Shown here one piece after another: positions 1 through 64,000 of a stretch of 64,000 nt of DNA. Origin of the DNA: a bacterium (GTDB lineage: Bacteria > Zhuqueibacterota > Zhuqueibacteria > Residuimicrobiales > Krinioviventaceae). Below the pieces are notes generated by a model. It was not told where the DNA came from. It did no database searches and saw nothing but the letters and a program-made list of their open reading frames with translations. Where the stretch lies: positions 1-64,000 of the forward strand of contig CAXXFV010000020.1 in the NCBI GenBank assembly GCA_963674595.2, given 5' to 3'. The position numbers were made by a program, and so were the translations under genes. How positions within the stretch are numbered: position 1 is the first letter of the stretch; the number at the start of each line of letters is the position of its first letter.

Positions 1-2
1 CC

Positions 3-1559
3 CGTCACCAGTGGATTGTCAGTACCTACTGGCTGTTTTATGAAAATCATCCTCACGGGATTGATCTGTTGTCAGAAGTGGTAAAGTCTGCACACGCTCA
101 TGGCATCGAACTTTATGCGTTGATAAAAAATTTTGAAGATGGGGGTGTTAGAGGTTCATTGCCCCACACAATGCCTTTCCCTGAGGGTGTCGTTGCGTAT
201 AAAAATTTATGCGGCATTTCCTTTTGGACTCATCCCTTTACCGCCAAACACCCTGAAATGTGTTTAAAACGCAGGCCCGGAACGTTAGAGTACAAAGGTC
301 CGGTAACATCCATTCGTCTTGTAAAAGACAGCGATGATCCAACCCGTGTTAAAGCGGAACATTTGTCCATCTGGACCAGCGAAACCAATAACCGATTTAA
401 AGAATATAAAGGTCCCCGTATCGTTCAGAGAAACCATTGAATGGCGTCCATGTTTTCCGAAATGGAAACAATGCCGGATCCTTCATCTCGAAAAGTTAAA
501 CATTCCAAAAGAACATAAATATATTTTAATCCGTTGTTCTTTGGCAGACAGCCGGGGCGATTTTAGTAATGAAATCGGACAGATTATAGAAATCGTCGGT
601 CCGGAAGATGAAAAAATCCCTTTCATTTCCAGTAAAGGCCCGATTTCCTATGAAACAATTAACAGTCAAATTTTTCAGGATGAACTCAGGAAACAATCTA
701 TTCGATATTTTCAGCATCCTCAAGTCAAGAAAGAACTGAGTGATTCGGAAAAACTAAAGGCACATTATACTGATTTTTACAATTTTGACGAGTATTATAA
801 ATTAACCACCCGAAAGACATTGGATAATGACGGTTTTATTGCTGTTGCGTGCGGTAAGCTGGAATACATGTTTGGTGATATGCACCCGATTTATCCGGAG
901 GTGCGAAAACATTGGCTCGACATTACCAAATTTTGTCTTGATCGGGGTGTGGACGGTATTAATTTTCGTATGGGGAACCATACCCGTTCACCGGAATATT
1001 GGGAATACGGATTTAACGAACCTGTTCTGCAAGCTTCGGGTGGTCGAACCGATTATCCGACTATAAGTAAAATCAATGGTGATGCTTATACGCTGTTCCT
1101 CCGTGAAGCAAAACAATTGATTAAAAGCAGGGGCAAAGGATTGACTTTGCACCTTCATGCCGGTATGCTCATGCCGGATGACCGGGGACGACTGAGTCCG
1201 CTGCCGCCTAATTTTGAATGGCAATGGGAAACCTGGGTGCGTGAAATTGCGGATGATCTGGAATTTCGTGGTATTTACAAGCTCCGGCCCTGGAACTTGG
1301 AGCGCGTGTTGGACACATTTAGTGCCGTAACGCGCGAGATGAACAAGCCTCTCTATCTCCAAAGTGATTTTCACAGCTTGCCAAATGATGAGGTCCGGTT
1401 GTTCAGAAAACGTCAGGAAATCGAACTTTTAAAAATCATCCGGGATTGGATGGCTTTGTTTTATATGAAACTGCCAATTTTGCACAGTTGAATGATAATA
1501 ATCATATCGAGATCAAAGACTTTATGAAAGATGTAATTAATTCAGAATTCACTTTATAA
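3..1559 (+). CDS. GHL10/DUF187-like putative glycoside hydrolase, 5'-truncated by the window and split by two single-base frameshifts
   Basis: Frame 3 is open from base 3 (..DLLSEVVKSAHAHGIELYALIK, GHL10-like 'AHxxGIELxA'). It shifts to ORF 334-1491 at CCCC 414-417 (EYKGP|VSFRETIEW; later PEVRKHWLD..GVDGINF), then back to frame 3 at AAAAA 1431-1435 (KNHPGLDGFVLYETANF...SEFTL, stop 1557-1559). Confidence 0.6.
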
Positions 1560-1602
1560 TTATTATTTGTAAGGTGTCAAAATAACGTACCAGGAGTCAT
1601 TG

Positions 1603-4509
1603 ATGAATAAAAATATTTTAATAGCTCTGTTTTGTTTTGCTGGTGTCTTAATGATGTCTGAATTGTCCTATTCTCAATCCGGGGAAATTAGTGGTACAGT
1701 TAAAGACGCTGTGACAGGTGAAGCTCTGCCGGGTGCAAATGTTTTTTTGCAAGGGACAGCTATTGGTGCTGCTACTAATTTGGAGGGAAAATATCTTATC
1801 AGGAAAATTCCTCCTGGTAAATATACTTTGCGAGTTTCATTTATAGGGTATAAGCAGAAAGAAGTCGAGATACAGGTCCATCCTAAAGAAACAGAGAAAC
1901 TTGACATAACCCTTGAATATGATGTTGTAGAAGGGCAAGCTGTTGTCATTACCGCGCAGGCAGAAGGACAAGTTGCAGCTATTAACCAGCAACTACGGTC
2001 AAATACGATTAAAAATGTAGTGTCTGCAGAACGAATTATGGAATTGCCGGATGTCAATGCTGCCGAGTCGGTCGGACGTCTGCCCGGAATATCCATTAAA
2101 AGAAGCGGCGGGGAAGGCAGTACGGTTGTTATTCGAGGCCTGGCGCCGACTTATAATGCAATTACAATCAACGGATCAAAGGTTCCTGCTACCAGCGATG
2201 ACCGCAGTGTAAATTTGAGTATGATATCTCCGGAAATGCTGGAAGGAATTGAAGTTACCAAAGCACTGACTGCGGACCAGGATGCAGACGCAATCGGAGG
2301 GACAGTCAATTTTAAAATAGCCAATGCTCCTACAGGCGGGTTTCACAGTAGTTTCCGTTTCCAGGGAGGTTATAATAACCTGCGCGATGAATATGGTCAA
2401 TACAGCGGCAGTTTTAATCTAAGTAACCGGTTCTTGAATGACAAATTGGGGATTATTGTAACCGGAAACATGTCACGAAATCGTAGAGATTCGGATACAT
2501 TTTCTGCCGGATATAATATCACCCGGGAAAAAAGAGAAGGCGAGGAAATGGCCCCGATGGCATGTTCGAATGTAAATCTTGTTTATATAGATCAAATAAG
2601 AGAAAGAGCCGGATTCAGTTTGATTTTAGACTATAAACTGCCGAACGGTAAAATTATGATGAACACTTTTACCAGTCGAATGGATAATGATGGAAATACT
2701 TATACAAATCAGTATATCGAGGAAAGCAACTGGCACATGCTCTATTTCAATGGTCAGGAAAGTCAAACCGATATATTATCTTCTTCATTATCCGGAGAGC
2801 ACAATTTTTCATTCGGTGATTTGGACTGGTCGCTATCCCGAAACAGTTCGTTAGCCCGAACGCCCTTTAGTAACGAGATCAGTTTTAAGGAGACGGGGGC
2901 TTTTGATCAAACTTTGATTCCTAATGAAAATTTTGGCCCACAAGTCCTGGTTAACGCAGCTTATAATAATTACGATGAAATGTTTTTATACTCTGGAAAA
3001 TTTAGAACCAGGTCCGGAATAGAAAAAGATTATACTTCTCAATTAAATTTTAAAATGCCATATACCATTACAAATAAAATTGCAGGGTACATAAAATTTG
3101 GCGGTAAATATTTAAACAAAGAAAAAGAAAGAGATACAAATTATAGTAAACGTCGTCTTGATACAAACAATTCAGAATATGAAGAATATCACACAGGTTA
3201 TGGAACTCCGGGGTTTGATTTTGAAAAATCGGTGCAAGGATACCCACTTGTATCCAATTATATAGATAATGGATTTGATCCTGGGAATTTTTTGGATGGC
3301 GCTTATGAATTTGGACCTGGTCTTAATGGTGATGAGCTCAACTATTTGTTATCTGCTTTTCTTCAGGATTCCTTGTATGAGTTTATCTCTGAAACCAATC
3401 TGGATGATTATGAAACTCTGGAAAAAATTTCTGCCGGGTATATCATGACTGAAATAAATTTCGGACGGTTTTTAATGCTGTTACCCGGTGTCCGTTACGA
3501 ATATACAGAGAATGATATGACCGGGAGGAAAGGCTGGATTAACGATGATACGTATGAACCTGATTTGGATAGTGTCGATTCTTATGTCGCTGATACCACT
3601 GCTACAAGTACCTACTCAAATTGGTTTCCAATGATCCATGCCCGTGTGAGACCGGCAAAATGGTGTGATTTAAGGCTGGCTTATACAGAGACAATTTCGC
3701 GTCCGCGGCTGGATTACAAACTTCCCAAGAAAAAAGTGTCCGGGTCTGATAATATCGTTTCCTTTGGTCGCCCGGACCTTGCTCCGCAAATTTCAAAAAA
3801 TTATGATCTCTTTTTATCCTTTTATGGTAACGATCTTGGTTTGCTGACATGTGGCGGTTTTTATAAAGAAATTTCAGATTTAATATATAAGCGAAGTGGA
3901 CACAAAATACTTAACGCAGAAAAAGAAGGGTTTGCTCCAGAGTTACAGGGCTTTCTTCTTGATCAACCTGAAAACAATCCTTATGAAGCACGAGTAAAAG
4001 GCTGGGAAGTGGAATGGCAGACAAGGCTTCACTGGCTTCCCGGATTGTTGGATGGTTTTGTGCTCAATGCAAACTATACACATATTTGGTCTGAAACACG
4101 ATACCCCAGGTCTTTCGTGGTTCAGGAAAAAATTAAAGAATTTCCCTATGTTCTAACAACTGTAATAGACACTTTTCGTGTTGCCGATATGCTGGACCAA
4201 TCAGACAACATTGCAAATATTTCACTTGGTTATGATAAAGGGGCATTATCTGCACGACTCTCCATGCTGTATCAAGGGAAAACCTTGTCTGGTGTGGGTG
4301 AACGGCCGGAATGGGACCGTTTTACAACCGATTTAGTTCGTTGGGACCTGTCTGTTAAATATCGGTTAACTTCACAGCTAAGCTTTTTCTTTAATTGGAA
4401 TAATATATCCAATGAACCGGATGAAGTTTATCAGGAACAATCGAGGTTTATTACCAGCCAGGTATTTTATGGATGGACATCAGATTTTGGAATCGGTTAT
4501 ACATTTTGA
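1603..4509 (+). CDS. TonB-dependent receptor with N-terminal CarboxypepD_reg-like domain
   Basis: Signal peptide; GEISGTVKDAVTGEALPGANV; plug motifs LPGISI..GEG..VVIRG and ADAIGGTVNF; C-terminal GIGYTF; AGGAG 6 nt before ATG 1603. Confidence 0.95.
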   Translation: MNKNILIALFCFAGVLMMSELSYSQSGEISGTVKDAVTGEALPGANVFLQGTAIGAATNLEGKYLIRKIPPGKYTLRVSFIGYKQKEVEIQVHPKETEKLDITLEYDVVEGQAVVITAQAEGQVAAINQQLRSNTIKNVVSAERIMELPDVNAAESVGRLPGISIKRSGGEGSTVVIRGLAPTYNAITINGSKVPATSDDRSVNLSMISPEMLEGIEVTKALTADQDADAIGGTVNFKIANAPTGGFHSSFRFQGGYNNLRDEYGQYSGSFNLSNRFLNDKLGIIVTGNMSRNRRDSDTFSAGYNITREKREGEEMAPMACSNVNLVYIDQIRERAGFSLILDYKLPNGKIMMNTFTSRMDNDGNTYTNQYIEESNWHMLYFNGQESQTDILSSSLSGEHNFSFGDLDWSLSRNSSLARTPFSNEISFKETGAFDQTLIPNENFGPQVLVNAAYNNYDEMFLYSGKFRTRSGIEKDYTSQLNFKMPYTITNKIAGYIKFGGKYLNKEKERDTNYSKRRLDTNNSEYEEYHTGYGTPGFDFEKSVQGYPLVSNYIDNGFDPGNFLDGAYEFGPGLNGDELNYLLSAFLQDSLYEFISETNLDDYETLEKISAGYIMTEINFGRFLMLLPGVRYEYTENDMTGRKGWINDDTYEPDLDSVDSYVADTTATSTYSNWFPMIHARVRPAKWCDLRLAYTETISRPRLDYKLPKKKVSGSDNIVSFGRPDLAPQISKNYDLFLSFYGNDLGLLTCGGFYKEISDLIYKRSGHKILNAEKEGFAPELQGFLLDQPENNPYEARVKGWEVEWQTRLHWLPGLLDGFVLNANYTHIWSETRYPRSFVVQEKIKEFPYVLTTVIDTFRVADMLDQSDNIANISLGYDKGALSARLSMLYQGKTLSGVGERPEWDRFTTDLVRWDLSVKYRLTSQLSFFFNWNNISNEPDEVYQEQSRFITSQVFYGWTSDFGIGYTF

Positions 4510-4661
4510 AAATAATCAATCGAGTCATGCATGTGTTCAAAGGAGGTGGTATGTGTTTAATTGTTTCGGTTAATCCTTTGTTTTTTTTAAGAAAGGAGGT
4601 GCGCAAATCAGGTTTTGTTGACTAAAATAGCATTAAATAGATTAATCAAAGGAGAAGAGAA

Positions 4662-6318
4662 ATGAAAAAGAATTTAACACTCATTTTAGCAGTTGCATTT
4701 ATATCTGTTTTATTTGTGATGGTTCAAACTTCCAGCGCTCAAGATACGGATATATTAGATGTTGAGCCGGGATTTGAGACTCTAAATTTGGCAATCCAGG
4801 GTGACACGACAGCAACAGGTGAACCGGCAAATTATAATCGGATTTATCGACTGGAACGTGGAGAATTTTACTTGCTAAATGGTACAATTCAGGGGCTTCA
4901 GGATGTACCTCTTAGAATAATTGCTACAGAAGGTGATGGACCTAAACCGGTGATTGTTCCGGCCGTTAGTGAATCGGGATCAGCCGGTAATGCATTCAGG
5001 CCAAATGGGGATGTTGACGTCAGTAACTTGTATGTTACCGGTATTGATAACCTGGGTAATGTGGCAGGAAAAAATATGTTTCGATGTGATGGCGATAGTG
5101 CAATTATTAAAATAGACAATTGTTTTCTGGATCATGAAGAACAGGCGTTCATTCGAATGAATTCCAATGATCAACAACTTTACCTGACAAATTCAACTTT
5201 AAGAAATACGATCCGACTGGCAAAAACCAGTAATGGTCGTTTTATTGACACTCGCGGTAATACACAAGAATCCATCTTTATTCAAAATTGTACCATGTAT
5301 ATTGCCAGCCATACTCCCATTCGTGGAGATCACGGCATTATTAGAAACATTACGATGGATCATAATACTTTTTATGAAATAAGAGGTCGATTTGAAATTG
5401 AGCGAATGATTAATGGTACGATTACCAATAACATTTTTGCCGATTATGATTACGAAGGAAATGACTGCGATCCGGCAAATCCAAATGCTGACAGCCTGAC
5501 TCAAAGTGATCTTTTAAAAATTGAAGCGCTGGAATCGGATTTAGCAACTGACGAAGAAAGACATATCAGAGTCGCAAATAATGTTTATGGCTGGTCTCCT
5601 GAAATCCAGGAAATGTTTAACCGTATTGATTCTGTTAAAGCAACACCTGTTCATAATTTAACAACTCTAACATTTTTTGATACATATCCAAATATGATTT
5701 GTGAAAATAGTATTGAAGAATATCCCACCTTTTCCGATGCCCCGGATCCGGCAGTCGTTAAGACTTATGCTGAATATCGAATTACGTCCGGTTATAGTGA
5801 TGAAAGCAATCCTGACCCGCGTGCAGACAGAAATGGAATCGGTGCTTTATCTGAAAATCCAACAAGTTTTGGCCTTGCAGATGATGAGTTTGATTTTGAT
5901 TACAATACCGACGCAGCAGCTTATACGGCCGCAGAGGGCGGTTTCCCGGCTGGTGACTTGAACTGGTTTCCGGATAAAAAGGCTGAATGGGAAGCATGGA
6001 TACAATCAGGCGTAGCAAATAAATCCAATCTTCCCCGCGAATTCGCTTTAATGAACAATTACCCGAATCCTTTTAATCCGTCAACAACCATTGCATATCA
6101 GTTAAAATCTAACCTGAATGTCAAGCTAAATGTTTATAATGCCCTTGGGCAGCACATTCGGACACTGGTAAATGATGTAAAACAACAATCCCGGACAACA
6201 TAAAATCCAATGGAATGGATTAAATGACGCCGGTCAGCAAGTAGCAAGCGGTGTTTATTTTTACCGACTCGAAGCCGGTAACAATGTACAAACTATGAAA
6301 ATGATAATGATGAAATAG
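4662..6318 (+). CDS. Secreted beta-helix (pectin-lyase-like) protein with T9SS-type/FlgD-Ig C-terminal domain; +1 frameshift near 6189-6192
   Basis: Signal peptide; repeated IxNCT/NNIF/HNTF beta-helix rungs; GGFPAGDLNWFP; FALMNNYPNPFNP. The domain finishes in frame 1: GQHKIQWNGLNDAGQQVASGVYFYRLEAGNNVQTMKMIMMK, stop 6316-6318. Confidence 0.85.
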
Positions 6319-6341
6319 TTTCCGGTCAAGATGCTCATATA

Positions 6342-6376
6342 AGCGGGTGGTGATGTTATAATCATCACCACCCGCT
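6342..6376 (+). other. Strong intercistronic stem-loop (14-bp stem, no U-tract)
   Basis: AGCGGGTGGTGATG-ttataat-CATCACCACCCGCT is a perfect inverted repeat just after the true stop at 6318. Confidence 0.8.
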
Positions 6377-6501
6377 AAAATTGTAATCAATAACTATGAT
6401 TTTAATTTGTCCATGTCTGATGAGATGTTGTCAGACAAAATGATGAGTTTTGGTGGTATCGTTGGCTCTGGTTTTAATACACCGAAAATATATAATGATT
6501 T

Positions 6502-9021
6502 ATGGTAAACGGCAAAAAAAGCTACACGTTAATTTGCATATTTTTAATTTTGATTGTTTTTAGATCAAATAGTGTATATGCAGTGAATCACCCATATATA
6601 ATTGTTACTGAGGCTGAATATCCGCAGCTCATTGAAAAGTCACAAGAATGGCCTTGGTCAGAAATGAAGGAAAGTGCGAAATCTAAAACGCTAACGATGA
6701 ATGTTCGTATGTATGCCGATATTAATCAAATAACCTGCGACGTTCATGACCTTGCCGGTGCGGCAGCACTTGCCTTTATTCTTGATCCCGGCAATAAAAC
6801 GGCATATCTCAATGTGATAGAACAAAAGTTAAAACCTGCCATGGCGCGAATAAGAATTAAAAAAGAAAATGGTTCCGACGATCATGGCTACAATGTTGGC
6901 CCTGCTCATGCTGCCTTTGCAATGTATTTGTTACTGGATATAGTTTATAATGATGTGGATACCGCATTGCGCCAGACAATAGAAAATGACTGTGATTATA
7001 TTGCATTAAATCATAAAAATAGCTGGAAAGCTAGTAAATATGCTATAGAAGGACTTTCCGAGTTGTATCACAATGGATGTAGTGAGATTTTCATTACTAA
7101 AAAGAACGATTATAAAAATTATGTGTTGGATAATACAACTGCAGATGGCATCTATGGAGCCGGCCCCGGATACGCCGAAAGCCGGTTTAATATGGACAAT
7201 CGAATGCAGAAAAAGATATTTATGGATATTTGCGAATACCAGGGCTATCATGAATTTTATTCTAATCCCAGGTTGCAAAATCTATATGAATGGCATTATG
7301 GCTATTCAGTAACGCCTTTTAATCGCTCTTATACTTTTGGAGACTCACCGCCAACAAAACAAATCAATGATTGGAGTGTCGCCGCTCTGAGGGTCAACAG
7401 ATTTTCACGGCTTGCCCAATCCTATGCTGTCTGGTATATCGGAGAGTTTGACGACAGTGCAATTAAGGGGCATTTGATGCAGTTTTTGCTCTGTGATTCA
7501 CTTCCGGTAACCAAACAAAAACCAACCAGTAGAATTTTTAATAATGGTGGCGCCTGGTTAACCGAAGACAATCACGCCAAAGATGCACTGGCTGGTGCTT
7601 TGTGGAATATAGAAACATCACAGTTACCCAGCCACGCACACTTTGAGGTGAATGCAATACACATTGCGGCCTATGGACAACATGTATTAAGAAATTCGGG
7701 TTATGATGGATGGGGTGAGCCTGCAGCAGAGACATGGGAATGGCTTCATAATACTGCAGAATCTTCAAATACATTGATGTTGAGTCACAAAAACCATCAA
7801 AGCAAGTATGGAGGCGGAATTACAGAGGGATTGCTTGATGCTGATATGGATTACGTTAATGGTTCATCGGATAAAGCGCTTGTTTTAGCTGATCACGCGA
7901 GGAATTTTCACTTTATTAAGCCATCTATTGAACAATCAAACGGCTATTTTTTTGTTGTTGATGAGGTGTATTCCGGCTTTATTTGGAAGGATGATGTTCC
8001 CGTCAGCACAGCATGGCATCCCAACTCCGGATCGGAGCCGACAATCACTCAAGACAGTACGGTATTTACCTGGCCTTCGTTGGGAGGATGCTGTTACGGT
8101 GAAAATCAAGTTGGATTGTCAATATGTCTGGCCACCAAACCCGATGAGATTAATATTCGTAAAGGTTATTTGGGGTCCTACGACGCGTGCAGCCGGTTTA
8201 ATGGAAAGTATTTATACAATACCTATTATAGCCAAGACAACCAAGTGTCTGCGTTAACTTTTTTCATACCATTTGATCAGGTGAACCCGGCTCCCGGATT
8301 TCATTGTATTTCGTTAGAGTCTGTTGACGCAGCAAAAATTGATCATGGCAATAATTGTGTTGATTATGTATTTGCCACACTGGATACAGGGATGATTGAA
8401 TACGATCATATTCAGTTTCAAGGAAAGACCTGTTTTTGGCGGGAGACAAATAAAGAGGTCGATTGGTATTTTTTAAGAGAAAGCACGTCTTTTCATAACA
8501 ACCGTTCAGACCATAAAGGATTTGAAACGCAATATCCTGTTACAATAAAATTTCATGGGAATATAGGAACAGTGATTTCCGATGCTACTGAAATAAAATT
8601 TTTTGATAAAAACATCGAGAGCGTTTTAATCGATCAGTCTGAAGCTACGATTAATGATCGAAATGACTCTTTTGTTTCAATAAGCCTGGATTCCGGTAAA
8701 CATGATATTGCTTTGTTGTATAATAATATGGTGGTAAAAGGACAGGTTAATTTAATAAATGATTTTCAATTATTTCAAAATTATCCCAATCCGTTTAATC
8801 CAACCACATCTATTTGCTACTCGCTTTATGTTCAAGGTCATGTTGAATTAAAAGTATTCAACGTATTAGGCGAAGAGGTGGCGTCGCTTGTCAATCAAAT
8901 CCAAAATGCCGGTGAGCATCGTGTTTTATTTGATGCCTCTAATTTCACAAATGGAGTTTATTTCTATCAGTTGAAAACATCTGATCAGACATGCAGTCGA
9001 AAACTGCTGATTGTAAAATAA
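6502..9021 (+). CDS. Heparinase II/III-like polysaccharide lyase with T9SS-type C-terminal domain
   Basis: Signal peptide; HPYIIVT start; DGIYGAGPGYA, FGDS, SHAHFEVNAIHIAAYG, SSNTL; C-terminal QNYPNPFNP...GVYFYQL...KLLIVK. Confidence 0.8.
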   Translation: MVNGKKSYTLICIFLILIVFRSNSVYAVNHPYIIVTEAEYPQLIEKSQEWPWSEMKESAKSKTLTMNVRMYADINQITCDVHDLAGAAALAFILDPGNKTAYLNVIEQKLKPAMARIRIKKENGSDDHGYNVGPAHAAFAMYLLLDIVYNDVDTALRQTIENDCDYIALNHKNSWKASKYAIEGLSELYHNGCSEIFITKKNDYKNYVLDNTTADGIYGAGPGYAESRFNMDNRMQKKIFMDICEYQGYHEFYSNPRLQNLYEWHYGYSVTPFNRSYTFGDSPPTKQINDWSVAALRVNRFSRLAQSYAVWYIGEFDDSAIKGHLMQFLLCDSLPVTKQKPTSRIFNNGGAWLTEDNHAKDALAGALWNIETSQLPSHAHFEVNAIHIAAYGQHVLRNSGYDGWGEPAAETWEWLHNTAESSNTLMLSHKNHQSKYGGGITEGLLDADMDYVNGSSDKALVLADHARNFHFIKPSIEQSNGYFFVVDEVYSGFIWKDDVPVSTAWHPNSGSEPTITQDSTVFTWPSLGGCCYGENQVGLSICLATKPDEINIRKGYLGSYDACSRFNGKYLYNTYYSQDNQVSALTFFIPFDQVNPAPGFHCISLESVDAAKIDHGNNCVDYVFATLDTGMIEYDHIQFQGKTCFWRETNKEVDWYFLRESTSFHNNRSDHKGFETQYPVTIKFHGNIGTVISDATEIKFFDKNIESVLIDQSEATINDRNDSFVSISLDSGKHDIALLYNNMVVKGQVNLINDFQLFQNYPNPFNPTTSICYSLYVQGHVELKVFNVLGEEVASLVNQIQNAGEHRVLFDASNFTNGVYFYQLKTSDQTCSRKLLIVK

Positions 9022-9062
9022 AAGTAATTGATTTTTGCTTTTGGCCTTTATAAAGGAAAGAG

Positions 9063-10757
9063 ATGTATAACATTTTTAAAAATATATATTTTATTTTTTT
9101 ATGTGTTCTTTACAGTGCGAGTGCAGGCAAAGAGAATATAGAGACACAGCACGCGACGTTTTCAGATAGTCTTGTTGGATTTGAGTCAAAATATCCGCAA
9201 AGCGAATGGGACGTAAAACGACAAACAGCTCGATTTGTCGGCAAAGAGCCTGCTTTGTTTCTGGATGACACATTTATTCTCGCCAGCCGAAATTTGGCCC
9301 GTTCCTTACATCCGTTTCAAAAACGATCCGCACCTTTATCTTTTTTAATGTCAAATGATTTAATGAAATCCATAACAGTCAAATCAATTGTCCCTGCCCC
9401 CGATGGTCATGGTTTTTTTGCATACTGTCTTGGCAGCTACAAGGATAAAAGTTTATTTTTACTTTTTCGGACTATGGATGGGATCGTTTTTAACCCGATA
9501 GATATTGATCAGATCCCTTCAAAAACAATTTGGGATGATCTGCCATCAAATGAACGTCCGGACCATAATAATGTACTCAATCTAAATTTTAATAACTTTG
9601 GCGAGAAATTTTCTGCCTATTATTCGACATTTTTCAAAGTAAAAGAAAGCTATCCCTATCGCGCTATTATAATTACTACCAAACCACGGCCCCGAAAAGC
9701 AATGATCATTCAGTCACTTGACGGTATTTCCTGGGAACCGATGCCTCATCAATTTTTACGAACGGTCCCTTATGAAACCAACAAGCCAACCTATGATCCG
9801 TTTCATGATCGTTATCTTGGCTATCTGCGGTTATGGGACCCACATAACGGCCCTGTTTCCAGATGGCGCAAAGTGATTTTTAGCCAAGCTTTTGTAACAC
9901 CAGATAGTATAATTTGGACAGAAGATGAACTGATATTATCTGCCGATGAAGGGGACGGCCCATCAACTGATATATATTATATGCAGGTTACCGGATACGC
10001 CGGGCAGTATATTGGAATTCCGACCATGTATCACAGGCCTTCCGCCTTGGATGTGGGTTCTGTTGGTAAACTGGATTGTGAGTTGGCCTACAGTCATGAT
10101 GGCCGAAACTGGAACCGGATATGTCAGGGACAGCATACTTTACCAACGGGTACTGCTGGAAGCTGGGATGCCGGTATGGTGGGTATAAGCACCAATCCCG
10201 TGATTTTTAACGACAGTCTTTATTATTATTATTGGGGAACAACCAGAACACATGATGAACCGGCAGGTCCGGATTACCATGTGGATGCAGGACTGGCATC
10301 TCTCCGGGTTGATGGATTTGTCTCTATGGATGCCGGTGATGAACCCGGAACATTGGTTACAACTCCATTCTGGCCGACAGGAAAATACTTGTATATTAAC
10401 GCCGATGCAACAGAAGGTGAAATTCGTGTAGAGGTGTTACAGGATTATTATTATGTTGAATTGAGAAAAATTGAAAAAAATCCGGAACAAGTAAAAGGTT
10501 TGTTTCGCGCTGAAAATTGTATCCCTTTTGTGGGAGATGAAATTGCTCATCGTGTAGAATGGATAAATGGTGAAAATTTTGTGGATGATTTTCCCGGCGA
10601 TTGGAACCGTTTTTTGCCGGAACAAAAAAAGAAAAGATCGTTTTCCAAAAGAGCTGTTGCATTAAAATTTTATATAAAAAATGCCAAATTGTATAGTTTT
10701 TGGTTTGCGGATGAAAAATTACCCGTTGAAAAAGGCAGATTAGTGCCGTTTGAATAA
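9063..10757 (+). CDS. Secreted five-bladed beta-propeller glycoside hydrolase-like protein (GH32/43 clan-like)
   Basis: SLDGISW and SHDGRNW blades, GSWDAGMV, LYYYYWG, LASLRVDGFVSMDAG, LYINADA. Confidence 0.6.
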   Translation: MYNIFKNIYFIFLCVLYSASAGKENIETQHATFSDSLVGFESKYPQSEWDVKRQTARFVGKEPALFLDDTFILASRNLARSLHPFQKRSAPLSFLMSNDLMKSITVKSIVPAPDGHGFFAYCLGSYKDKSLFLLFRTMDGIVFNPIDIDQIPSKTIWDDLPSNERPDHNNVLNLNFNNFGEKFSAYYSTFFKVKESYPYRAIIITTKPRPRKAMIIQSLDGISWEPMPHQFLRTVPYETNKPTYDPFHDRYLGYLRLWDPHNGPVSRWRKVIFSQAFVTPDSIIWTEDELILSADEGDGPSTDIYYMQVTGYAGQYIGIPTMYHRPSALDVGSVGKLDCELAYSHDGRNWNRICQGQHTLPTGTAGSWDAGMVGISTNPVIFNDSLYYYYWGTTRTHDEPAGPDYHVDAGLASLRVDGFVSMDAGDEPGTLVTTPFWPTGKYLYINADATEGEIRVEVLQDYYYVELRKIEKNPEQVKGLFRAENCIPFVGDEIAHRVEWINGENFVDDFPGDWNRFLPEQKKKRSFSKRAVALKFYIKNAKLYSFWFADEKLPVEKGRLVPFE

Positions 10758-10900
10758 TAATCCAACAGACCTGATAATATAATGATGAATAAGGACAGCT
10801 ATATTGAGAACCTAAAAAAATACAAAGTGAATTGATTTTGATTTTTTGAAATTATCGATAATTTGTTAAATTATAGAATCAATTATAAAGGAATAATAAC

Positions 10901-11650
10901 ATGAGAACATACTTGTTAGTTCTTATAATTACTATCGTTGGGGTTGGTAACGCCTTTAGTCAGGGAAGTGACCTGGCTATTCATATGTTTGGCATTGGAT
11001 CTTTTCCCACTGCTGATTATGGTAAAGATATTGCCGACGATACCAAACTAACCCGAAGGTACGGTTTCAATATTGGCGAGAATATCGGTCTTGCTGATTT
11101 TGGGTATGGTGTTGGTGCTGAACTCGTGACACCTGTTGGCATTCGTGGACTACAATGGATATTTAGTGCCAAGGCTATTATAAACGGAACTAATACAGAA
11201 TCTATTCAATCCGACTTTCGTTCGGAGCTTGGAGACTCTGTCGATTTAACTCTGGATTATGGTCAGTGGCTAAATTTTCCTGTTATGACCGGTTTCAGGT
11301 TTGATCATCTGTTTACTCATACTTATACAGTTTATGGCATATTGCAAGCGGGTCTTAATTTTTCTAAAATGCCGTCACGAAAAGCGATGGTCGGTGATTT
11401 AACAGTAGAAGACGCTTCATTTGAATTTGCCCGGGATTATGGTTTTGAATGCGGCATAGGTTTACTGTTAAATCAAAGATATAATTTTGGTTTGCGATAT
11501 ATGTCCCTGCGAACGACCCGTTATGAAGGGACAAAAAAGATGTCAGAAGTTATTTTTCCGGAAATTTTTTCTCGGGAGATGGCCATACTTGGAGAAAAAC
11601 GTACTATATCAATGCTATATATAACATTTGGAATTCAACTTTTTAAATAG
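10901..11650 (+). CDS. Outer-membrane beta-barrel protein
   Basis: Signal peptide, alternating Gly/aromatic strands (FPVMTGFRF, YGFECGIG), C-terminal FGIQLFK. Confidence 0.65.
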   Translation: MRTYLLVLIITIVGVGNAFSQGSDLAIHMFGIGSFPTADYGKDIADDTKLTRRYGFNIGENIGLADFGYGVGAELVTPVGIRGLQWIFSAKAIINGTNTESIQSDFRSELGDSVDLTLDYGQWLNFPVMTGFRFDHLFTHTYTVYGILQAGLNFSKMPSRKAMVGDLTVEDASFEFARDYGFECGIGLLLNQRYNFGLRYMSLRTTRYEGTKKMSEVIFPEIFSREMAILGEKRTISMLYITFGIQLFK

Positions 11651-11663
11651 GATACAGATATTA

Positions 11664-12668
11664 ATGCGAAAATGGATGTTGTTGCTTTTGGGTGTATTTA
11701 TTTTTACAGGTTGTGAACATCAAGATCAAGTTTCAAAAATTGTTTTTTTATCCAACAGAGAATCCCCAAAGGGGCAATTTGATATTTTTTTGATGGACCC
11801 TGATGGAAGTAATCAAACCAACCTGACAAAAGAGTTGGAGACAGTACGCAGCATTTCCCGCCCGCAGCTTTCTCCGGACGGGTCAAAAATTTTGTTTGTT
11901 GGTTTTGAAAAAAGCAAGTCTCTGTGTCTGCTTGATATTGTTGATAAATCGGTCACTCCTCTGGTAACCCTGGAAACCGATTCACCCCAGGCTTCTTTTT
12001 CACCCAAAAAGGATGAAATTCTCTATATTGACAAACTCGCCGGTAAAAAACAGATATATATTGTCAATATTAAGGATAAAAAGAAAAGGCTGCTTTCAGA
12101 TGGCAGCGCAGAAGATTTTGATCCGGCTTTTTCGCCGGATGGTAAAAAAATTGCTTTTATCAGAAAAACCGGTAATAATTCATCCATTTGGATTATGAAT
12201 CGGCAGGGCGGAGATTTGAAGCAAATTACAAGTTCCGACAGCAAAGACAGGTGCCCCTCATTTTCACCGAATGGCAAAAAAATTGTATTTCAGTCTTTTA
12301 AAAAAAGTAATGATATTTGTCTTGTCACCATTAAAAATAAAAAAATTGAATCGCTCTTTCAAAACAGTGCAAACAATACAAAGCCTGAATTTTCTCCTGA
12401 TGGACCATATATTTTATTTTTATCCACTACCAGGGGGATGAGATATCTTGATGTTTTTAGTTACAATCTTGAAACAAAATCGGTTAAAGTTGCGTCGAAT
12501 AATATCAATTTTATTAATCAGAATCCTGCCTTTACACCGGATGGTAAAAGAATTGTCTTTGAATCGGTTGCGTTTGATGATTCAGAGATATATATCGTTA
12601 ATGCGAATGGTGAAAAGCTTGAAAATTTAACCAATTCTAAAAAGTGGGATTGCAGTCCTTCTTTTTAA
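11664..12668 (+). CDS. PD40/TolB-like beta-propeller lipoprotein
   Basis: Lipobox FTGC; about seven PxFSPDG(K)xIxF repeats. Confidence 0.9.
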   Translation: MRKWMLLLLGVFIFTGCEHQDQVSKIVFLSNRESPKGQFDIFLMDPDGSNQTNLTKELETVRSISRPQLSPDGSKILFVGFEKSKSLCLLDIVDKSVTPLVTLETDSPQASFSPKKDEILYIDKLAGKKQIYIVNIKDKKKRLLSDGSAEDFDPAFSPDGKKIAFIRKTGNNSSIWIMNRQGGDLKQITSSDSKDRCPSFSPNGKKIVFQSFKKSNDICLVTIKNKKIESLFQNSANNTKPEFSPDGPYILFLSTTRGMRYLDVFSYNLETKSVKVASNNINFINQNPAFTPDGKRIVFESVAFDDSEIYIVNANGEKLENLTNSKKWDCSPSF

Positions 12669-12676
12669 ATACAAGA

Positions 12677-13507
12677 TTATCTAAAGATTTTTATATTTTC
12701 CTTTAATTCAATCGGTAAATTTATTTTTCCAAAGGGGCTGTCAATCGCCGTATTGGCTTTAAAACCGCATGTCATATCCTTGCCATTGATAATATTTTTC
12801 AGAGAAGACGTCAGTTCTGAAAAGCTGATTTTTATCGGCAAAACAATTTCACTGCTGCCTTTTTTCTCAAATGAAATGGCTTTTTCAGTAATACCGGAAA
12901 TAACCTGACTTTCTGCTAAATTTATTTCGTAATTAAACTTTCCAAGATTAAATGAAAAGTTGTTGGGGTTCTGGATGTTTAAAGCCAGTTTCATATCCAA
13001 ACCACCGAGTCCGAATTTTTCGACTTTTAAATTTGCAAGGCTTATTTTAGGTATTCTTACATTTGGAAGGTGTCCGGATTTTTTAAAGGGGATATTAAAT
13101 TCAGACAACAAGCCGGCGGGTTTGATGCTGCCGCTGATTGTATATGATAAACTGTCATTGTCTTTACTTTGTTTTTTTAAATTATAAATGTCCTGAAAGT
13201 TGAGTGTTAGGGGTAAATTAATCGTTCCTGTTCCCTCTTTTTCAAGATTTATCGGACTGTTTTGTTCGCCTTTTAATAGTTCAAAATCGTCGACAAAAAA
13301 TTGATAAGTAAAGCTGCTTAATTTTACAGAAAAGGCATTTGGATTGTTGACGAGGAAACCAAAGTTAAGGGTAATGTCATTAAATGAAATATCTGAGATA
13401 TTAACGGATTCTATTTTTGCTTTTGGTGGTTGAACAAGTTTGGAAACCTGGGCGCACCCTAAAATGGATAGTAAACCAAGCAGCATACATATTTTTAATA
13501 ATTTCAT
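12677..13507 (-). CDS. Tandem LEA_2 (WHy) domain lipoprotein
   Basis: Lipobox ILGC; two copies of VxNPNxF (VNNPNAF, IQNPNNF). Confidence 0.88.
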   Translation of the reverse strand: MKLLKICMLLGLLSILGCAQVSKLVQPPKAKIESVNISDISFNDITLNFGFLVNNPNAFSVKLSSFTYQFFVDDFELLKGEQNSPINLEKEGTGTINLPLTLNFQDIYNLKKQSKDNDSLSYTISGSIKPAGLLSEFNIPFKKSGHLPNVRIPKISLANLKVEKFGLGGLDMKLALNIQNPNNFSFNLGKFNYEINLAESQVISGITEKAISFEKKGSSEIVLPIKISFSELTSSLKNIINGKDMTCGFKANTAIDSPFGKINLPIELKENIKIFR

Positions 13508-13636
13508 CTTGGACCTCTTTATTCTAGTGATTGTTTTACTAAAGTATTAATAAATCAATTATAATAAAAGTAGAATTTGGTTTTTTTGTTTGCGATTAAT
13601 AAAAAAATGTATAAATTCTAATTACATATATATTCG

Positions 13637-13650
13637 TGAATATTTATTCA
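13637..13650. promoter_or_regulatory. Candidate SorC/DeoR-family operator
   Basis: Palindrome TGAATA-TT-TATTCA (TGAA-N6-TTCA) about 20 nt upstream of the G1PDH start. Confidence 0.5.
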
Positions 13651-13669
13651 TAATAATGGTGAGCTATTA

Positions 13670-15028
13670 ATGTCTGATGTAAACTATACAATAGAAATGG
13701 CGCTGAAACATGCGCAAACAACAAAAAAAGTTTTTATTGCTGATGATGCCGTTGATTCTACAGCACAAATTTTTACTGATTTTTTCCCTAATAAAAGCGC
13801 TGTAGTTATTGCTGATGTAAATACTTTTCCGGCAGCGGGGAAAAAAGTATATGACGTCCTTTGTGCTGCTTCTGTTTCGGTCAAAGAACCCTTTGTTTTT
13901 GATCAGAAATATTTATCCGCTGATTATCATGCTGTTGAGCAACTCACGCAATTTTTAAAAACAAACCAGGCAGTGCCGATTGCTGTGGGCTCGGGTACTA
14001 TAAATGATGTGGTTAAATTAGCTTCCTATCAATGTGGCCGTTCCTATATTTGTGTGCCCACGGCGGCATCGGTTGATGGTTATACCGCTTTTGGCGCTTC
14101 AATTTCCAAAGATGGATTCAAACAAACATTTTTTTGTCCTGCTCCGCCGGTTATAATCGCTGATTTGACGGTCTTGTCTCATGCTCCGGTGGTGATGAAT
14201 GCTGCCGGATATGCAGATTTACTGGCTAAAAATCCGGCCGGTGCTGATTGGATACTTGCTGATGCTTTGCAAATTGAACCCATAGACAACCTGGCCTGGA
14301 ATTATGTTCAATCATCTTTGCCGGAATGGACAGCAAATCCTCATAGAGTTGTTCAGGGAGACAAGTCTGTTTTGTTTAAACAGGTTGAAGGTTTAATGAT
14401 GAGCGGACTGGCTATGCAAAGAACAAATTCTTCACGACCGGCATCGGGAGCAGATCATCAGTTTAGTCATTTATGGGATGATGAAAAACATACTTTTAAC
14501 AATAAACCTATTTTCCATGGCTTTAAAGTGGCTGTCGGTTCTTTGGCGTCTGTGGCCCTTTATGACAGGTTGTTAAACCAAACTGTTCCACAATTACGTT
14601 CTGCCTTTCAAAACTTTAAGGAACAATGGCCTGAATTTGACATTATTCTTGCTGAAATAGGGAACGAATTTAAAGATCCCACAGTTCTAAATATGACGAT
14701 CCAACAGAGCAGGGAAAAATATATTTCAAAGGAGGATTTGGAAAAAAGGATAAACACATTTATTGATAATTTTCCTGATATACAAAAAAGTCTAAAACAG
14801 CACCTTTTAACTGTTGAGGATTATAAGAAAAAATTACAAATAGTGCAGGCGCCAAGTCATCCCGAAGATATCGGAATATCCTTGGCTCGGTTGCATCATT
14901 CCTACAGAAAAGCCTGGATGATCCGAAAGCGGTTTACAATTTTAGATATGGTCTATCAGGCAGGTTTATGGTCCGATTGTGTGGATGGATTATTTCGTCC
15001 CGGTGGTTTTTGGTATTTTAAAAATTAA
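13670..15028 (+). CDS. egsA: sn-glycerol-1-phosphate dehydrogenase (AraM/EgsA family)
   Basis: AVGSGTINDVVK, PTAASVDG, AGYADLLAK, SRPASGADHQFSH and FHGFKV metal/NAD motifs. Confidence 0.88.
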   Translation: MSDVNYTIEMALKHAQTTKKVFIADDAVDSTAQIFTDFFPNKSAVVIADVNTFPAAGKKVYDVLCAASVSVKEPFVFDQKYLSADYHAVEQLTQFLKTNQAVPIAVGSGTINDVVKLASYQCGRSYICVPTAASVDGYTAFGASISKDGFKQTFFCPAPPVIIADLTVLSHAPVVMNAAGYADLLAKNPAGADWILADALQIEPIDNLAWNYVQSSLPEWTANPHRVVQGDKSVLFKQVEGLMMSGLAMQRTNSSRPASGADHQFSHLWDDEKHTFNNKPIFHGFKVAVGSLASVALYDRLLNQTVPQLRSAFQNFKEQWPEFDIILAEIGNEFKDPTVLNMTIQQSREKYISKEDLEKRINTFIDNFPDIQKSLKQHLLTVEDYKKKLQIVQAPSHPEDIGISLARLHHSYRKAWMIRKRFTILDMVYQAGLWSDCVDGLFRPGGFWYFKN

Positions 15029-15043
15029 TTTTTGGGGTATGAT

Positions 15044-15991
15044 ATGAAAAATAATTTTGATTATCAATTATTGCACATGGTTGCTTCGTTGTATTATAAC
15101 GAAAATGTCGGTCAGGTCGAAATTGCCGAGATGACAGGCGTTTCACAAGCCAAAGTATCGAGACTTTTAGCTGCTGCACGAGAAAGAGGAATTATTCAGA
15201 TTCATGTTGAACCCTTTCAGCCCAGGAATGAAATTTTAGAAAATAATTTGTTAAACCGTTTTTCATTAAAAAAAGCGGTTGTTATAAATGTAAATTCAGC
15301 ACAAAGTAAAAGTCAGAAACAAAAAACAGTTGCACATTACGCTTGTCCTGAGATAGAATCCTTATTCAAAAAGAATAATATAATTTGTATATCAGCCGGA
15401 CGGCAATTAAGTTATTTGGTTGATAAAATTGATTTTCAAAACAATTTACCGGGTGGTCATGTTCTTCAGACAATGGGGAATGTTGATACTGACATACAAA
15501 AATATGATGCAATAGAACTGGGAAGAAAGCTGGCGCTTAAAACAAGTGCAAGATTTCTCAGTTTGCCAAGCCCTGCAATTGCTTCTGATATTAATTCTTA
15601 CCAGGTTTTTATTAATCACGAACAAATAAAAAATGTATTAAACGAAATGGACCATGCCGATTTGGCCCTGGTTGGAATTGGTGTTTTGGATGATTCTGTC
15701 TTTGTTGAAAGAGGTTTTCTGGGATCAAAAGAAATTAAAGAATTAAAACAAGCAGGTGTGATTGGTGAAATTTGTGGCCGGTTTTTCGATGCAAATGGAA
15801 AAGAATGTGAAACCGAATATAAAAACAGGGTTATCAGTATTCAGTTTGACCAGCTTGGGAAAATACCCCTGGTAGCTGCTATGGTTTGTGGTGAAAAACG
15901 TAGCAATGCTGTCAAGGCTGCTATTAAGGGTGGATTGATTAATTGTTTAATAACAGATAATGCAACGGCTGCTGCCTTGTTAAAAGATTAA
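15044..15991 (+). CDS. SorC/DeoR-family sugar-binding transcriptional regulator
   Basis: VASLYY..QVEIAEMTGVSQAKVSRLLAAARERGII HTH; ALVGIG, GEICGRFFDANG, LITD. Confidence 0.93.
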   Translation: MKNNFDYQLLHMVASLYYNENVGQVEIAEMTGVSQAKVSRLLAAARERGIIQIHVEPFQPRNEILENNLLNRFSLKKAVVINVNSAQSKSQKQKTVAHYACPEIESLFKKNNIICISAGRQLSYLVDKIDFQNNLPGGHVLQTMGNVDTDIQKYDAIELGRKLALKTSARFLSLPSPAIASDINSYQVFINHEQIKNVLNEMDHADLALVGIGVLDDSVFVERGFLGSKEIKELKQAGVIGEICGRFFDANGKECETEYKNRVISIQFDQLGKIPLVAAMVCGEKRSNAVKAAIKGGLINCLITDNATAAALLKD

Positions 15992-16008
15992 GAAAATTGG
16001 GATGTCTT

Positions 16009-17289
16009 ATGAATGTTTTTTCCTTTTTGAGCCCGTCTGTTCCAAAGCAACCGCTGAATCAAAATGACAATAATATTTCACAAACGTACAAATACTGGCG
16101 ATTTCGTATTCTCTATTCAACCATGATAGGCTATGCCCTGTTTTATTTTGTTCGAAAAAATATTTCGTTGGCTATGCCGGTTATGGAAACGGACTTGGGC
16201 ATTTCCAAAACGGAATTGGGGCTTTTTTTAACGCTGCATGGTATTCTTTATGGTGTTTCCAAATTTGTAAACGGATTTTTAGGGGACCATTTAAATCCCA
16301 GATATTTTATGTCACTGGGATTGTTATTATCTGCTTTAATGAGTCTGTTTTTTGGGTTAAGCAGCACTGTTATTGCTTTTGGTATCTTTTGGCTGTTGAA
16401 TGGATGGTTTCAGGGAATGGGCTTTCCGCCCTGTGCTCATAGTTTAACAAGCTGGTTTCACCCCAGTGAACGGGGAAGAAAGTTTTCCATTTGGAACACA
16501 TCACATTCAATCGGCGCCGGGTTGGTTTTGTTGCTGAATAGTTTTTTGGTATTGTATAACTGGCGGTATTGCTTTATTGTGCCTGCTTTTATAGCGATTC
16601 TGGGAGCTTTCTTTTTATTAAATAGATTAAGAGATACACCGGAATCTTTGGGTTTACCGCCGGTCAAAGGTGAAAAAACCTTTGAAGAAAGAAATTTTAA
16701 ATCATTTTTATTAAAAAATGTCTTTTCGAATCCGGCTATTTGGATTATTAGTTTGGCCAATTTTTTCCTCTATACGGTACGATATGCCATTTTGGATTGG
16801 GGCCCTACATTTTTAACGGAAATGAAGGGGACCGAATTGCAGCACGCCGGTTGGATCGTTGCCGGCTATGAAGCAATGGGCATTGCCGGTATGCTTGTTA
16901 GCGGCTGGATGATGGATAAGGTGTTCAAGGGCCATGGCGGCCGTGCGTGCAGCATTTATATGTTTGCCTGCACCATTTGTATTTTATTGTTTTGGAAGCT
17001 GCCGGTTCAGTCTGCCGGTTTGAATGCTTTACTTTTATGCGCAATTGGATTTTTTATTTACGGTCCTCAATGTCTCGTAGGTGTTATAGCTGCCAACTTG
17101 GCAACGAAACGCGCCGCCGCCACAGCCATTGGTCTGACGGGTTTGTTCGGTTATTTAAGCGGAATTCTTTCGGGATGGGGACTTGGGCTTGCCGTTGAAA
17201 AATCGGGTTGGGATGCCGGTTTTCTTATTCTTGTTCTTTCAGGTTTACTGGCAACGATTTTGTTTACGCTTGTGTGGAAGGCAAAATAA
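16009..17289 (+). CDS. GlpT/UhpC-type organophosphate:Pi antiporter (MFS, OPA family)
   Basis: GYALFYFVRKN, NGWFQGMGFPP, ERG..SIWNTSHSIG, RDTPESLGLPP, GFFIYGPQ. Confidence 0.92.
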   Translation: MNVFSFLSPSVPKQPLNQNDNNISQTYKYWRFRILYSTMIGYALFYFVRKNISLAMPVMETDLGISKTELGLFLTLHGILYGVSKFVNGFLGDHLNPRYFMSLGLLLSALMSLFFGLSSTVIAFGIFWLLNGWFQGMGFPPCAHSLTSWFHPSERGRKFSIWNTSHSIGAGLVLLLNSFLVLYNWRYCFIVPAFIAILGAFFLLNRLRDTPESLGLPPVKGEKTFEERNFKSFLLKNVFSNPAIWIISLANFFLYTVRYAILDWGPTFLTEMKGTELQHAGWIVAGYEAMGIAGMLVSGWMMDKVFKGHGGRACSIYMFACTICILLFWKLPVQSAGLNALLLCAIGFFIYGPQCLVGVIAANLATKRAAATAIGLTGLFGYLSGILSGWGLGLAVEKSGWDAGFLILVLSGLLATILFTLVWKAK

Positions 17290-17309
17290 AAGATTTGTGG
17301 AACAAAAAA

Positions 17310-17369
17310 ATCCCAAAGCCAATCTGATAACTTGGAATGGGGTTATGCAGGATTGATCGACTTTGGGAT
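17310..17369. terminator. Long bulged hairpin between convergent genes
   Basis: ATCCCAAAG..CAATC..ATAAC pairs with GTTAT..GATTG..CTTTGGGAT, flanked by an A-run and TATTTT. Confidence 0.55.
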
Positions 17370-17381
17370 ATTTATAAAATG

Positions 17382-18203
17382 TTAATCCTCTTTCTTTACA
17401 TAAAAACTGTTTTGCTCATAATTAAACGCACAAAATACACCTAATCCGTTGTTGACGTTTGTAAGTGGTTCATTCAAATCTCGAGAGTCCTGAATGCGGG
17501 AAAAGTATAAATCCGCATATTCTTGGTTTACACGATAGACTCTTAAAACATGTTGACCATAACAGGATATTTGGCTTCTGCTTATATTATACTCATTAGA
17601 GGGTGTTGGAGAAGACATAAATCCTCTCATCATATTCATACCTCTAAAGCCGGTATCCGTGTCAACGCTGTCAGGGTTTTCCTCAATGTTTTCAATATAA
17701 ACATAAAACAAGGCATCTTCTTGTTTCCAGGAAACAAATATTGTTTTCGACGAATCCTCTTCTGAAAAATTAGGAAATGTCATTTCCTCAGAAATATATA
17801 ATGTGTCTGACGACATGGTCACATTTTGTGGCTTTAAAGGAACTGTTGTTTGTGCAGAAATAAACTCGTTATTATATTCTATTTCCAGGGTAAAAACATC
17901 ACCTGCTTCCACGCTCAAATCCTCTGAAGGGTATTGGTAATAGCCACTATCACCGGCACTTGGACTAAGCTGAAATGTTTGGTCATTTTTTAAAAGTAGA
18001 ACAATCGCGTCATTTACTGGAGGCATATTATCATCATCACTGCCGAGTGAAAGAGATTCAGAAAGTTTTATTTCCTGTACTTTTTCTCCTTCAAAAATAT
18101 ACGCTTGGACTACCAGCGATACTTTTTCCGGTTCAAGTGTATTTTCTGTTGAACAATTAGTCAATATTGATAAAAACGATAAAAGAAAAATTAAATATTT
18201 CAT
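17382..18203 (-). CDS. DUF4249-like lipoprotein
   Basis: Lipobox LTNC; LVVQAYI; C-terminal TNVNNGLGVF; directly downstream of a TonB receptor. Confidence 0.75.
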   Translation of the reverse strand: MKYLIFLLSFLSILTNCSTENTLEPEKVSLVVQAYIFEGEKVQEIKLSESLSLGSDDDNMPPVNDAIVLLLKNDQTFQLSPSAGDSGYYQYPSEDLSVEAGDVFTLEIEYNNEFISAQTTVPLKPQNVTMSSDTLYISEEMTFPNFSEEDSSKTIFVSWKQEDALFYVYIENIEENPDSVDTDTGFRGMNMMRGFMSSPTPSNEYNISRSQISCYGQHVLRVYRVNQEYADLYFSRIQDSRDLNEPLTNVNNGLGVFCAFNYEQNSFYVKKED

Positions 18204-18214
18204 TTCTATTTTCC

Positions 18215-20641
18215 TTATTTTAAGTCCATTTGTATATAAATTGTTGGTGTTAAGCCCAAAAAGTTAACGTCTGTAATTGTAATTGGTAGTGTATCCAGGT
18301 TATAATCTTTATACCATACATTTTTGCGATTATAGACATTGAAAATACTAAGGCCAATTTCCGTTTTCCATTTAGCTGATTCAAATTTTCTTGAAGCGCT
18401 TAAATCCAATCGGTGATAGGCAGGTAATCGGTTTGCGTTTTTATCACTGACATGAATATAGCTGAATGAATCCCCGTTTAACAAGTCAATACTGTATTGG
18501 CTTTCCGGTGCGGTGTATGCATTGCCGGATGCATACACCCATGTTGCTGCAAAAGTATAGACGCCGAGTGTATATTTTGTAACAAAGTTAATTTCATGAC
18601 GTCTGTCCTGCTCAGCAGGGAATTCAAGTCCGTTGTTGATTTCTGGAAAGTGATAATCCACTTTTCCCAATGTATAGCCTAGCCAGCCAGTTAAAGTTCC
18701 CCGTTTTTTTTGAACAAGAAATTCAATTCCCTTTGCCTTGCCATTACCAACAAAAAAGTTTTCGATCGTACTTCTTTTGCTCACATGACGACGAGAAAAT
18801 TCAATAATATCATTTAATTCTTTATAATAACCTTCAATACTAAATACATAGTTAGGGATTTCATAGTATAATCCCAGAATATAGTGTTCTGAAAAACAGG
18901 GTTTTATATCATTATCCGCTAAAAGCCAAAAGTCTCTGGCCCCTTGAGTTACATCCTCATTTGAAATTTGATTGATAAACTGGTAATATTGTCCCCATGC
19001 ACTTTTTAATTTTATTTTTTTTGATATGGGTATTGAAAGTGAAAATCGTGGTTCATAGTATATTTTTTCAGTGTTTTCATAATATGAACTTCGTAAGCCT
19101 AATAATAAATTTGCAGATTTTATATCCCAATTGTCCTGGAGATAGAATGCGGAAAGAGCCGTCTTGTTATCTCTATTAAATATTTGAGTTGTATCATCTC
19201 TAGAAGCGATATATGAATTGTGAAATAGTGAATGGTCCAGCCCAAATCCTAAGCGATGGGAAGATGAAATTTGCCAGTCAGCATCGATTTTAAAACTTGT
19301 ATCTGTAACCGTATTGTCTTCACTTGTTGCGTTTGAAAAAGTATTGCGTTGATTGGAGCTGTCATTTTGCATCGAACTCATTAGGGAGTTTATGTTAGAG
19401 CTTTTGTCATATTCGCTAAAATATTTTGACGCTGCGAATAAAAAGTCTATGTGTAATCTTTCATTCCATTGACGTGCCCACCGGCTGCTGAATCCTAAAT
19501 TTCCCCATTTTGTAAAATCATCTGTTTGTAACGATTCGTTGTTATTAGCAAACTGAAAATTAACATTTGAAAGATCCTGTGATTTGTCGAGGTAATCTTT
19601 ACCAGAATAAAAACTGAACGTTAATATGTCTTTCGGTGAAAGATTTATAGAAAGTTTACTGTTTAGATCGTAAAAGTAAAAACTGGGACGGAAATCGGTT
19701 TGCATCCGGTTACCAAAACCACCACCTCCTCTATTGGCATTGGGCATTCCTGTAGCACCGCCGTTTTCTTCGCCGGTTACCAGCCCGTAAATATCGTCAT
19801 ATAGAGGACTTTGTATGAAATCCGTATATGACCTTCGGCCTGTAATTAAAAATGTGCCATATTTTTTCAGGGGAATTTCAAGTTTGGCATGTGCGCTCAA
19901 TAGATTTGCACCATATCCAAACTGGGTTTTATTTTGGTGACCTGTTTTCCCTGTTAATTTTACGACACTTGATATTCGTCCGCCATATTGTGCCGGAAAT
20001 CCTCCTTTTAAAAGCTGTATGTCTTGAATAGCGTCTGCATTAAAGGCGCTAAAAAAACCAAAAAAATGATCAACGTGATATATTTTCATTCCATCAAATA
20101 AAACCAGGTTTTGATCTGGAGTGCCGCCACGGACATATAATCCTGAGGACCCTTCGTTTACGGCACTTATGCCTGGAAGAAGTTGGAGTGTTCGAAAAAC
20201 ATCGGTTTCTCCTATACTTGGAAGCGAGCTGATCTGTCGTGGAGAAATTTTGATTTGACTGATTTTTTTAGATGTTTCAAGCATTTCTGCATTGGCCGTT
20301 ACTGTTACACCCTGAACGTTTATAACTGTTGGCGCCATTTCAATTTTTAATTCTGTTGTTTGATCGTGTTTAACCTCAACATTTAGAGATATACTTTTAT
20401 ATCCAATATAATGGATATTTACTGTTTGTTCTCCAACCGGTACATTAATTAATATAAAGTAACCCGCATCATTGGTTGTCGTGCCTTTGTTTGTTCCCTT
20501 TAATGATACATTTGCATAGGGTAATGCTTCTCCTGAATCTTTATCCTTGATGTAGCCTTTAATGTTTCCACTTTCAGTGCTACAAAAAACAATTTTCGGG
20601 ACACATAAAAGAAAGAAAAAAGTTAACAACCATTTTTTCAT
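18215..20641 (-). CDS. TonB-dependent receptor
   Basis: GEALPYANV; GETDVFRTLQLLPG; GLYVRGGTPDQNLVLFDG; GGFPAQYGGRISSV; RLPAYHRLD. Confidence 0.93.
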   Translation of the reverse strand: MKKWLLTFFFLLCVPKIVFCSTESGNIKGYIKDKDSGEALPYANVSLKGTNKGTTTNDAGYFILINVPVGEQTVNIHYIGYKSISLNVEVKHDQTTELKIEMAPTVINVQGVTVTANAEMLETSKKISQIKISPRQISSLPSIGETDVFRTLQLLPGISAVNEGSSGLYVRGGTPDQNLVLFDGMKIYHVDHFFGFFSAFNADAIQDIQLLKGGFPAQYGGRISSVVKLTGKTGHQNKTQFGYGANLLSAHAKLEIPLKKYGTFLITGRRSYTDFIQSPLYDDIYGLVTGEENGGATGMPNANRGGGGFGNRMQTDFRPSFYFYDLNSKLSINLSPKDILTFSFYSGKDYLDKSQDLSNVNFQFANNNESLQTDDFTKWGNLGFSSRWARQWNERLHIDFLFAASKYFSEYDKSSNINSLMSSMQNDSSNQRNTFSNATSEDNTVTDTSFKIDADWQISSSHRLGFGLDHSLFHNSYIASRDDTTQIFNRDNKTALSAFYLQDNWDIKSANLLLGLRSSYYENTEKIYYEPRFSLSIPISKKIKLKSAWGQYYQFINQISNEDVTQGARDFWLLADNDIKPCFSEHYILGLYYEIPNYVFSIEGYYKELNDIIEFSRRHVSKRSTIENFFVGNGKAKGIEFLVQKKRGTLTGWLGYTLGKVDYHFPEINNGLEFPAEQDRRHEINFVTKYTLGVYTFAATWVYASGNAYTAPESQYSIDLLNGDSFSYIHVSDKNANRLPAYHRLDLSASRKFESAKWKTEIGLSIFNVYNRKNVWYKDYNLDTLPITITDVNFLGLTPTIYIQMDLK

Positions 20642-20684
20642 AATGCTTTTCCTTTCAAAAAATGAACTTTGATCAAATTATTAA

Positions 20685-21905
20685 TTACTCATATCTCAGT
20701 GCATCTATCGGATTTAGATTGGACGCTTTCCGTGCCGGATAATATCCGAAGAATATACCGACAGCGCCGGAAAATGAAAATGACAATACTATGATACCCG
20801 GCTGGATGACTGTAAATATTTCTGTCCATCTGTTTAGTGAATAAGAGATAATAAACGCCAGTATAATACCAAGCAAACCTCCGCCCAAGCTGAGAATAAA
20901 AGATTCTGTTAAAAACTGGCTCAATATATCACGACTTCGGGCGCCGACTGATCTTCTTATGCCGATTTCTCTGGTACGTTCCGTAACGGATACCAGCATA
21001 ATATTCATGATACCAATTCCACCTACGAGCAATGATACGGCAGCTATAGAGCCCAGCAAAAGAGTCATTGTTTTGGATGTAGACGAAAATGTTTCTGTAA
21101 GTTCCGATTGATTACGGATTGTAAAATCATCATCTTCACCCTCTTGCAGCTTGTGCTTTTCCCGCAAAATAGAACGAATTTCTTCCTGTGCGGCCGGTAT
21201 ATTCTCCGGTGAAAAAGTGCTTACTTGAATCATATCGATGAATTGCCCGCCTTTTAATCTGTATAAAACTGTTGTAGATGGCGCAAATATTATATCGTCC
21301 TGGTCTGATCCGCGAGTGTCTTGCCCTTTTTCTGATAATACACCGATAATTGTAAAAGGTGTGTTTCTTATCCGAATTTTTTGACCAATTGGGTCTTCAT
21401 CCGGGTAAAGTTCTGTTGCTATGGTTTTACCTATTACAGCTACTTTTTTCCGTGATATAATATCTCTGTTGGTAAAAAATTCTCCTGATTCTAACGGCCA
21501 GTTTCTGATTTGTAAATAATTTTCGGAAACACCTTGAATTGTTGTGTTCCAGTTTGATCCGTTGCCGATTACCTGGGCCCCGGCATGAATAATAGGGGAG
21601 ACCAGATTGAATAAAGTGCCTTTTTCTGTCAAAACATCAGAATCATCCATCCGTAGTCTGTTAAAACTGCCTGCTCCTTTACTAACACCTCCGGATCTGC
21701 TGACACTTGGAAATATAATGATTACGTTTGTTCCCAAAGACTGAATTTGATTTTCGATTTGTTTTTGAGAGCCTGAACCAACAGCAACCATTACAATAAC
21801 TGCACAAACACCAATGATGATTCCCAAGGATGTTAACATGGATCTCATTTGGTTTTTAAATATGCTGGTGACGGCTATCACTAATAAATTATGAATACGT
21901 GTCAT
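20685..21905 (-). CDS. MacB-like ABC transporter permease (no fused ATPase)
   Basis: RSMLTSLGIIIGV; VGGIGIMNIMLVSVTERTREIGIR; GYYPARKASNLNPIDALRYE; start at ATG 21905. Confidence 0.93.
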   Translation of the reverse strand: MTRIHNLLVIAVTSIFKNQMRSMLTSLGIIIGVCAVIVMVAVGSGSQKQIENQIQSLGTNVIIIFPSVSRSGGVSKGAGSFNRLRMDDSDVLTEKGTLFNLVSPIIHAGAQVIGNGSNWNTTIQGVSENYLQIRNWPLESGEFFTNRDIISRKKVAVIGKTIATELYPDEDPIGQKIRIRNTPFTIIGVLSEKGQDTRGSDQDDIIFAPSTTVLYRLKGGQFIDMIQVSTFSPENIPAAQEEIRSILREKHKLQEGEDDDFTIRNQSELTETFSSTSKTMTLLLGSIAAVSLLVGGIGIMNIMLVSVTERTREIGIRRSVGARSRDILSQFLTESFILSLGGGLLGIILAFIISYSLNRWTEIFTVIQPGIIVLSFSFSGAVGIFFGYYPARKASNLNPIDALRYE

Positions 21906-21924
21906 TTTGTATCTCAGACTTTTT

Positions 21925-23193
21925 TTACATTCTTCCCGGAGGCGGCATAAAACCGGGACCGTGGAATTTATCATTGTTCGAGCTTGTAGAAGTTGATGTG
22001 TGTGAAATTAAAATTTCTGAACCGTCTGCTAACCTCGGATTATTTTCAATTTCCGTATATTTACCATCCGTAATACCGGTTTTAACGGGGACCGGTTCCA
22101 GACTGTCATCTGTTTTAATCCATATCATTGTGGGTGCTTTTCTGTTTTTTTGAAAATCCGGTTGACCGTCCGGTTTTTGACCCGCCTCCATTGGTGCTCC
22201 CTGAAAAGTTGTTCCCATTTTTGGCAAATTTGGTCTTTCACCCTGATGTGATTTGCGTTTGTTAAATAGTGTTTGCATCATTTCTTCTGTAGGTTTGATT
22301 TTTAGCGCATTGTTTGGTACCCGTAAAACATTTGTTCTTTGTTCAATGATAAAGTCAATTGAAGCGGTCATTCCGGGTAACAGAAAACCATCTTTGTTTT
22401 CAGCATCTATCACAACAGTATAGTTGACAACGTTTTGCACTGTTTCCGGTTGCAGCCATAGTTGTTTGACTTTGCCTGAAAATGTTTTATCCGAATATGT
22501 TTGAACGGTAAATGTTACCGGCATTCCTTCTTTAATTAATCCAATATCACTTTCGTCAACTTGAGCATGTATCGTCATCTTGGACAAATCTTCAGCTATT
22601 AAAAAAAGCGTAGGGGTTTGTAAACTTGAAGCTACAGTTTGTCCTTCTTCAACATTTCTCTCCAGTATTTTACCTTTTATAGGAGAGCGAATAAAGGCAT
22701 AATCCAAATTTTGCTGCGCTCGTTTTAAAGAAACGAGCGCAGATTCATAGGATGCGTAAGTAGTTGCTTTATTCGTTTTAGAGGTAATATAGTTGTATTC
22801 TGATAATAAATTTTGTTTATATAATCGTTCTTGCTGCTCAAATTGATAGACAGCCTGATCGTAAAGGGCTTTTGTTTTGGAAACATTGATTTTAGCCTCG
22901 AATACACTGTTGGACAAAATGGTAGTGTCCAACCTGGCCAGTAACTGGTTTTTGTGGACCAAATCGTTATAATCGACAAATACCTGATCAATTATTCCGG
23001 ATACTTGTGTGCCGACATCAACCGTGGAAATCGCACTCAATGTTCCTGTACACGTTACACTGTTTTGAATGTCACCTCGGTCGATTTTTCCAAAGATGAA
23101 TGTCGTTTCAGCGTCTTTGTTCTTCTGAAGAACAATTTTTGCGCCGGTAAAAACAAATATTGCTACTAAAGCCCAAATGATAAATTTTTTCAT
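21925..23193 (-). CDS. MacA-like periplasmic adaptor (membrane fusion protein)
   Basis: VDVGTQVSG, IRSPIKG, GQTVASSLQTPTLF, VDESDIG, LLPGMTA. Confidence 0.92.
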   Translation of the reverse strand: MKKFIIWALVAIFVFTGAKIVLQKNKDAETTFIFGKIDRGDIQNSVTCTGTLSAISTVDVGTQVSGIIDQVFVDYNDLVHKNQLLARLDTTILSNSVFEAKINVSKTKALYDQAVYQFEQQERLYKQNLLSEYNYITSKTNKATTYASYESALVSLKRAQQNLDYAFIRSPIKGKILERNVEEGQTVASSLQTPTLFLIAEDLSKMTIHAQVDESDIGLIKEGMPVTFTVQTYSDKTFSGKVKQLWLQPETVQNVVNYTVVIDAENKDGFLLPGMTASIDFIIEQRTNVLRVPNNALKIKPTEEMMQTLFNKRKSHQGERPNLPKMGTTFQGAPMEAGQKPDGQPDFQKNRKAPTMIWIKTDDSLEPVPVKTGITDGKYTEIENNPRLADGSEILISHTSTSTSSNNDKFHGPGFMPPPGRM

Positions 23194-23209
23194 TTTAATA
23201 TACCTGGGT

Positions 23210-24112
23210 TTAATTTTCTTTATCAAAAGCTGGTTTAACTTTTATCCAAAATTTTAATTGGTCCAACATTTCAGGGGGCTGCATTCCCTGCTGACCGCCC
23301 ATTCGGCCGCCGCCGCCACCCATACCACCTCTACCCATGCCGCCGTCCGGAGGCATACCACCACCCGGGGGCATACCACCGCCGCCACCTGGGGGCATCC
23401 CGCCATTCCTTCCTCCTCTTTGGCCTCCCATTTGTTCCCGAAAAGATTCGCGGTCTATTTTTGTTGTTTCAAATCCTATACTTATTTTCTTTGTATCCCA
23501 TAAATCTTTTACATCATCATCATATTTGCTGCTGTCTGTCGGGATTGCAAGTTCATAGATCATCAGATCTTTTTTCATGCTTATTTTTGCCTCAATTCCC
23601 ATTTCCAGGCATTCTTCCGGAGTATATTCTTGAGTATCTGTGTCTTCTTTTCCTAAAATTTCGATTTTATTCAGCGAACTTTTAGCCATTGTATCAAACA
23701 TTTCACTTGGGTCTTTATCTTTATTCGATTTCATAATAGCTCTGTTCTGTCGCATTTTTTCAGGATCTGAATGTAAACCAACCGGATATTTAATGCCGAA
23801 CTCTTTTTTCTTTTTACCCTTTAAATCAATCCATATTGACATTCCGTCGTTAATGATTTGTCGTTGTCTTTCATTGTTCATCGTAACAAAACAAATATAT
23901 ACATGATTGCTGTCATTCAGAACACCAATGGAAATATCTTCGTCTTCGAGATAGTTAAGATATGGGTCCCATTCTAAATGATTGCCATCTATGGTTAGGT
24001 TAATTGAATCAGAACACCAAAAGCTGTTTATTTTGGGTTCAGCAAATGTATTGTTAAAAGTAAAAAAAGGAATGAGTGCAAAGAGTGTGAGAATTATTTT
24101 TTTTAAAAGCAT
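23210..24112 (-). CDS. Secreted hypothetical protein with Gly/Met/Pro-rich C-terminal region
   Basis: Signal peptide; IDGNHLEW; YELAIP; GGMPPGGGGGMPPGGGMPPDGGMGRGGMGGGGG. Confidence 0.7.
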   Translation of the reverse strand: MLLKKIILTLFALIPFFTFNNTFAEPKINSFWCSDSINLTIDGNHLEWDPYLNYLEDEDISIGVLNDSNHVYICFVTMNNERQRQIINDGMSIWIDLKGKKKKEFGIKYPVGLHSDPEKMRQNRAIMKSNKDKDPSEMFDTMAKSSLNKIEILGKEDTDTQEYTPEECLEMGIEAKISMKKDLMIYELAIPTDSSKYDDDVKDLWDTKKISIGFETTKIDRESFREQMGGQRGGRNGGMPPGGGGGMPPGGGMPPDGGMGRGGMGGGGGRMGGQQGMQPPEMLDQLKFWIKVKPAFDKEN

Positions 24113-24255
24113 TTTATTCTCCTGATGTTTGACAAATTAATAAGTATTTTTATCTACCTGAAAGTATGAAAATCATGTCATCTAAATGTTTAACAATTGA
24201 ATAAAAAAAATCTTGTGAAAAAATAAAAAATAATTAAAATATGTTGGAACTTTTA

Positions 24256-24281
24256 TTACATACATACGTTTATGTATGTAA
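24256..24281. promoter_or_regulatory. AcrR-type TetR operator 1
   Basis: Perfect 11-bp inverted repeat TTACATACATA-cgtt-TATGTATGTAA. Confidence 0.8.
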
Positions 24282-24297
24282 ACTTTAAGGAAAACAA

Positions 24298-24384
24298 ATG
24301 AAAATTATTTTATGTACAGATGGTTATTTACTGCATTTTAAGCTGGAAGAAAATTTTTTATTTGTAATTAAAATAAAAATTTAG
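24298..24384 (+). CDS. Possible 28-aa small ORF between operators 1 and 2
   Basis: AAGGA 24287-24291, then ATG; MKIILCTDGYLLHFKLEENFLFVIKIKI*. Confidence 0.25.
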   Translation: MKIILCTDGYLLHFKLEENFLFVIKIKI

Positions 24385-24385
24385 T

Positions 24386-24409
24386 AACATACATGCTTTA
24401 ATGTATGTA
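24386..24409. promoter_or_regulatory. AcrR-type TetR operator 2
   Basis: aACATACAT-gcttta-ATGTATGTa just upstream of the TetR RBS. Confidence 0.8.
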
Positions 24410-24428
24410 AAATTCATAAGGAAGTGAA

Positions 24429-25061
24429 ATGAGAAGAACAAAAGAAGAAGCTCAGGTCACCCGACAACATTTATTGGAAGCTACTATAAAAATTATGAGT
24501 TTGAAAGGTTACGCCGGAACAAGGCTGGAAGATGTAGCTGAAGAAGCAGGTGTGACACGAGGAGCCATTTATTGGCATTTTGGCAACAAAAAAGAGCTGA
24601 TGATTGCATTGTTGAAGGAAAGAATTGATCCTTATTTCAAAATTATTGAAGATATGACTAAAAAAGACATGCCTGCTGTTAAAAAGTTGTATAGTATGAT
24701 GGTCCAATTGTTCAAAAAAATGGAATCAGATCAGTTTTTTACAGCCCACCAACGGTTTGGTCTTATTGAGTACGCATCTCGTGATGATTTTTGTGAGGCT
24801 AAAAAATGTATTAATGAGAGAGGAGAAAAAGTTTTCTATGCTTTATCTGGTATGATCAAAGATGGCCAAGAAGAGGGTAATATTCGCAAAGATGTGGACC
24901 CTGAGGCTGTTGCATTGAATATTTTAATATTTTTTAAAGGATATGGTTTTTTTCTTCAACATGAAGAAGATAGGGAGATGTTTTCTTCAAAACGTAAAGC
25001 CATGATAAAAAATATGTTGTATGGAGTTTTAGAAAGTGATGTGAATTTTTTACATGATTAA
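24429..25061 (+). CDS. TetR/AcrR-family transcriptional regulator
   Basis: MRRTKEEAQVTRQHLL...TRLEDVAEEAGVTRGAIYWHF, very close to the AcrR N-terminus. Confidence 0.95.
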   Translation: MRRTKEEAQVTRQHLLEATIKIMSLKGYAGTRLEDVAEEAGVTRGAIYWHFGNKKELMIALLKERIDPYFKIIEDMTKKDMPAVKKLYSMMVQLFKKMESDQFFTAHQRFGLIEYASRDDFCEAKKCINERGEKVFYALSGMIKDGQEEGNIRKDVDPEAVALNILIFFKGYGFFLQHEEDREMFSSKRKAMIKNMLYGVLESDVNFLHD

Positions 25062-25084
25062 ACATACATTTTTTCTTGTATGTG
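25061..25084. promoter_or_regulatory. AcrR-type TetR operator 3 (degenerate)
   Basis: aACATACAtttttt-ctTGTATGTg between the TetR stop and the adaptor gene. Confidence 0.65.
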
Positions 25085-25112
25085 ATTAACAATAGTTTTA
25101 ACGGAGGAATCA

Positions 25113-26144
25113 ATGAAAAAAGCAATAATTGGTTTATTAGTGCTTGGCGCTTCAAGTATATTAATATTTGCAGGTTGTACAAAAAACGAAATAGAAGCAA
25201 AAAGTATGGAACAGTTACACCGCGAAAATGGAGTGCCGGTAAAAATCACCACTGTAGAATTAAGGCCTTTTTACCTTGAAAAAAGTTACAATGCTGTTTT
25301 GACGGGTATTAAAGAATCTGTTGCCAGTTCAATGGTTGCCGATCAGGTCGAAAAAATTCATGTTAAAGTTGGCGATGTTGTTCAAAAAGATGATATTGTA
25401 GTTTCCTTTCCGAATGATAATCCGGGTGCCCAATATTTTCAATCTAAAGTATCGTTCGAAAATGCGCAAACGACCTTGGAAAGAATGAAAAATTTATATG
25501 AAAACGGCGGAATATCGAGACAGGAATATGATAATGTTGAAACACAATTTAATGTTATGAAAGCAAATTGGGATGCTGTTCGACAAACTGTTAAAGTTAA
25601 AGCCCCGATCAGTGGTGTTGTTTCCGGAATTTACGTACAGGAAACAGACAATGTTGAACGGGGTGATGTCCTTTTAAAAATTTCACAAACACAAAAGTTG
25701 AAAACACAACTTTGGGTTTCAGAATCTGATGTTGCCGATATTCTAAAAGGTGCTCCTGCACTGGCCACCTGGAACAGCAAGACAATTACAGGTAAAGTCA
25801 CCCAGGTTGATCTGGCCCTTAATGCCGACCGTCAGGCTTTTGGTGTTGTTGTAGAGTTTGATAATAAAGAGTCTGCTTTTTTCAGTGGCGTAAATGCCGA
25901 AATTGTTATAAAAAGTTCTATCAGTGATGATACGGTTATTATCGACCGTAAAGATATTATTGTAGAAGGTGAAGATTCTTTTGTGTTCGTCGCTCAAGAC
26001 GGCAAGGCTGTAAAGAGAGATGTGGTTTTAGGTAAAGAAAACGGTATAGATGTTCAGATCATCAAAGGGCTCAATCCGGGTGACAGCCTGATAACAGAAG
26101 GCCAACTATTATTAAGTGATGGTGTCAAGATCAATATTATATAA
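25113..26144 (+). CDS. RND efflux periplasmic adaptor lipoprotein
   Basis: Lipobox FAGC; VKVGDVVQK; KAPISGVV; GLNPGD. Confidence 0.92.
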   Translation: MKKAIIGLLVLGASSILIFAGCTKNEIEAKSMEQLHRENGVPVKITTVELRPFYLEKSYNAVLTGIKESVASSMVADQVEKIHVKVGDVVQKDDIVVSFPNDNPGAQYFQSKVSFENAQTTLERMKNLYENGGISRQEYDNVETQFNVMKANWDAVRQTVKVKAPISGVVSGIYVQETDNVERGDVLLKISQTQKLKTQLWVSESDVADILKGAPALATWNSKTITGKVTQVDLALNADRQAFGVVVEFDNKESAFFSGVNAEIVIKSSISDDTVIIDRKDIIVEGEDSFVFVAQDGKAVKRDVVLGKENGIDVQIIKGLNPGDSLITEGQLLLSDGVKINII

Positions 26145-26184
26145 TTACAGAATTGGTAAAAGTTTATAGAACAGGATATTAAAT

Positions 26185-29100
26185 ATGTTTCTTTCAGATT
26201 TATCAATACGCCGGCCGATATTGGTGACTATGGGGCTCGTAGTATTTTTACTTTTTGGTACGCTGGCATATTTTGGTATGAATTTACAATTAACACCGGA
26301 TATCAAGTTTCCGATTATCACCGTACAAACAATATATCCGGGTGCAGGCCCTAAAGAAATTGAAGCACAAATTACAAAAAAAATTGAAGACCAGGTTTCA
26401 CCTATTAATAAAATTGACAATATTACTTCCTATTCAATGGAAAATATTTCCTATGTTCTTATTCAGTTTGAATTGGATAAAGATGTGTATTTGGCCCTTC
26501 AGGAAGTTAAAGATAAAGTCGACGGAATTCTTAATGAATTACCAGATGACGCTGAACGGCCCATTGTTAAACGATTTGACCCCATGGAAGCGCCTGTTGT
26601 GGATATTGTTTTGTCCGGAAATCTCAAAAAGACAGAGCTTTATGATCTTGCGGATAAAACATTGGCCGACAGATTTTCACAAATTGAAGGTGTTGCCAAT
26701 GTAGATATCACCGGTGGGCAGGAACGGGAAATTAAAGTTGAATTGGACAATAAAACCGTTTTTCAAAATTCAGTATCACTCGTTCAGCTTGCTGCCATAT
26801 TAAAAGCCCAAAACATGGATATGCCGGGTGGCCATTTTCAAAAAAGGTCCCAGGAATATTCCGTGAAATTAAAGGGTGAGTTTGATGATGTAGAGACTAT
26901 TCGGGATATTGAAATTCCCACAACATTTGGCTATAAAAAATTAGGTGATATTGCCAAAATTACGGATTCTTCTGAAGAGGTACGGGAGAGGACGACTTTT
27001 TTTAATAATGTATTAAAAAAGGGTGATAATAATGTTATTCTGCTGAGTTTGAAAAAGGCTTCAGATGGTAATGCCGTGCGTATTGCAGCAGCTTTGGAAA
27101 AAGTTTTACCTCAAATTCAAAGTGAATTGCCGACTGGCTGCAACCTTGAAATAGTATCAAATAATTCTATATTTATAAAGTCAACTGTTAATGATACCTT
27201 GTCAAACATCATTCTGGGCGTCATTTTAACGGCACTTGTTTTACTCTTGTTTTTGCATGATTATAAATCAACAATTATCGTCGCATTGTCAATGCCCATG
27301 TCTATTTTGTCTACGTTTATGTTTATGAAAATGTCCGGTTATTCTTTAAATATCATGACTTTAATGGGGTTGTCGACAGCCGTCGGTGTGCTGGTAACAA
27401 ACTCTGTTGTTGTGCTGGAAAATATTTTTCGACACAAAGGTATGGGACATAATAGAAAGGAAGCTGCCTCCAAAGGAACATCTGAAATTGTAGTAGCTGT
27501 TATTGCTTCTGCCATGACCAATATTGCAGTATTTTTGCCCATTGCAAATATGTCAAGTATTGTTGGAAGTTTTTTCAAACCTTTTGCCATGACGGTTGTT
27601 TATGCGACTATTTTTTCGTTGGTTATGTCCTTTACGTTGACGCCCATGCTTGCTTCGTTGATTCTTCCTGATAAGGATACGAAAAAGCATCCTATTGGTC
27701 AGCGGCTTGAAGGTATGTTTAAACGATGGGAAGATTTATATCGCTGTATTTTGCAGTTTATTCTTAAAAGGAGATTAACCAGTGCCGCTGTTATTCTTTT
27801 AGGAATTATTATGTTTGCCGCTAGTTTTATTATGGCTTCACGAATCGGTTTTGATTTTATACCTGTGACGGATGAAGGTGATATCCAAATGGAAGTTGAA
27901 CTGCCTGTAGGATATTCACTGGAAGAAACAGCCGAACTTGTTACCGGCATTGAATCTGTGGTAAAATCTCATGATGAAGTAAAGCATATTTTAACCACTC
28001 TGGGTAAAAATAGCGACACCGATCAGGGAACAAATTTATCATTAGTTAGAATAAAACTGGTTGATAAAGCTGAACGTAAAATAAGTACGCAACATATGGC
28101 AAGCCAACTGATCAGAGAATTATCTGAAATTCCTAATGCTAAAATTAGAATAGCTGCCGTATCTTCAATGGGCGGCGGCGGCGAAGAAGCACCGCTTATT
28201 TTTGATCTTATGGGACAAAATGTGGATACATTAGAAGTATATAAGAATAAATTTCTAGAAGATATCCAAGATGTTCCCGGATTGGTGAACTTGAATACCA
28301 GTTCAAGGGCTGGAAAGCCGGAAATTTCTATAAAACCGGACCGAGCAAAATTAGCAGACGCCGGTTTGATGATTGCGGATGTGGCTTTGGCTTTACGAAG
28401 CGCTCTGTCCGGTGATGTTCAAACAAGCTTTAAAAACCAGGGTGAAGAATACGATATCCGGGTTATGATGAATGACGTAACTGTGGATAATCCGGAAGAA
28501 ATCAAAAATATTCCAATTGTCAGCCAATCGGGTGTTTATCTGCTTTCTCAGCTTTGCGATATTGAATTTACAAGAGGCGTCAGTCGTATTTTACACCTGG
28601 ATAAGTATAAACAAATTCGTTTTTCTGCGTCTGTTGCTCCTGGTTATGTATTAGGTAATATCCAAAAGGAAATTGACAGTAGACTAGCGAATTTTGAATT
28701 ACCGTCCGGTACCAAAATTAAATGGAGTGGTGAAGTTGAAAGAATGCAGGAAGCAGTTGCGGATATGTCTGTTACATTTCTTATTGCTCTTTTGTTAACA
28801 TATATGCTTCTGGCCGCTATTTTGGAAAGTTTAACGCAGCCATTAATGATTTTAGGAACGGTGCCGTTAGCTTTGATTGGTGTTTTTGGCGGTTTATATA
28901 TTACCGGTTTATCAATGAATATTATCTCTATGATGGCCATTATTATGTTATTAGGAATTGTAGTAAACAATGCTATCTTGCAGCTTGATTATACAAATTC
29001 TTTAATTCGTGAAAAGAAATTTTTAATACGTGATGCACTACTTGAAGCGTGTCCTACAAAACTAAAGCCCATTTTAATGTCTTCCATTGCCATTATTTTG

Positions 29101-29268
29101 GGTATGTTGCCAATGGCTCTCGGTATGGGAGATGCCGGTCGTGAAATCAGACAACCGATGGGCGTTGTAAGTATTGGAGGTTTGATTGTATCAACAGCTT
29201 TATCGTTGTTTATCATCCCTGCAATTTTTAACCTGACTTCAAAAGAAAAAAATGTGAAAAAAAGTTGA
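26185..29268 (+). CDS. RND efflux permease (AcrB/HAE1 family)
   Basis: SIRRP, YPGAGPKEIE, VVVLENI, GIVVNNAIL, KPILMSS..LGMLPMAL; 1027 aa. Confidence 0.95.
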   Translation: MFLSDLSIRRPILVTMGLVVFLLFGTLAYFGMNLQLTPDIKFPIITVQTIYPGAGPKEIEAQITKKIEDQVSPINKIDNITSYSMENISYVLIQFELDKDVYLALQEVKDKVDGILNELPDDAERPIVKRFDPMEAPVVDIVLSGNLKKTELYDLADKTLADRFSQIEGVANVDITGGQEREIKVELDNKTVFQNSVSLVQLAAILKAQNMDMPGGHFQKRSQEYSVKLKGEFDDVETIRDIEIPTTFGYKKLGDIAKITDSSEEVRERTTFFNNVLKKGDNNVILLSLKKASDGNAVRIAAALEKVLPQIQSELPTGCNLEIVSNNSIFIKSTVNDTLSNIILGVILTALVLLLFLHDYKSTIIVALSMPMSILSTFMFMKMSGYSLNIMTLMGLSTAVGVLVTNSVVVLENIFRHKGMGHNRKEAASKGTSEIVVAVIASAMTNIAVFLPIANMSSIVGSFFKPFAMTVVYATIFSLVMSFTLTPMLASLILPDKDTKKHPIGQRLEGMFKRWEDLYRCILQFILKRRLTSAAVILLGIIMFAASFIMASRIGFDFIPVTDEGDIQMEVELPVGYSLEETAELVTGIESVVKSHDEVKHILTTLGKNSDTDQGTNLSLVRIKLVDKAERKISTQHMASQLIRELSEIPNAKIRIAAVSSMGGGGEEAPLIFDLMGQNVDTLEVYKNKFLEDIQDVPGLVNLNTSSRAGKPEISIKPDRAKLADAGLMIADVALALRSALSGDVQTSFKNQGEEYDIRVMMNDVTVDNPEEIKNIPIVSQSGVYLLSQLCDIEFTRGVSRILHLDKYKQIRFSASVAPGYVLGNIQKEIDSRLANFELPSGTKIKWSGEVERMQEAVADMSVTFLIALLLTYMLLAAILESLTQPLMILGTVPLALIGVFGGLYITGLSMNIISMMAIIMLLGIVVNNAILQLDYTNSLIREKKFLIRDALLEACPTKLKPILMSSIAIILGMLPMALGMGDAGREIRQPMGVVSIGGLIVSTALSLFIIPAIFNLTSKEKNVKKS

Positions 29269-29323
29269 TCGTCAGATATTCTTTCGAGTATATGATAGTA
29301 ATGAGTTAGGAGAAGTAACTGAT

Positions 29324-30643
29324 ATGAAAAAATTTATAATTGTTTTATATATATTCTTAATCGCTGTTCCGTTATTAAAAGCTGAGACCTATAATCTGGA
29401 TCAGTTTTTAAAGCTGGTGGAACAGCATAGTAAGGATTTAAAGTTGGCTTCTGAAGATAAAGCCATGGCAAAAGCCCAGAAAAAGGAAGCGGTATCTACA
29501 GCATTGCCAAAAATAGCTTTCGAAGCGGGTTATACCCGTAATTTGTCAGATTATTTTATGTATATTGACATGGCCGCGTTAACAGGTGGCGGTGGTGCTC
29601 AAAAATTTAAAGTTAATAGAAGTAATGAATATACCGCCAGCGTTGCCCTGCAACAGACGTTGTTTAGTCCGTCTGTGGGTAGCGCCATTAAAGCTGCCAA
29701 ACAATATGAAAAATTGACCAATTTTGTTTATAAAGCAAGTTGGCAAAATATTAACACAGCAGCAAAAAAGTTATTCTATCAGGCGTTGTTATTGGAAAAA
29801 GTATGGCGTGTCAATCAGGAAGCTGAAGGGAATGCTCTTGATAATTATAAGAACATGCAATTAAAATTTGATAATGGCGTGGTTTCAGAATTTGAGTTAT
29901 TACAATCCAAGGTAAGGTGGAAAAATGCTATTCCGGCTACAGCAGAAGCAAAGCGCAATTATGAACTGGTTTTAAATAATTTAAAAAATTGGGCCGGAAT
30001 TCCTGTCCAGGAAACCCTGGAGCTTGATGGTGGTTTTGACGATATTCCGCAAATTCCTGAAATGGTGGATATTCCATCTGTCCTGAGTTTGCGTCCCGAT
30101 TTTAACGCCTTGAAATGGGAAGAAAAACTGCGGGAAACAAATGTTCAGGCAAATAAAGCCAGTTTTTATCCTTCACTTACAGGCCAGTTTGTATATAATT
30201 ATTCGGCCCAGTCAAACGAATTTAAGCTTGATGAACAAAATGAATTATATATGGCGGGTGTGAATCTGTCGCTGCCTATATTTACAGGCGGATATAGAAG
30301 GGCCCAGGTCCAAAAAGCTAAAATAGACCTCAATAAAACACGAATCAGAATAAATCAAACCAAAGAAGATATTTATAATGAAACTACTAATATTTATTTA
30401 CGTTTAAAAGAGGCTCATGAACGTATCTATTCTGCTGAAGCAACACTAGAGGCTGCCCAAAAAGCCTTTCACATCGCTGAAAATACAGCACAGAGTGGTT
30501 TGGCTACTCAATTACAATTAAAAGATGCTCGTGTGGGATATGATCAGGCTAAATTGAATTATTACGCCGGTATATTTGATTATTTGAACGCCTATTTCGA
30601 TTGGCAACTGGCCACGGGTCAGGTAAATTCAATTGAAAATTAA
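29324..30643 (+). CDS. TolC-family outer-membrane efflux protein
   Basis: Signal peptide; ALPKI, YPSL, GVNLSLPIFTGG; two OEP repeats. Confidence 0.93.
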   Translation: MKKFIIVLYIFLIAVPLLKAETYNLDQFLKLVEQHSKDLKLASEDKAMAKAQKKEAVSTALPKIAFEAGYTRNLSDYFMYIDMAALTGGGGAQKFKVNRSNEYTASVALQQTLFSPSVGSAIKAAKQYEKLTNFVYKASWQNINTAAKKLFYQALLLEKVWRVNQEAEGNALDNYKNMQLKFDNGVVSEFELLQSKVRWKNAIPATAEAKRNYELVLNNLKNWAGIPVQETLELDGGFDDIPQIPEMVDIPSVLSLRPDFNALKWEEKLRETNVQANKASFYPSLTGQFVYNYSAQSNEFKLDEQNELYMAGVNLSLPIFTGGYRRAQVQKAKIDLNKTRIRINQTKEDIYNETTNIYLRLKEAHERIYSAEATLEAAQKAFHIAENTAQSGLATQLQLKDARVGYDQAKLNYYAGIFDYLNAYFDWQLATGQVNSIEN

Positions 30644-30679
30644 TCAAAAAAATGATTATATTCTAGTCTCTTATATATT

Positions 30680-30720
30680 AATAGATCCGATTATTTTGTT
30701 TTTTAATAATCGGATCTATT
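30680..30720 (+). terminator. Hairpin after tolC
   Basis: AATAGATCCGATTATT-N9-AATAATCGGATCTATT perfect 16-bp stem. Confidence 0.7.
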
Positions 30721-30756
30721 CTCCGAAATTAATTTAAATTCTAATATGGATAAATA

Positions 30757-31539
30757 ATGATAAAAAAACAGTTTTATACGGACCTTGGGGAAAAGGGTAT
30801 CAGTTTTTTTACAACAGTCTATGAAATTTTTGATCTTTTTTTTAAAACGTTAAAAGCATTTCCCAAACTGTGGTTTTATCGCCGACAACTTATCGAACAG
30901 GTTTATAGTTTTTCAATCAATACGTTACCTATTGCTTCGGTAATCTCTATTTTTGTTGGTTTGGCTTCAACAGTTCAGGGAACATACCAGTCGTCGGATT
31001 TGGTCCCGCGATATTTAACAGTGAATGTTATTTTTAAAACAACAGTTATAGAATTATCGCCAATTATTTTATCACTTGTATTGGCCGGTAAAATAGGCGC
31101 CTCTGTAGCGGCAGAAATCGGTAGTATGAAAATTACCGAACAAATTGATGCACTGGAAACCCTTTCGCTGGAACCGGTTGCCTTTCTTGTTTTACCAAGA
31201 TTAACTGCTGCTGTTATAATGATGCCTGTTATTACAATTTTTGCCAACTTTTTGTCTATTACAAGTTCAATGTTATCCCTGTCTGTTTTTACAGATTGGA
31301 TTACCGTATCAGAGTTTTTTAATGGTGTTAAAGTTGACTTTAAGGCTTTTGAAGTGGTTTACGGGAGCGTTATAAAACCGGCCGTATTTGGTGTATTGTT
31401 GGCTGTTTTGGGAAGTTATTTTGGACTTAAAACAACCGGAGGTGCCAGGGGTGTCGGTAAATCCGCAACCAATGCCGTTGTATTGTCCGCTGTTCTCATT
31501 GTTATTATGGATTATTACCTGGGAGAACTGCTGCTATGA
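30757..31539 (+). CDS. mlaE: MlaE-family ABC permease
   Basis: ELSPIILSLVLAGKIGASVAAEIGSMKITEQIDAL; GGARGVG. Confidence 0.92.
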   Translation: MIKKQFYTDLGEKGISFFTTVYEIFDLFFKTLKAFPKLWFYRRQLIEQVYSFSINTLPIASVISIFVGLASTVQGTYQSSDLVPRYLTVNVIFKTTVIELSPIILSLVLAGKIGASVAAEIGSMKITEQIDALETLSLEPVAFLVLPRLTAAVIMMPVITIFANFLSITSSMLSLSVFTDWITVSEFFNGVKVDFKAFEVVYGSVIKPAVFGVLLAVLGSYFGLKTTGGARGVGKSATNAVVLSAVLIVIMDYYLGELLL

Positions 31540-32252
31540 TATCGATAAAAAATTTAAAAAAGTCATTTGATGGCAATGTTATTTTTAATGAATTAAATTT
31601 AGATATTTATGATAATGAAACAATTGTCATCCTTGGTCCAAGTGGACAGGGTAAAACGGTTTTAATTAAAGCGATGAACAGACTTTTAGAGCCGGATAAA
31701 GGCTCTGTTATTTATGACAATGTCGATTTTTTAAAGCTAAATAAAAAAGATTTAACGGAATTTAGAAAACAGATTGCTTTTGTTTTTCAAAATAGTGCTC
31801 TTTTTGATTTTTTAAATGTACATGATAATTTGGGTCTGTACCTTGATATGCACCTTCGGTTAACAAGACATGAAAAAGAAGAGAGAATTCGTCAGGCATT
31901 GGCTTTTGTGGGGCTGGGAAAAGATACTTTTGCCAAATACCCGGAAGAGCTTTCAGGTGGTATGCGGAAAAGAGTTGCAATTGCCAGGGCTCTTATTAAG
32001 CGCCCAAAATATGTTTTTTATGATGAACCAACAACCGGATTAGATAAAACAAATGCCGAAAAAGTAAGTGAATTAATTAAAATGTTACAAAAGGAAATTT
32101 CGGCCACTTCTATAGTCGTTACGCACGATATCCAGCTTATGCATGATGTTTCTGACCGCGTAGCTCTGTTAAAGGACAAAAGCCTCTTTTTTGTTGGAAA
32201 AAAAGAAGAGATGTCCGAAAATACACTTGATTACCTATACGACGGAGATTAA
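31536..32252 (+). CDS. mlaF: MlaF-family ABC ATPase
   Basis: GPSGQGKT, FQNSALFD, LSGGMRKRVAIAR, YDEPTTGLD. Confidence 0.92.
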   Translation: MISIKNLKKSFDGNVIFNELNLDIYDNETIVILGPSGQGKTVLIKAMNRLLEPDKGSVIYDNVDFLKLNKKDLTEFRKQIAFVFQNSALFDFLNVHDNLGLYLDMHLRLTRHEKEERIRQALAFVGLGKDTFAKYPEELSGGMRKRVAIARALIKRPKYVFYDEPTTGLDKTNAEKVSELIKMLQKEISATSIVVTHDIQLMHDVSDRVALLKDKSLFFVGKKEEMSENTLDYLYDGD

Positions 32253-32253
32253 A

Positions 32254-33111
32254 ATGAATTATAAAAAAATGAGTTTTGTGTCAGGTATTGTAATTTTTTG
32301 GGGATTAGTTATTGTTCTGGTTTCCATTATAGGATTGGCTGAAAAACGTATCTTTTTTTCACACGATTATATAATTTACGTCAAATTTCAGGATATAATC
32401 GGACTTCGAGATAACTCTCATGTTTATATGCGGGGTTATAAAATTGGAACCGCTAAAGATGTCCAGTTTTTACCTGATGGTGTCAAACTTCGGGTTGACA
32501 TAAATAAAAAATACAGCATTCCTCTTGATTCCGAGTTTGAGCTGAACACGGTTTCCATGCTGGGTGAAAAAGCCATTTCTATTACACCTGGAACATCAAC
32601 AGAGTATTTTAAGCATGGAGACTTTGCCATTGGCCAAAATAAAGACTTGATGGTGGAAGCTAAAAAATTGATAGGAGATTTGCGGTCCAAAACAAAAGAT
32701 GGAGAATTGCGGGATAGAGTACAAAAACTATCCGCAACTATCGACAGACTTTATTCTGTTGTGGACAAACTTGATACAAAAATCGATCAGGTCAATATTC
32801 CCATGTATAATGAACAGATAAAATCAATTGGTGATGCCGGTAAAAGTATTAAGGACCTTGCTGACAAAAACAATGTTCAAATTGAAAGTACGTTAAAGCA
32901 GTTGAATGATGCTGCGGTAAAAATGACAACATTGTCTCAAACGCTTGATAAAATCGCGGTTAAAGTAAATGATGGCGATGGAAGCGTTGGAGCGCTGGTT
33001 AATAATAAAGAGTATATTGAAAACTTTAACAATACCTTGCTTGAAATAACCACACTCATAGCTGACCTGAAAAACAATCCCAAAAAATATATAGATGTTT
33101 CGGTTTTTTAA
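32254..33111 (+). CDS. mlaD: MlaD/MCE-family protein
   Basis: N-terminal TM; GLRDNSHVYMRGYKIG; MLGEKAISITPG; helical tail ending NPKKY. Confidence 0.88.
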   Translation: MNYKKMSFVSGIVIFWGLVIVLVSIIGLAEKRIFFSHDYIIYVKFQDIIGLRDNSHVYMRGYKIGTAKDVQFLPDGVKLRVDINKKYSIPLDSEFELNTVSMLGEKAISITPGTSTEYFKHGDFAIGQNKDLMVEAKKLIGDLRSKTKDGELRDRVQKLSATIDRLYSVVDKLDTKIDQVNIPMYNEQIKSIGDAGKSIKDLADKNNVQIESTLKQLNDAAVKMTTLSQTLDKIAVKVNDGDGSVGALVNNKEYIENFNNTLLEITTLIADLKNNPKKYIDVSVF

Positions 33112-33113
33112 TG

Positions 33114-33142
33114 AAAAGGGACCCATTGAGGTCCCTTTTTTT
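33114..33142 (+). terminator. Rho-independent terminator
   Basis: AAAAGGGACC-cattga-GGTCCCTTTTTTT. Confidence 0.9.
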
Positions 33143-33286
33143 ATATCTCGCCCATATATTCGCTTTCTCCTTGTATCTTTATAAAAAAATTTGTATTAAT
33201 AATACTCTCTAATTTTTTTAATATATACCGGGAAAAATGTTTTTATAAAAAATTCCGGTCACTACCTTTTTGCAAAGGATTTTTTT

Positions 33287-35179
33287 ATGGTAAAAAGCCT
33301 TGCTCCTATCGATTATTATGTTCTCGGATTTTATATTGTTTTGATGCTTGGAATAGGTGTCTATTTCAGCAAGTTTATGAAAGGTTCAAAAGAATACTTT
33401 ACCGGTGGTAATATGCTGCCCTGGTGGGTGGCCGGTATTTCTTTGTATATGAGTAACTTTTCTGCCTGGACTTTTACAGGTGCCGCTGGATTTGTCTATT
33501 ATTCCGGTTTGTTTGGTTTCATCTATTTTTTGACCTGGTCTGTTTCATTTATCCTTGGGCACCGAATTACAGCGGCAAGGTGGCGACGTTCAAGGGTTAT
33601 TTCACCCGTTGAATATTCATCGGTCCGATATAACGTAACGACACAACAACTGGTTGCTTATGTTTTGGTGCTTAGCGGTTTGTTCAGCAGAGGTGTAACC
33701 TTGACTGCTGTTTCAAAAATTATTTCTGCGACCATTGGTGTGAATATTGAAATTGTTATTCTTATTGCCGGTATTGTTATTCTAATCTATACGTTGCTGG
33801 GAGGTCTTTGGGCTGTTGCCATAACCGATGTTGTTCAATTTATAATTCTTTTGGCGATTACACTTATTGTTATGCCGGTTAGTATCATGTCTGCCGGTGG
33901 TTTATCGAATTTTATCAACCATGTTCCACAGTTTGAGCTTGAACATGTTTATAATGGAATGAAATATGATGTGAAATACCTGCTGGCCGTTACCCTTTTT
34001 AATTTGATTGTTGCAAATTGGGGTGCTGCGCAGCGCTATTATAGTGTTAAAGATGAAAAAGATGCAAAACGGGTGGGATTGTCTGCCGGATTGTTGTTTT
34101 TAACTGTACCCATTTTATTCGGTATTCCCCCTTTGGCAGCCCGAATTATCTGGCCCGATCTATCAGCCGTATCGTTTTTTCAAGGAGCATTCAAACCCGA
34201 AGATCTTGTATATGTCGGTATGGTATTAAAAGCTATTCCAAACGGACTAATAGGGTTCTTTCTGGCAGCGATGTTTGCCGCAACCATGAGCGCGATTGAT
34301 ACAACCTATAATATTGACTCTTCAGTTATTTCCAGAGATTTATACGGCGGCGTTATCAACCCAAAAGCAAGTGATGAAAAAATACTAAAGGTTGGAAAAT
34401 ATTCTACCATCATTTTGGGAATAGTCACTGTTGTAACAGCTTTGATTTATGCAAAAAGTGAGTTGGGGATTTTTAACCTCATGGCGATTTTTTCCGCATT
34501 GTTTTTAATGCCGATTGCCATTCCTATGACATTTGGATTGGTTTTTAAAAAACTGCCCAGATGGTCTGCTTTTGGGGCCATTTCCCTGGGATTGGTCGTC
34601 AGCGCGACTGCCAGGTTTGTACTTGAATATTCTGTCGGCGCCCATATATTTGCAACTATTTTTGTGACATTTTCCGTACTTGTTTTTTCGATATGGATTT
34701 CAGAAATTTATAAAAAAAGTCGGCTTTTTACAGCACTGTTAACTGTTATCAAGACGACTATAATTTTTACTGTTTTTTATCTTTCCATTCCACTTGATCA
34801 AAAAACGACAATAATTCTGGTTTGTATTGCTGTCGTTTATGCGGTTTTACAATATTTCTTTGCTTCTTTGTGTGCAAAAGATACAGTTAAAGACAGGGAG
34901 ATTGTTGAAAAGTTTTTCAAAAAACTGGACACCCCGGTTGATGTTGCAAAAGAAGTTTTTGTTGGAAAAAAAGGTATGTCCAGTTTCCCAATTGTTGGGA
35001 TTATTACTATGATTATAGGCGGATTTGTTTGCTTATTGATATTCACAATGTCTGTTTGGCGGGATATATGGCTGACATTGATTATGGGTGTTTTACTTGT
35101 TGTCGTTGGATTTTTAATGTATTATTTCGGCGGCAGACAAGAGAAAAAAATGATTGAATCATTAAGCCGTGAACAGTAA
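33287..35179 (+). CDS. Sodium:solute symporter (SSS family)
   Basis: YFTGGNMLPWW, FSAWTFTGAAG, GGLWAVAITDVVQF, AQRYYS, AAMFAATMS. Confidence 0.92.
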   Translation: MVKSLAPIDYYVLGFYIVLMLGIGVYFSKFMKGSKEYFTGGNMLPWWVAGISLYMSNFSAWTFTGAAGFVYYSGLFGFIYFLTWSVSFILGHRITAARWRRSRVISPVEYSSVRYNVTTQQLVAYVLVLSGLFSRGVTLTAVSKIISATIGVNIEIVILIAGIVILIYTLLGGLWAVAITDVVQFIILLAITLIVMPVSIMSAGGLSNFINHVPQFELEHVYNGMKYDVKYLLAVTLFNLIVANWGAAQRYYSVKDEKDAKRVGLSAGLLFLTVPILFGIPPLAARIIWPDLSAVSFFQGAFKPEDLVYVGMVLKAIPNGLIGFFLAAMFAATMSAIDTTYNIDSSVISRDLYGGVINPKASDEKILKVGKYSTIILGIVTVVTALIYAKSELGIFNLMAIFSALFLMPIAIPMTFGLVFKKLPRWSAFGAISLGLVVSATARFVLEYSVGAHIFATIFVTFSVLVFSIWISEIYKKSRLFTALLTVIKTTIIFTVFYLSIPLDQKTTIILVCIAVVYAVLQYFFASLCAKDTVKDREIVEKFFKKLDTPVDVAKEVFVGKKGMSSFPIVGIITMIIGGFVCLLIFTMSVWRDIWLTLIMGVLLVVVGFLMYYFGGRQEKKMIESLSREQ

Positions 35180-35195
35180 AAAGCGGGATGTTATA

Positions 35196-37598
35196 ATGAA
35201 AAAGATTTTACTTGTAATCTGTGTTGTTTTTTTAACCTTTCGGGTTTACGGCGCTGTAGAAAATGATTGGTTGAATGATTTTATAAACAAACTTGATCCC
35301 GAAAGCGAACCGGTATTAAACCTGAAACAATTACCTAAAGATGCCGCCAGAGAACAAAAAATATCGGTTCTGGCAAAATATTTTCGGACCAAAGAATATA
35401 TTCACCCGCATTGGGTCATTTTTAAGCCTGATGTAAAAGATCCGGATAAAGTTGACCCCCGGGCCTGGGAAACACTTGAGAATAATGTATATTATTCCGC
35501 CTATGAAAAAGGCGTGTTTGAAGGAGACATCCCATGGTTTGACCCGGATAAAACCGTCAAATCTGTTGGACGGTTTCCACATTTTGATTATCTGGTCCCG
35601 GCTTATTATCATACAGGTGATGAGCGATTGGCACAGTTGATTGTTAAAAATATGAGTGACTTTATCAAACATGTGCCGATTTCCAAAGCAACCGGTATAA
35701 ACGTGCAGGACTATTTTGCCGGTAATCCCTGGAACTGGGTGTTGCAACATTGGCGCATGATGCGATTTATTGACACGCTGGATTTTCTTAAAAATTCACC
35801 TTCCATGCCGGACAGCCTTTTTCTGCAAACAATTTTAGATGTTCACGATGAAATGGAATGGTTGATCCCGCGAATGTTTTTAGGTTTGCATAACGGTACC
35901 CTCGGAAATATCAGAGGGATGATTTATGTTGGCCTTAATTTTCCTGAATTAAAACAAGGTAAAAAATGGCTCAATGATGGGACCGGTTTTTTTCAGTTCT
36001 TTTTAAATACCTATTTTTATCCCGGAGAGATTTGTGTTGAACTGACCGTTGGTTATTCAACGTCTACAGTACAGCATTGTTTAAATATCTATGGCGCTTT
36101 GCCGGAAGGCCGTCAAAAAGATGACCTGAAAGAGATTTTGGGGAAAATTGTCGAAACACATATCGGCCTAATGAAGCCGGACAAAAGTCTGCCCCGATAT
36201 GGTGACCACGGCGCTTTTGATGTTCGGGACAGCATCCTTAAAAAAGCAGCCGATATTTTAAATCGACCTGATTTGTTGGAACTGGCAAAGAACAAGCCTG
36301 AAAATATCCCGGAAATGTTTTTATCTTTTCCACAACATTCCGCCCCGCGTTATATAAGCGGCTATTATGCCATGCGTAACGGATGGGGGGTATCCGATCA
36401 GTATCTGGCAATGGATGCCGGACCCTATGGCACCAATCATCATCACGCTGATAAACTCAGTATTTGTGTTTCTGCAGACGGGGCCAATTTTATTGTCGAT
36501 CCCGGAACGCCCATTTATCATTCAACAAAAGATACGGTCCGCTATGATTCCCGTTTTGGTTTTTTGCATAATAATTTTGTTATCGACGGTATCGATCAAA
36601 ACGCCGGTTGGGACCGGCATTATGAGTTTGATTACATGGAAAATCGCTGGGTAACGAATAAAGAATATGATTTTTTAGAAGGACTTTATGAGTTTCGGTC
36701 CTCATTGCTGCCGGTAACAGCCAGACGAACCGTATTTTACAAACGTGGTGAATACTGGCTGCTATTGGATGATTTAAAAGGCAACGGACAGCACAATATC
36801 GAAAGTAATTTTCAGTTTAATTTTGATAATCATGTTGATTTGAATGATAATGTTTCTGCAACAGCAGATAACGGTGCTGTACTTAATGTTTGTTCTGTCG
36901 ACGATGGCCTGGAACCGACCGTTGTAAAAGCAGACACTGTTTTCCCCGGAACCAGTTATAATATTTATTACCCCAATAATTTAGACTGGACCTTTGCAGG
37001 TCGCGGCTGGGTTGGTACGTTTGGTAACAATACCCCGGTTGATCCTTCTGCTTCTCATCCGGCGCCTTCTGTTGTTTACAAAGGAACTGTCAAATTTCCG
37101 TGGCATACGGTACGTGTTTTGTATCCATCTCAGAAGAAAAAACCACACAAAGCTGATGTTAAATGGATAGAGAATACAGATGATCATCTTACTGTTTCCA
37201 TTAAACATTTGCACCAGCAGAAAAATGTTACGGACATTTTGGACTGGAGTTTTATCAACCAAGTCGAGCGTTATCAACGCTGGCCGGATGAAAGTGGATT
37301 CTGGCTTCGATTTGTCGATAATGATCTGAATGAAATTATTTTGTTAAATACCCAAAAAATCAACGGCGAGTTTAATAATAAAAATATTTCTATCGGGTTT
37401 TCTGATCCTGTTGAAGGTTTTATCAAAAAGGATAAAAGGGATTGGAAGCTTTATATCGATTCAATCATAAAAAAACCGGTTTCCATTCAGAATGTTTCAT
37501 TATGTGGAAAAGGTGATTTTATTCTTTTTAATGAAAAGGGTGAAAAATGTGATAATCAGGTTTTATCCGGTAAAACATATACGATCCGGTTGAAATAA
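35196..37598 (+). CDS. Heparinase II/III-like polysaccharide lyase (Sec signal)
   Basis: AYYHTGDER, LPRYGD, GYYAMRNGW, MDAGPYGTNHHHADKLS, IVDPG, LHNNF. Confidence 0.85.
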   Translation: MKKILLVICVVFLTFRVYGAVENDWLNDFINKLDPESEPVLNLKQLPKDAAREQKISVLAKYFRTKEYIHPHWVIFKPDVKDPDKVDPRAWETLENNVYYSAYEKGVFEGDIPWFDPDKTVKSVGRFPHFDYLVPAYYHTGDERLAQLIVKNMSDFIKHVPISKATGINVQDYFAGNPWNWVLQHWRMMRFIDTLDFLKNSPSMPDSLFLQTILDVHDEMEWLIPRMFLGLHNGTLGNIRGMIYVGLNFPELKQGKKWLNDGTGFFQFFLNTYFYPGEICVELTVGYSTSTVQHCLNIYGALPEGRQKDDLKEILGKIVETHIGLMKPDKSLPRYGDHGAFDVRDSILKKAADILNRPDLLELAKNKPENIPEMFLSFPQHSAPRYISGYYAMRNGWGVSDQYLAMDAGPYGTNHHHADKLSICVSADGANFIVDPGTPIYHSTKDTVRYDSRFGFLHNNFVIDGIDQNAGWDRHYEFDYMENRWVTNKEYDFLEGLYEFRSSLLPVTARRTVFYKRGEYWLLLDDLKGNGQHNIESNFQFNFDNHVDLNDNVSATADNGAVLNVCSVDDGLEPTVVKADTVFPGTSYNIYYPNNLDWTFAGRGWVGTFGNNTPVDPSASHPAPSVVYKGTVKFPWHTVRVLYPSQKKKPHKADVKWIENTDDHLTVSIKHLHQQKNVTDILDWSFINQVERYQRWPDESGFWLRFVDNDLNEIILLNTQKINGEFNNKNISIGFSDPVEGFIKKDKRDWKLYIDSIIKKPVSIQNVSLCGKGDFILFNEKGEKCDNQVLSGKTYTIRLK

Positions 37599-37643
37599 CA
37601 TATTATATTTATTCGTGTTAAAATGCCATAATTGAGGAATTTT

Positions 37644-38471
37644 ATGAAAAAGTTGACAAAAAGTTTGCTGGTGTTGTTTGTTTTTATTGCTTGCGGAAAG
37701 CCGACACCAGAGATAAAAATGCCGGAAAAAGGGATTTGTGCCCATCGCGGTGCTATGGGAACACACCCGGAAAATACAGTTGCGGCATTTAAAGAGGCGG
37801 TTCGTCTGGGCGCCCAGATGATTGAACTGGATGTCCGGTTTACCAGGGACAAAAAGCTTGTTATTTTGCATGATGCAACTGTTGACCGGACAACCGAAGG
37901 AACAGGCGCTGTTTCCGAACTTGATTTTGATTATGTCCGTTCGTTGGATGCCGGCTCTTTTAAGGACTTGAAATTTGCCGGTGAAAAAATTCCAACACTT
38001 GATGAAGCTCTGCAAGTGATGCCCCAAAATATCTGGCTGAATTTACACCTCAAAGGTGATTCATCTCTTGGGAGTGAGGTCGCTAAAGCTGTTGTTCGCC
38101 ACAACCGTTTACATCAGGCATTTTTAGCATGTAAAACCGAGTTGGCAAAAGCTGCCAAATCTGTTTCACCTGAAATTAAAATTTGCAATATGGAACGTCA
38201 GGGAGATACGGAACAATACGTTAATGATACAATTGAGATGCAAGCGGAATTTATTCAGTTGCTTCGAGTTGAACCGGGACCTTTATTAGAGAATTTTGCC
38301 CAAATTTTACATGAAAAAAATATTATTGCCAATTATTGCTGTACCGATGATCCTGAAGCTGTTAAAACCTTGTTTGATAATGGTGTTGATTTTATCCTGG
38401 TCAACGAATTACATGAAATAATGCCCATTGCCGAAAGTATCGGCATCATACCGGTTGTCCCCGTTTATTAA
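37644..38471 (+). CDS. Glycerophosphodiester phosphodiesterase lipoprotein
   Basis: Lipobox FIAC; AHRGA..PENTVAAF, IELDV..TRD..LVILHDATVDRTT, KIPTLDE. Confidence 0.92.
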   Translation: MKKLTKSLLVLFVFIACGKPTPEIKMPEKGICAHRGAMGTHPENTVAAFKEAVRLGAQMIELDVRFTRDKKLVILHDATVDRTTEGTGAVSELDFDYVRSLDAGSFKDLKFAGEKIPTLDEALQVMPQNIWLNLHLKGDSSLGSEVAKAVVRHNRLHQAFLACKTELAKAAKSVSPEIKICNMERQGDTEQYVNDTIEMQAEFIQLLRVEPGPLLENFAQILHEKNIIANYCCTDDPEAVKTLFDNGVDFILVNELHEIMPIAESIGIIPVVPVY

Positions 38472-38485
38472 AAAGGAAATTGTAT

Positions 38486-39826
38486 ATGAAGTTTCGATTA
38501 ATTTTTGTTTTTCTGTTATCTTGTTTTTTTGTCTTTTCAGCCTGTAAAAGTAATAAAACAGGTATTGAGCCGCTTGCCCAGGACGGCGTTGTTGTTTATG
38601 ATGCGAATGATTTAAATCAAGTCAATGTCGGAACCCCGGCTATTGTTTGTTTGGAGTCAGGCCGTATGGTTTTAACAATAGATCAGGGCGGAGCAGGTGT
38701 AGCGGAATTACCAGGAGAAAAGAATTTTTATAACGCTTCAAAATCCTATGTTCAGGGGAAAATATTAACATCGGATGATCATGGTAAAACCTGGACTGTA
38801 AGAGGGACTTTTCCATATGGTCATGCACGTTCTTTTGTTTCCGGTTCATCTATTTATATTCTGGGACAATGTCAGGATTTGATGATTATGCGATCGGATG
38901 ATAATGGGGAGTCCTGGAGTAAACCTGTGCAAATGACCCAAAATGAGACCTGGCATGCCAGTGCCTGTAATGTATGGTATGCGAATGATTGTATTTATCT
39001 GGTTATGGAAAAACGATTTGAACGCGGTTTAAAAGAGTGCTGGCGGGTTGGTGATATTGCACCGATTTTGATGCGCGCTAAAGTCGGTGATGATTTGTTA
39101 AAAGTTGAAAACTGGACATTTGCCTCGCCGCTTGTTTTTCAAGATGTTGTCAAACCGGAAGATTTGGAATATTTTGGCGTACCGTTTTTTACTTCTCCGG
39201 CTGACGGACCGTTTTATCCGGCGCCAAATCGGGGCATGTCTCCGATTGGCTGGCTGGAAACAAATGTTGTCCAGTTTACAGACCCGGCCCACCTTTGGAC
39301 GGACCCCAGTGGTCATACCTTTCATTTGTTCATGAGGGCGCATACCGGTGGAACCGGTTATGCGGCTTTGGCTAAGGTTGTGGAACAGGAAAACGGTGAA
39401 ATGATCACCCAAATTGAAACGGTTCCTTCGGGTAAAAAGTTAGTGTTTGTGCCGTTTCCAGGCGGACAAATGAAGTTTTATGTGCTTTATGATGAAATAA
39501 CAAAACTCTATTGGATGGTCGGCACTCAGGCAACCGACAGCATGATACGTATCGACAAAATGCCGGAGGATAGATACAATCTTCCAAATAACGAACGACG
39601 CAGAATGGTTTTACATTTTTCAAAAAATATGATAGACTGGTGTTTTGCCGGTGTTGTCGCTATCGGTCCTGTTGAACATGCATCGCGGCATTATCCTTCA
39701 ATGGCTGTTGATGGTGAAAATCTGGTTATTGTCAGCCGATCCGGGGACGAAAATGCCGGCAGCGCTCACGATTGTAATTTAATTACTTGCCATACAGTTA
39801 AAAATTTCAGAGAGCTTGTATATTAA
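38486..39826 (+). CDS. Sialidase-like BNR-repeat lipoprotein
   Basis: Lipobox FSAC; Asp-boxes TSDDHGKTW and RSDDNGESW; HYPS near the C-terminus. Confidence 0.7.
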   Translation: MKFRLIFVFLLSCFFVFSACKSNKTGIEPLAQDGVVVYDANDLNQVNVGTPAIVCLESGRMVLTIDQGGAGVAELPGEKNFYNASKSYVQGKILTSDDHGKTWTVRGTFPYGHARSFVSGSSIYILGQCQDLMIMRSDDNGESWSKPVQMTQNETWHASACNVWYANDCIYLVMEKRFERGLKECWRVGDIAPILMRAKVGDDLLKVENWTFASPLVFQDVVKPEDLEYFGVPFFTSPADGPFYPAPNRGMSPIGWLETNVVQFTDPAHLWTDPSGHTFHLFMRAHTGGTGYAALAKVVEQENGEMITQIETVPSGKKLVFVPFPGGQMKFYVLYDEITKLYWMVGTQATDSMIRIDKMPEDRYNLPNNERRRMVLHFSKNMIDWCFAGVVAIGPVEHASRHYPSMAVDGENLVIVSRSGDENAGSAHDCNLITCHTVKNFRELVY

Positions 39827-39827
39827 G

Positions 39828-39860
39828 AAAAAAAGCCGCGTTTTAAACGCGGCTTTTTTT
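39828..39860. terminator. Bidirectional rho-independent terminator
   Basis: AAAAAAAGCCGCG-ttttaaa-CGCGGCTTTTTTT between convergent genes. Confidence 0.92.
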
Positions 39861-39863
39861 GTA

Positions 39864-40853
39864 TTATTGAATTCGTGATTCTTTTTCCCACATGTCGGGA
39901 TTTTTTCCAATTTTTTGTTTGATAATATTGGAAACCGCATTTAATGCGTCAACAATATCATCCGATAGTTCCAGTTCCATGGCCTTAACATTTGCCTGAA
40001 TTTGTTCCGGTGTTCGGGCGCCTGCCAATACACTTGTCACCATCGGTTGTTTAAAAAGCCAGCTTATCGCAATTTGTCCCATGGGTTTTTGTAGTTCCTT
40101 GGCGATTTCTGTCACCTTGTCAATAGCCTGGAACAGCTCTTCTTCACAGCCGTCCTCACCGTGCCTTACCATTTCTCTTTTACTTGAAAAATAGCGGGTA
40201 CGTGCCCGGCCATCCGGAACGCTTTCAGCGTTTTTAAATTTTCCGGTCAACAGTCCCTGGGCAAGTGGACTGTAACATAGTATGCCGACATTTTTCTCCT
40301 GACATTTGGGCACGATTTCATATTCAATTGCCCGCCAGAGCAGATTGTAGGGCAATTGGTCTGTTTCAATCGGTCCGCATGACAAAATGTTTTCCAGATC
40401 ATTAGCGCCAAAATTGGACATGCCGATAGCGCGTATTTTACCCTCTTTTTTTAATTGTGTTAAAGCCTTATAGGATTCTTCAAAAGGCACTTCACGGCTC
40501 GGCCAGTGAATTTGGTATAAATCAATATAATCGGTTTTTAATCGTTTCAGGCTGTTTTCACATGCTTGTATTAAATCGTTGTAACCCACATTTACAGTAC
40601 GGACTTTGGAAGCAATAACAATATTGTCTCTTTTGTTTTCAAGCGCTTTTCCTAAAATTTCTTCTGAATAGCCCATTCCATACACTTCAGCCGTGTCGAA
40701 AAAGTTAATTCCGGCATCCATAGCTGCGTGAATAGTGCGAATGGCATCTTTTTCGTCTTGCGGTCCCCAGGTTTCATCACCTACGATTGCCCAGCATCCC
40801 ATTGCCAGAGGTGTTACGTCTATATCAGTGCTTCCCAGTTTATTATATTTCAT
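39864..40853 (-). CDS. Aldo/keto reductase
   Basis: GINFFDTAEVYG, SLKRLKTDYIDLYQIHWP, GKIRAIGMSN, YSPLAQGLLTGK. Confidence 0.95.
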   Translation of the reverse strand: MKYNKLGSTDIDVTPLAMGCWAIVGDETWGPQDEKDAIRTIHAAMDAGINFFDTAEVYGMGYSEEILGKALENKRDNIVIASKVRTVNVGYNDLIQACENSLKRLKTDYIDLYQIHWPSREVPFEESYKALTQLKKEGKIRAIGMSNFGANDLENILSCGPIETDQLPYNLLWRAIEYEIVPKCQEKNVGILCYSPLAQGLLTGKFKNAESVPDGRARTRYFSSKREMVRHGEDGCEEELFQAIDKVTEIAKELQKPMGQIAISWLFKQPMVTSVLAGARTPEQIQANVKAMELELSDDIVDALNAVSNIIKQKIGKNPDMWEKESRIQ

Positions 40854-40883
40854 GAATAAAATTCTCCTTTTTAGAAATCTGTT

Positions 40884-43265
40884 TTAAAATGATTGTTCAA
40901 GATTTGTCTTTTTACCGAATTTCAGGTGAATGGCATCACTGATTTTAACAGTTCCCGCATTGGCAATGCTGATGTCTGATAATTGATCCTCTTTAAATCT
41001 AAACCATCCGTATGAAAAATCTCCTTCGATGTTTTTTATAAAATTGTGCATGTTTCCATCTGATAAAATTATAACATCAGTGTATTGGTCTGTTTTAATT
41101 TCATAAACAGCGATATTTTTATTGCCGGTTTCCACTGTTGAAAAAGAAACGGTTTCTGCATGTTGTTTTGTTTCTTTTGTAAAAGGGAAAGCAAGAATAT
41201 TAAAATTGTCAAGTGTAGAGTCTGCTTTAGATTTTTTCTGAAAAACAACCCAGTCGATTTTTCGGTTTGGTTCTTCGTTCGGTAATCCACGCAAGTCAGC
41301 ATACCCCGATTTTAGGATTTTTTCTGTTTGTTCTGCTGCCGGGTGTAATAAAAGAACACCGTTTTCTTGTTTGGATATAAATCCCTGGTCTGTTATTTCC
41401 ATATCCAAAGGTGTATGCAGGTTCCATTCAAGATTTTTGTTTGTTTGAGAGGTGCAAACATCATCCACAATAAGCCAGTATTCGCCCTTGACAAAAACAA
41501 AATGTCGCCTGACAGTCGTTTGTTGATATTGCTCATAACCCCGATGCGTGGCGGCAAAGTAATCGGTATTTGTTTGAAAAGCCTTTATAACATTTTCACC
41601 GGAAATGTTCCGTTTGTTGGGACTAATATTGTTTATAGTCAACATATTATGAGCCGGGGCGCGTTTATACCAGGAAACATGTATGGGTTCGGAATAGCCT
41701 TTTAAGCCCAGCCCAGCGTCAACCGCGAGAGCCTGACCATTGGCATACATTTCAAAATCCAGAATGTCATAATGACCGTGGTTTTCAAAAGGACCGTAAT
41801 TGATCATCATAAAATAGGAATTGTAATTCCACCCGTCCCGCATAACAGCGAATTTTGAGTATGGAAAGTCAACCGACAATTTGGATGGAATAACAGGCTT
41901 GACTTTAGAATTGGCCAGTTTTTTGGACGGGACACTGTTTTGAACAGCACCTAAAAACTCGCCTCTGTTGAAAAAATCACCCATTTCGATCAGCAAGTCT
42001 GTAAGATAGGTGCCGCGACCACAATCATTAAAAGGACAGTTTAAACCCATGGGTGTTGTGGTATAAGCAGTGAATTCCATCAGGTTTTCCAGTCGGGGCA
42101 GGTAGGTTTCGAGCAATGTTGTATCATTTTCAAGATATTTAAACATCAGCATATATCTGTAAAACATGCCAAAAACATAGGACGTATAACTGCCGGTCCT
42201 TTCAATATAACCGCCGTCATCGTTTATATCATTTTCAAAATGTTGGATCATATTTTTTTTACTGGCCTCCAGCCATTTGTCTGATTCCGTAAATTCCGGA
42301 AACGTCAAGGCTATATATGCCAATGTCATGGATGTTTGTGTTTGCCAGTTATAGGGATGAAAAGGTGTTGTTGACAGGCATTCATATAACCATCTGGCTG
42401 AACCCAGAATATTTTTTAACATTCGTTTGTGTGTTTCAGGCGTTAAGGAATCTTTATAGGTTTTATATGAATCAATAAAATAGGGGATTCGGACACCCAA
42501 ACCCAGCTCATACCAAACGACATCTCTGAGTTTTGTTTCCCACGGTTTTTGCTCATGTTTTACCTGGTCGATTTGTTCATACCATTGATTAAACAAATCC
42601 TCAAAACTGGTTTGGTAGAAATTATCTCCGGTCGCTAAATAGGCACCGAGAAGTATTCTGAAAAAATGACAATAATGAACGCCGTAATCAGAACGGTCCT
42701 GCCAGTTGTAATCAAAATTCACTTTAAAGCCGAATGGAATTTCTCCGATTCTGTACCCGCTGTCCGGATCAGCAATATGTGCCGCTTGTTTCAAAAGTCC
42801 TGTTTTTCGTTCCGGGTCGTTTTTCAAGTCATTAAGGAATTCGTCTCGAGTTATAAATGGAATTTTTTCTACACCGTCATATTTATACAACCGGTTGTTT
42901 GTCAGTTGTTGAGAAAAGTATTTTTTTAAAATTTGGTCCAGTTCGTCTGCGGATTTTCCCTTTATCTCTGATTGTAAACCATTTGGTAAAACTAGTGATG
43001 AAATCAGTTCCTGGTCTGAAATATGGTCGATTTTAGATTTGAAATATTCCGGATCAAGAAATGTGTCATGCCATTCCGATAATTGCAGCGCCGGATCAAT
43101 TTTTGAGCGGTCACCGTTTTTAACAGGTTTGTTGCATATCGGGCAAAACCATTTTCCATTAACTTGATAGATATCCGAGTATTGGGAAATATTGGGTTCC
43201 TGCGCCGGTTTATTACACATCACGATGAACAGGGTTGTAAATACTAAGAGCATGGCACGTTTCAT
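40884..43265 (-). CDS. Heparinase II/III-like / alginate-lyase-like lipoprotein
   Basis: Lipobox IVMC; YNWQT, DDGGYIERTGSY, AVMRDGW, HGHYDIL, AHNMLTIN. Confidence 0.85.
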   Translation of the reverse strand: MKRAMLLVFTTLFIVMCNKPAQEPNISQYSDIYQVNGKWFCPICNKPVKNGDRSKIDPALQLSEWHDTFLDPEYFKSKIDHISDQELISSLVLPNGLQSEIKGKSADELDQILKKYFSQQLTNNRLYKYDGVEKIPFITRDEFLNDLKNDPERKTGLLKQAAHIADPDSGYRIGEIPFGFKVNFDYNWQDRSDYGVHYCHFFRILLGAYLATGDNFYQTSFEDLFNQWYEQIDQVKHEQKPWETKLRDVVWYELGLGVRIPYFIDSYKTYKDSLTPETHKRMLKNILGSARWLYECLSTTPFHPYNWQTQTSMTLAYIALTFPEFTESDKWLEASKKNMIQHFENDINDDGGYIERTGSYTSYVFGMFYRYMLMFKYLENDTTLLETYLPRLENLMEFTAYTTTPMGLNCPFNDCGRGTYLTDLLIEMGDFFNRGEFLGAVQNSVPSKKLANSKVKPVIPSKLSVDFPYSKFAVMRDGWNYNSYFMMINYGPFENHGHYDILDFEMYANGQALAVDAGLGLKGYSEPIHVSWYKRAPAHNMLTINNISPNKRNISGENVIKAFQTNTDYFAATHRGYEQYQQTTVRRHFVFVKGEYWLIVDDVCTSQTNKNLEWNLHTPLDMEITDQGFISKQENGVLLLHPAAEQTEKILKSGYADLRGLPNEEPNRKIDWVVFQKKSKADSTLDNFNILAFPFTKETKQHAETVSFSTVETGNKNIAVYEIKTDQYTDVIILSDGNMHNFIKNIEGDFSYGWFRFKEDQLSDISIANAGTVKISDAIHLKFGKKTNLEQSF

Positions 43266-43415
43266 CTTGATCTCCTTTTTGGAATAGGTAAGGTCGAGGT
43301 TTATTAAATATAATTAATGACAAACTTTTTCTCAAGTACAAGTTTGTTGCTTTTTATGAGCTAATTTTTTATAATTGATAAATCCTTCCCCCATAAAAAA
43401 AATGTGAGAAAAACT

Positions 43416-45458
43416 ATGAATCCAAAACAACTTGATCGTCGAGATTTTTTTCAAAAAGCCGGTTTGTCACTCGCTTCCCTCTCTGTTATGAATTTATCCC
43501 TGATTAAAAATGTTAACGCGCAATCTAAAGAACTACCGCTGGAGTTGTTCTTTTCAGCAGATGATCTGGATAAAATTCGTGAAAAAACCAAATTGCCGTT
43601 GTTTAAGGACTATTGGTTGGCACAGACAAGCCTGGACCACACAGATGATATTAATTTTTTAAAAAATGATCTAAGTTATAATAATCACATTCGACATTTT
43701 GCACGAGCCAGACAAATTTTGGAACGAGAAGCTTTCCTTTATATAGTAACAAAAAGTGCCAGACATGGAGAATTGGCTTATCTGGCTGCAACAACGCTGC
43801 TGAAATATAAAAAATGGGACTATCATGTTGAGGATAAAAAATATGTGATCGGTCTGCAACGCGCACCTGAGGGTACGATTGCCATGAGTATGGCCTATGA
43901 TTGGTGTTATGATTTATTCTCCGACCAGGAACGTAAAGAAATTTTAAAAAGCATCGGAGACAAAGGATGTGAAGCCTGTTATTTGTCTCTGTGGGGTATG
44001 CGCCATCCGGATAAAGTTAAAGGATGGGGATATGACCCGGAAGGTTCTTATCATGCCGATGTGGATATGAGCCGTTGGCCTTACTTTTTTAATGGTATTA
44101 ACCTAAAGGCGGTACCTTTTGGAGGATTGGCCGTAGGAGCAGCCGCGTTAATGAACACTGACAAACGCGCTGCAAAATGGTTTGAGATGGTTTTGTATAG
44201 TTATAAAAATTTTGTCGACAATTTTGAAGCCGACGGCAGCTATAATGAAGGCGGTTCTTACTGGAATTATACGGCATCACACATGGCTTTGGTAGTTGAA
44301 ATGTTTGCCCGTAAGAAAAATATGGGATTGTTTGATGACGCTAATTATGTTGGTATGATGGAGTTTTTACTTGCCTTACAGATGCCGCACAGTAATTTTC
44401 CTCATGAAACGGTCAATTTCGGGGATAGTGGGTCCAGTTTTGATTCGGGATTGGGTTTTTGGATTGCCAGAAACTCCCGCGATGGGTTGTGCCAATACAT
44501 CGCTTTAAATCATGCCAGAGGACACAATAATTATTCTCTAATATGGTATGATCCGACAATTATACCTATAAAACCTACCCCAAAATTTTATTTTAAACAT
44601 TTTGACCTTGACTGGATAATTACCCGAAACGGATACGAGTCCCGGGATTTGGTTGTAGCCATGCGAAGCGGAAAACCATCCAATCATGAACACGGCGATC
44701 GTAATTCCGTGATTTTAAAGGCCTATGATGAAGTATTACTGGCTGATTATAAACATCCTACCTATAATGCAAAAGATCCGGGTTGGCTGTTACGAACACC
44801 AGTGGCCCATAATACAGTATTAATCGATGGACAGGGCCATCAATATCACAAAGGCGAGGAAGGTACCAATGCATCCAAAGCTTCTGCGAAAATTGTAAGA
44901 AGAGGTGATCGGGGCAAGTATGTTTTTTGGGCAAGTGATGCTACTCAGGCTTATAAAATTGTTAATCCCGACGTCAAAAGCGTAACACGAACCGTACTCG
45001 TTTTTGAAAGTGCTCCTTTTATCCTTGTTTTGGATAAATTGATAAAGGAGAACGAGCCTTCTGTTTTGTCGGCAAATTGGCATATTGAGAACAAGGACAA
45101 TAATGGCAGTTGTAATGTTGATGGGAATTCTTTTGTTATAGAACGGCCATTAGCAGAATTTTATGCGGTTTGTGGAGGTTCACAACCGGTAACAGCCTAT
45201 TCTAAAACATTACCGTTGCCAAAAGAATCCGGTATATGTCCTTTTGTGAGTGTCGAGTCAACGGTTAAAGAAAAAAATCCCTTTATGATTCTTGCCGGTT
45301 GTCCTATGAAAAAAAACGAACAAGAACCGATAATTAATATTGTTAAAAAAGACAACTATTATACCGTTGATATGGAAAAAGGATGGAAGCGGATTAAACT
45401 AGAGATTTTTGATAACGGTGAATTACCAGAGTTTGATGTTGTTGAAATGGTCCTTTAA
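43416..45458 (+). CDS. Tat-exported heparinase II/III-like lyase (DUF4962-type N-terminus)
   Basis: DRRDFFQK twin-arginine signal; DGSYNEGGSYW, NFGDS, NHEHGDRNS, AHNTVLIDG. Confidence 0.85.
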   Translation: MNPKQLDRRDFFQKAGLSLASLSVMNLSLIKNVNAQSKELPLELFFSADDLDKIREKTKLPLFKDYWLAQTSLDHTDDINFLKNDLSYNNHIRHFARARQILEREAFLYIVTKSARHGELAYLAATTLLKYKKWDYHVEDKKYVIGLQRAPEGTIAMSMAYDWCYDLFSDQERKEILKSIGDKGCEACYLSLWGMRHPDKVKGWGYDPEGSYHADVDMSRWPYFFNGINLKAVPFGGLAVGAAALMNTDKRAAKWFEMVLYSYKNFVDNFEADGSYNEGGSYWNYTASHMALVVEMFARKKNMGLFDDANYVGMMEFLLALQMPHSNFPHETVNFGDSGSSFDSGLGFWIARNSRDGLCQYIALNHARGHNNYSLIWYDPTIIPIKPTPKFYFKHFDLDWIITRNGYESRDLVVAMRSGKPSNHEHGDRNSVILKAYDEVLLADYKHPTYNAKDPGWLLRTPVAHNTVLIDGQGHQYHKGEEGTNASKASAKIVRRGDRGKYVFWASDATQAYKIVNPDVKSVTRTVLVFESAPFILVLDKLIKENEPSVLSANWHIENKDNNGSCNVDGNSFVIERPLAEFYAVCGGSQPVTAYSKTLPLPKESGICPFVSVESTVKEKNPFMILAGCPMKKNEQEPIINIVKKDNYYTVDMEKGWKRIKLEIFDNGELPEFDVVEMVL

Positions 45459-45470
45459 TGTTGAGTCCCG

Positions 45471-45497
45471 GATAAGGGTATTTTAAATGCCCTTATC
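45471..45497 (+). other. Intercistronic stem-loop
   Basis: GATAAGGGTAT-tttaa-ATGCCCTTATC (one G-U pair). Confidence 0.55.
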
Positions 45498-45550
45498 TTA
45501 GACATAATTAAATAATCAAGTCATTCCGGATATAACATAAGGTAATAAAG

Positions 45551-47509
45551 ATGAAATTTGGGCTCCCGACTGTTGATTATCTCGTTATTCTATTTTATTT
45601 GGCATTAATGCTGGGTATTGGTTTCTTTTTTTCAAAATTAATGAAAGGTGGAAAAGATTTTTTTGTAGGGGGTAATATGATTCCGTGGTGGGCAGCCGGC
45701 TTGTCGTTGTTTATGACAACTTTTTCGGCCTGGATGTTTACCGGGGCTGCCAGTTTTGCCTATAACACAGGCTGGTTTGGAATATTGTATTTTATTACCA
45801 CTCCTATTTCTTTTTTAGGCGGATTTTTATTATCGGCAAAAAGATGGAGGCGTTCGCGTATTACTTCTCCTGTAGAATATGTACAAACCCGGTTTAACAA
45901 AGTCACTCACCTGTTTCTCAGTATTATGTTGATTCTAAGTTTGATGTACTGGCCGGCCCATCATTTGGCGTCATTAAGTAAAATATGTGCACCTACATTG
46001 TTTCCAAATTCCATGTTGGCCATTGACATCATGATCATCTTTTTTGCGATCGTTATTTTAATTTATACATTTTCAGGTGGATTTTGGGCTGTTTGTATAA
46101 CGGATGTTGTTCAGGCTATAATTTTAATGAGTGTCATTTTCGTATTAATACCGACAATATTTTTGTCCGGCGAATTGGGATCAATTACCGACTTTATTAA
46201 ACGAATTCCTCCTTTGGAGTTAAAACACGTTATTCGTGATAAAACAACATATACATATTGGTATATTATCGGAGTAGCTACATCTCATATTTTTGGTAAT
46301 GCCGTAGCAGATAAAGCACAACGGTTTTACAGTGTTAAGGACGAAAAAGCAGCGATGAAAGTTGGCTGGCTGGCTTTTGCGTTATTTTTAACCGCCCCGA
46401 TTATGTTTGGAATTCCACCACTTGTTGGAAAAGTATTGTGGCCGGATATCAGTCAACTCGCCCATTTTTCAAATATCACCAAACCAGATGAAAATGTTTA
46501 TATTGCCGTTGTTTTAAGATATATGCCGGCCGGTATTGTCGGAATGTTCTTATCCGCCATGATGGCAGCTTCCATGTCTGCCTTGGATAGCGTTTGGAAC
46601 ACCGTATCGTCCATCATTTCTATCGATATTTATAAAAACCTTTTTAAACCCAAGGCCACTGAAAAAGAAGTTTTAATGGTCGGGCGTCTTGCTATCATTG
46701 TTTTATTCTTTTTTGCTGTGTCAATGGCCTTTGTTATTATTCATAGTGAATATGGAGTTTTTACTTTTAGTACGATCTTTTTTAGTTTGACCGGAGTACC
46801 AATATCCATTCCGCTTGTATTGGGGATTATAATTAAAGATATTGGCCGATGGTCCGGTGTTGCTTCGATATTGGCGGGAACATTGATAGCTTCGGTTGCC
46901 CGTTTTGTATTAAAATTTACTTTGGGCCCTCAGATGTTGCTGACTGTGGCTGTTACATTATTTTTTATACTTATTTCCAATCATCTCGGAAGGCTCTATA
47001 TAAAAAACAAAACAGCAAACAGAGTTTTATGTGTTGCTATCGGCATTTTGTTTTGGTTTATTTTTGTTACAGGAAATGCTGATCCCAATATTTCATTAAC
47101 AACTTTTTTTACATCTGACGGTTCATTACTGTTCCTGAGCGCCAAATTCTGGATGACTATGGCGGCATTGGCCTATATCGTTATGTTATTGTTTTTCTCT
47201 CGTTTATATGCAAAAGACCTGCTGCTTCCGCAAACAGAAATTGACCAGTTTTTTGAAAAACTAAACACGCCGATTGACGTCGATTCTGAAGTATTGAAGG
47301 ATAATGAAGAAAAGAGCGTCTTTCCGCTAGTCGGTGGTATTTGTATTGCGTTTTCCATGTTGTCTTTGATTGTCCTTGTTTCTCCGGCTGCACGTGAAAA
47401 AATTGGAGTAAATTTGGTTTTGAGTGGAATTTTATTTTTAATAGGCATGATGATGTTTCTGTCGGATCCGAAAATTTTGCAACAGATAAAAAATTTGAAA
47501 AAGGCCTGA
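45551..47509 (+). CDS. Sodium:solute symporter (paralog of 33287-35179)
   Basis: GGNMIPWW, FSAWMFTGAAS, RWRRSR, AQRFYSVKDEK, SAMMAASMS. Confidence 0.92.
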   Translation: MKFGLPTVDYLVILFYLALMLGIGFFFSKLMKGGKDFFVGGNMIPWWAAGLSLFMTTFSAWMFTGAASFAYNTGWFGILYFITTPISFLGGFLLSAKRWRRSRITSPVEYVQTRFNKVTHLFLSIMLILSLMYWPAHHLASLSKICAPTLFPNSMLAIDIMIIFFAIVILIYTFSGGFWAVCITDVVQAIILMSVIFVLIPTIFLSGELGSITDFIKRIPPLELKHVIRDKTTYTYWYIIGVATSHIFGNAVADKAQRFYSVKDEKAAMKVGWLAFALFLTAPIMFGIPPLVGKVLWPDISQLAHFSNITKPDENVYIAVVLRYMPAGIVGMFLSAMMAASMSALDSVWNTVSSIISIDIYKNLFKPKATEKEVLMVGRLAIIVLFFFAVSMAFVIIHSEYGVFTFSTIFFSLTGVPISIPLVLGIIIKDIGRWSGVASILAGTLIASVARFVLKFTLGPQMLLTVAVTLFFILISNHLGRLYIKNKTANRVLCVAIGILFWFIFVTGNADPNISLTTFFTSDGSLLFLSAKFWMTMAALAYIVMLLFFSRLYAKDLLLPQTEIDQFFEKLNTPIDVDSEVLKDNEEKSVFPLVGGICIAFSMLSLIVLVSPAAREKIGVNLVLSGILFLIGMMMFLSDPKILQQIKNLKKA

Positions 47510-47593
47510 AAATTTTTTTGTTGAATTAGCGTCAAATTACGTTTTTATACAAATGTATGGATTATTTCAGTTTTAACGAAAATGGAGTTGAAG

Positions 47594-48943
47594 ATGAAAT
47601 ATTCTCGACGTAATTTTTTAAAAACAATGAGTTTTTGTGTCCCGGTATTAGTCCCTTCCTCTGTTCTGGGAAGGACCTGTATATCTCCTAATAACAGAAT
47701 TAACCTGGGACACATTGGTGTTGGTGGTCGCGGAACAAGTTTGCTGAAAAGTTTTTTAATGTTGAAAAATACACAATCAGTAGCTGTTTGTGATGCTTTT
47801 AAAGACAGATGTATTGACCGTGCATCTATTATTGATCAGCATTATAGTGAAGAATTTAATGATCCGTTGTACAAATGTTGTCGCGTATTCAGCGATTTTC
47901 GCGACCTGTTGGCGCAAAAAGACATAGATGCTGTTGTCATCGCCACGCCGGACCATTGGCATGTGCCCATTGCCATCGCTGCCGTCAAAGCCGGTAAAGA
48001 TGTTTATGTGGAAAAACCACTTGGTGTCAGTATTTCTGATAATCAAAAACTGAGAAAAATCGTTCACAAATATGGTGCAATTTTTCAGTATGGAACACAA
48101 CAACGTTCTTTTTATGATTTTCGTTTTGTTTGTGAACTGGTTAGAAACGGCTATATCGGTGATTTACATACGATTTATACCTGGTGTGCGGCGATGGACA
48201 GCCAGGCATCCGTTTTTAATGCACCCGGCGGTTCTATGGTCCCGGTTTCTGTTCCGACTGGTTTTGATTATGATATGTGGCTTGGCCCTGCCCCAAAAAC
48301 ACCCTATACAATCGACAGGTGTACAAATTTTGGTACTTATCATCATTATGATAACAGTCTCGGTTTTATCGCCGGGTGGGGAGCGCATCCTTTAGATATT
48401 GCGCAATGGGGGAATAATACGGACAACACCGCTCCTGTTTATTATGAAGGGAAAGGCACAATCGCAGAACAGGGTTTGTTCAGAACAGTGGATACCTGGG
48501 ATTTTTGGTGCACCTATGCAAACGGTGTTCGAATGCGATTTATAAATGAAAAGCAGGCCCTTCCTGTTGTGCAAAAAGAGTTCAAACAAGCCCGTGACCA
48601 TGGAACAATGTTTGTCGGGTCTGAAGGATGGGTTGCAGTGGACAGGTCTCATGCTTATGCTTCTCCCGCTTTTTTGCTGAATATTAAATTAAAAAAAGAC
48701 GATATTAAGCTTTCTTCAAGTTTAAATCATTATCAAAATTTTATAGATTGTGTTAAAAGTCGCCGCCAGCCGGTTAGTCCCATTCATTCGGCTGTTCAAT
48801 CGGATATTATATCTCATCTTTGTGATATCAGCGTTCGTGTTTGCAGACCCATTCAATGGGACCCTTTAAATGAAAAAATTTTAAATGACCCGGAGGCTGA
48901 CAGATTTATGTCAAGACCTTACCGCAACCCCTGGCATCGGTAG
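47594..48943 (+). CDS. Tat-exported Gfo/Idh/MocA oxidoreductase
   Basis: SRRNFLK; GHIGVGGRG; IATPDHWH; GKDVYVEKP; GWGAHPLD. Confidence 0.92.
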   Translation: MKYSRRNFLKTMSFCVPVLVPSSVLGRTCISPNNRINLGHIGVGGRGTSLLKSFLMLKNTQSVAVCDAFKDRCIDRASIIDQHYSEEFNDPLYKCCRVFSDFRDLLAQKDIDAVVIATPDHWHVPIAIAAVKAGKDVYVEKPLGVSISDNQKLRKIVHKYGAIFQYGTQQRSFYDFRFVCELVRNGYIGDLHTIYTWCAAMDSQASVFNAPGGSMVPVSVPTGFDYDMWLGPAPKTPYTIDRCTNFGTYHHYDNSLGFIAGWGAHPLDIAQWGNNTDNTAPVYYEGKGTIAEQGLFRTVDTWDFWCTYANGVRMRFINEKQALPVVQKEFKQARDHGTMFVGSEGWVAVDRSHAYASPAFLLNIKLKKDDIKLSSSLNHYQNFIDCVKSRRQPVSPIHSAVQSDIISHLCDISVRVCRPIQWDPLNEKILNDPEADRFMSRPYRNPWHR

Positions 48944-49071
48944 TGAAGGTTTGACAAAAACTGAGGATAATATCGAATTATTATAGATTTCTGTAAAAAA
49001 GATTGAGAAAAAAGTTAAGAAAAGATTTGTTTTTCAATATTTTAATGTTTACATTTGTTTATTAAATAACA

Positions 49072-49227
49072 GTACACCGTTGTTTTGCTTAAATATACCG
49101 AGTATGTTGGAATTGTTCGCTTGAATTTAATTATCTTTACAGCAAACTATTGAAAATCGTAATCAAAGTGTTATTATAAATAACTATGGTTACGATTTTT
49201 TTTATGGGCAAACCCTAGAGGGTGTAC
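49072..49227 (+). promoter_or_regulatory. Structured 5' leader of the cold-shock gene with terminator-like hairpin
   Basis: GTACACC 49072-78 pairs with GGTGTAC 49221-27; AAAATCGTAA 49153-62 pairs with TTACGATTTT 49190-99, followed by a U-run. Confidence 0.45.
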
Positions 49228-49280
49228 AAAACTGATCTGTATTAAGCAGATGTAATTTATATCCAGAAAGGATATTTTTC

Positions 49281-49478
49281 ATGGCACGAGGAACAGTAAA
49301 GTGGTTTAACAAAACAAAAGGCTTTGGTTTTATCGAAAGACCCGATGGAGATGATGTATTTGTTCATTTCAAAGCCATTGTTGATGAACCAAAAGAGCTA
49401 AATGAAGGCGATGGTGTAGAATTTGAAGTAAAAGAAACACCCAAAGGTTTGCAAGCTGTTAACGTAAGTAAATTCTAA
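49281..49478 (+). CDS. Cold-shock protein (CspA family)
   Basis: [13 protein letters not shown] (RNP1) and DVFVHF (RNP2); 65 aa. Confidence 0.97.
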
Positions 49479-49495
49479 TAATTCCACTTGAATTT

Positions 49496-49530
49496 AAATC
49501 CCGATTTAACTTTTTATTAAATCGGGATTT
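49496..49530. terminator. Bidirectional terminator
   Basis: AAATCCCGATTTAA-N7-TTAAATCGGGATTT between convergent genes. Confidence 0.8.
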
Positions 49531-49536
49531 TTAAAT

Positions 49537-50193
49537 TTACAACCAGTTAAAAAGCGGCCAACCACGCTCTTTAGCTGTTTGTTCCAGAAGTTTATCAGGT
49601 GTTATTATAACCGGGTTGCCGACAGCTTCCAGCATTGGCAAGTCGGAAACGGAATCTGTGTAAAAATAGGCGTTCTTTAAAGAGTATTTGTGTTCCGAGC
49701 AGTATTGTTTGGACCGGATGAGTTTTTCCGTACCGTAACAAAAACGATTTTTAGGCAAACCCGTATATTTTTGATTTTCAGTTTTTAGTTCGGTGCATAT
49801 TAGATCATCAATTCCCAAAAACTGAAGAAAAGGGCGGCATAAAAAACTCATGGATGCGGACAAAATAACAATTTGCGCGTTTTGTTTTTTGTGAAAGTCT
49901 ATTTCTTTAACAGCATCCTTTCGAATGGTATGTTTAATTACATCCTGAAACAGTTGTACGGCAAAGTCAATTACCCGTTGTTCGGGTTGGTCTTTTAACC
50001 ACTTGACCAAACGACTGATAATTTTTTCCCCTTCCATTAACCCGGATTTATAAGCAATTGCCAGTAATAAGCCTTCAAAGGCTTTATGCTTTTGCAATAA
50101 TCCGTGCTTCAGGGCGTGCAAACCCATCAGTTTTCCGCTGCTGTCATTTATAATTGTATTGTCTAGATCAAAAAATGCAATATAATCTTTCAA
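49537..50193 (-). CDS. HAD-IB family hydrolase
   Basis: AFFDLDNTI, ILSAS, K, YTDSVSDLPML. Confidence 0.9.
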   Translation of the reverse strand: MKDYIAFFDLDNTIINDSSGKLMGLHALKHGLLQKHKAFEGLLLAIAYKSGLMEGEKIISRLVKWLKDQPEQRVIDFAVQLFQDVIKHTIRKDAVKEIDFHKKQNAQIVILSASMSFLCRPFLQFLGIDDLICTELKTENQKYTGLPKNRFCYGTEKLIRSKQYCSEHKYSLKNAYFYTDSVSDLPMLEAVGNPVIITPDKLLEQTAKERGWPLFNWL

Positions 50194-50315
50194 AGATATA
50201 TCCTTATCGTTGATAATTATGTTGGCTGAACAAATTTTTTAAATAACTGGCAAGTTAAAGAAATAACCACAAAATTGCAAGCAAATGTGTTCTGTCAGAG
50301 AAGAAAAGTTTGTTG

Positions 50316-51512
50316 CTATGCCAGCAATTTAGAAATTTTTTCAAATGCCCAATCAAGTTCCTCTTTAGTAATTATTAACGGCGGCGCAAAACGAATAATT
50401 GTTTCATGTGTCTCTTTACAAAGCAAACCTTCTTGTTTTAACGCTTCACAATATTTTCGCGCACCACCGGCATCGGGCTGCAGCTCAACACCGATTAATA
50501 GTCCTTTTCCTCGAACTGTTTTAATTAACGGACTTTTTATAGATAACAATTTTTCTTTAAAATATCGTCCCAATTCGTAGGATTTTTGCGATAAATTTTC
50601 ATCCATTAAAATATGGAGTGCTTCTCGTGCTATGGCGCTTGCCAATGGATTTCCTCCGAATGTGCTGCCGTGGTCTCCTGGTTTAAAAACATCCAGTAAT
50701 TCCGATTTTGCCAGTACGGCAGAAATCGGGTAAAATCCACCGCTTAACGCTTTTCCTATAATCACTGCATCCGGTTGAACATCTTCATAATAGTATGCAA
50801 AAAGTTTGCCACATCTTCCCAATCCGGTTTGTATTTCGTCCACCATAAAAAGTGCATTATATTTACAGCAGAGATTATATATTTCCGTTAAAAAACCGTC
50901 CTGTGGAATGATGATCCCGCCTTCTCCCTGAATGGGTTCTGCAAGAACAGCAATTGTATTTTTATTAAATGCTTTTTGCAGCGCATTTATATCATCATAG
51001 GGAATAATTTTAAATCCCGGGGTTAAAGGGCCGAAACCATTTTTATATTGGTCTTCGGATGAAAAACTGATAATCGTAATTGTACGTCCGTGAAAATTGT
51101 TGTTAAAAACGATTATTTCTGCCTCGTCCGGTTTCACACCTTTTACAGTATATCCCCATTTTCGTGCTGCTTTTATAGCTGTTTCTACAGCTTCTGCGCC
51201 GCTGTTCATCGGAAGGACCCGTTCAAATCCGGTTAATTCTGCCAGTTCTTTGCATAAAAGGGGCAACTGGTCGTTACGAAAGGCCCTGGATGTCAGGGTG
51301 AGTTTTTCTGCCTGTTCTTTAATTGTGGCAACAAGGCGCGGGTGGCAGTGACCCTGATTTACGGCGGAATAGGCGCTGAGGAAATCAAGATAACGGTTTC
51401 CTTCAATGTCATATACCCAAACACCTTTTCCGCGATTAATAACAACATCAAGAGGATGGTAATTGTGTGCACCAAATTGATCTTCAATCTGAATGAGTTC
51501 GTGTGTTGTCAT
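50316..51512 (-). CDS. rocD: Ornithine--oxo-acid aminotransferase
   Basis: AHNYHPL, DFLSAYSAVNQGHCHP, LTLTSRAF, DEIQTGLGR, GKALSGG, HGSTFGGNPL; GGAGG before ATG 51512. Confidence 0.95.
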   Translation of the reverse strand: MTTHELIQIEDQFGAHNYHPLDVVINRGKGVWVYDIEGNRYLDFLSAYSAVNQGHCHPRLVATIKEQAEKLTLTSRAFRNDQLPLLCKELAELTGFERVLPMNSGAEAVETAIKAARKWGYTVKGVKPDEAEIIVFNNNFHGRTITIISFSSEDQYKNGFGPLTPGFKIIPYDDINALQKAFNKNTIAVLAEPIQGEGGIIIPQDGFLTEIYNLCCKYNALFMVDEIQTGLGRCGKLFAYYYEDVQPDAVIIGKALSGGFYPISAVLAKSELLDVFKPGDHGSTFGGNPLASAIAREALHILMDENLSQKSYELGRYFKEKLLSIKSPLIKTVRGKGLLIGVELQPDAGGARKYCEALKQEGLLCKETHETIIRFAPPLIITKEELDWAFEKISKLLA

Positions 51513-51687
51513 AAAACCTCCGGTTGGAATGTTATATATTTTACGCCAAAATCTAATACTTTTAAGATGAAAAAGCAAGCGAATCACATACTCTTTTACC
51601 TTACTCTATTATTATTCTTTTTACTTGATTAAAGTTTGTTTTTGATGTATTTTTTACACTTGAACTTTTTAATAAATTAAGTTAAAT

Positions 51688-53313
51688 ATGGTAATTTTTG
51701 TTGACATTTTACTCATTGTTGTAAAAAGTGTGTTTATTTTATGGGTCATTAGGAATAAAATAAACAACAAATGGAATTTTTTGTCTCTCCTTATCAGTCT
51801 GCTTCTGTTTCTTTTTCAGTGTTATTCCTTTTATGGTTTTACTATTGATGATGCATTTATTTCTCTAAGATATGCCCAAAACCTGGTTAATGGCTATGGT
51901 TTGGTTTTCAGTACGGACGGCAGTGTGCCTGTGGAGGGATATACAAATTTTTTATGGGTAATGCTCGAATCTGTCTTTTTTCTGTTTAACCTGAGCAAAG
52001 ACCAAGTTTTGCATGTTGTAAAAATTTCCGGTGTTTTATTTGGATGTGCAAGTGTTATCACCATGTTTTTTCTGGGTCGTATGCTGACCGGAAAAAAAGA
52101 AACAGGATATATTGCCGCTTTGTTTTTTGCTTCTGTGCCGTTTTTCGCTTTTTGGACGGTAGGCGGGCTTGAAACACCTGCATTTTTGTTTTTTCTTTTA
52201 TTGTCATTTTATCTTTTTATTCGGGAAAGGAAAAGGCAAAAACCCCATTATTTATCTCCATTTGCATTTTTGGCGCTGTCGATGACCCGGCCAGAAGGAC
52301 TCTTTTTCATACTGTTTGTTTTTGGCTATGTTTTTATTGAAATGGCATATTTTACTGTTTACAGAAAAAAATCTATTAAAAAGGTTTTTATCAACATATT
52401 ACCGGCTTTGTTGATATTTTTCATTGTGTATGGAATTTATTTTGTCTGGCGTTATAACTTTTATGGTTATTTACTGCCAAATACTTTTTACGCCAAAGTA
52501 GAGTCGATAAGTTTGAATGTTTTTTTGTCTCGTTTATCTGAACTCAAAATTTTTCTATTATATCTTGTTCCGTTTTTTATTTTTATAATTTTTTATTTCC
52601 GAAAATTCAACACATCGGATAATTTTTTTATTTTTTCAGGTATTATTGTGTTATTTCTGTTTTGTTTTTCAGCTTCACGTGAATGGATGCCCGGATTCCG
52701 ATACGAATTGCCTTTTGTCGCTGTTTTGATGGTTTTGTTCTCCGTGTTTACAAGTTTGTTTTTTCATAAAGTTCGACTTTTTTATTTTGTAATATTCCTT
52801 CTACTTGGAATTTACCTTGTTTCACCGGGTTTATATCTGGCCGGAAAAGTTTCATACACAAATAACTTGAATCGGTCTCATGTGCAACTTGGTAAATGGC
52901 TGAAAAAATTTGCTCCTCCTGACGCGTCCTATGCCAGTTGGGATTTGGGAGCAGTGCCTTATTATTCGGATATACCCCGTATTTTTGACATTGGTCACCC
53001 CAAGAGTATCCTGAGTGCATATACGACCCATCATCCCTATAGTATCGATTATTTTCTCGATCATAAGCCGTCGTTTATTGTTTTACACCCGGACCGTGGT
53101 GAGTATGAAGGATTTGCGGGATTTCATAAAAATGAAAAATTTTTAAAAAACTATAAATATATTTTTACACTCGCATTTAGCAAGAATTATCATTTAGCTG
53201 TCTATCAGCATAATGATGTGATTTTAACCTCCAAAGCATACCAAAATGCTCAGGAAATTAGTAATATGAGTTTTGATGGAGCTTATTCAACAAGCTTTCA
53301 ATCCGATTTATAA
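51688..53313 (+). CDS. GT-C fold membrane glycosyltransferase-like protein
   Basis: TIDDAFISLRYAQNLVNGYG, VEGYTNFLW, GGLET, TRPEG, LPNTFYAK; many TM helices. Confidence 0.7.
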   Translation: MVIFVDILLIVVKSVFILWVIRNKINNKWNFLSLLISLLLFLFQCYSFYGFTIDDAFISLRYAQNLVNGYGLVFSTDGSVPVEGYTNFLWVMLESVFFLFNLSKDQVLHVVKISGVLFGCASVITMFFLGRMLTGKKETGYIAALFFASVPFFAFWTVGGLETPAFLFFLLLSFYLFIRERKRQKPHYLSPFAFLALSMTRPEGLFFILFVFGYVFIEMAYFTVYRKKSIKKVFINILPALLIFFIVYGIYFVWRYNFYGYLLPNTFYAKVESISLNVFLSRLSELKIFLLYLVPFFIFIIFYFRKFNTSDNFFIFSGIIVLFLFCFSASREWMPGFRYELPFVAVLMVLFSVFTSLFFHKVRLFYFVIFLLLGIYLVSPGLYLAGKVSYTNNLNRSHVQLGKWLKKFAPPDASYASWDLGAVPYYSDIPRIFDIGHPKSILSAYTTHHPYSIDYFLDHKPSFIVLHPDRGEYEGFAGFHKNEKFLKNYKYIFTLAFSKNYHLAVYQHNDVILTSKAYQNAQEISNMSFDGAYSTSFQSDL

Positions 53314-53351
53314 AGATTTAATATAAAAATATATTCTCGAAAGGAGTTATT

Positions 53352-54317
53352 GTGCGCATTTTATCAGGTATTCAGCCTTCCGGTTCTTTACATTTGGGAA
53401 ATTATTTTGCAATGATGAAAAGAATGATAGAATATCAGGAAAATCACGAATTGTTTTGTTTTGTAGTGAACTATCATGCTTTAACATCCGTATTTGATGC
53501 TGATCTTTTACGAAATCAAACCTTTGAAGCTATTTGTGACTTTTTGGCCCTGGGTATTGATCCCAATAAATCCATATTTTATGTTCAGTCGGATGTTCCT
53601 CAGGTAACCGAGCTGACATGGTTATTATCGAATGTAACGCCAATGGGACTACTGGAAAGAGGACATTCCTATAAAGATAAAAAAGCCAGAGGTATTCCTG
53701 CCAATCACGGACTGTTTGCTTATCCTGTGCTTATGGCAGCCGATATTTTATTATATGGCGCACATCGGATTCCTGTGGGAAAAGACCAAAAACAGCACGT
53801 TGAAATGACCAGAGACATTGCTATAAAATTCAATCAAACTTATGGCGAAACATTTGTTATTCCGGAACCGGAAATTCCAAAAGACGTTGCTACCATTCCT
53901 GGTCTTGACGGTCAAAAAATGTCCAAGTCCTATGGCAATACGATTGATATTTTTTCGCCGAAAAATGTGTTGAAAAAAAGAGTCATGTCCATTGTAACAG
54001 ATGCCACACCTGTGGAAGAACCTAAAAATCCGGATAAATGTAATTTATTTGCCATTTATTCATTGTTTTTAAATGCAGAAGAGAAAAAAGAACTGCGTAA
54101 ACGATATCTTGCTCCCGGTTTAAAATATGGTGAAGTTAAAAAAGAACTTTTGGAGCGTATCTGGACTTATTTTGAACCCTATCGCGAGGCCCGTGAACGT
54201 TATATACAGGATAGAGACCTTGTTCACGATATTATGAGAGAAGGCGCAAAAAAAGCAAGCGCTGTTGCTTCAGAGTATTTGGAAAAAGCTCGTGCCAATG
54301 TTGGTGTAAATTATTAA
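53352..54317 (+). CDS. trpS: Tryptophan--tRNA ligase
   Basis: SGIQPSGSLHLGNY, YPVLMAADIL, VGKDQKQH, KMSKS. Confidence 0.98.
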   Translation: MRILSGIQPSGSLHLGNYFAMMKRMIEYQENHELFCFVVNYHALTSVFDADLLRNQTFEAICDFLALGIDPNKSIFYVQSDVPQVTELTWLLSNVTPMGLLERGHSYKDKKARGIPANHGLFAYPVLMAADILLYGAHRIPVGKDQKQHVEMTRDIAIKFNQTYGETFVIPEPEIPKDVATIPGLDGQKMSKSYGNTIDIFSPKNVLKKRVMSIVTDATPVEEPKNPDKCNLFAIYSLFLNAEEKKELRKRYLAPGLKYGEVKKELLERIWTYFEPYREARERYIQDRDLVHDIMREGAKKASAVASEYLEKARANVGVNY

Positions 54318-54329
54318 ACGGATTGTGAT

Positions 54330-56357
54330 ATGAAAAAAATACTATATATACTGTTTATTTTTACAGGTTTTCTCTATGCAAATCAACGTGCTATGACCGT
54401 TGAAGACATGTGGGCCATGAAGCGTATTGGTCAGGCTGTGCTTTCTCCTGATGGTGAGTGGGTAGCTTTTGAGATGACCGAATATAAAATGGATGATAAC
54501 AGCCGAAATACAGATATTTGGATGGTTTCCACAAAAGACGGCACGGTCCGGCAGATGACAGTCAATTCAGCTTATGACGGCACACCCCGTTGGAAACCGG
54601 ATGGTTCAGAATTGTCTTTTATATCTGATCGTAACGGCTCTGCACAGATTTTTAGTATGCCATTAAACGGTGGAGAGGCTTGCCAGTTATCTTTCTTTCC
54701 GGTTGATGTTGATAACTTTATCTGGTCTCCTGATGGCAAACAATGGGCATTTGCGGCAACGGTTTTTGCTGATGCGCCATCTCTGGAAGCGAGTGCAGCC
54801 CGGGACCGTGAAAAACAGGAATCTCTGGTTAAAGCACGTGTTATTGACCGGTTAATGTTTCGACAGTGGAACCGTTGGACAAACGGAAAATATTCTCATA
54901 TTTATGTCAGCGATGTACAGGGCAATAATGTTCGGGATGTGACCCCTGGCGAGTATGATGCCCCTCCTCTGGACCTGGGTGGTGACCAGGATTTTATGTT
55001 TTCACCTGACGGCAAAGAGTTGGCCTTTGTCAGTAACCATGATTCCATGATTGCCATATCAACGAACAATGATGTTTTTCTGTATTCACTAAACAATCAG
55101 CAAACAACATGTATAACCGTGCCTAACAAATCCGTTGATAACCAGCCGGTCTATTCGCCGGATGGTCGTTTTCTTGTATATAACGCCATGAAACGACCCG
55201 GATTTGAATCGGACCAAAATGAAATTATACTTTTCGACCGTAAAGCCGGCGAAAAAACGTCTTTGACTGAAAATTTTGACCGGAATCCACAACAGGTCAT
55301 CTGGTCGCCTGATAGTAAAAAATTATATTTTTGTGCCGAAAACCGGGGCCGAAAAAGTTTGTATGAGTTGGAAGTTAAGAGTAAAACAACAAAAGAGATC
55401 TTGTTTCAACATTCCAATTCAAATCTTATGATGGGACCGAACAAGAATTGTCTTTATTTCAAACAACAAAGTGTGTCAGCACCGAATGAGATTTACAAAC
55501 TCGATCTTTCTACCGGAAAATATACACAGCTTACATTTATAAACCAATCGTTGTTAAAGGAATTGGCTTTTAACAATGTTGAAGATTTTGAATACAAAAG
55601 TTTTGATAATCAAATGGTGCACGGCTTTATGCTCAAACCACCATTTTTTGATAAGAACAAAAAATACCCGGTCGTATTATTAATCCATGGTGGTCCGCAA
55701 AACATGTGGTGTGACAATTTTCATTTTCGCTGGAACGCCTCAATGTTTGCTTCTCCGGGATATGTTGTTGTTATGATTAATATTCGCGGTTCCAAAGGCT
55801 ATGGACAGGAATGGTGCGACGCTGTCAGTAAAGACTGGGGCGGCGGACCATATAAAGATCTAATGAGCGGTCTTGATTATGTATGTCAAAATTTTAGTTT
55901 CATTGAGGGAAAAAAGATCGTTGCTGCCGGTGCAAGTTATGGCGGATTTATGATTAACTGGATTGCCACTCATACCGACCGTTTTAAGGCGCTGGCATGT
56001 CATGCCGGTGTTTATGATCAGGTGAGCATGTATGGCTCAACGGAAGAATTATGGTTTCCGGAATGGGAATTTGATGGCAATCCTTATGAAAATCCTGATC
56101 TTTACAGAAAATGGTCTCCTTCCACATATGCGGCAAACCTGAAAAAATACAATGTTCCCACTTTGGTTACGCACGGTCAAAACGATTTTCGTGTGCCGGT
56201 TAGTCAGGCATTTCAGTTTTTTACAGCGCTTCAGCGCCAAAATGTGCCGTCTCGGCTGGTTTATTTCCCGGATGAGTATCATTTTGTCACCAAACCGCAA
56301 AATGCCCAATTATGGTGGAATGAAATTTTTAACTGGTTTGAAAAATGGATCAATTAA
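54330..56357 (+). CDS. S9 family (prolyl oligopeptidase-like) peptidase
   Basis: SPDG propeller repeats; IHGGP, GASYGG nucleophile, DFRV, DEYH. Confidence 0.95.
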   Translation: MKKILYILFIFTGFLYANQRAMTVEDMWAMKRIGQAVLSPDGEWVAFEMTEYKMDDNSRNTDIWMVSTKDGTVRQMTVNSAYDGTPRWKPDGSELSFISDRNGSAQIFSMPLNGGEACQLSFFPVDVDNFIWSPDGKQWAFAATVFADAPSLEASAARDREKQESLVKARVIDRLMFRQWNRWTNGKYSHIYVSDVQGNNVRDVTPGEYDAPPLDLGGDQDFMFSPDGKELAFVSNHDSMIAISTNNDVFLYSLNNQQTTCITVPNKSVDNQPVYSPDGRFLVYNAMKRPGFESDQNEIILFDRKAGEKTSLTENFDRNPQQVIWSPDSKKLYFCAENRGRKSLYELEVKSKTTKEILFQHSNSNLMMGPNKNCLYFKQQSVSAPNEIYKLDLSTGKYTQLTFINQSLLKELAFNNVEDFEYKSFDNQMVHGFMLKPPFFDKNKKYPVVLLIHGGPQNMWCDNFHFRWNASMFASPGYVVVMINIRGSKGYGQEWCDAVSKDWGGGPYKDLMSGLDYVCQNFSFIEGKKIVAAGASYGGFMINWIATHTDRFKALACHAGVYDQVSMYGSTEELWFPEWEFDGNPYENPDLYRKWSPSTYAANLKKYNVPTLVTHGQNDFRVPVSQAFQFFTALQRQNVPSRLVYFPDEYHFVTKPQNAQLWWNEIFNWFEKWIN

Positions 56358-56410
56358 CTTTTTGGATCGTATAATAGAGTACAATAAACCAGGCTTTAAG
56401 GAGTATATTT

Positions 56411-56788
56411 TTGGTTAAAATATTATACATCGGATTCGGCGGATTTTTAGGTTCTGTTTCACGTTATGCTGTAAGTGGATTTTTTTATCGTTTATTGGAT
56501 AAACCCTGGTTTCCCTATGGAACAATGGCGGTAAATTTAATTGGCTGCCTGGTGATCGGCTTTTTAGGGGGAATTTCCGAATTTAAACAGGTTTTCAGCC
56601 CGGAGCTTCGGTTACTCGTTTTTATCGGATTTCTTGGTGGATTTACAACGTTTTCGACCTTTGAATTTGAGGTGTTTCAACTTTTAAGAGATAATCAGTT
56701 TTTGCCGGCGCTCATTAATGTTGCTGTTCAGATAATAACAGGTTTGGGTGCTGTTTGGGTAGGTTTTCTTTTAGCCAAATTGATTTAG
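56411..56788 (+). CDS. crcB: Fluoride channel CrcB/Fluc
   Basis: GGFLGSVSRY, FPYGTMAVN, GFLGGFTTFSTF. Confidence 0.96.
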   Translation: MVKILYIGFGGFLGSVSRYAVSGFFYRLLDKPWFPYGTMAVNLIGCLVIGFLGGISEFKQVFSPELRLLVFIGFLGGFTTFSTFEFEVFQLLRDNQFLPALINVAVQIITGLGAVWVGFLLAKLI

Positions 56789-56797
56789 GGAGTTAAA

Positions 56798-57136
56798 ATG
56801 AAACTTTTACAGGATGGTAATTTATTACGCATTTTTATCGGTGAAAGTGACAAATTTGAAGGCATGCCGTTATACGAGTGGATTGTGAAACGTGCCAGGG
56901 AACGAAACCTTGCCGGCGCTACAGTCCTTAGAGGCCTGGAAGGCTTTGGCGCCCGAAGCCGGATTCATACAACGAAAATACTTCGCCTCTCTGAAGACCT
57001 GCCGATTGTTGTTGAAATTGTTGATTCGCTTGATAAAATCAATGAATTTTTACCATTAATTGATGATGCCATGAAGGAAGGCCTGGTTACCCTGGAAAAG
57101 GTACAGGTTATACTTTATAGAAGTGAAAAGGAATAA
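56798..57136 (+). CDS. DUF190 (PII-like) protein
   Basis: LRIFIGESD, GATVLRGLEGFG, LSEDLPIVVEIVD. Confidence 0.93.
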   Translation: MKLLQDGNLLRIFIGESDKFEGMPLYEWIVKRARERNLAGATVLRGLEGFGARSRIHTTKILRLSEDLPIVVEIVDSLDKINEFLPLIDDAMKEGLVTLEKVQVILYRSEKE

Positions 57137-57152
57137 ATTTTTGGATTGTTTT

Positions 57153-57584
57153 ATGTGTTTTAAAATTAAATATGTGTCTTTTATATTGCTGTCTTCGTTA
57201 CTGTTTATTAACCTCAGTTGTAAAGACCCTTTAAAAGAAGAAGATAAAAAAGAAGAAATTATTGTATTGGTAAATGAAACATTACATGAGGTGGGCAGAT
57301 ATATTTTTATGTGGGACGGTAAAGATAAAAATGGCAAGGTGATTGAACCGGGGAAATATATTTATACTTTCGAGTCCAAGGATTTTAACGATCAGGACTA
57401 TATGGAAGCGGTTGAAAACAATAAAATTGCCAAACCGGAATTTACTCATTTCGAGGTCGGTGTTTGGTATAATTATGAACTTGAAGCGGCCGAGCCAAAT
57501 CCATTTAATATAGAAACAGGTGTTGCCATCGCCATCAAAATACCCAGTCCAACAAGTGTAAAAATACGAATATTTAAAGATTAG
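57153..57584 (+). CDS. Lipoprotein with circularly permuted FlgD-Ig/T9SS-CTD-like domain
   Basis: Lipobox NLSC; LVNE..GRYIFMWDGKDKNG..GKYIY comes before YELEAAEPNPFN..IKIPSPTSVKIRIF. Confidence 0.7.
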   Translation: MCFKIKYVSFILLSSLLFINLSCKDPLKEEDKKEEIIVLVNETLHEVGRYIFMWDGKDKNGKVIEPGKYIYTFESKDFNDQDYMEAVENNKIAKPEFTHFEVGVWYNYELEAAEPNPFNIETGVAIAIKIPSPTSVKIRIFKD

Positions 57585-57587
57585 TTC

Positions 57588-58589
57588 TTAGGGCTGTGCC
57601 GCCTTGATGATGCCCTCCTGGACTGAAATAATTTGATCTAAAAGTTGGTCGAGCTGAGGGTCTATTTTAGTTTTATCCGCATTTTGTTCATGCCAGGAAA
57701 TCATTTCACGAACACCCGTTGAAAGGGGGATTTTGGCTGTAAAATCCGGGACGATTCTTTTAATTTTTGAATTATCAAAAATCAGGCTGATGCTTTTGTC
57801 GCCCAGCCAGCCGGCAGCCCATTCGGGATCAAAGGCTGCAATTGTATCAGACGTAACATGGACCGCATTTAACGGTTTGTTGAGGATCTCTGCAAAAATT
57901 TCAAAAATTTGGTTCCAGCTTGTAAAATTGTCGGATGTGATATGAAATGCTTCGCCGATTGCCTGGTGGTTTCCCAACAATCCTGTAAAACCGGCAGCGA
58001 AATCGCGATGATGTGTCAACGTCCACAGAGACGTGCCGTCTCCAAAAATAATTACCTTTTTCCCGTTTTTCATTCGTGACAGGGTTGTAAAACCGCCTGG
58101 TAAAAAGACTTTGGAGCAATCATAGGTGTGTGAAGGCCTGACAATTGTTACCGGAAATCCTTCTTTGCCGGCCTGCTGCAATAGTTCTTCACAGGCAATT
58201 TTTTGCTGCGAGTAATGCCAGTAAGGATTGCTTAACGGTGTTGATTCCGTAATCGGCAATATGGCCGGCGGTGTTTGGTAAACGGAAGCAGAACTTATAA
58301 AAATATATTGAGATGTTTTTCCCTGAAATAATTCAATGTCAAATTTTACTTGCTCGGGCGTATAGGCAATCCAGTCAACCACCACATCAAACCGTGGTTG
58401 ATCATTCAATACTTTTTCTACGGCTTTAAAATCGCGATAATCCGCGTGTATTATTTTTGCCTGCTCCGGAATTTCTCTGTGAGTAAGCCCGCGAAGTAGT
58501 AAAGTAACGTCATAGCCTTTTTCTATTGCTGCTTTCGTACATGCTGAACTGATGACCCCTGTCCCGCCAATAAATAAAACACGTATCAT
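57588..58589 (-). CDS. NAD-dependent epimerase/dehydratase (extended SDR)
   Basis: IGGTGVIS, FISSASVY, YSQQK, VRPSHTY. Confidence 0.92.
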   Translation of the reverse strand: MIRVLFIGGTGVISSACTKAAIEKGYDVTLLLRGLTHREIPEQAKIIHADYRDFKAVEKVLNDQPRFDVVVDWIAYTPEQVKFDIELFQGKTSQYIFISSASVYQTPPAILPITESTPLSNPYWHYSQQKIACEELLQQAGKEGFPVTIVRPSHTYDCSKVFLPGGFTTLSRMKNGKKVIIFGDGTSLWTLTHHRDFAAGFTGLLGNHQAIGEAFHITSDNFTSWNQIFEIFAEILNKPLNAVHVTSDTIAAFDPEWAAGWLGDKSISLIFDNSKIKRIVPDFTAKIPLSTGVREMISWHEQNADKTKIDPQLDQLLDQIISVQEGIIKAAQP

Positions 58590-58605
58590 TATTAATTCCC
58601 GCTTT

Positions 58606-59007
58606 TTAACTCATTGCATTTTTAAATTCTTCAGGAATGGCAATCACTTTTTCTTGTTCGTTTACAAATACAAAGGCCATTTCCGACAAGGCACATAATT
58701 TATCTGTTGTTGTGTTCCAAATTTCATATTGAATAATAAAACTGGACCTTTTCCATAATGAAATTTTACCTCTTATTTCCAGAATATCATCGGCACGGGC
58801 GGCTGAACGATATGTTATTTCTGTTTTTATAACATAAGGATACTTTTTCCATTTCTGAAAATCGTTAAAACTCAGGTTCCTTTGATGCATATATTCACAA
58901 CGGGCAAATTCAAGATAATTCAAATAGGTTGCATTGTTTACATGACCAAAAGAATCCATTTCATAACTTCTTACCTGAAGAGATATTTTAAATGTAGAAT
59001 TGTCCAT
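58606..59007 (-). CDS. Acyl-CoA thioesterase (4HBT/YbgC family)
   Basis: VRSYEMDSFGHVNNATYLNYLEFAR. Confidence 0.93.
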   Translation of the reverse strand: MDNSTFKISLQVRSYEMDSFGHVNNATYLNYLEFARCEYMHQRNLSFNDFQKWKKYPYVIKTEITYRSAARADDILEIRGKISLWKRSSFIIQYEIWNTTTDKLCALSEMAFVFVNEQEKVIAIPEEFKNAMS

Positions 59008-59018
59008 AAAAAACGCGC

Positions 59019-60962
59019 CTAAGTTATTCTTCTGATTTTAATGGTTTCGGTAATATGCTGCATAATATTAAAAACCTGTTCGGAAACGTCTCTATCAACA
59101 TCAACAATAAGATAACCAATATTTCCTTTGGTTTGCAGAATCTGACCTTCAACGTTTATGTTGCGGCGGGCAAAGACACTGTTGATTTTTGCCAAAACAC
59201 CGGGAACATTGTTGTGTATGTGCAAAATTCGATGTTTACCGTTAAGTTTCGGCAGCTCAACTTCGGGAAAATTTACGGAACCAATGGTTGATCCGTTTGA
59301 TATATATCTTTGAATTTTTTCACTTACATAACTGGCAATGTTTTCCTGGGCTTCCTGTGTGCTGCCGCCAATATGTGGAGTTAAAATAACATTTGGAGAG
59401 TTTTGTAATGGTGCATGAAAACTTTCACTGGATGAGCTTGGTTCGTCAGGAAAAACGTCTACGCCTGCCCCGGCAATTTGACCGTTATCCAAAAAATGAC
59501 GAAGACTGTCAAGCTCTACAACCCGACCACGGCTCAAATTTAATAACAAAGAGCCTTTTTTCATTAGAGACATTTCTTTTTTGCCGATCATATTTCGGGT
59601 GTCCGGTGTGTCCGGTACATGCAGTGTAACAATGTCAGAGTTTATCAATAAATCCGATAAATCTTTTGCCTGCTTGGCGTTTCCTAATGGAAGTTTATCT
59701 ACAATATCATGATAAATAACTGTCATGCCTAAACTTTCCATAAGTACAGAAACCTGGGAGCCGATATGTCCATATCCAACAATACCAATTGTTTTGCCCC
59801 GAATTTCAGAACATCCGGAAGCATCTTTTAACCATTGGCCCTGATGGGCGGCCACACTCTTTTCATAAGCACGCCGGATGAGTATGATCGCTTCACCAAC
59901 AACCAACTCCGCAACACTACGGGTGTTACTGAATGGGGCATTAAAAACAGGAATGCCGGCATTTGTCGCAGCTACAAGATCGATTTGGTTTGTACCAATA
60001 CAAAAGGCTCCCACGACCCACAAGTTGGGAAGGCAGGTAATCGCTTTTGCCGTTATTTTGGTCTTGGACCTTATACCTAATACATTTGTATTTTTTGCCT
60101 GAGAACAAAGCAGCTTTTCGTCCCATGCTTCATTATAACTATCAAGTTTAAAATTATTTTCTTTTAAACGGTTTATGGCTTTAGGGTGAATGTTCTCCAG
60201 CAACGTAATATGTGGTATATGCGATTTATCCTGTATTTTAACCTTGGTCAAAGTTTTTACAGAATCGTTGCCCAATTCATCGTTCGAGCAAAATAATGGC
60301 AGTAATTGATCAAACCGTTCCACAGAAAAGTCAGCCTGATGACGAATTTCTTCCCTGTTTTTTGTGCCGGAGAAATAAACAAATATTTTTGCGATATTGT
60401 TTTTTCGAATAGCCAAATCCGGAAAGCCGTCGCCAACAACCGCTGTGCCGCCCGAAAGTCTGCCTTCGTCTTTTAATCTTTCGGCGATATACACTTTACC
60501 CATGCTTAAAAACAGAGGATTTTCGTGATTTAGTTGATTGACGTTTCCATTTTTATCATAAGATACCTGGTTGGCAAAAACATTGTCATCACTGATGCCT
60601 AATGCCCTGGTAACCGGTCGAACGACCTCTTCAAAACTGCTGCTAAAGACGTAAATATTTTTTCCGCCTTTCATCAGCAGGTCTATTGTTTCCCTAACCA
60701 TCGGATTAATAGTGTCCAGAATGTTCTCCGCTACAATACTGACGTCTGAAAAATTAATCTCCGCCAGAGCAAAGCGTTTTGGCATTGCCTCGCTTAACGG
60801 GATGTCCCCGTTTGTTGCCTTTTCCGTTAGTTCTTTAAGTTTTGCCAGGCGTAAAGATTTATCTTTTGCGTTTGCTCTTTCTATTGCTTCTTTAATGATC
60901 AGGTCAATACCTTCAGCATTAATAATTGTACTATCATAATCAAAAATGATATTATTAATCAT
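59019..60962 (-). CDS. serA: Fused HAD phosphoserine phosphatase-like domain + D-3-phosphoglycerate dehydrogenase + ACT
   Basis: N-terminal IFDYDST..ATNG..GK..VGDG; then FCIGTNQ, VFNAPFSNTRSVAEL, GYGHIG, LTPHIGGSTQEAQ, HIHNNVPG (ACT). Confidence 0.92.
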   Translation of the reverse strand: MINNIIFDYDSTIINAEGIDLIIKEAIERANAKDKSLRLAKLKELTEKATNGDIPLSEAMPKRFALAEINFSDVSIVAENILDTINPMVRETIDLLMKGGKNIYVFSSSFEEVVRPVTRALGISDDNVFANQVSYDKNGNVNQLNHENPLFLSMGKVYIAERLKDEGRLSGGTAVVGDGFPDLAIRKNNIAKIFVYFSGTKNREEIRHQADFSVERFDQLLPLFCSNDELGNDSVKTLTKVKIQDKSHIPHITLLENIHPKAINRLKENNFKLDSYNEAWDEKLLCSQAKNTNVLGIRSKTKITAKAITCLPNLWVVGAFCIGTNQIDLVAATNAGIPVFNAPFSNTRSVAELVVGEAIILIRRAYEKSVAAHQGQWLKDASGCSEIRGKTIGIVGYGHIGSQVSVLMESLGMTVIYHDIVDKLPLGNAKQAKDLSDLLINSDIVTLHVPDTPDTRNMIGKKEMSLMKKGSLLLNLSRGRVVELDSLRHFLDNGQIAGAGVDVFPDEPSSSSESFHAPLQNSPNVILTPHIGGSTQEAQENIASYVSEKIQRYISNGSTIGSVNFPEVELPKLNGKHRILHIHNNVPGVLAKINSVFARRNINVEGQILQTKGNIGYLIVDVDRDVSEQVFNIMQHITETIKIRRIT

Positions 60963-61122
60963 TTTGAAAAACCTTAAATATGTTTAATAAATTTCTATTT
61001 ATGAAGCATATATGATACAAAATTTCTTTAAAATTTACAATAGAAAAGAAAGCTTTTTACGGCAGCAAATAAATACGTTATTTTTTGTGAAATAGTATTT
61101 CAGGTATTATTGTTTAAAAATT

Positions 61123-61141
61123 TACCTTGTAGTGCAAGGTA
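61123..61141. promoter_or_regulatory. Short inverted repeat in the divergent serA / 61209 intergenic region
   Basis: TACCTTG-tagtg-CAAGGTA. Confidence 0.35.
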
Positions 61142-61164
61142 TTTAAGAAAAGGAGGTGTAGAGT

Positions 61165-61194
61165 TTGCAGCAACCCCTTTTAGATGAATTCTAA
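61165..61194 (+). CDS. Possible 9-aa leader mini-ORF (MQQPLLDEF)
   Basis: Perfect AGGAGGTG 61151-58, 6-nt spacer, TTG start; TAA abuts the next AGGAGGTG. Confidence 0.35.
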   Translation: MQQPLLDEF

Positions 61195-61208
61195 AGGAGG
61201 TGATTGTT

Positions 61209-61436
61209 ATGAAGGTTACAATCCCGGATTATTTCACTGGTGTATTTGAAAATACAAGAAATGCACTGGGCGATATGTTAAGTAATCCAACCCTCTGGTC
61301 AGAAGCGATAATTAAAGAGACATTAACAAGGACCGGTAGTCAGGCATTTAATATTGAAGATGTACAACATATCGTACGTGAATATTTAATTGTTTTATCA
61401 GAAAAAGTAAGAGAAGGCTCCGACCTGGGCGTTTAG
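61209..61436 (+). CDS. Small hypothetical protein (75 aa)
   Basis: AGGAGGTG 61195-202, 6-nt spacer, ATG; amphipathic helical sequence MKVTIPDYF...GSDLGV. Confidence 0.7.
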   Translation: MKVTIPDYFTGVFENTRNALGDMLSNPTLWSEAIIKETLTRTGSQAFNIEDVQHIVREYLIVLSEKVREGSDLGV

Positions 61437-61525
61437 CCTTACATGTAAATGTTTTGGGATTGCTGCTTCTCTCCTCCGATATAATTAGTGCCGGTTAGCT
61501 TAAAATACCATAAAGAATAATTATA

Positions 61526-62917
61526 ATGGAAATAGTTGCTTCCAGAATATCTGTCTATGAAGTTGAATTGGATTTAAATAGCTGGGACGTAAAAACAAGT
61601 AATAAAGTACCTGGGTTTTCTCAAAAAATTCTCGAATTAATGCCCACTCTTTCAGACCACAAATGTATGGAAGGCAAACCCGGCGGTTTTATTCGGGAAG
61701 TTGAAAAAGGCACTAATTTTGCCCACATTATTGAACATGTTTTGCTGGAAATGATCCATTTGGCCGATAAAGGCCAGGTATATAAGGGGTGGACACGAAA
61801 GCTTGAAAAAGATCATTACGTTATTCATTATAATGCCCCGGATTTTTTAAAAGGTCGGTTGGCTGCCATTTTGGCTGTGGATTTTGTTAAACATATTTTA
61901 CAAAATAAAAATGTTAAAAGTATTGAATATCTTGATATTTTAAAAAATCCGATTGACTATTTTTCGGGCCATAAAACTGAAACGACCGAGTTATATTTTG
62001 CCGATTCTATAAATGAGTTTAAAACTGTTGAAAAAGCGGTTGATGAATTAAAATCCGAAAGATTGACAACAGAGCAGCAGCAAAATATAATTTTGATCAT
62101 ATCTCACATTCAAAAACATTTTGGTTTTATTAGAGAAACCTGGCGAAAATCATTTTTAACCTTTGGTGGAGAATTTGCCAAAACAATAGAAAATAAAATA
62201 GAGCTTATCAATATTGATAAATTTGCACATTACATTATACAAAATGAATTTGATCGTGTTTTTAGCGGGATTAAAAATCTAAGTCATTTGATCAATACCT
62301 ACCAGATTCCCAAAACCTTTGTCATCCGATCAATATGGCTTTTTAAGAATAAATTGCTCCGCTACATCATTGAAGAATATCAAAACGATAAATTATTTTT
62401 ACAGCATGCGATCAAGGACCTTGAGGATTTTTATCAGATTATTTTGAAAAATGTCAAAATGGGGTTTGAGATGAATGATTATGAAAATAACATTTTTTCT
62501 CAATTACCAGAGCTTGTGGAATTTCGCGAACTTGAGCAGATACGTGGTTATGTGTTGATCGTTGATGATGATGAAGTTGCCAGGCAGGCCTGTGCGGACA
62601 TATTACGTTATCATAGCTATCCTGTTCTCACCGTATCAACCGGATTTGATGCATTGGATAAAATTGTTAAAATGGGTGATGAAATTACCCTGGTAATATT
62701 GGACATAAATTTACCCGATATGAACGGCAAAGAGGTTTATCAACAGATTAAAAACAGTTATCCGGATAAAAAAATAATAATTTCCAGCGGTTTTTTGCCG
62801 GATGACCAGCGAATTCATTTCAAACATGATGTTTTAACGGCGTTTATTGATAAACCCTATAAAGCTGTAGATATAGTAAATAAAGTCAAAATGTTTATGG
62901 AAGATGAAAGTAAATAA
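61526..62917 (+). CDS. Cyanophycin-synthetase N-domain / helical (RsbRD_N- or globin-like) domain / response-regulator receiver fusion
   Basis: MPTLSDHKCMEGKPGGF..GTNFAHIIEHVLLE..GWTR; C-terminal VLIVDDD..LVILDINLPDMNG..IISSGF..FIDKPY. Confidence 0.8.
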   Translation: MEIVASRISVYEVELDLNSWDVKTSNKVPGFSQKILELMPTLSDHKCMEGKPGGFIREVEKGTNFAHIIEHVLLEMIHLADKGQVYKGWTRKLEKDHYVIHYNAPDFLKGRLAAILAVDFVKHILQNKNVKSIEYLDILKNPIDYFSGHKTETTELYFADSINEFKTVEKAVDELKSERLTTEQQQNIILIISHIQKHFGFIRETWRKSFLTFGGEFAKTIENKIELINIDKFAHYIIQNEFDRVFSGIKNLSHLINTYQIPKTFVIRSIWLFKNKLLRYIIEEYQNDKLFLQHAIKDLEDFYQIILKNVKMGFEMNDYENNIFSQLPELVEFRELEQIRGYVLIVDDDEVARQACADILRYHSYPVLTVSTGFDALDKIVKMGDEITLVILDINLPDMNGKEVYQQIKNSYPDKKIIISSGFLPDDQRIHFKHDVLTAFIDKPYKAVDIVNKVKMFMEDESK

Positions 62918-63000
62918 TTCCCGGGGATTATTTTTAGATTGAATCCAATAACACCTGTTTTCATCTAATAAAATAAAATCAAATCAAGAGGAAACAGGAT

Positions 63001-63384
63001 ATGATTATTCTTTATATTATTGCTGGTATTGTTGTATTATTCTTTTCGTTGCAATTTTTTATGGTTATAAAAATGCGATTTAAAAAGGGAAAGGATGCAC
63101 CTTCACTCTCCGGAAGTGCCGGAAAATTAATTCAATCCGGAAATAAAGCATTGTTTTATTTTTTTAGTCCTTCATGCCGTGCCTGTTATGCCATGACACC
63201 GATGATGGAACAATTGTCCAGAAAAAATAAAAATGTTTTTAAAATTGATATTTCAAAAGATATGGATACGGCACGTAAATTTGGAGTTATGGGCACACCG
63301 TCAACGGTTGTTGTTGAAACAGGGAAAATTAAAGAGTTTCTTGTTGGAGCACAATCAGAGTCAAGAATAAAAGCACTTTTATAA
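63001..63384 (+). CDS. Membrane-anchored thioredoxin-family protein
   Basis: N-terminal TM; FFSPSCRAC (CxxC); FGVMGTP cis-Pro loop. Confidence 0.88.
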   Translation: MIILYIIAGIVVLFFSLQFFMVIKMRFKKGKDAPSLSGSAGKLIQSGNKALFYFFSPSCRACYAMTPMMEQLSRKNKNVFKIDISKDMDTARKFGVMGTPSTVVVETGKIKEFLVGAQSESRIKALL

Positions 63385-63390
63385 TAGAAA

Positions 63391-63420
63391 GCCCGGTTTT
63401 ATTACCGGGCCTTTTTTTTT
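63391..63420 (+). terminator. Rho-independent terminator
   Basis: GCCCGGT-tttatt-ACCGGGC-c-T9. Confidence 0.85.
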
Positions 63421-64000
63421 AATTTCCAAATGCTTCGTCAAAAACTCCTTTGGGGGTTGGAAAGTTTAATTCACGTAAAAAGTTACAGGCGTCTGCCGCA
63501 CCAAAATCCCGGTCCATTCCGGCGTCTTCCCATTCAACCGAAAGCGGGCCTGTGTATCCGGCATGGTTTAAGGCCCTGATAACAGCCTCGAAATCCACAT
63601 CGCCGTGGCCTAATGAACGAAAATCCCAGCCACGTCGCGGATCACCAAAATTGAGATGTGATGCTAAAATGCTTGTTGTGCCGTCCAGTGTTACCGCGCT
63701 GTCTTTCATGTGGCAATGATAAATACGGTCACCAAACTCTTCGATAAATTTTATAGGATCTACACCCTGCCATTGTAAATGACTGGGATCAAAGTTAAAT
63801 CCAAAGGATTTACGGTGGTTGATTGCCTCAAGGGCAATTCGTGTTGTTACAATATCATAGGCAATTTCCGTGGGATGTACTTCCAGGGCGAATCTGACAC
63901 CACATTCTTCAAAAACATCCAGAATAGGATTAAATACATCAGCAAAAAATTGATATCCCTTTTCAATTTCTTTAAAATCATTTGGCGGGAATGAATAAAG
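63419..64000 (-). CDS. Sugar phosphate isomerase/epimerase (xylose-isomerase-like TIM barrel), 5'-truncated by the window
   Basis: Frame open from 64000: FALEVHPTEIAYD, GFNFDPSHL, IYHCHMKD, WDFRSLGHG, PLSVEWED. Confidence 0.9.
   Translation of the reverse strand, partial: LYSFPPNDFKEIEKGYQFFADVFNPILDVFEECGVRFALEVHPTEIAYDIVTTRIALEAINHRKSFGFNFDPSHLQWQGVDPIKFIEEFGDRIYHCHMKDSAVTLDGTTSILASHLNFGDPRRGWDFRSLGHGDVDFEAVIRALNHAGYTGPLSVEWEDAGMDRDFGAADACNFLRELNFPTPKGVFDEAFGN

Follow-up and report, generated by a model that had tools for sequence, protein, structure and literature searches.

Three plus-strand genes of the window, by which we mean the whole 64,000-nucleotide stretch of DNA analyzed (C20:1-64000), are described here. 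The largest (61526..62917, + strand) starts with ATG, is open throughout with no stops and encodes a 463-residue protein in which the ORF list, Pfam, the family alignment and an AlphaFold model delineate a domain resembling the N domain of the cyanophycin synthetase CphA, a sensor-globin domain and a phospho-receiver (REC). Upstream lies a small gene for an acidic protein of about 75 residues belonging to no known family (61209..61436, + strand), delimited by its ORF and by conserved linkage. Its frame was listed from a GTG as 61200-61436; the ATG at 61209 suits the N-termini of homologs, and a Shine-Dalgarno-like AAAGGAGGTG, read directly from the sequence (61194..61203, + strand), ends 5 nt from it. 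Downstream is a gene for a thioredoxin-like protein with a hydrophobic N-terminus (63001..63384, + strand; PF00085, E 3.4e-11), which may be cotranscribed but is a singleton in neighbor clustering and is not kept at other loci. The first terminator-like hairpin after the three genes (63391..63419, + strand) has a 7-bp stem with 6 GC pairs and a T-run with 9 T within a 10-base tail; no terminator-like site was found on the plus strand between 61200 and 63390. RNA-library contigs cover the small gene and leave the body of the large gene (61556-63002) uncovered, and are uninformative on expression. None spans the large-gene start with 31 letters on either side, and cotranscription of the small and large genes is not shown by them.

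The upstream small gene is the strongest clue to function, and it had been overlooked in an earlier sequence-only reading of this DNA. Its linkage to the N-domain gene was found in both directions. Among 14 genome loci retrieved with N-domain motifs, 11 carry it immediately upstream of the N-domain gene (gap 85-227 nt; tblastn E 2e-17 to 4e-28). Of the 12 usable metagenome loci retrieved with the small protein, 11 encode an N-domain protein downstream, some of these in stand-alone or REC-less form. The small gene is absent nearby in three of the 13 full-length loci (L006, L010 and L012), and one small-protein locus, L037, has no N-domain gene. No other conserved neighbor emerged when all ORFs within 8 kb were clustered, or when 50 of the 107 ORFs lying within 4.5 kb were scanned with Pfam. 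The small protein is better conserved than the large one: its alignment (A3) has a mean column identity of 61%, with 10 residues invariant, compared with 50% in the large-protein alignment (A1). Its pI ranges from 4.6 to 6.0. This linkage suggests that the small protein may physically partner the N domain. No credible match was obtained from Pfam (best E 0.0092, reached by one of 13 members) or from PDB sequences (best E 0.55), and none from PADLOC. A protein homolog search returned two relatives of similar length, and no fused "Rosetta" form was seen among longer proteins, which is weak evidence. A similarity to HU in the ESM Atlas (0.78) was rejected, being under the level that shuffled sequences reach one-third of the time. 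The acidic pI likewise speaks against a DNA binder of the HU or HTH type, and no HTH family matched above noise.

A conserved three-domain family

The 463-residue protein is an uncharacterized signaling protein of a conserved family. This family comprises 42 full-length members with 35-47% identity from several phyla; the same domain order recurs in 41 other full-length proteins from independent sources, and named MAGs of several phyla contribute 13 full-length loci, so that the fusion is real and recurrent. Conservation in alignment A1 extends across all three domains. No description of a protein combining a CphA-type N domain, a globin and a receiver was found in the literature searched, in agreement with the sequence-only reading, which knew of none. 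No relatives were found in viral contigs.

The AlphaFold model of the full-length protein (mean pLDDT 84.0) showed a disordered linker at residues 149-171, helices at 182-315 and the receiver at 342-462, with a pTM of 0.61 that does not fix the mutual geometry of the domains. The linker (61970..62038, + strand) is variable and of low confidence, with pLDDT below 50 and a gappy stretch in A1.

The N-terminal domain and its clade

Residues 1-148 (61526..61969, + strand) form the CphA-N-like domain, which Pfam, Foldseek, a clade signature and a tree place in a nonsynthetase "Trp clade". The domain had been recognized from the sequence, and the profile, fold and motif comparisons all support that identification. 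PF18921 (Cyanophycin_syn) matches residues 13-125 with E 1.1e-23 and 83.9 bits (cut-off 27), over positions 2-114 of the 115-position profile. For the NCBIfam cyanophycin-synthetase models the match is confined to residues 9-141 (TIGR02068, 91.2 bits; cut-off 850). Pfam finds neither an ATP-grasp nor a Mur-ligase family in the 463-residue protein, which confirms the predicted lack of these domains; together with the TIGR02068 score, this shows that the protein is not a cyanophycin synthetase (CphA1 or CphA2). Peptidase_S51 has no match in the protein either, so it is not of the CphB/CphE type. In Foldseek, the predicted model (pLDDT about 90 in the N domain) superposed on the CphA1 N domains of 7txv_A (rmsd 1.8 Å over 136 columns), 7lg5_A (2.0 Å over 138) and 7wae_A (2.7 Å over 137), with E-values of 2e-6 to 6e-6.

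Alignment to Synechocystis CphA1 (7lg5_A; E 1.2e-12, query residues 12-130 on chain residues 24-142) places H45, C47, F55, H67, E70, H71 and E75 on H57, C59, F67, H79, E82, H83 and E87. The motif H45-x-C47-x19-H67-x-x-E70-H71 (61658..61738, + strand), as read earlier, is intact, and the spacing from C47 to H67 is that of the Cx19HxxEH motif of primer-independent CphA1, a cryptic cyanophycinase site that generates primers. Among the 42 family members H67, E70 and H71 are invariant, and C47 is present in 39, H45 in 40 and F55 and E75 in 41 each. The likeness to the N domain of SuCphA1 (7lg5/7txv, PF18921), at 29-30% identity, thus extends to the same Cys-His-His ligands, general-base Glu and second-shell His, Phe and Glu; the differences are the missing synthetase domains, a separate clade and the protein's own small partner gene. 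Selection maintains the catalytic site in proteins that are not synthetases. In CphA1, as described in excerpts of PMC9262961, the residues of the Cx19HxxEH site ligate Zn and are required for hydrolysis, and the same excerpts describe this hydrolysis as deliberately weak and the domain as doubling as a polymer anchor. By alignment with these residues, metal binding and catalysis by the 463-residue protein are likewise predicted.

The domain falls in its own clade, split from the synthetase N domains with SH-aLRT 99.8 in an unrooted tree. Two basic positions of the cyanophycin groove are replaced. At the position of SuCphA1 R70, 59 of 62 clade members have Glu, whereas 72 of 76 synthetase-type domains have Arg; at that of R100, all 62 members have Trp, a grouping made in this analysis, and an N-terminal insertion of about 12 residues found in synthetases is absent from the clade. 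The C+HxxEH residues are intact in 57 members, and the other 5 are without a motif residue. An Arg shifted by one position had been put forward as a special feature. This residue, R57, occupies a nonconserved column (A/L/S/T/R), and the true family feature is E58, the Glu aligned with R70, which 41 of the 42 family members have. Among the other substrate contacts of SuCphA1, E90 is replaced by H78 (His in 26 of 42) and S60 by M48, and Y98 aligns with the cyanophycin-contacting Y110 (Tyr in 35 of 42, Phe in 5). Y98 is the only contact kept of R70, E90, S60 and Y110, and the window protein lacks a cyanophycin-binding site of the SuCphA1 type. These replacements strengthen the earlier suggestion that the substrate may differ; by its aligned residues, the clade appears to retain catalytic residues without the determinants of cyanophycin binding.

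Members of the clade occur alone (158-183 residues; P0102, P0104-P0108, and also L015 and L041), with the globin only (P0044, P0096 and L044) and with both globin and REC; in P0101 the domain is fused to a ligand-binding IclR_C domain, replacing the usual HTH of the IclR_C family. The range of these forms suggests that the N domain is the constant effector and that the other domains are add-ons. The proposal that the domain was recruited out of the synthetase is not supported, since it belongs to a separate clade with free-standing proteins and the tree is unrooted, so that recruitment may have run either way.

The globin-fold and receiver domains

Residues 172-335 (62039..62530, + strand) were modeled as a separate domain with pLDDT 88.4 and pTM 0.81. 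The best VIA-align matches were 5ohe_A (Z 13.6, rmsd 2.8 Å, 134 residues aligned) and 2w31_B (Z 13.4), followed by 1or4_A (Z 12.2) and 2bnl_A, the RsbR N domain (Z 11.8). A Z of about 13 is possible by chance for helical proteins in VIA-align; however, all 50 rows listed are globin or phycobiliprotein folds, and this uniformity makes the globin match credible. The assignment rests on VIA-align, as the best Foldseek match reached E 0.03 only, above 0.001. Subthreshold leads in the ESM Atlas were 0.84 (a cluster in which 40% of the members carry Protoglobin) and 0.77 (one with RsbRD_N in 22%), and neither Pfam globin, Protoglobin (PF11563) nor RsbRD_N matched the 463-residue protein at E ≤ 1. 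The resemblance to RsbRD_N and globin-coupled sensors that had been weakly called from sequence is therefore upheld at the level of fold matches, though not by a Pfam family match, and the model indicates a sensor-globin or RsbR-N-type fold. Within residues 172-335 no His is invariant; the column richest in His has it in 32 of 42 members, and the window protein has Arg there. Lacking a conserved proximal His, the domain is probably haem-free, like RsbR.

Its likeness to the sensor globins AfGcHK (5ohe), GsGCS (2w31), HemAT (1or4) and DosC (4zva) and to the non-haem RsbR-N (2bnl) and pXO2-61 (3pmc) covers the whole domain, with Z 11.7-13.6 and rmsd 2.8-3.6 Å over 125-139 aligned residues. Like the known sensor globins, it adjoins a signaling domain; unlike them, it stands in the middle of the protein and is followed by a receiver and not by a kinase, MCP, GGDEF or STAS domain. 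The excerpts of the photoglobin paper available (PMC8717448) do not mention cyanophycin-type domains.

The receiver (residues 338-463; 62537..62914, + strand) was assigned from PF00072, conserved residues and Foldseek. Response_reg matches residues 343-454 with E 6.9e-18 and 65.3 bits (cut-off 30.2), and Foldseek matched it to 3crn_B at rmsd 1.8 Å. As read from the sequence, the receiver residues are complete in the window protein, with D348/D349, D393 (codon 62702-62704), S421 and K443-P444. D347-D349, K443, P444 and S/T421 are conserved in all 42 members and D393 in 39. The genome has 105 HATPase_c matches, none of them inside the window, consistent with the earlier observation of no kinase there, and the one nearest to the gene lies at C20:92648. 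PAS/GAF hybrid kinases are encoded downstream in 2 of the 14 related loci (L013 and L003).

A candidate regulated hydrolase and its alternatives

The reading that we prefer, with a probability of about 55%, is that of an enzyme-type response regulator with a sensor- and phosphorylation-gated metallohydrolase output, a small partner and a substrate other than cyanophycin. The locus would then be a two-gene module, its larger gene encoding the response regulator. Residues 1-148 would act as the output, a small hydrolase with a Cys-His-His metal site, probably for Zn, in which C47, H67 and H71 would be the metal ligands and E70 the general base, with H45, F55 and E75 in the second shell. The haem-less globin and the receiver, both C-terminal to the output, would be the input modules: the globin may bind a ligand or mediate dimerization, and D393 would be phosphorylated by a histidine kinase whose gene lies elsewhere in the genome. 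Phosphorylation and the globin-sensed signal would switch the hydrolase on or off. The acidic protein of about 75 residues could be the hydrolase domain's dedicated partner, as a substrate, an inhibitor or a specificity subunit, and the substrate is expected to be a peptide or a protein. Several observations count against this reading, namely the C-terminal receiver, the absence of a kinase from the window, the five clade members without a motif residue, the loci at which one gene of the pair is missing, the weak hydrolysis by the CphA1 N domain and the unfixed geometry of the domains in the model.

A wholly artifactual origin can be set aside. The genome is an assembly of 37 contigs (97.6% complete, 5% estimated contamination), and in a PF18921 search of the sample of the host's phylum no other genome carried the gene. 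A full-length profile search of the phylum was dominated by receiver matches from every genome, and among the matches listed only that of this genome extends N-terminal of profile position 266. An assembly chimera, binning artifact or pseudogene is nevertheless refuted for practical purposes by recurrence in 41 independent proteins and in 13 MAG loci. The open frame with conservation in all three domains also speaks against it, as do 12 public runs from several studies that each contain at least half of the sampled words from a 2351-base stretch. Cyanophycin itself is a nitrogen-storage polymer. The sequence-only reading had considered cyanophycinase activity gated by phosphorylation, or the sensing of cyanophycin or its Asp-Arg peptide. 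The β-Asp-Arg polymer would then have to come from other organisms or from an unrecognized synthetase. Homology and fold do point to the only characterized member, whose substrate is cyanophycin (PMC9262961, in excerpt), as does Y98 at the Y110 position. This proposal now appears highly improbable. The genome has no cphA, with PF18921 occurring once and the best TIGR02068 match being the 463-residue ORF itself (92 bits against the cut-off of 850), and it has no match to the S51 cyanophycinase family. Together with the replacement of R70 and R100 across the clade and the missing N-terminal insertion, these absences indicate that the substrate is not cyanophycin; the replacements at E90 and S60 in the window protein, the nonexistence of M-domain contacts and an N-terminus that does not read as signal peptide-like, as would be needed to reach external polymer, point the same way.

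A sensor that is not an enzyme is a weightier alternative, though still an unlikely one in our judgment. Here the N domain would bind a metal ion, a peptide or the small protein without turnover and would, with the globin, tune the C-terminal receiver as the real output, making the protein a CheY-like module, a connector or a phosphate sink in a phosphorelay. Receivers usually precede their outputs, and those placed C-terminally are met more typically in hybrid kinases and phosphorelay proteins; the gene is also an orphan with no adjacent kinase, and the Cys-His-His site of its product could sense metal. Five related genomes carry a divergent, stand-alone N-like gene beside a separate REC-DUF4388 regulator gene, suggesting that such domains communicate with receivers. 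A noncatalytic role is also possible because the CphA1 N domain, weakly hydrolytic and a polymer anchor, has a purely binding role as well (excerpts of PMC9262961). However, the general-base E70, needless for binding or metal sensing, is invariant, the motif and the small partner are kept in forms without the receiver or the globin, and the N domain of P0101 holds the place of an output domain beside IclR_C.

Response regulators with enzymatic outputs include the CheB methylesterase, the PleD and WspR cyclases and the HD-GYP protein RpfG. The 463-residue protein shares with them a full phospho-acceptor receiver fused to a (here putative) enzyme domain, and differs in that its receiver is C-terminal and a globin lies between receiver and enzyme domain. 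No description of a metallopeptidase-like output in a response regulator was found in the literature searched; if the enzyme reading is true, the protein would add a peptidase type of output to the response-regulator repertoire. ImmA/ImmR and IrrE/DdrO are pairs of a metallopeptidase and an adjacent small-substrate gene. They offer an analogy, not a homology, in the tight linkage of a small metallopeptidase-like gene to a small gene; the proteins are unrelated in sequence and fold, and the small protein here is acidic and without an HTH match above noise.

The zinc-peptidase-like domain is otherwise known only from the cyanophycin-making enzyme, in which the Cys-His-His site was found only in 2022, and this family would add a second, nonsynthetase context for it. 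As a tentative extension that we judge less likely than not, the CphA N domain might be no invention of the synthetase but one branch of a wider, so far unrecognized family of Cys-His-His zinc endopeptidases of only about 150 residues. The sister branch would be a two-gene switch with a dedicated 75-residue protein that is cleaved by or gates the peptidase, a switch brought in this lineage under the control of a two-component system and a sensor globin. On that view the protein would be the first response regulator with a peptidase output, coupling a receiver directly to regulated proteolysis. The forms that stand free and those that are fused bear on the origin of the cyanophycin synthetase's cryptic third active site, and with the small partner they provide a concrete and easily tested hypothesis. 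Proteins of the family are currently annotated only as "response regulator" or "CheY-like". The clade signature of Glu at R70, Trp at R100 and no N-terminal insertion separates them in annotation from synthetase fragments, and PF18921 scores are about 80 bits in the clade compared with about 120-155 for synthetase N domains.

Domain architecture of the large-gene product

The large gene (61526..62917, + strand) is a single open frame of 463 codons for amino acids. A Pfam scan matched residues 13-125 to the cyanophycin synthase-like N-terminal domain PF18921 (E 1.1e-23, 83.9 bits, cut-off 27) and residues 343-454 to the receiver family PF00072 (E 6.9e-18), and found no further family. Full-length cyanophycin-synthetase models (NCBIfam) covered residues 9-141 only, scoring 91 bits where the cut-off is 850. 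The top phmmer match among PDB sequences was Synechocystis CphA1 (SuCphA1; 7lg5_A, E 1.2e-12), with query residues 12-130 aligned to chain residues 24-142. At this +12 offset, H45, C47, F55, H67, E70, H71 and E75 correspond to SuCphA1 H57, C59, F67, H79, E82, H83 and E87. According to Sharon et al. (2022, PMC9262961), C59, H79 and H83 ligate a metal assigned tentatively as Zn, with E82 as general base and H57, E87 and F67 as second shell; mutating H57, C59, R70, H79 or E82 impairs primer-independent activity.

The AlphaFold2 model of the full-length protein, which rests on a 42-sequence alignment (mean pLDDT 84.0, pTM 0.61), has three parts: the N domain, which is folded; helices (182-315) preceded by a disordered linker (149-171); and a receiver. 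Using Foldseek, the N domain superposed on CphA1 N domains (7txv_A, rmsd 1.8 Å over 136 columns; 7lg5_A, 2.0 Å over 138) and the C-terminus on CheY-like receivers (3crn_B, 1.8 Å). The sequence-only reading had described a CphA-N-like domain, a helical segment and a receiver, and had proposed superposing the modeled N domain on that of CphA1; the single frame, the Pfam matches, the model and the 1.8-2.0 Å superpositions all bear this out. Its statement that the window lacks a kinase also holds, the nearest of the 105 HATPase_c matches in the genome lying at position 92648 of the same contig.

A separate model of residues 172-335, built with 13 homologous segments that were translated from related loci, had pLDDT 88.4 and pTM 0.81. 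Foldseek returned weak globin matches only, the best being the AfGcHK globin 5ohf_C (E 0.03). An independent VIA-align search of 48,161 chains, in which helical proteins can reach Z near 13 by chance, matched the AfGcHK sensor globin 5ohe_A (Z 13.6, rmsd 2.8 Å, 134 aligned), a Geobacter globin-coupled sensor 2w31_B (Z 13.4, 3.0 Å, 137), HemAT 1or4_A (Z 12.2, 3.3 Å, 131), pXO2-61 3pmc_B (Z 12.1, 3.2 Å, 128), the RsbR N-domain 2bnl_A (Z 11.8, 2.8 Å, 125) and the DosC globin 4zva_A (Z 11.7, 3.6 Å, 139). All of the best 50 rows were globins or phycobiliproteins. On the basis of this uniform list and of a match over the whole domain, the middle domain, as modeled, is a sensor globin fold, in agreement with an earlier weak call of an RsbRD_N or globin-coupled sensor domain. 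It is most like the non-heme sensor globins, since the alignment of 42 full-length members contains no invariant His in this domain (the best column has His in 32/42 and Arg in the window protein) and Pfam gave no globin-family match. The ESM Atlas provided below-threshold leads only, namely one cluster (0.84) in which 40% of members have Protoglobin and another (0.77) in which 22% have RsbRD_N. Within the large gene, where the globin-coding part begins, lies a perfect 12/12 sigma-70-type consensus (62063-62091, +; TTGACA, 17 nt, TATAAT), which may have arisen by chance, the DNA being AT-rich, or may be an internal promoter from which a globin-receiver product is made.

Family members and the N-domain clade

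Of 7191 candidates from a search of 5.8 billion proteins with the window protein, 88 matched at E ≤ 0.001. The best 42 of the 88, the window protein included, are 427-492 aa long and all contain PF18921 and PF00072; the other 41 share 35-47% identity with the window protein. Source names, where given for these 42, are only "response regulator" or "CheY-like chemotaxis protein". In their alignment H67, E70 and H71 are present in 42/42, F55 and E75 in 41/42, H45 in 40/42 and C47 in 39/42, so the C/H/E/H conservation that had been in question stands at 39-42 of 42. The receiver residues D347-D349, S/T421, K443 and P444 occur in all 42, and D393 in 39, the other three having Asn. Scanning one genome per species gave 13 full-length loci, which lie in metagenome-assembled genomes labeled Zixibacteria, Krumholzibacteriia, Gemmatimonadales, Syntrophus/Smithellaceae, "Deltaproteobacteria" and others, plus one locus with the N domain alone. 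Presence of the fusion in other genomes, on which the earlier reading had depended, is established by these 13 loci, and an origin of the fusion as an assembly artefact has a negligible probability.

In order to place the N domain, residues 1-142 were used in an exhaustive phmmer search of 1.84 billion cluster representatives, giving 822 matches at E ≤ 0.001, of which 141 reached ≤ 1e-10 and 17 reached ≤ 1e-30. The fusion family came first, followed by free-standing proteins (P0102 and P0104-P0108, 158-183 aa) and an IclR_C fusion, and then by synthetases and fragments. The IclR_C fusion (P0101, 378 aa) joins a CphA-N-like domain to the IclR_C ligand-binding domain, and the N-like domain occupies the place of the usual HTH of IclR regulators. 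PF18921 scores were ~120-155 bits for synthetase types compared to ~60-95 for the fusion, free-standing and IclR_C group. From 190 N-domain matches among 235 proteins, 138 N domains covering most of the query fell into two sets according to the presence of Trp at position 89, the SuCphA1 R100 position. The Trp set (n = 62), which includes P0101 and every protein with a receiver or globin match, has Glu at the R70 position in 59/62 and an intact C+HxxEH in 57/62. The other set (n = 76) has Lys or Arg, and in rare cases Gln or Ser, at the position of R100, and Arg at the R70 position in 72/76. A ~12-residue insertion near the N-terminus in the five full-length synthetase-type sequences aligned with MAFFT is absent from the Trp clade. 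A branch with SH-aLRT 99.8 separates all 62 Trp-set members from the rest in a maximum-likelihood tree (138 rows, 142 columns, two signature columns removed). Being unrooted, this tree carries no information on the ancestral form. By these sequence comparisons, the N domain of the window protein belongs to its own clade.

The putative small partner gene and proposed function

Directly upstream of the large gene is a 78-codon ORF (61200-61436, +). A strong AAAGGAGGTG box (61194-61203) is followed by an ATG at 61209, from which a product of ~75 aa is predicted. By tblastn (E 2e-17 to 4e-28), the small gene precedes the N-domain gene by 85-227 nt in 10/13 full-length genome loci, and it also precedes a free-standing N-domain gene (L015); it was not found by tblastn at L006, L010 and L012. 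An alignment of 13 small proteins has 61% mean column identity, with L32, W33, S34, T41, R44, G46, D54, Q56, Y62 and V65 invariant, and all 13 are mildly acidic (pI 4.6-6.0). There was no match to the small protein in Pfam, PDB sequences or PADLOC. As a reverse test, a metagenome scan seeded with the small protein alone identified 13 loci. Downstream of the small gene were a full three-domain gene (L036, L038, L045, L047, L048), a three-domain gene up to the contig end (L040), an N-plus-globin gene ending before any receiver, with PF18921 as its only Pfam match (L044), a free-standing N domain (L041 and L042, identical ORFs and hence not independent), or the beginning of an N-domain gene followed by the contig end (L039, L046). 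There was no room downstream at L043 and no N-domain gene within 1264 nt downstream at L037. As the N-domain genes downstream include receiver-less ones, the small gene tracks the N domain rather than the receiver.

Sensor and receiver domains are normally joined to an effector. The Trp-clade N domain occurs in four settings: unfused, joined to a globin alone, joined to a globin plus receiver, and joined to IclR_C. The catalytic residues are kept in all four, and the small partner gene in the forms checked, which were those other than the IclR_C fusion P0101. On these grounds we take the N domain to be the output. In the joint reading, to which we assign a probability of about 0.55, the N domain would be a putative small metallohydrolase, the globin and phosphorylation of D393 would control its activity or access, and the ~75-aa protein would be its putative partner, acting as substrate, inhibitor or specificity factor. 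The main alternative is a purely binding N domain, with a metal, a peptide or the ~75-aa protein as its ligand, which tunes the CheY-like C-terminal receiver. The unusual C-terminal position of the receiver speaks for such a role; however, the general-base Glu is invariant and receiver-less forms exist, and we consider this alternative rather unlikely.

A cyanophycin-directed role is far less probable still. The R70 side chain of CphA1 contacts cyanophycin, and R70A impairs primer-independent activity, according to PMC9262961. The charge reversal at this position, the replacement of E90 by H78 and of S60 by M48, and the missing M-domain contacts argue for a substrate of the window N domain that differs from that of CphA1. 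The genome (97.6% complete) contains no second PF18921 match, no cyanophycin-synthetase match beyond the large gene and no match to Peptidase_S51, for which a control search was positive in 10/14 reference genomes; the proposed check for cphA and cphB thus found neither. The large-gene product is best filed as a response regulator with a putative enzymatic output, and its output domain type is characterized only inside cyanophycin synthetase. The three-domain architecture will already be listed automatically by domain databases. In full-text literature, with most subscription journals outside coverage, we found no description of this domain arrangement, of the clade with its free-standing members or of the small protein, consistent with the earlier statement that no described protein of this kind was known to its author.

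Genomic surroundings and occurrence

The two-gene module is flanked by a divergent gene (59019-60962, −) encoding a 647-aa fusion of HAD phosphatase-like, D-isomer 2-hydroxyacid dehydrogenase and ACT domains, which we take to resemble a SerB-SerA-type fusion, and by a thioredoxin-like gene (63001-63384; Pfam). The only + strand terminator-like hairpin after 61200 (63391-63410) lies 3' of the latter. Farther neighbors are ordinary: an S9 peptidase, an adjoining CrcB (PF02537) and DUF190 (PF02641) pair (56411-57136, +), an NAD-dependent epimerase, a thioesterase and a xylose-isomerase-like TIM barrel. Across related loci no neighbor recurs except the small gene. PAS/GAF hybrid kinases lie downstream at L013 (directly) and L003 (after an Fe-ADH gene). 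Two Syntrophus-type loci carry conserved ~111-aa proteins upstream of the small gene (L007 5412-5744; L009 4601-4933, also 1291-1881) with no Pfam match, beside PAS and hemerythrin genes in L007 and a single-receiver gene in L009. No relatives were found in viral contigs.

The distribution is patchy. PF18921 matches occur in 18/167 genomes of the phylum: three synthetase-sized frames (871-936 aa, 126-152 bits), fourteen short weak frames (208-260 aa, 25-53 bits) and the large gene itself, in tallies that take in two unpublished genomes (G158 and G162) with negative rows only. There was no match in any of the 18 other genomes of the family or in other genomes of the order. Together with a G+C of 0.32-0.34 across the two-gene module (61000-63000), compared to 0.38-0.42 in flanking genes, this uniqueness within the order suggests horizontal acquisition. 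The fourteen short frames (14/167 phylum genomes, ~210-260 aa, 25-53 bits on PF18921) form a third, more divergent free-standing CphA-N-like group, which still has HxC and HxxEH in L052 and L053. Five of the 14, spread over two taxonomic families, are followed directly by a REC-DUF4388 response-regulator gene (L052, G123:C7, 1396-2034 and 2220-3356; also L053, L054, L055 and L063), and this pair is a second, unfused link between a CphA-N-like domain and receivers.

RNA-library contigs at least 99% alike, from two studies, cover the small gene (X14 and X19, from one sample, and X18), one of them (61362-61555) extending 119 nt beyond its stop codon, and contigs of X14 and X20 cover the thioredoxin-like gene; such libraries may contain DNA. 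At least half of the sampled words of 61100-63450 were present in twelve public runs from several studies; the organism, or a strain nearly identical to it, therefore turns up repeatedly in public data.
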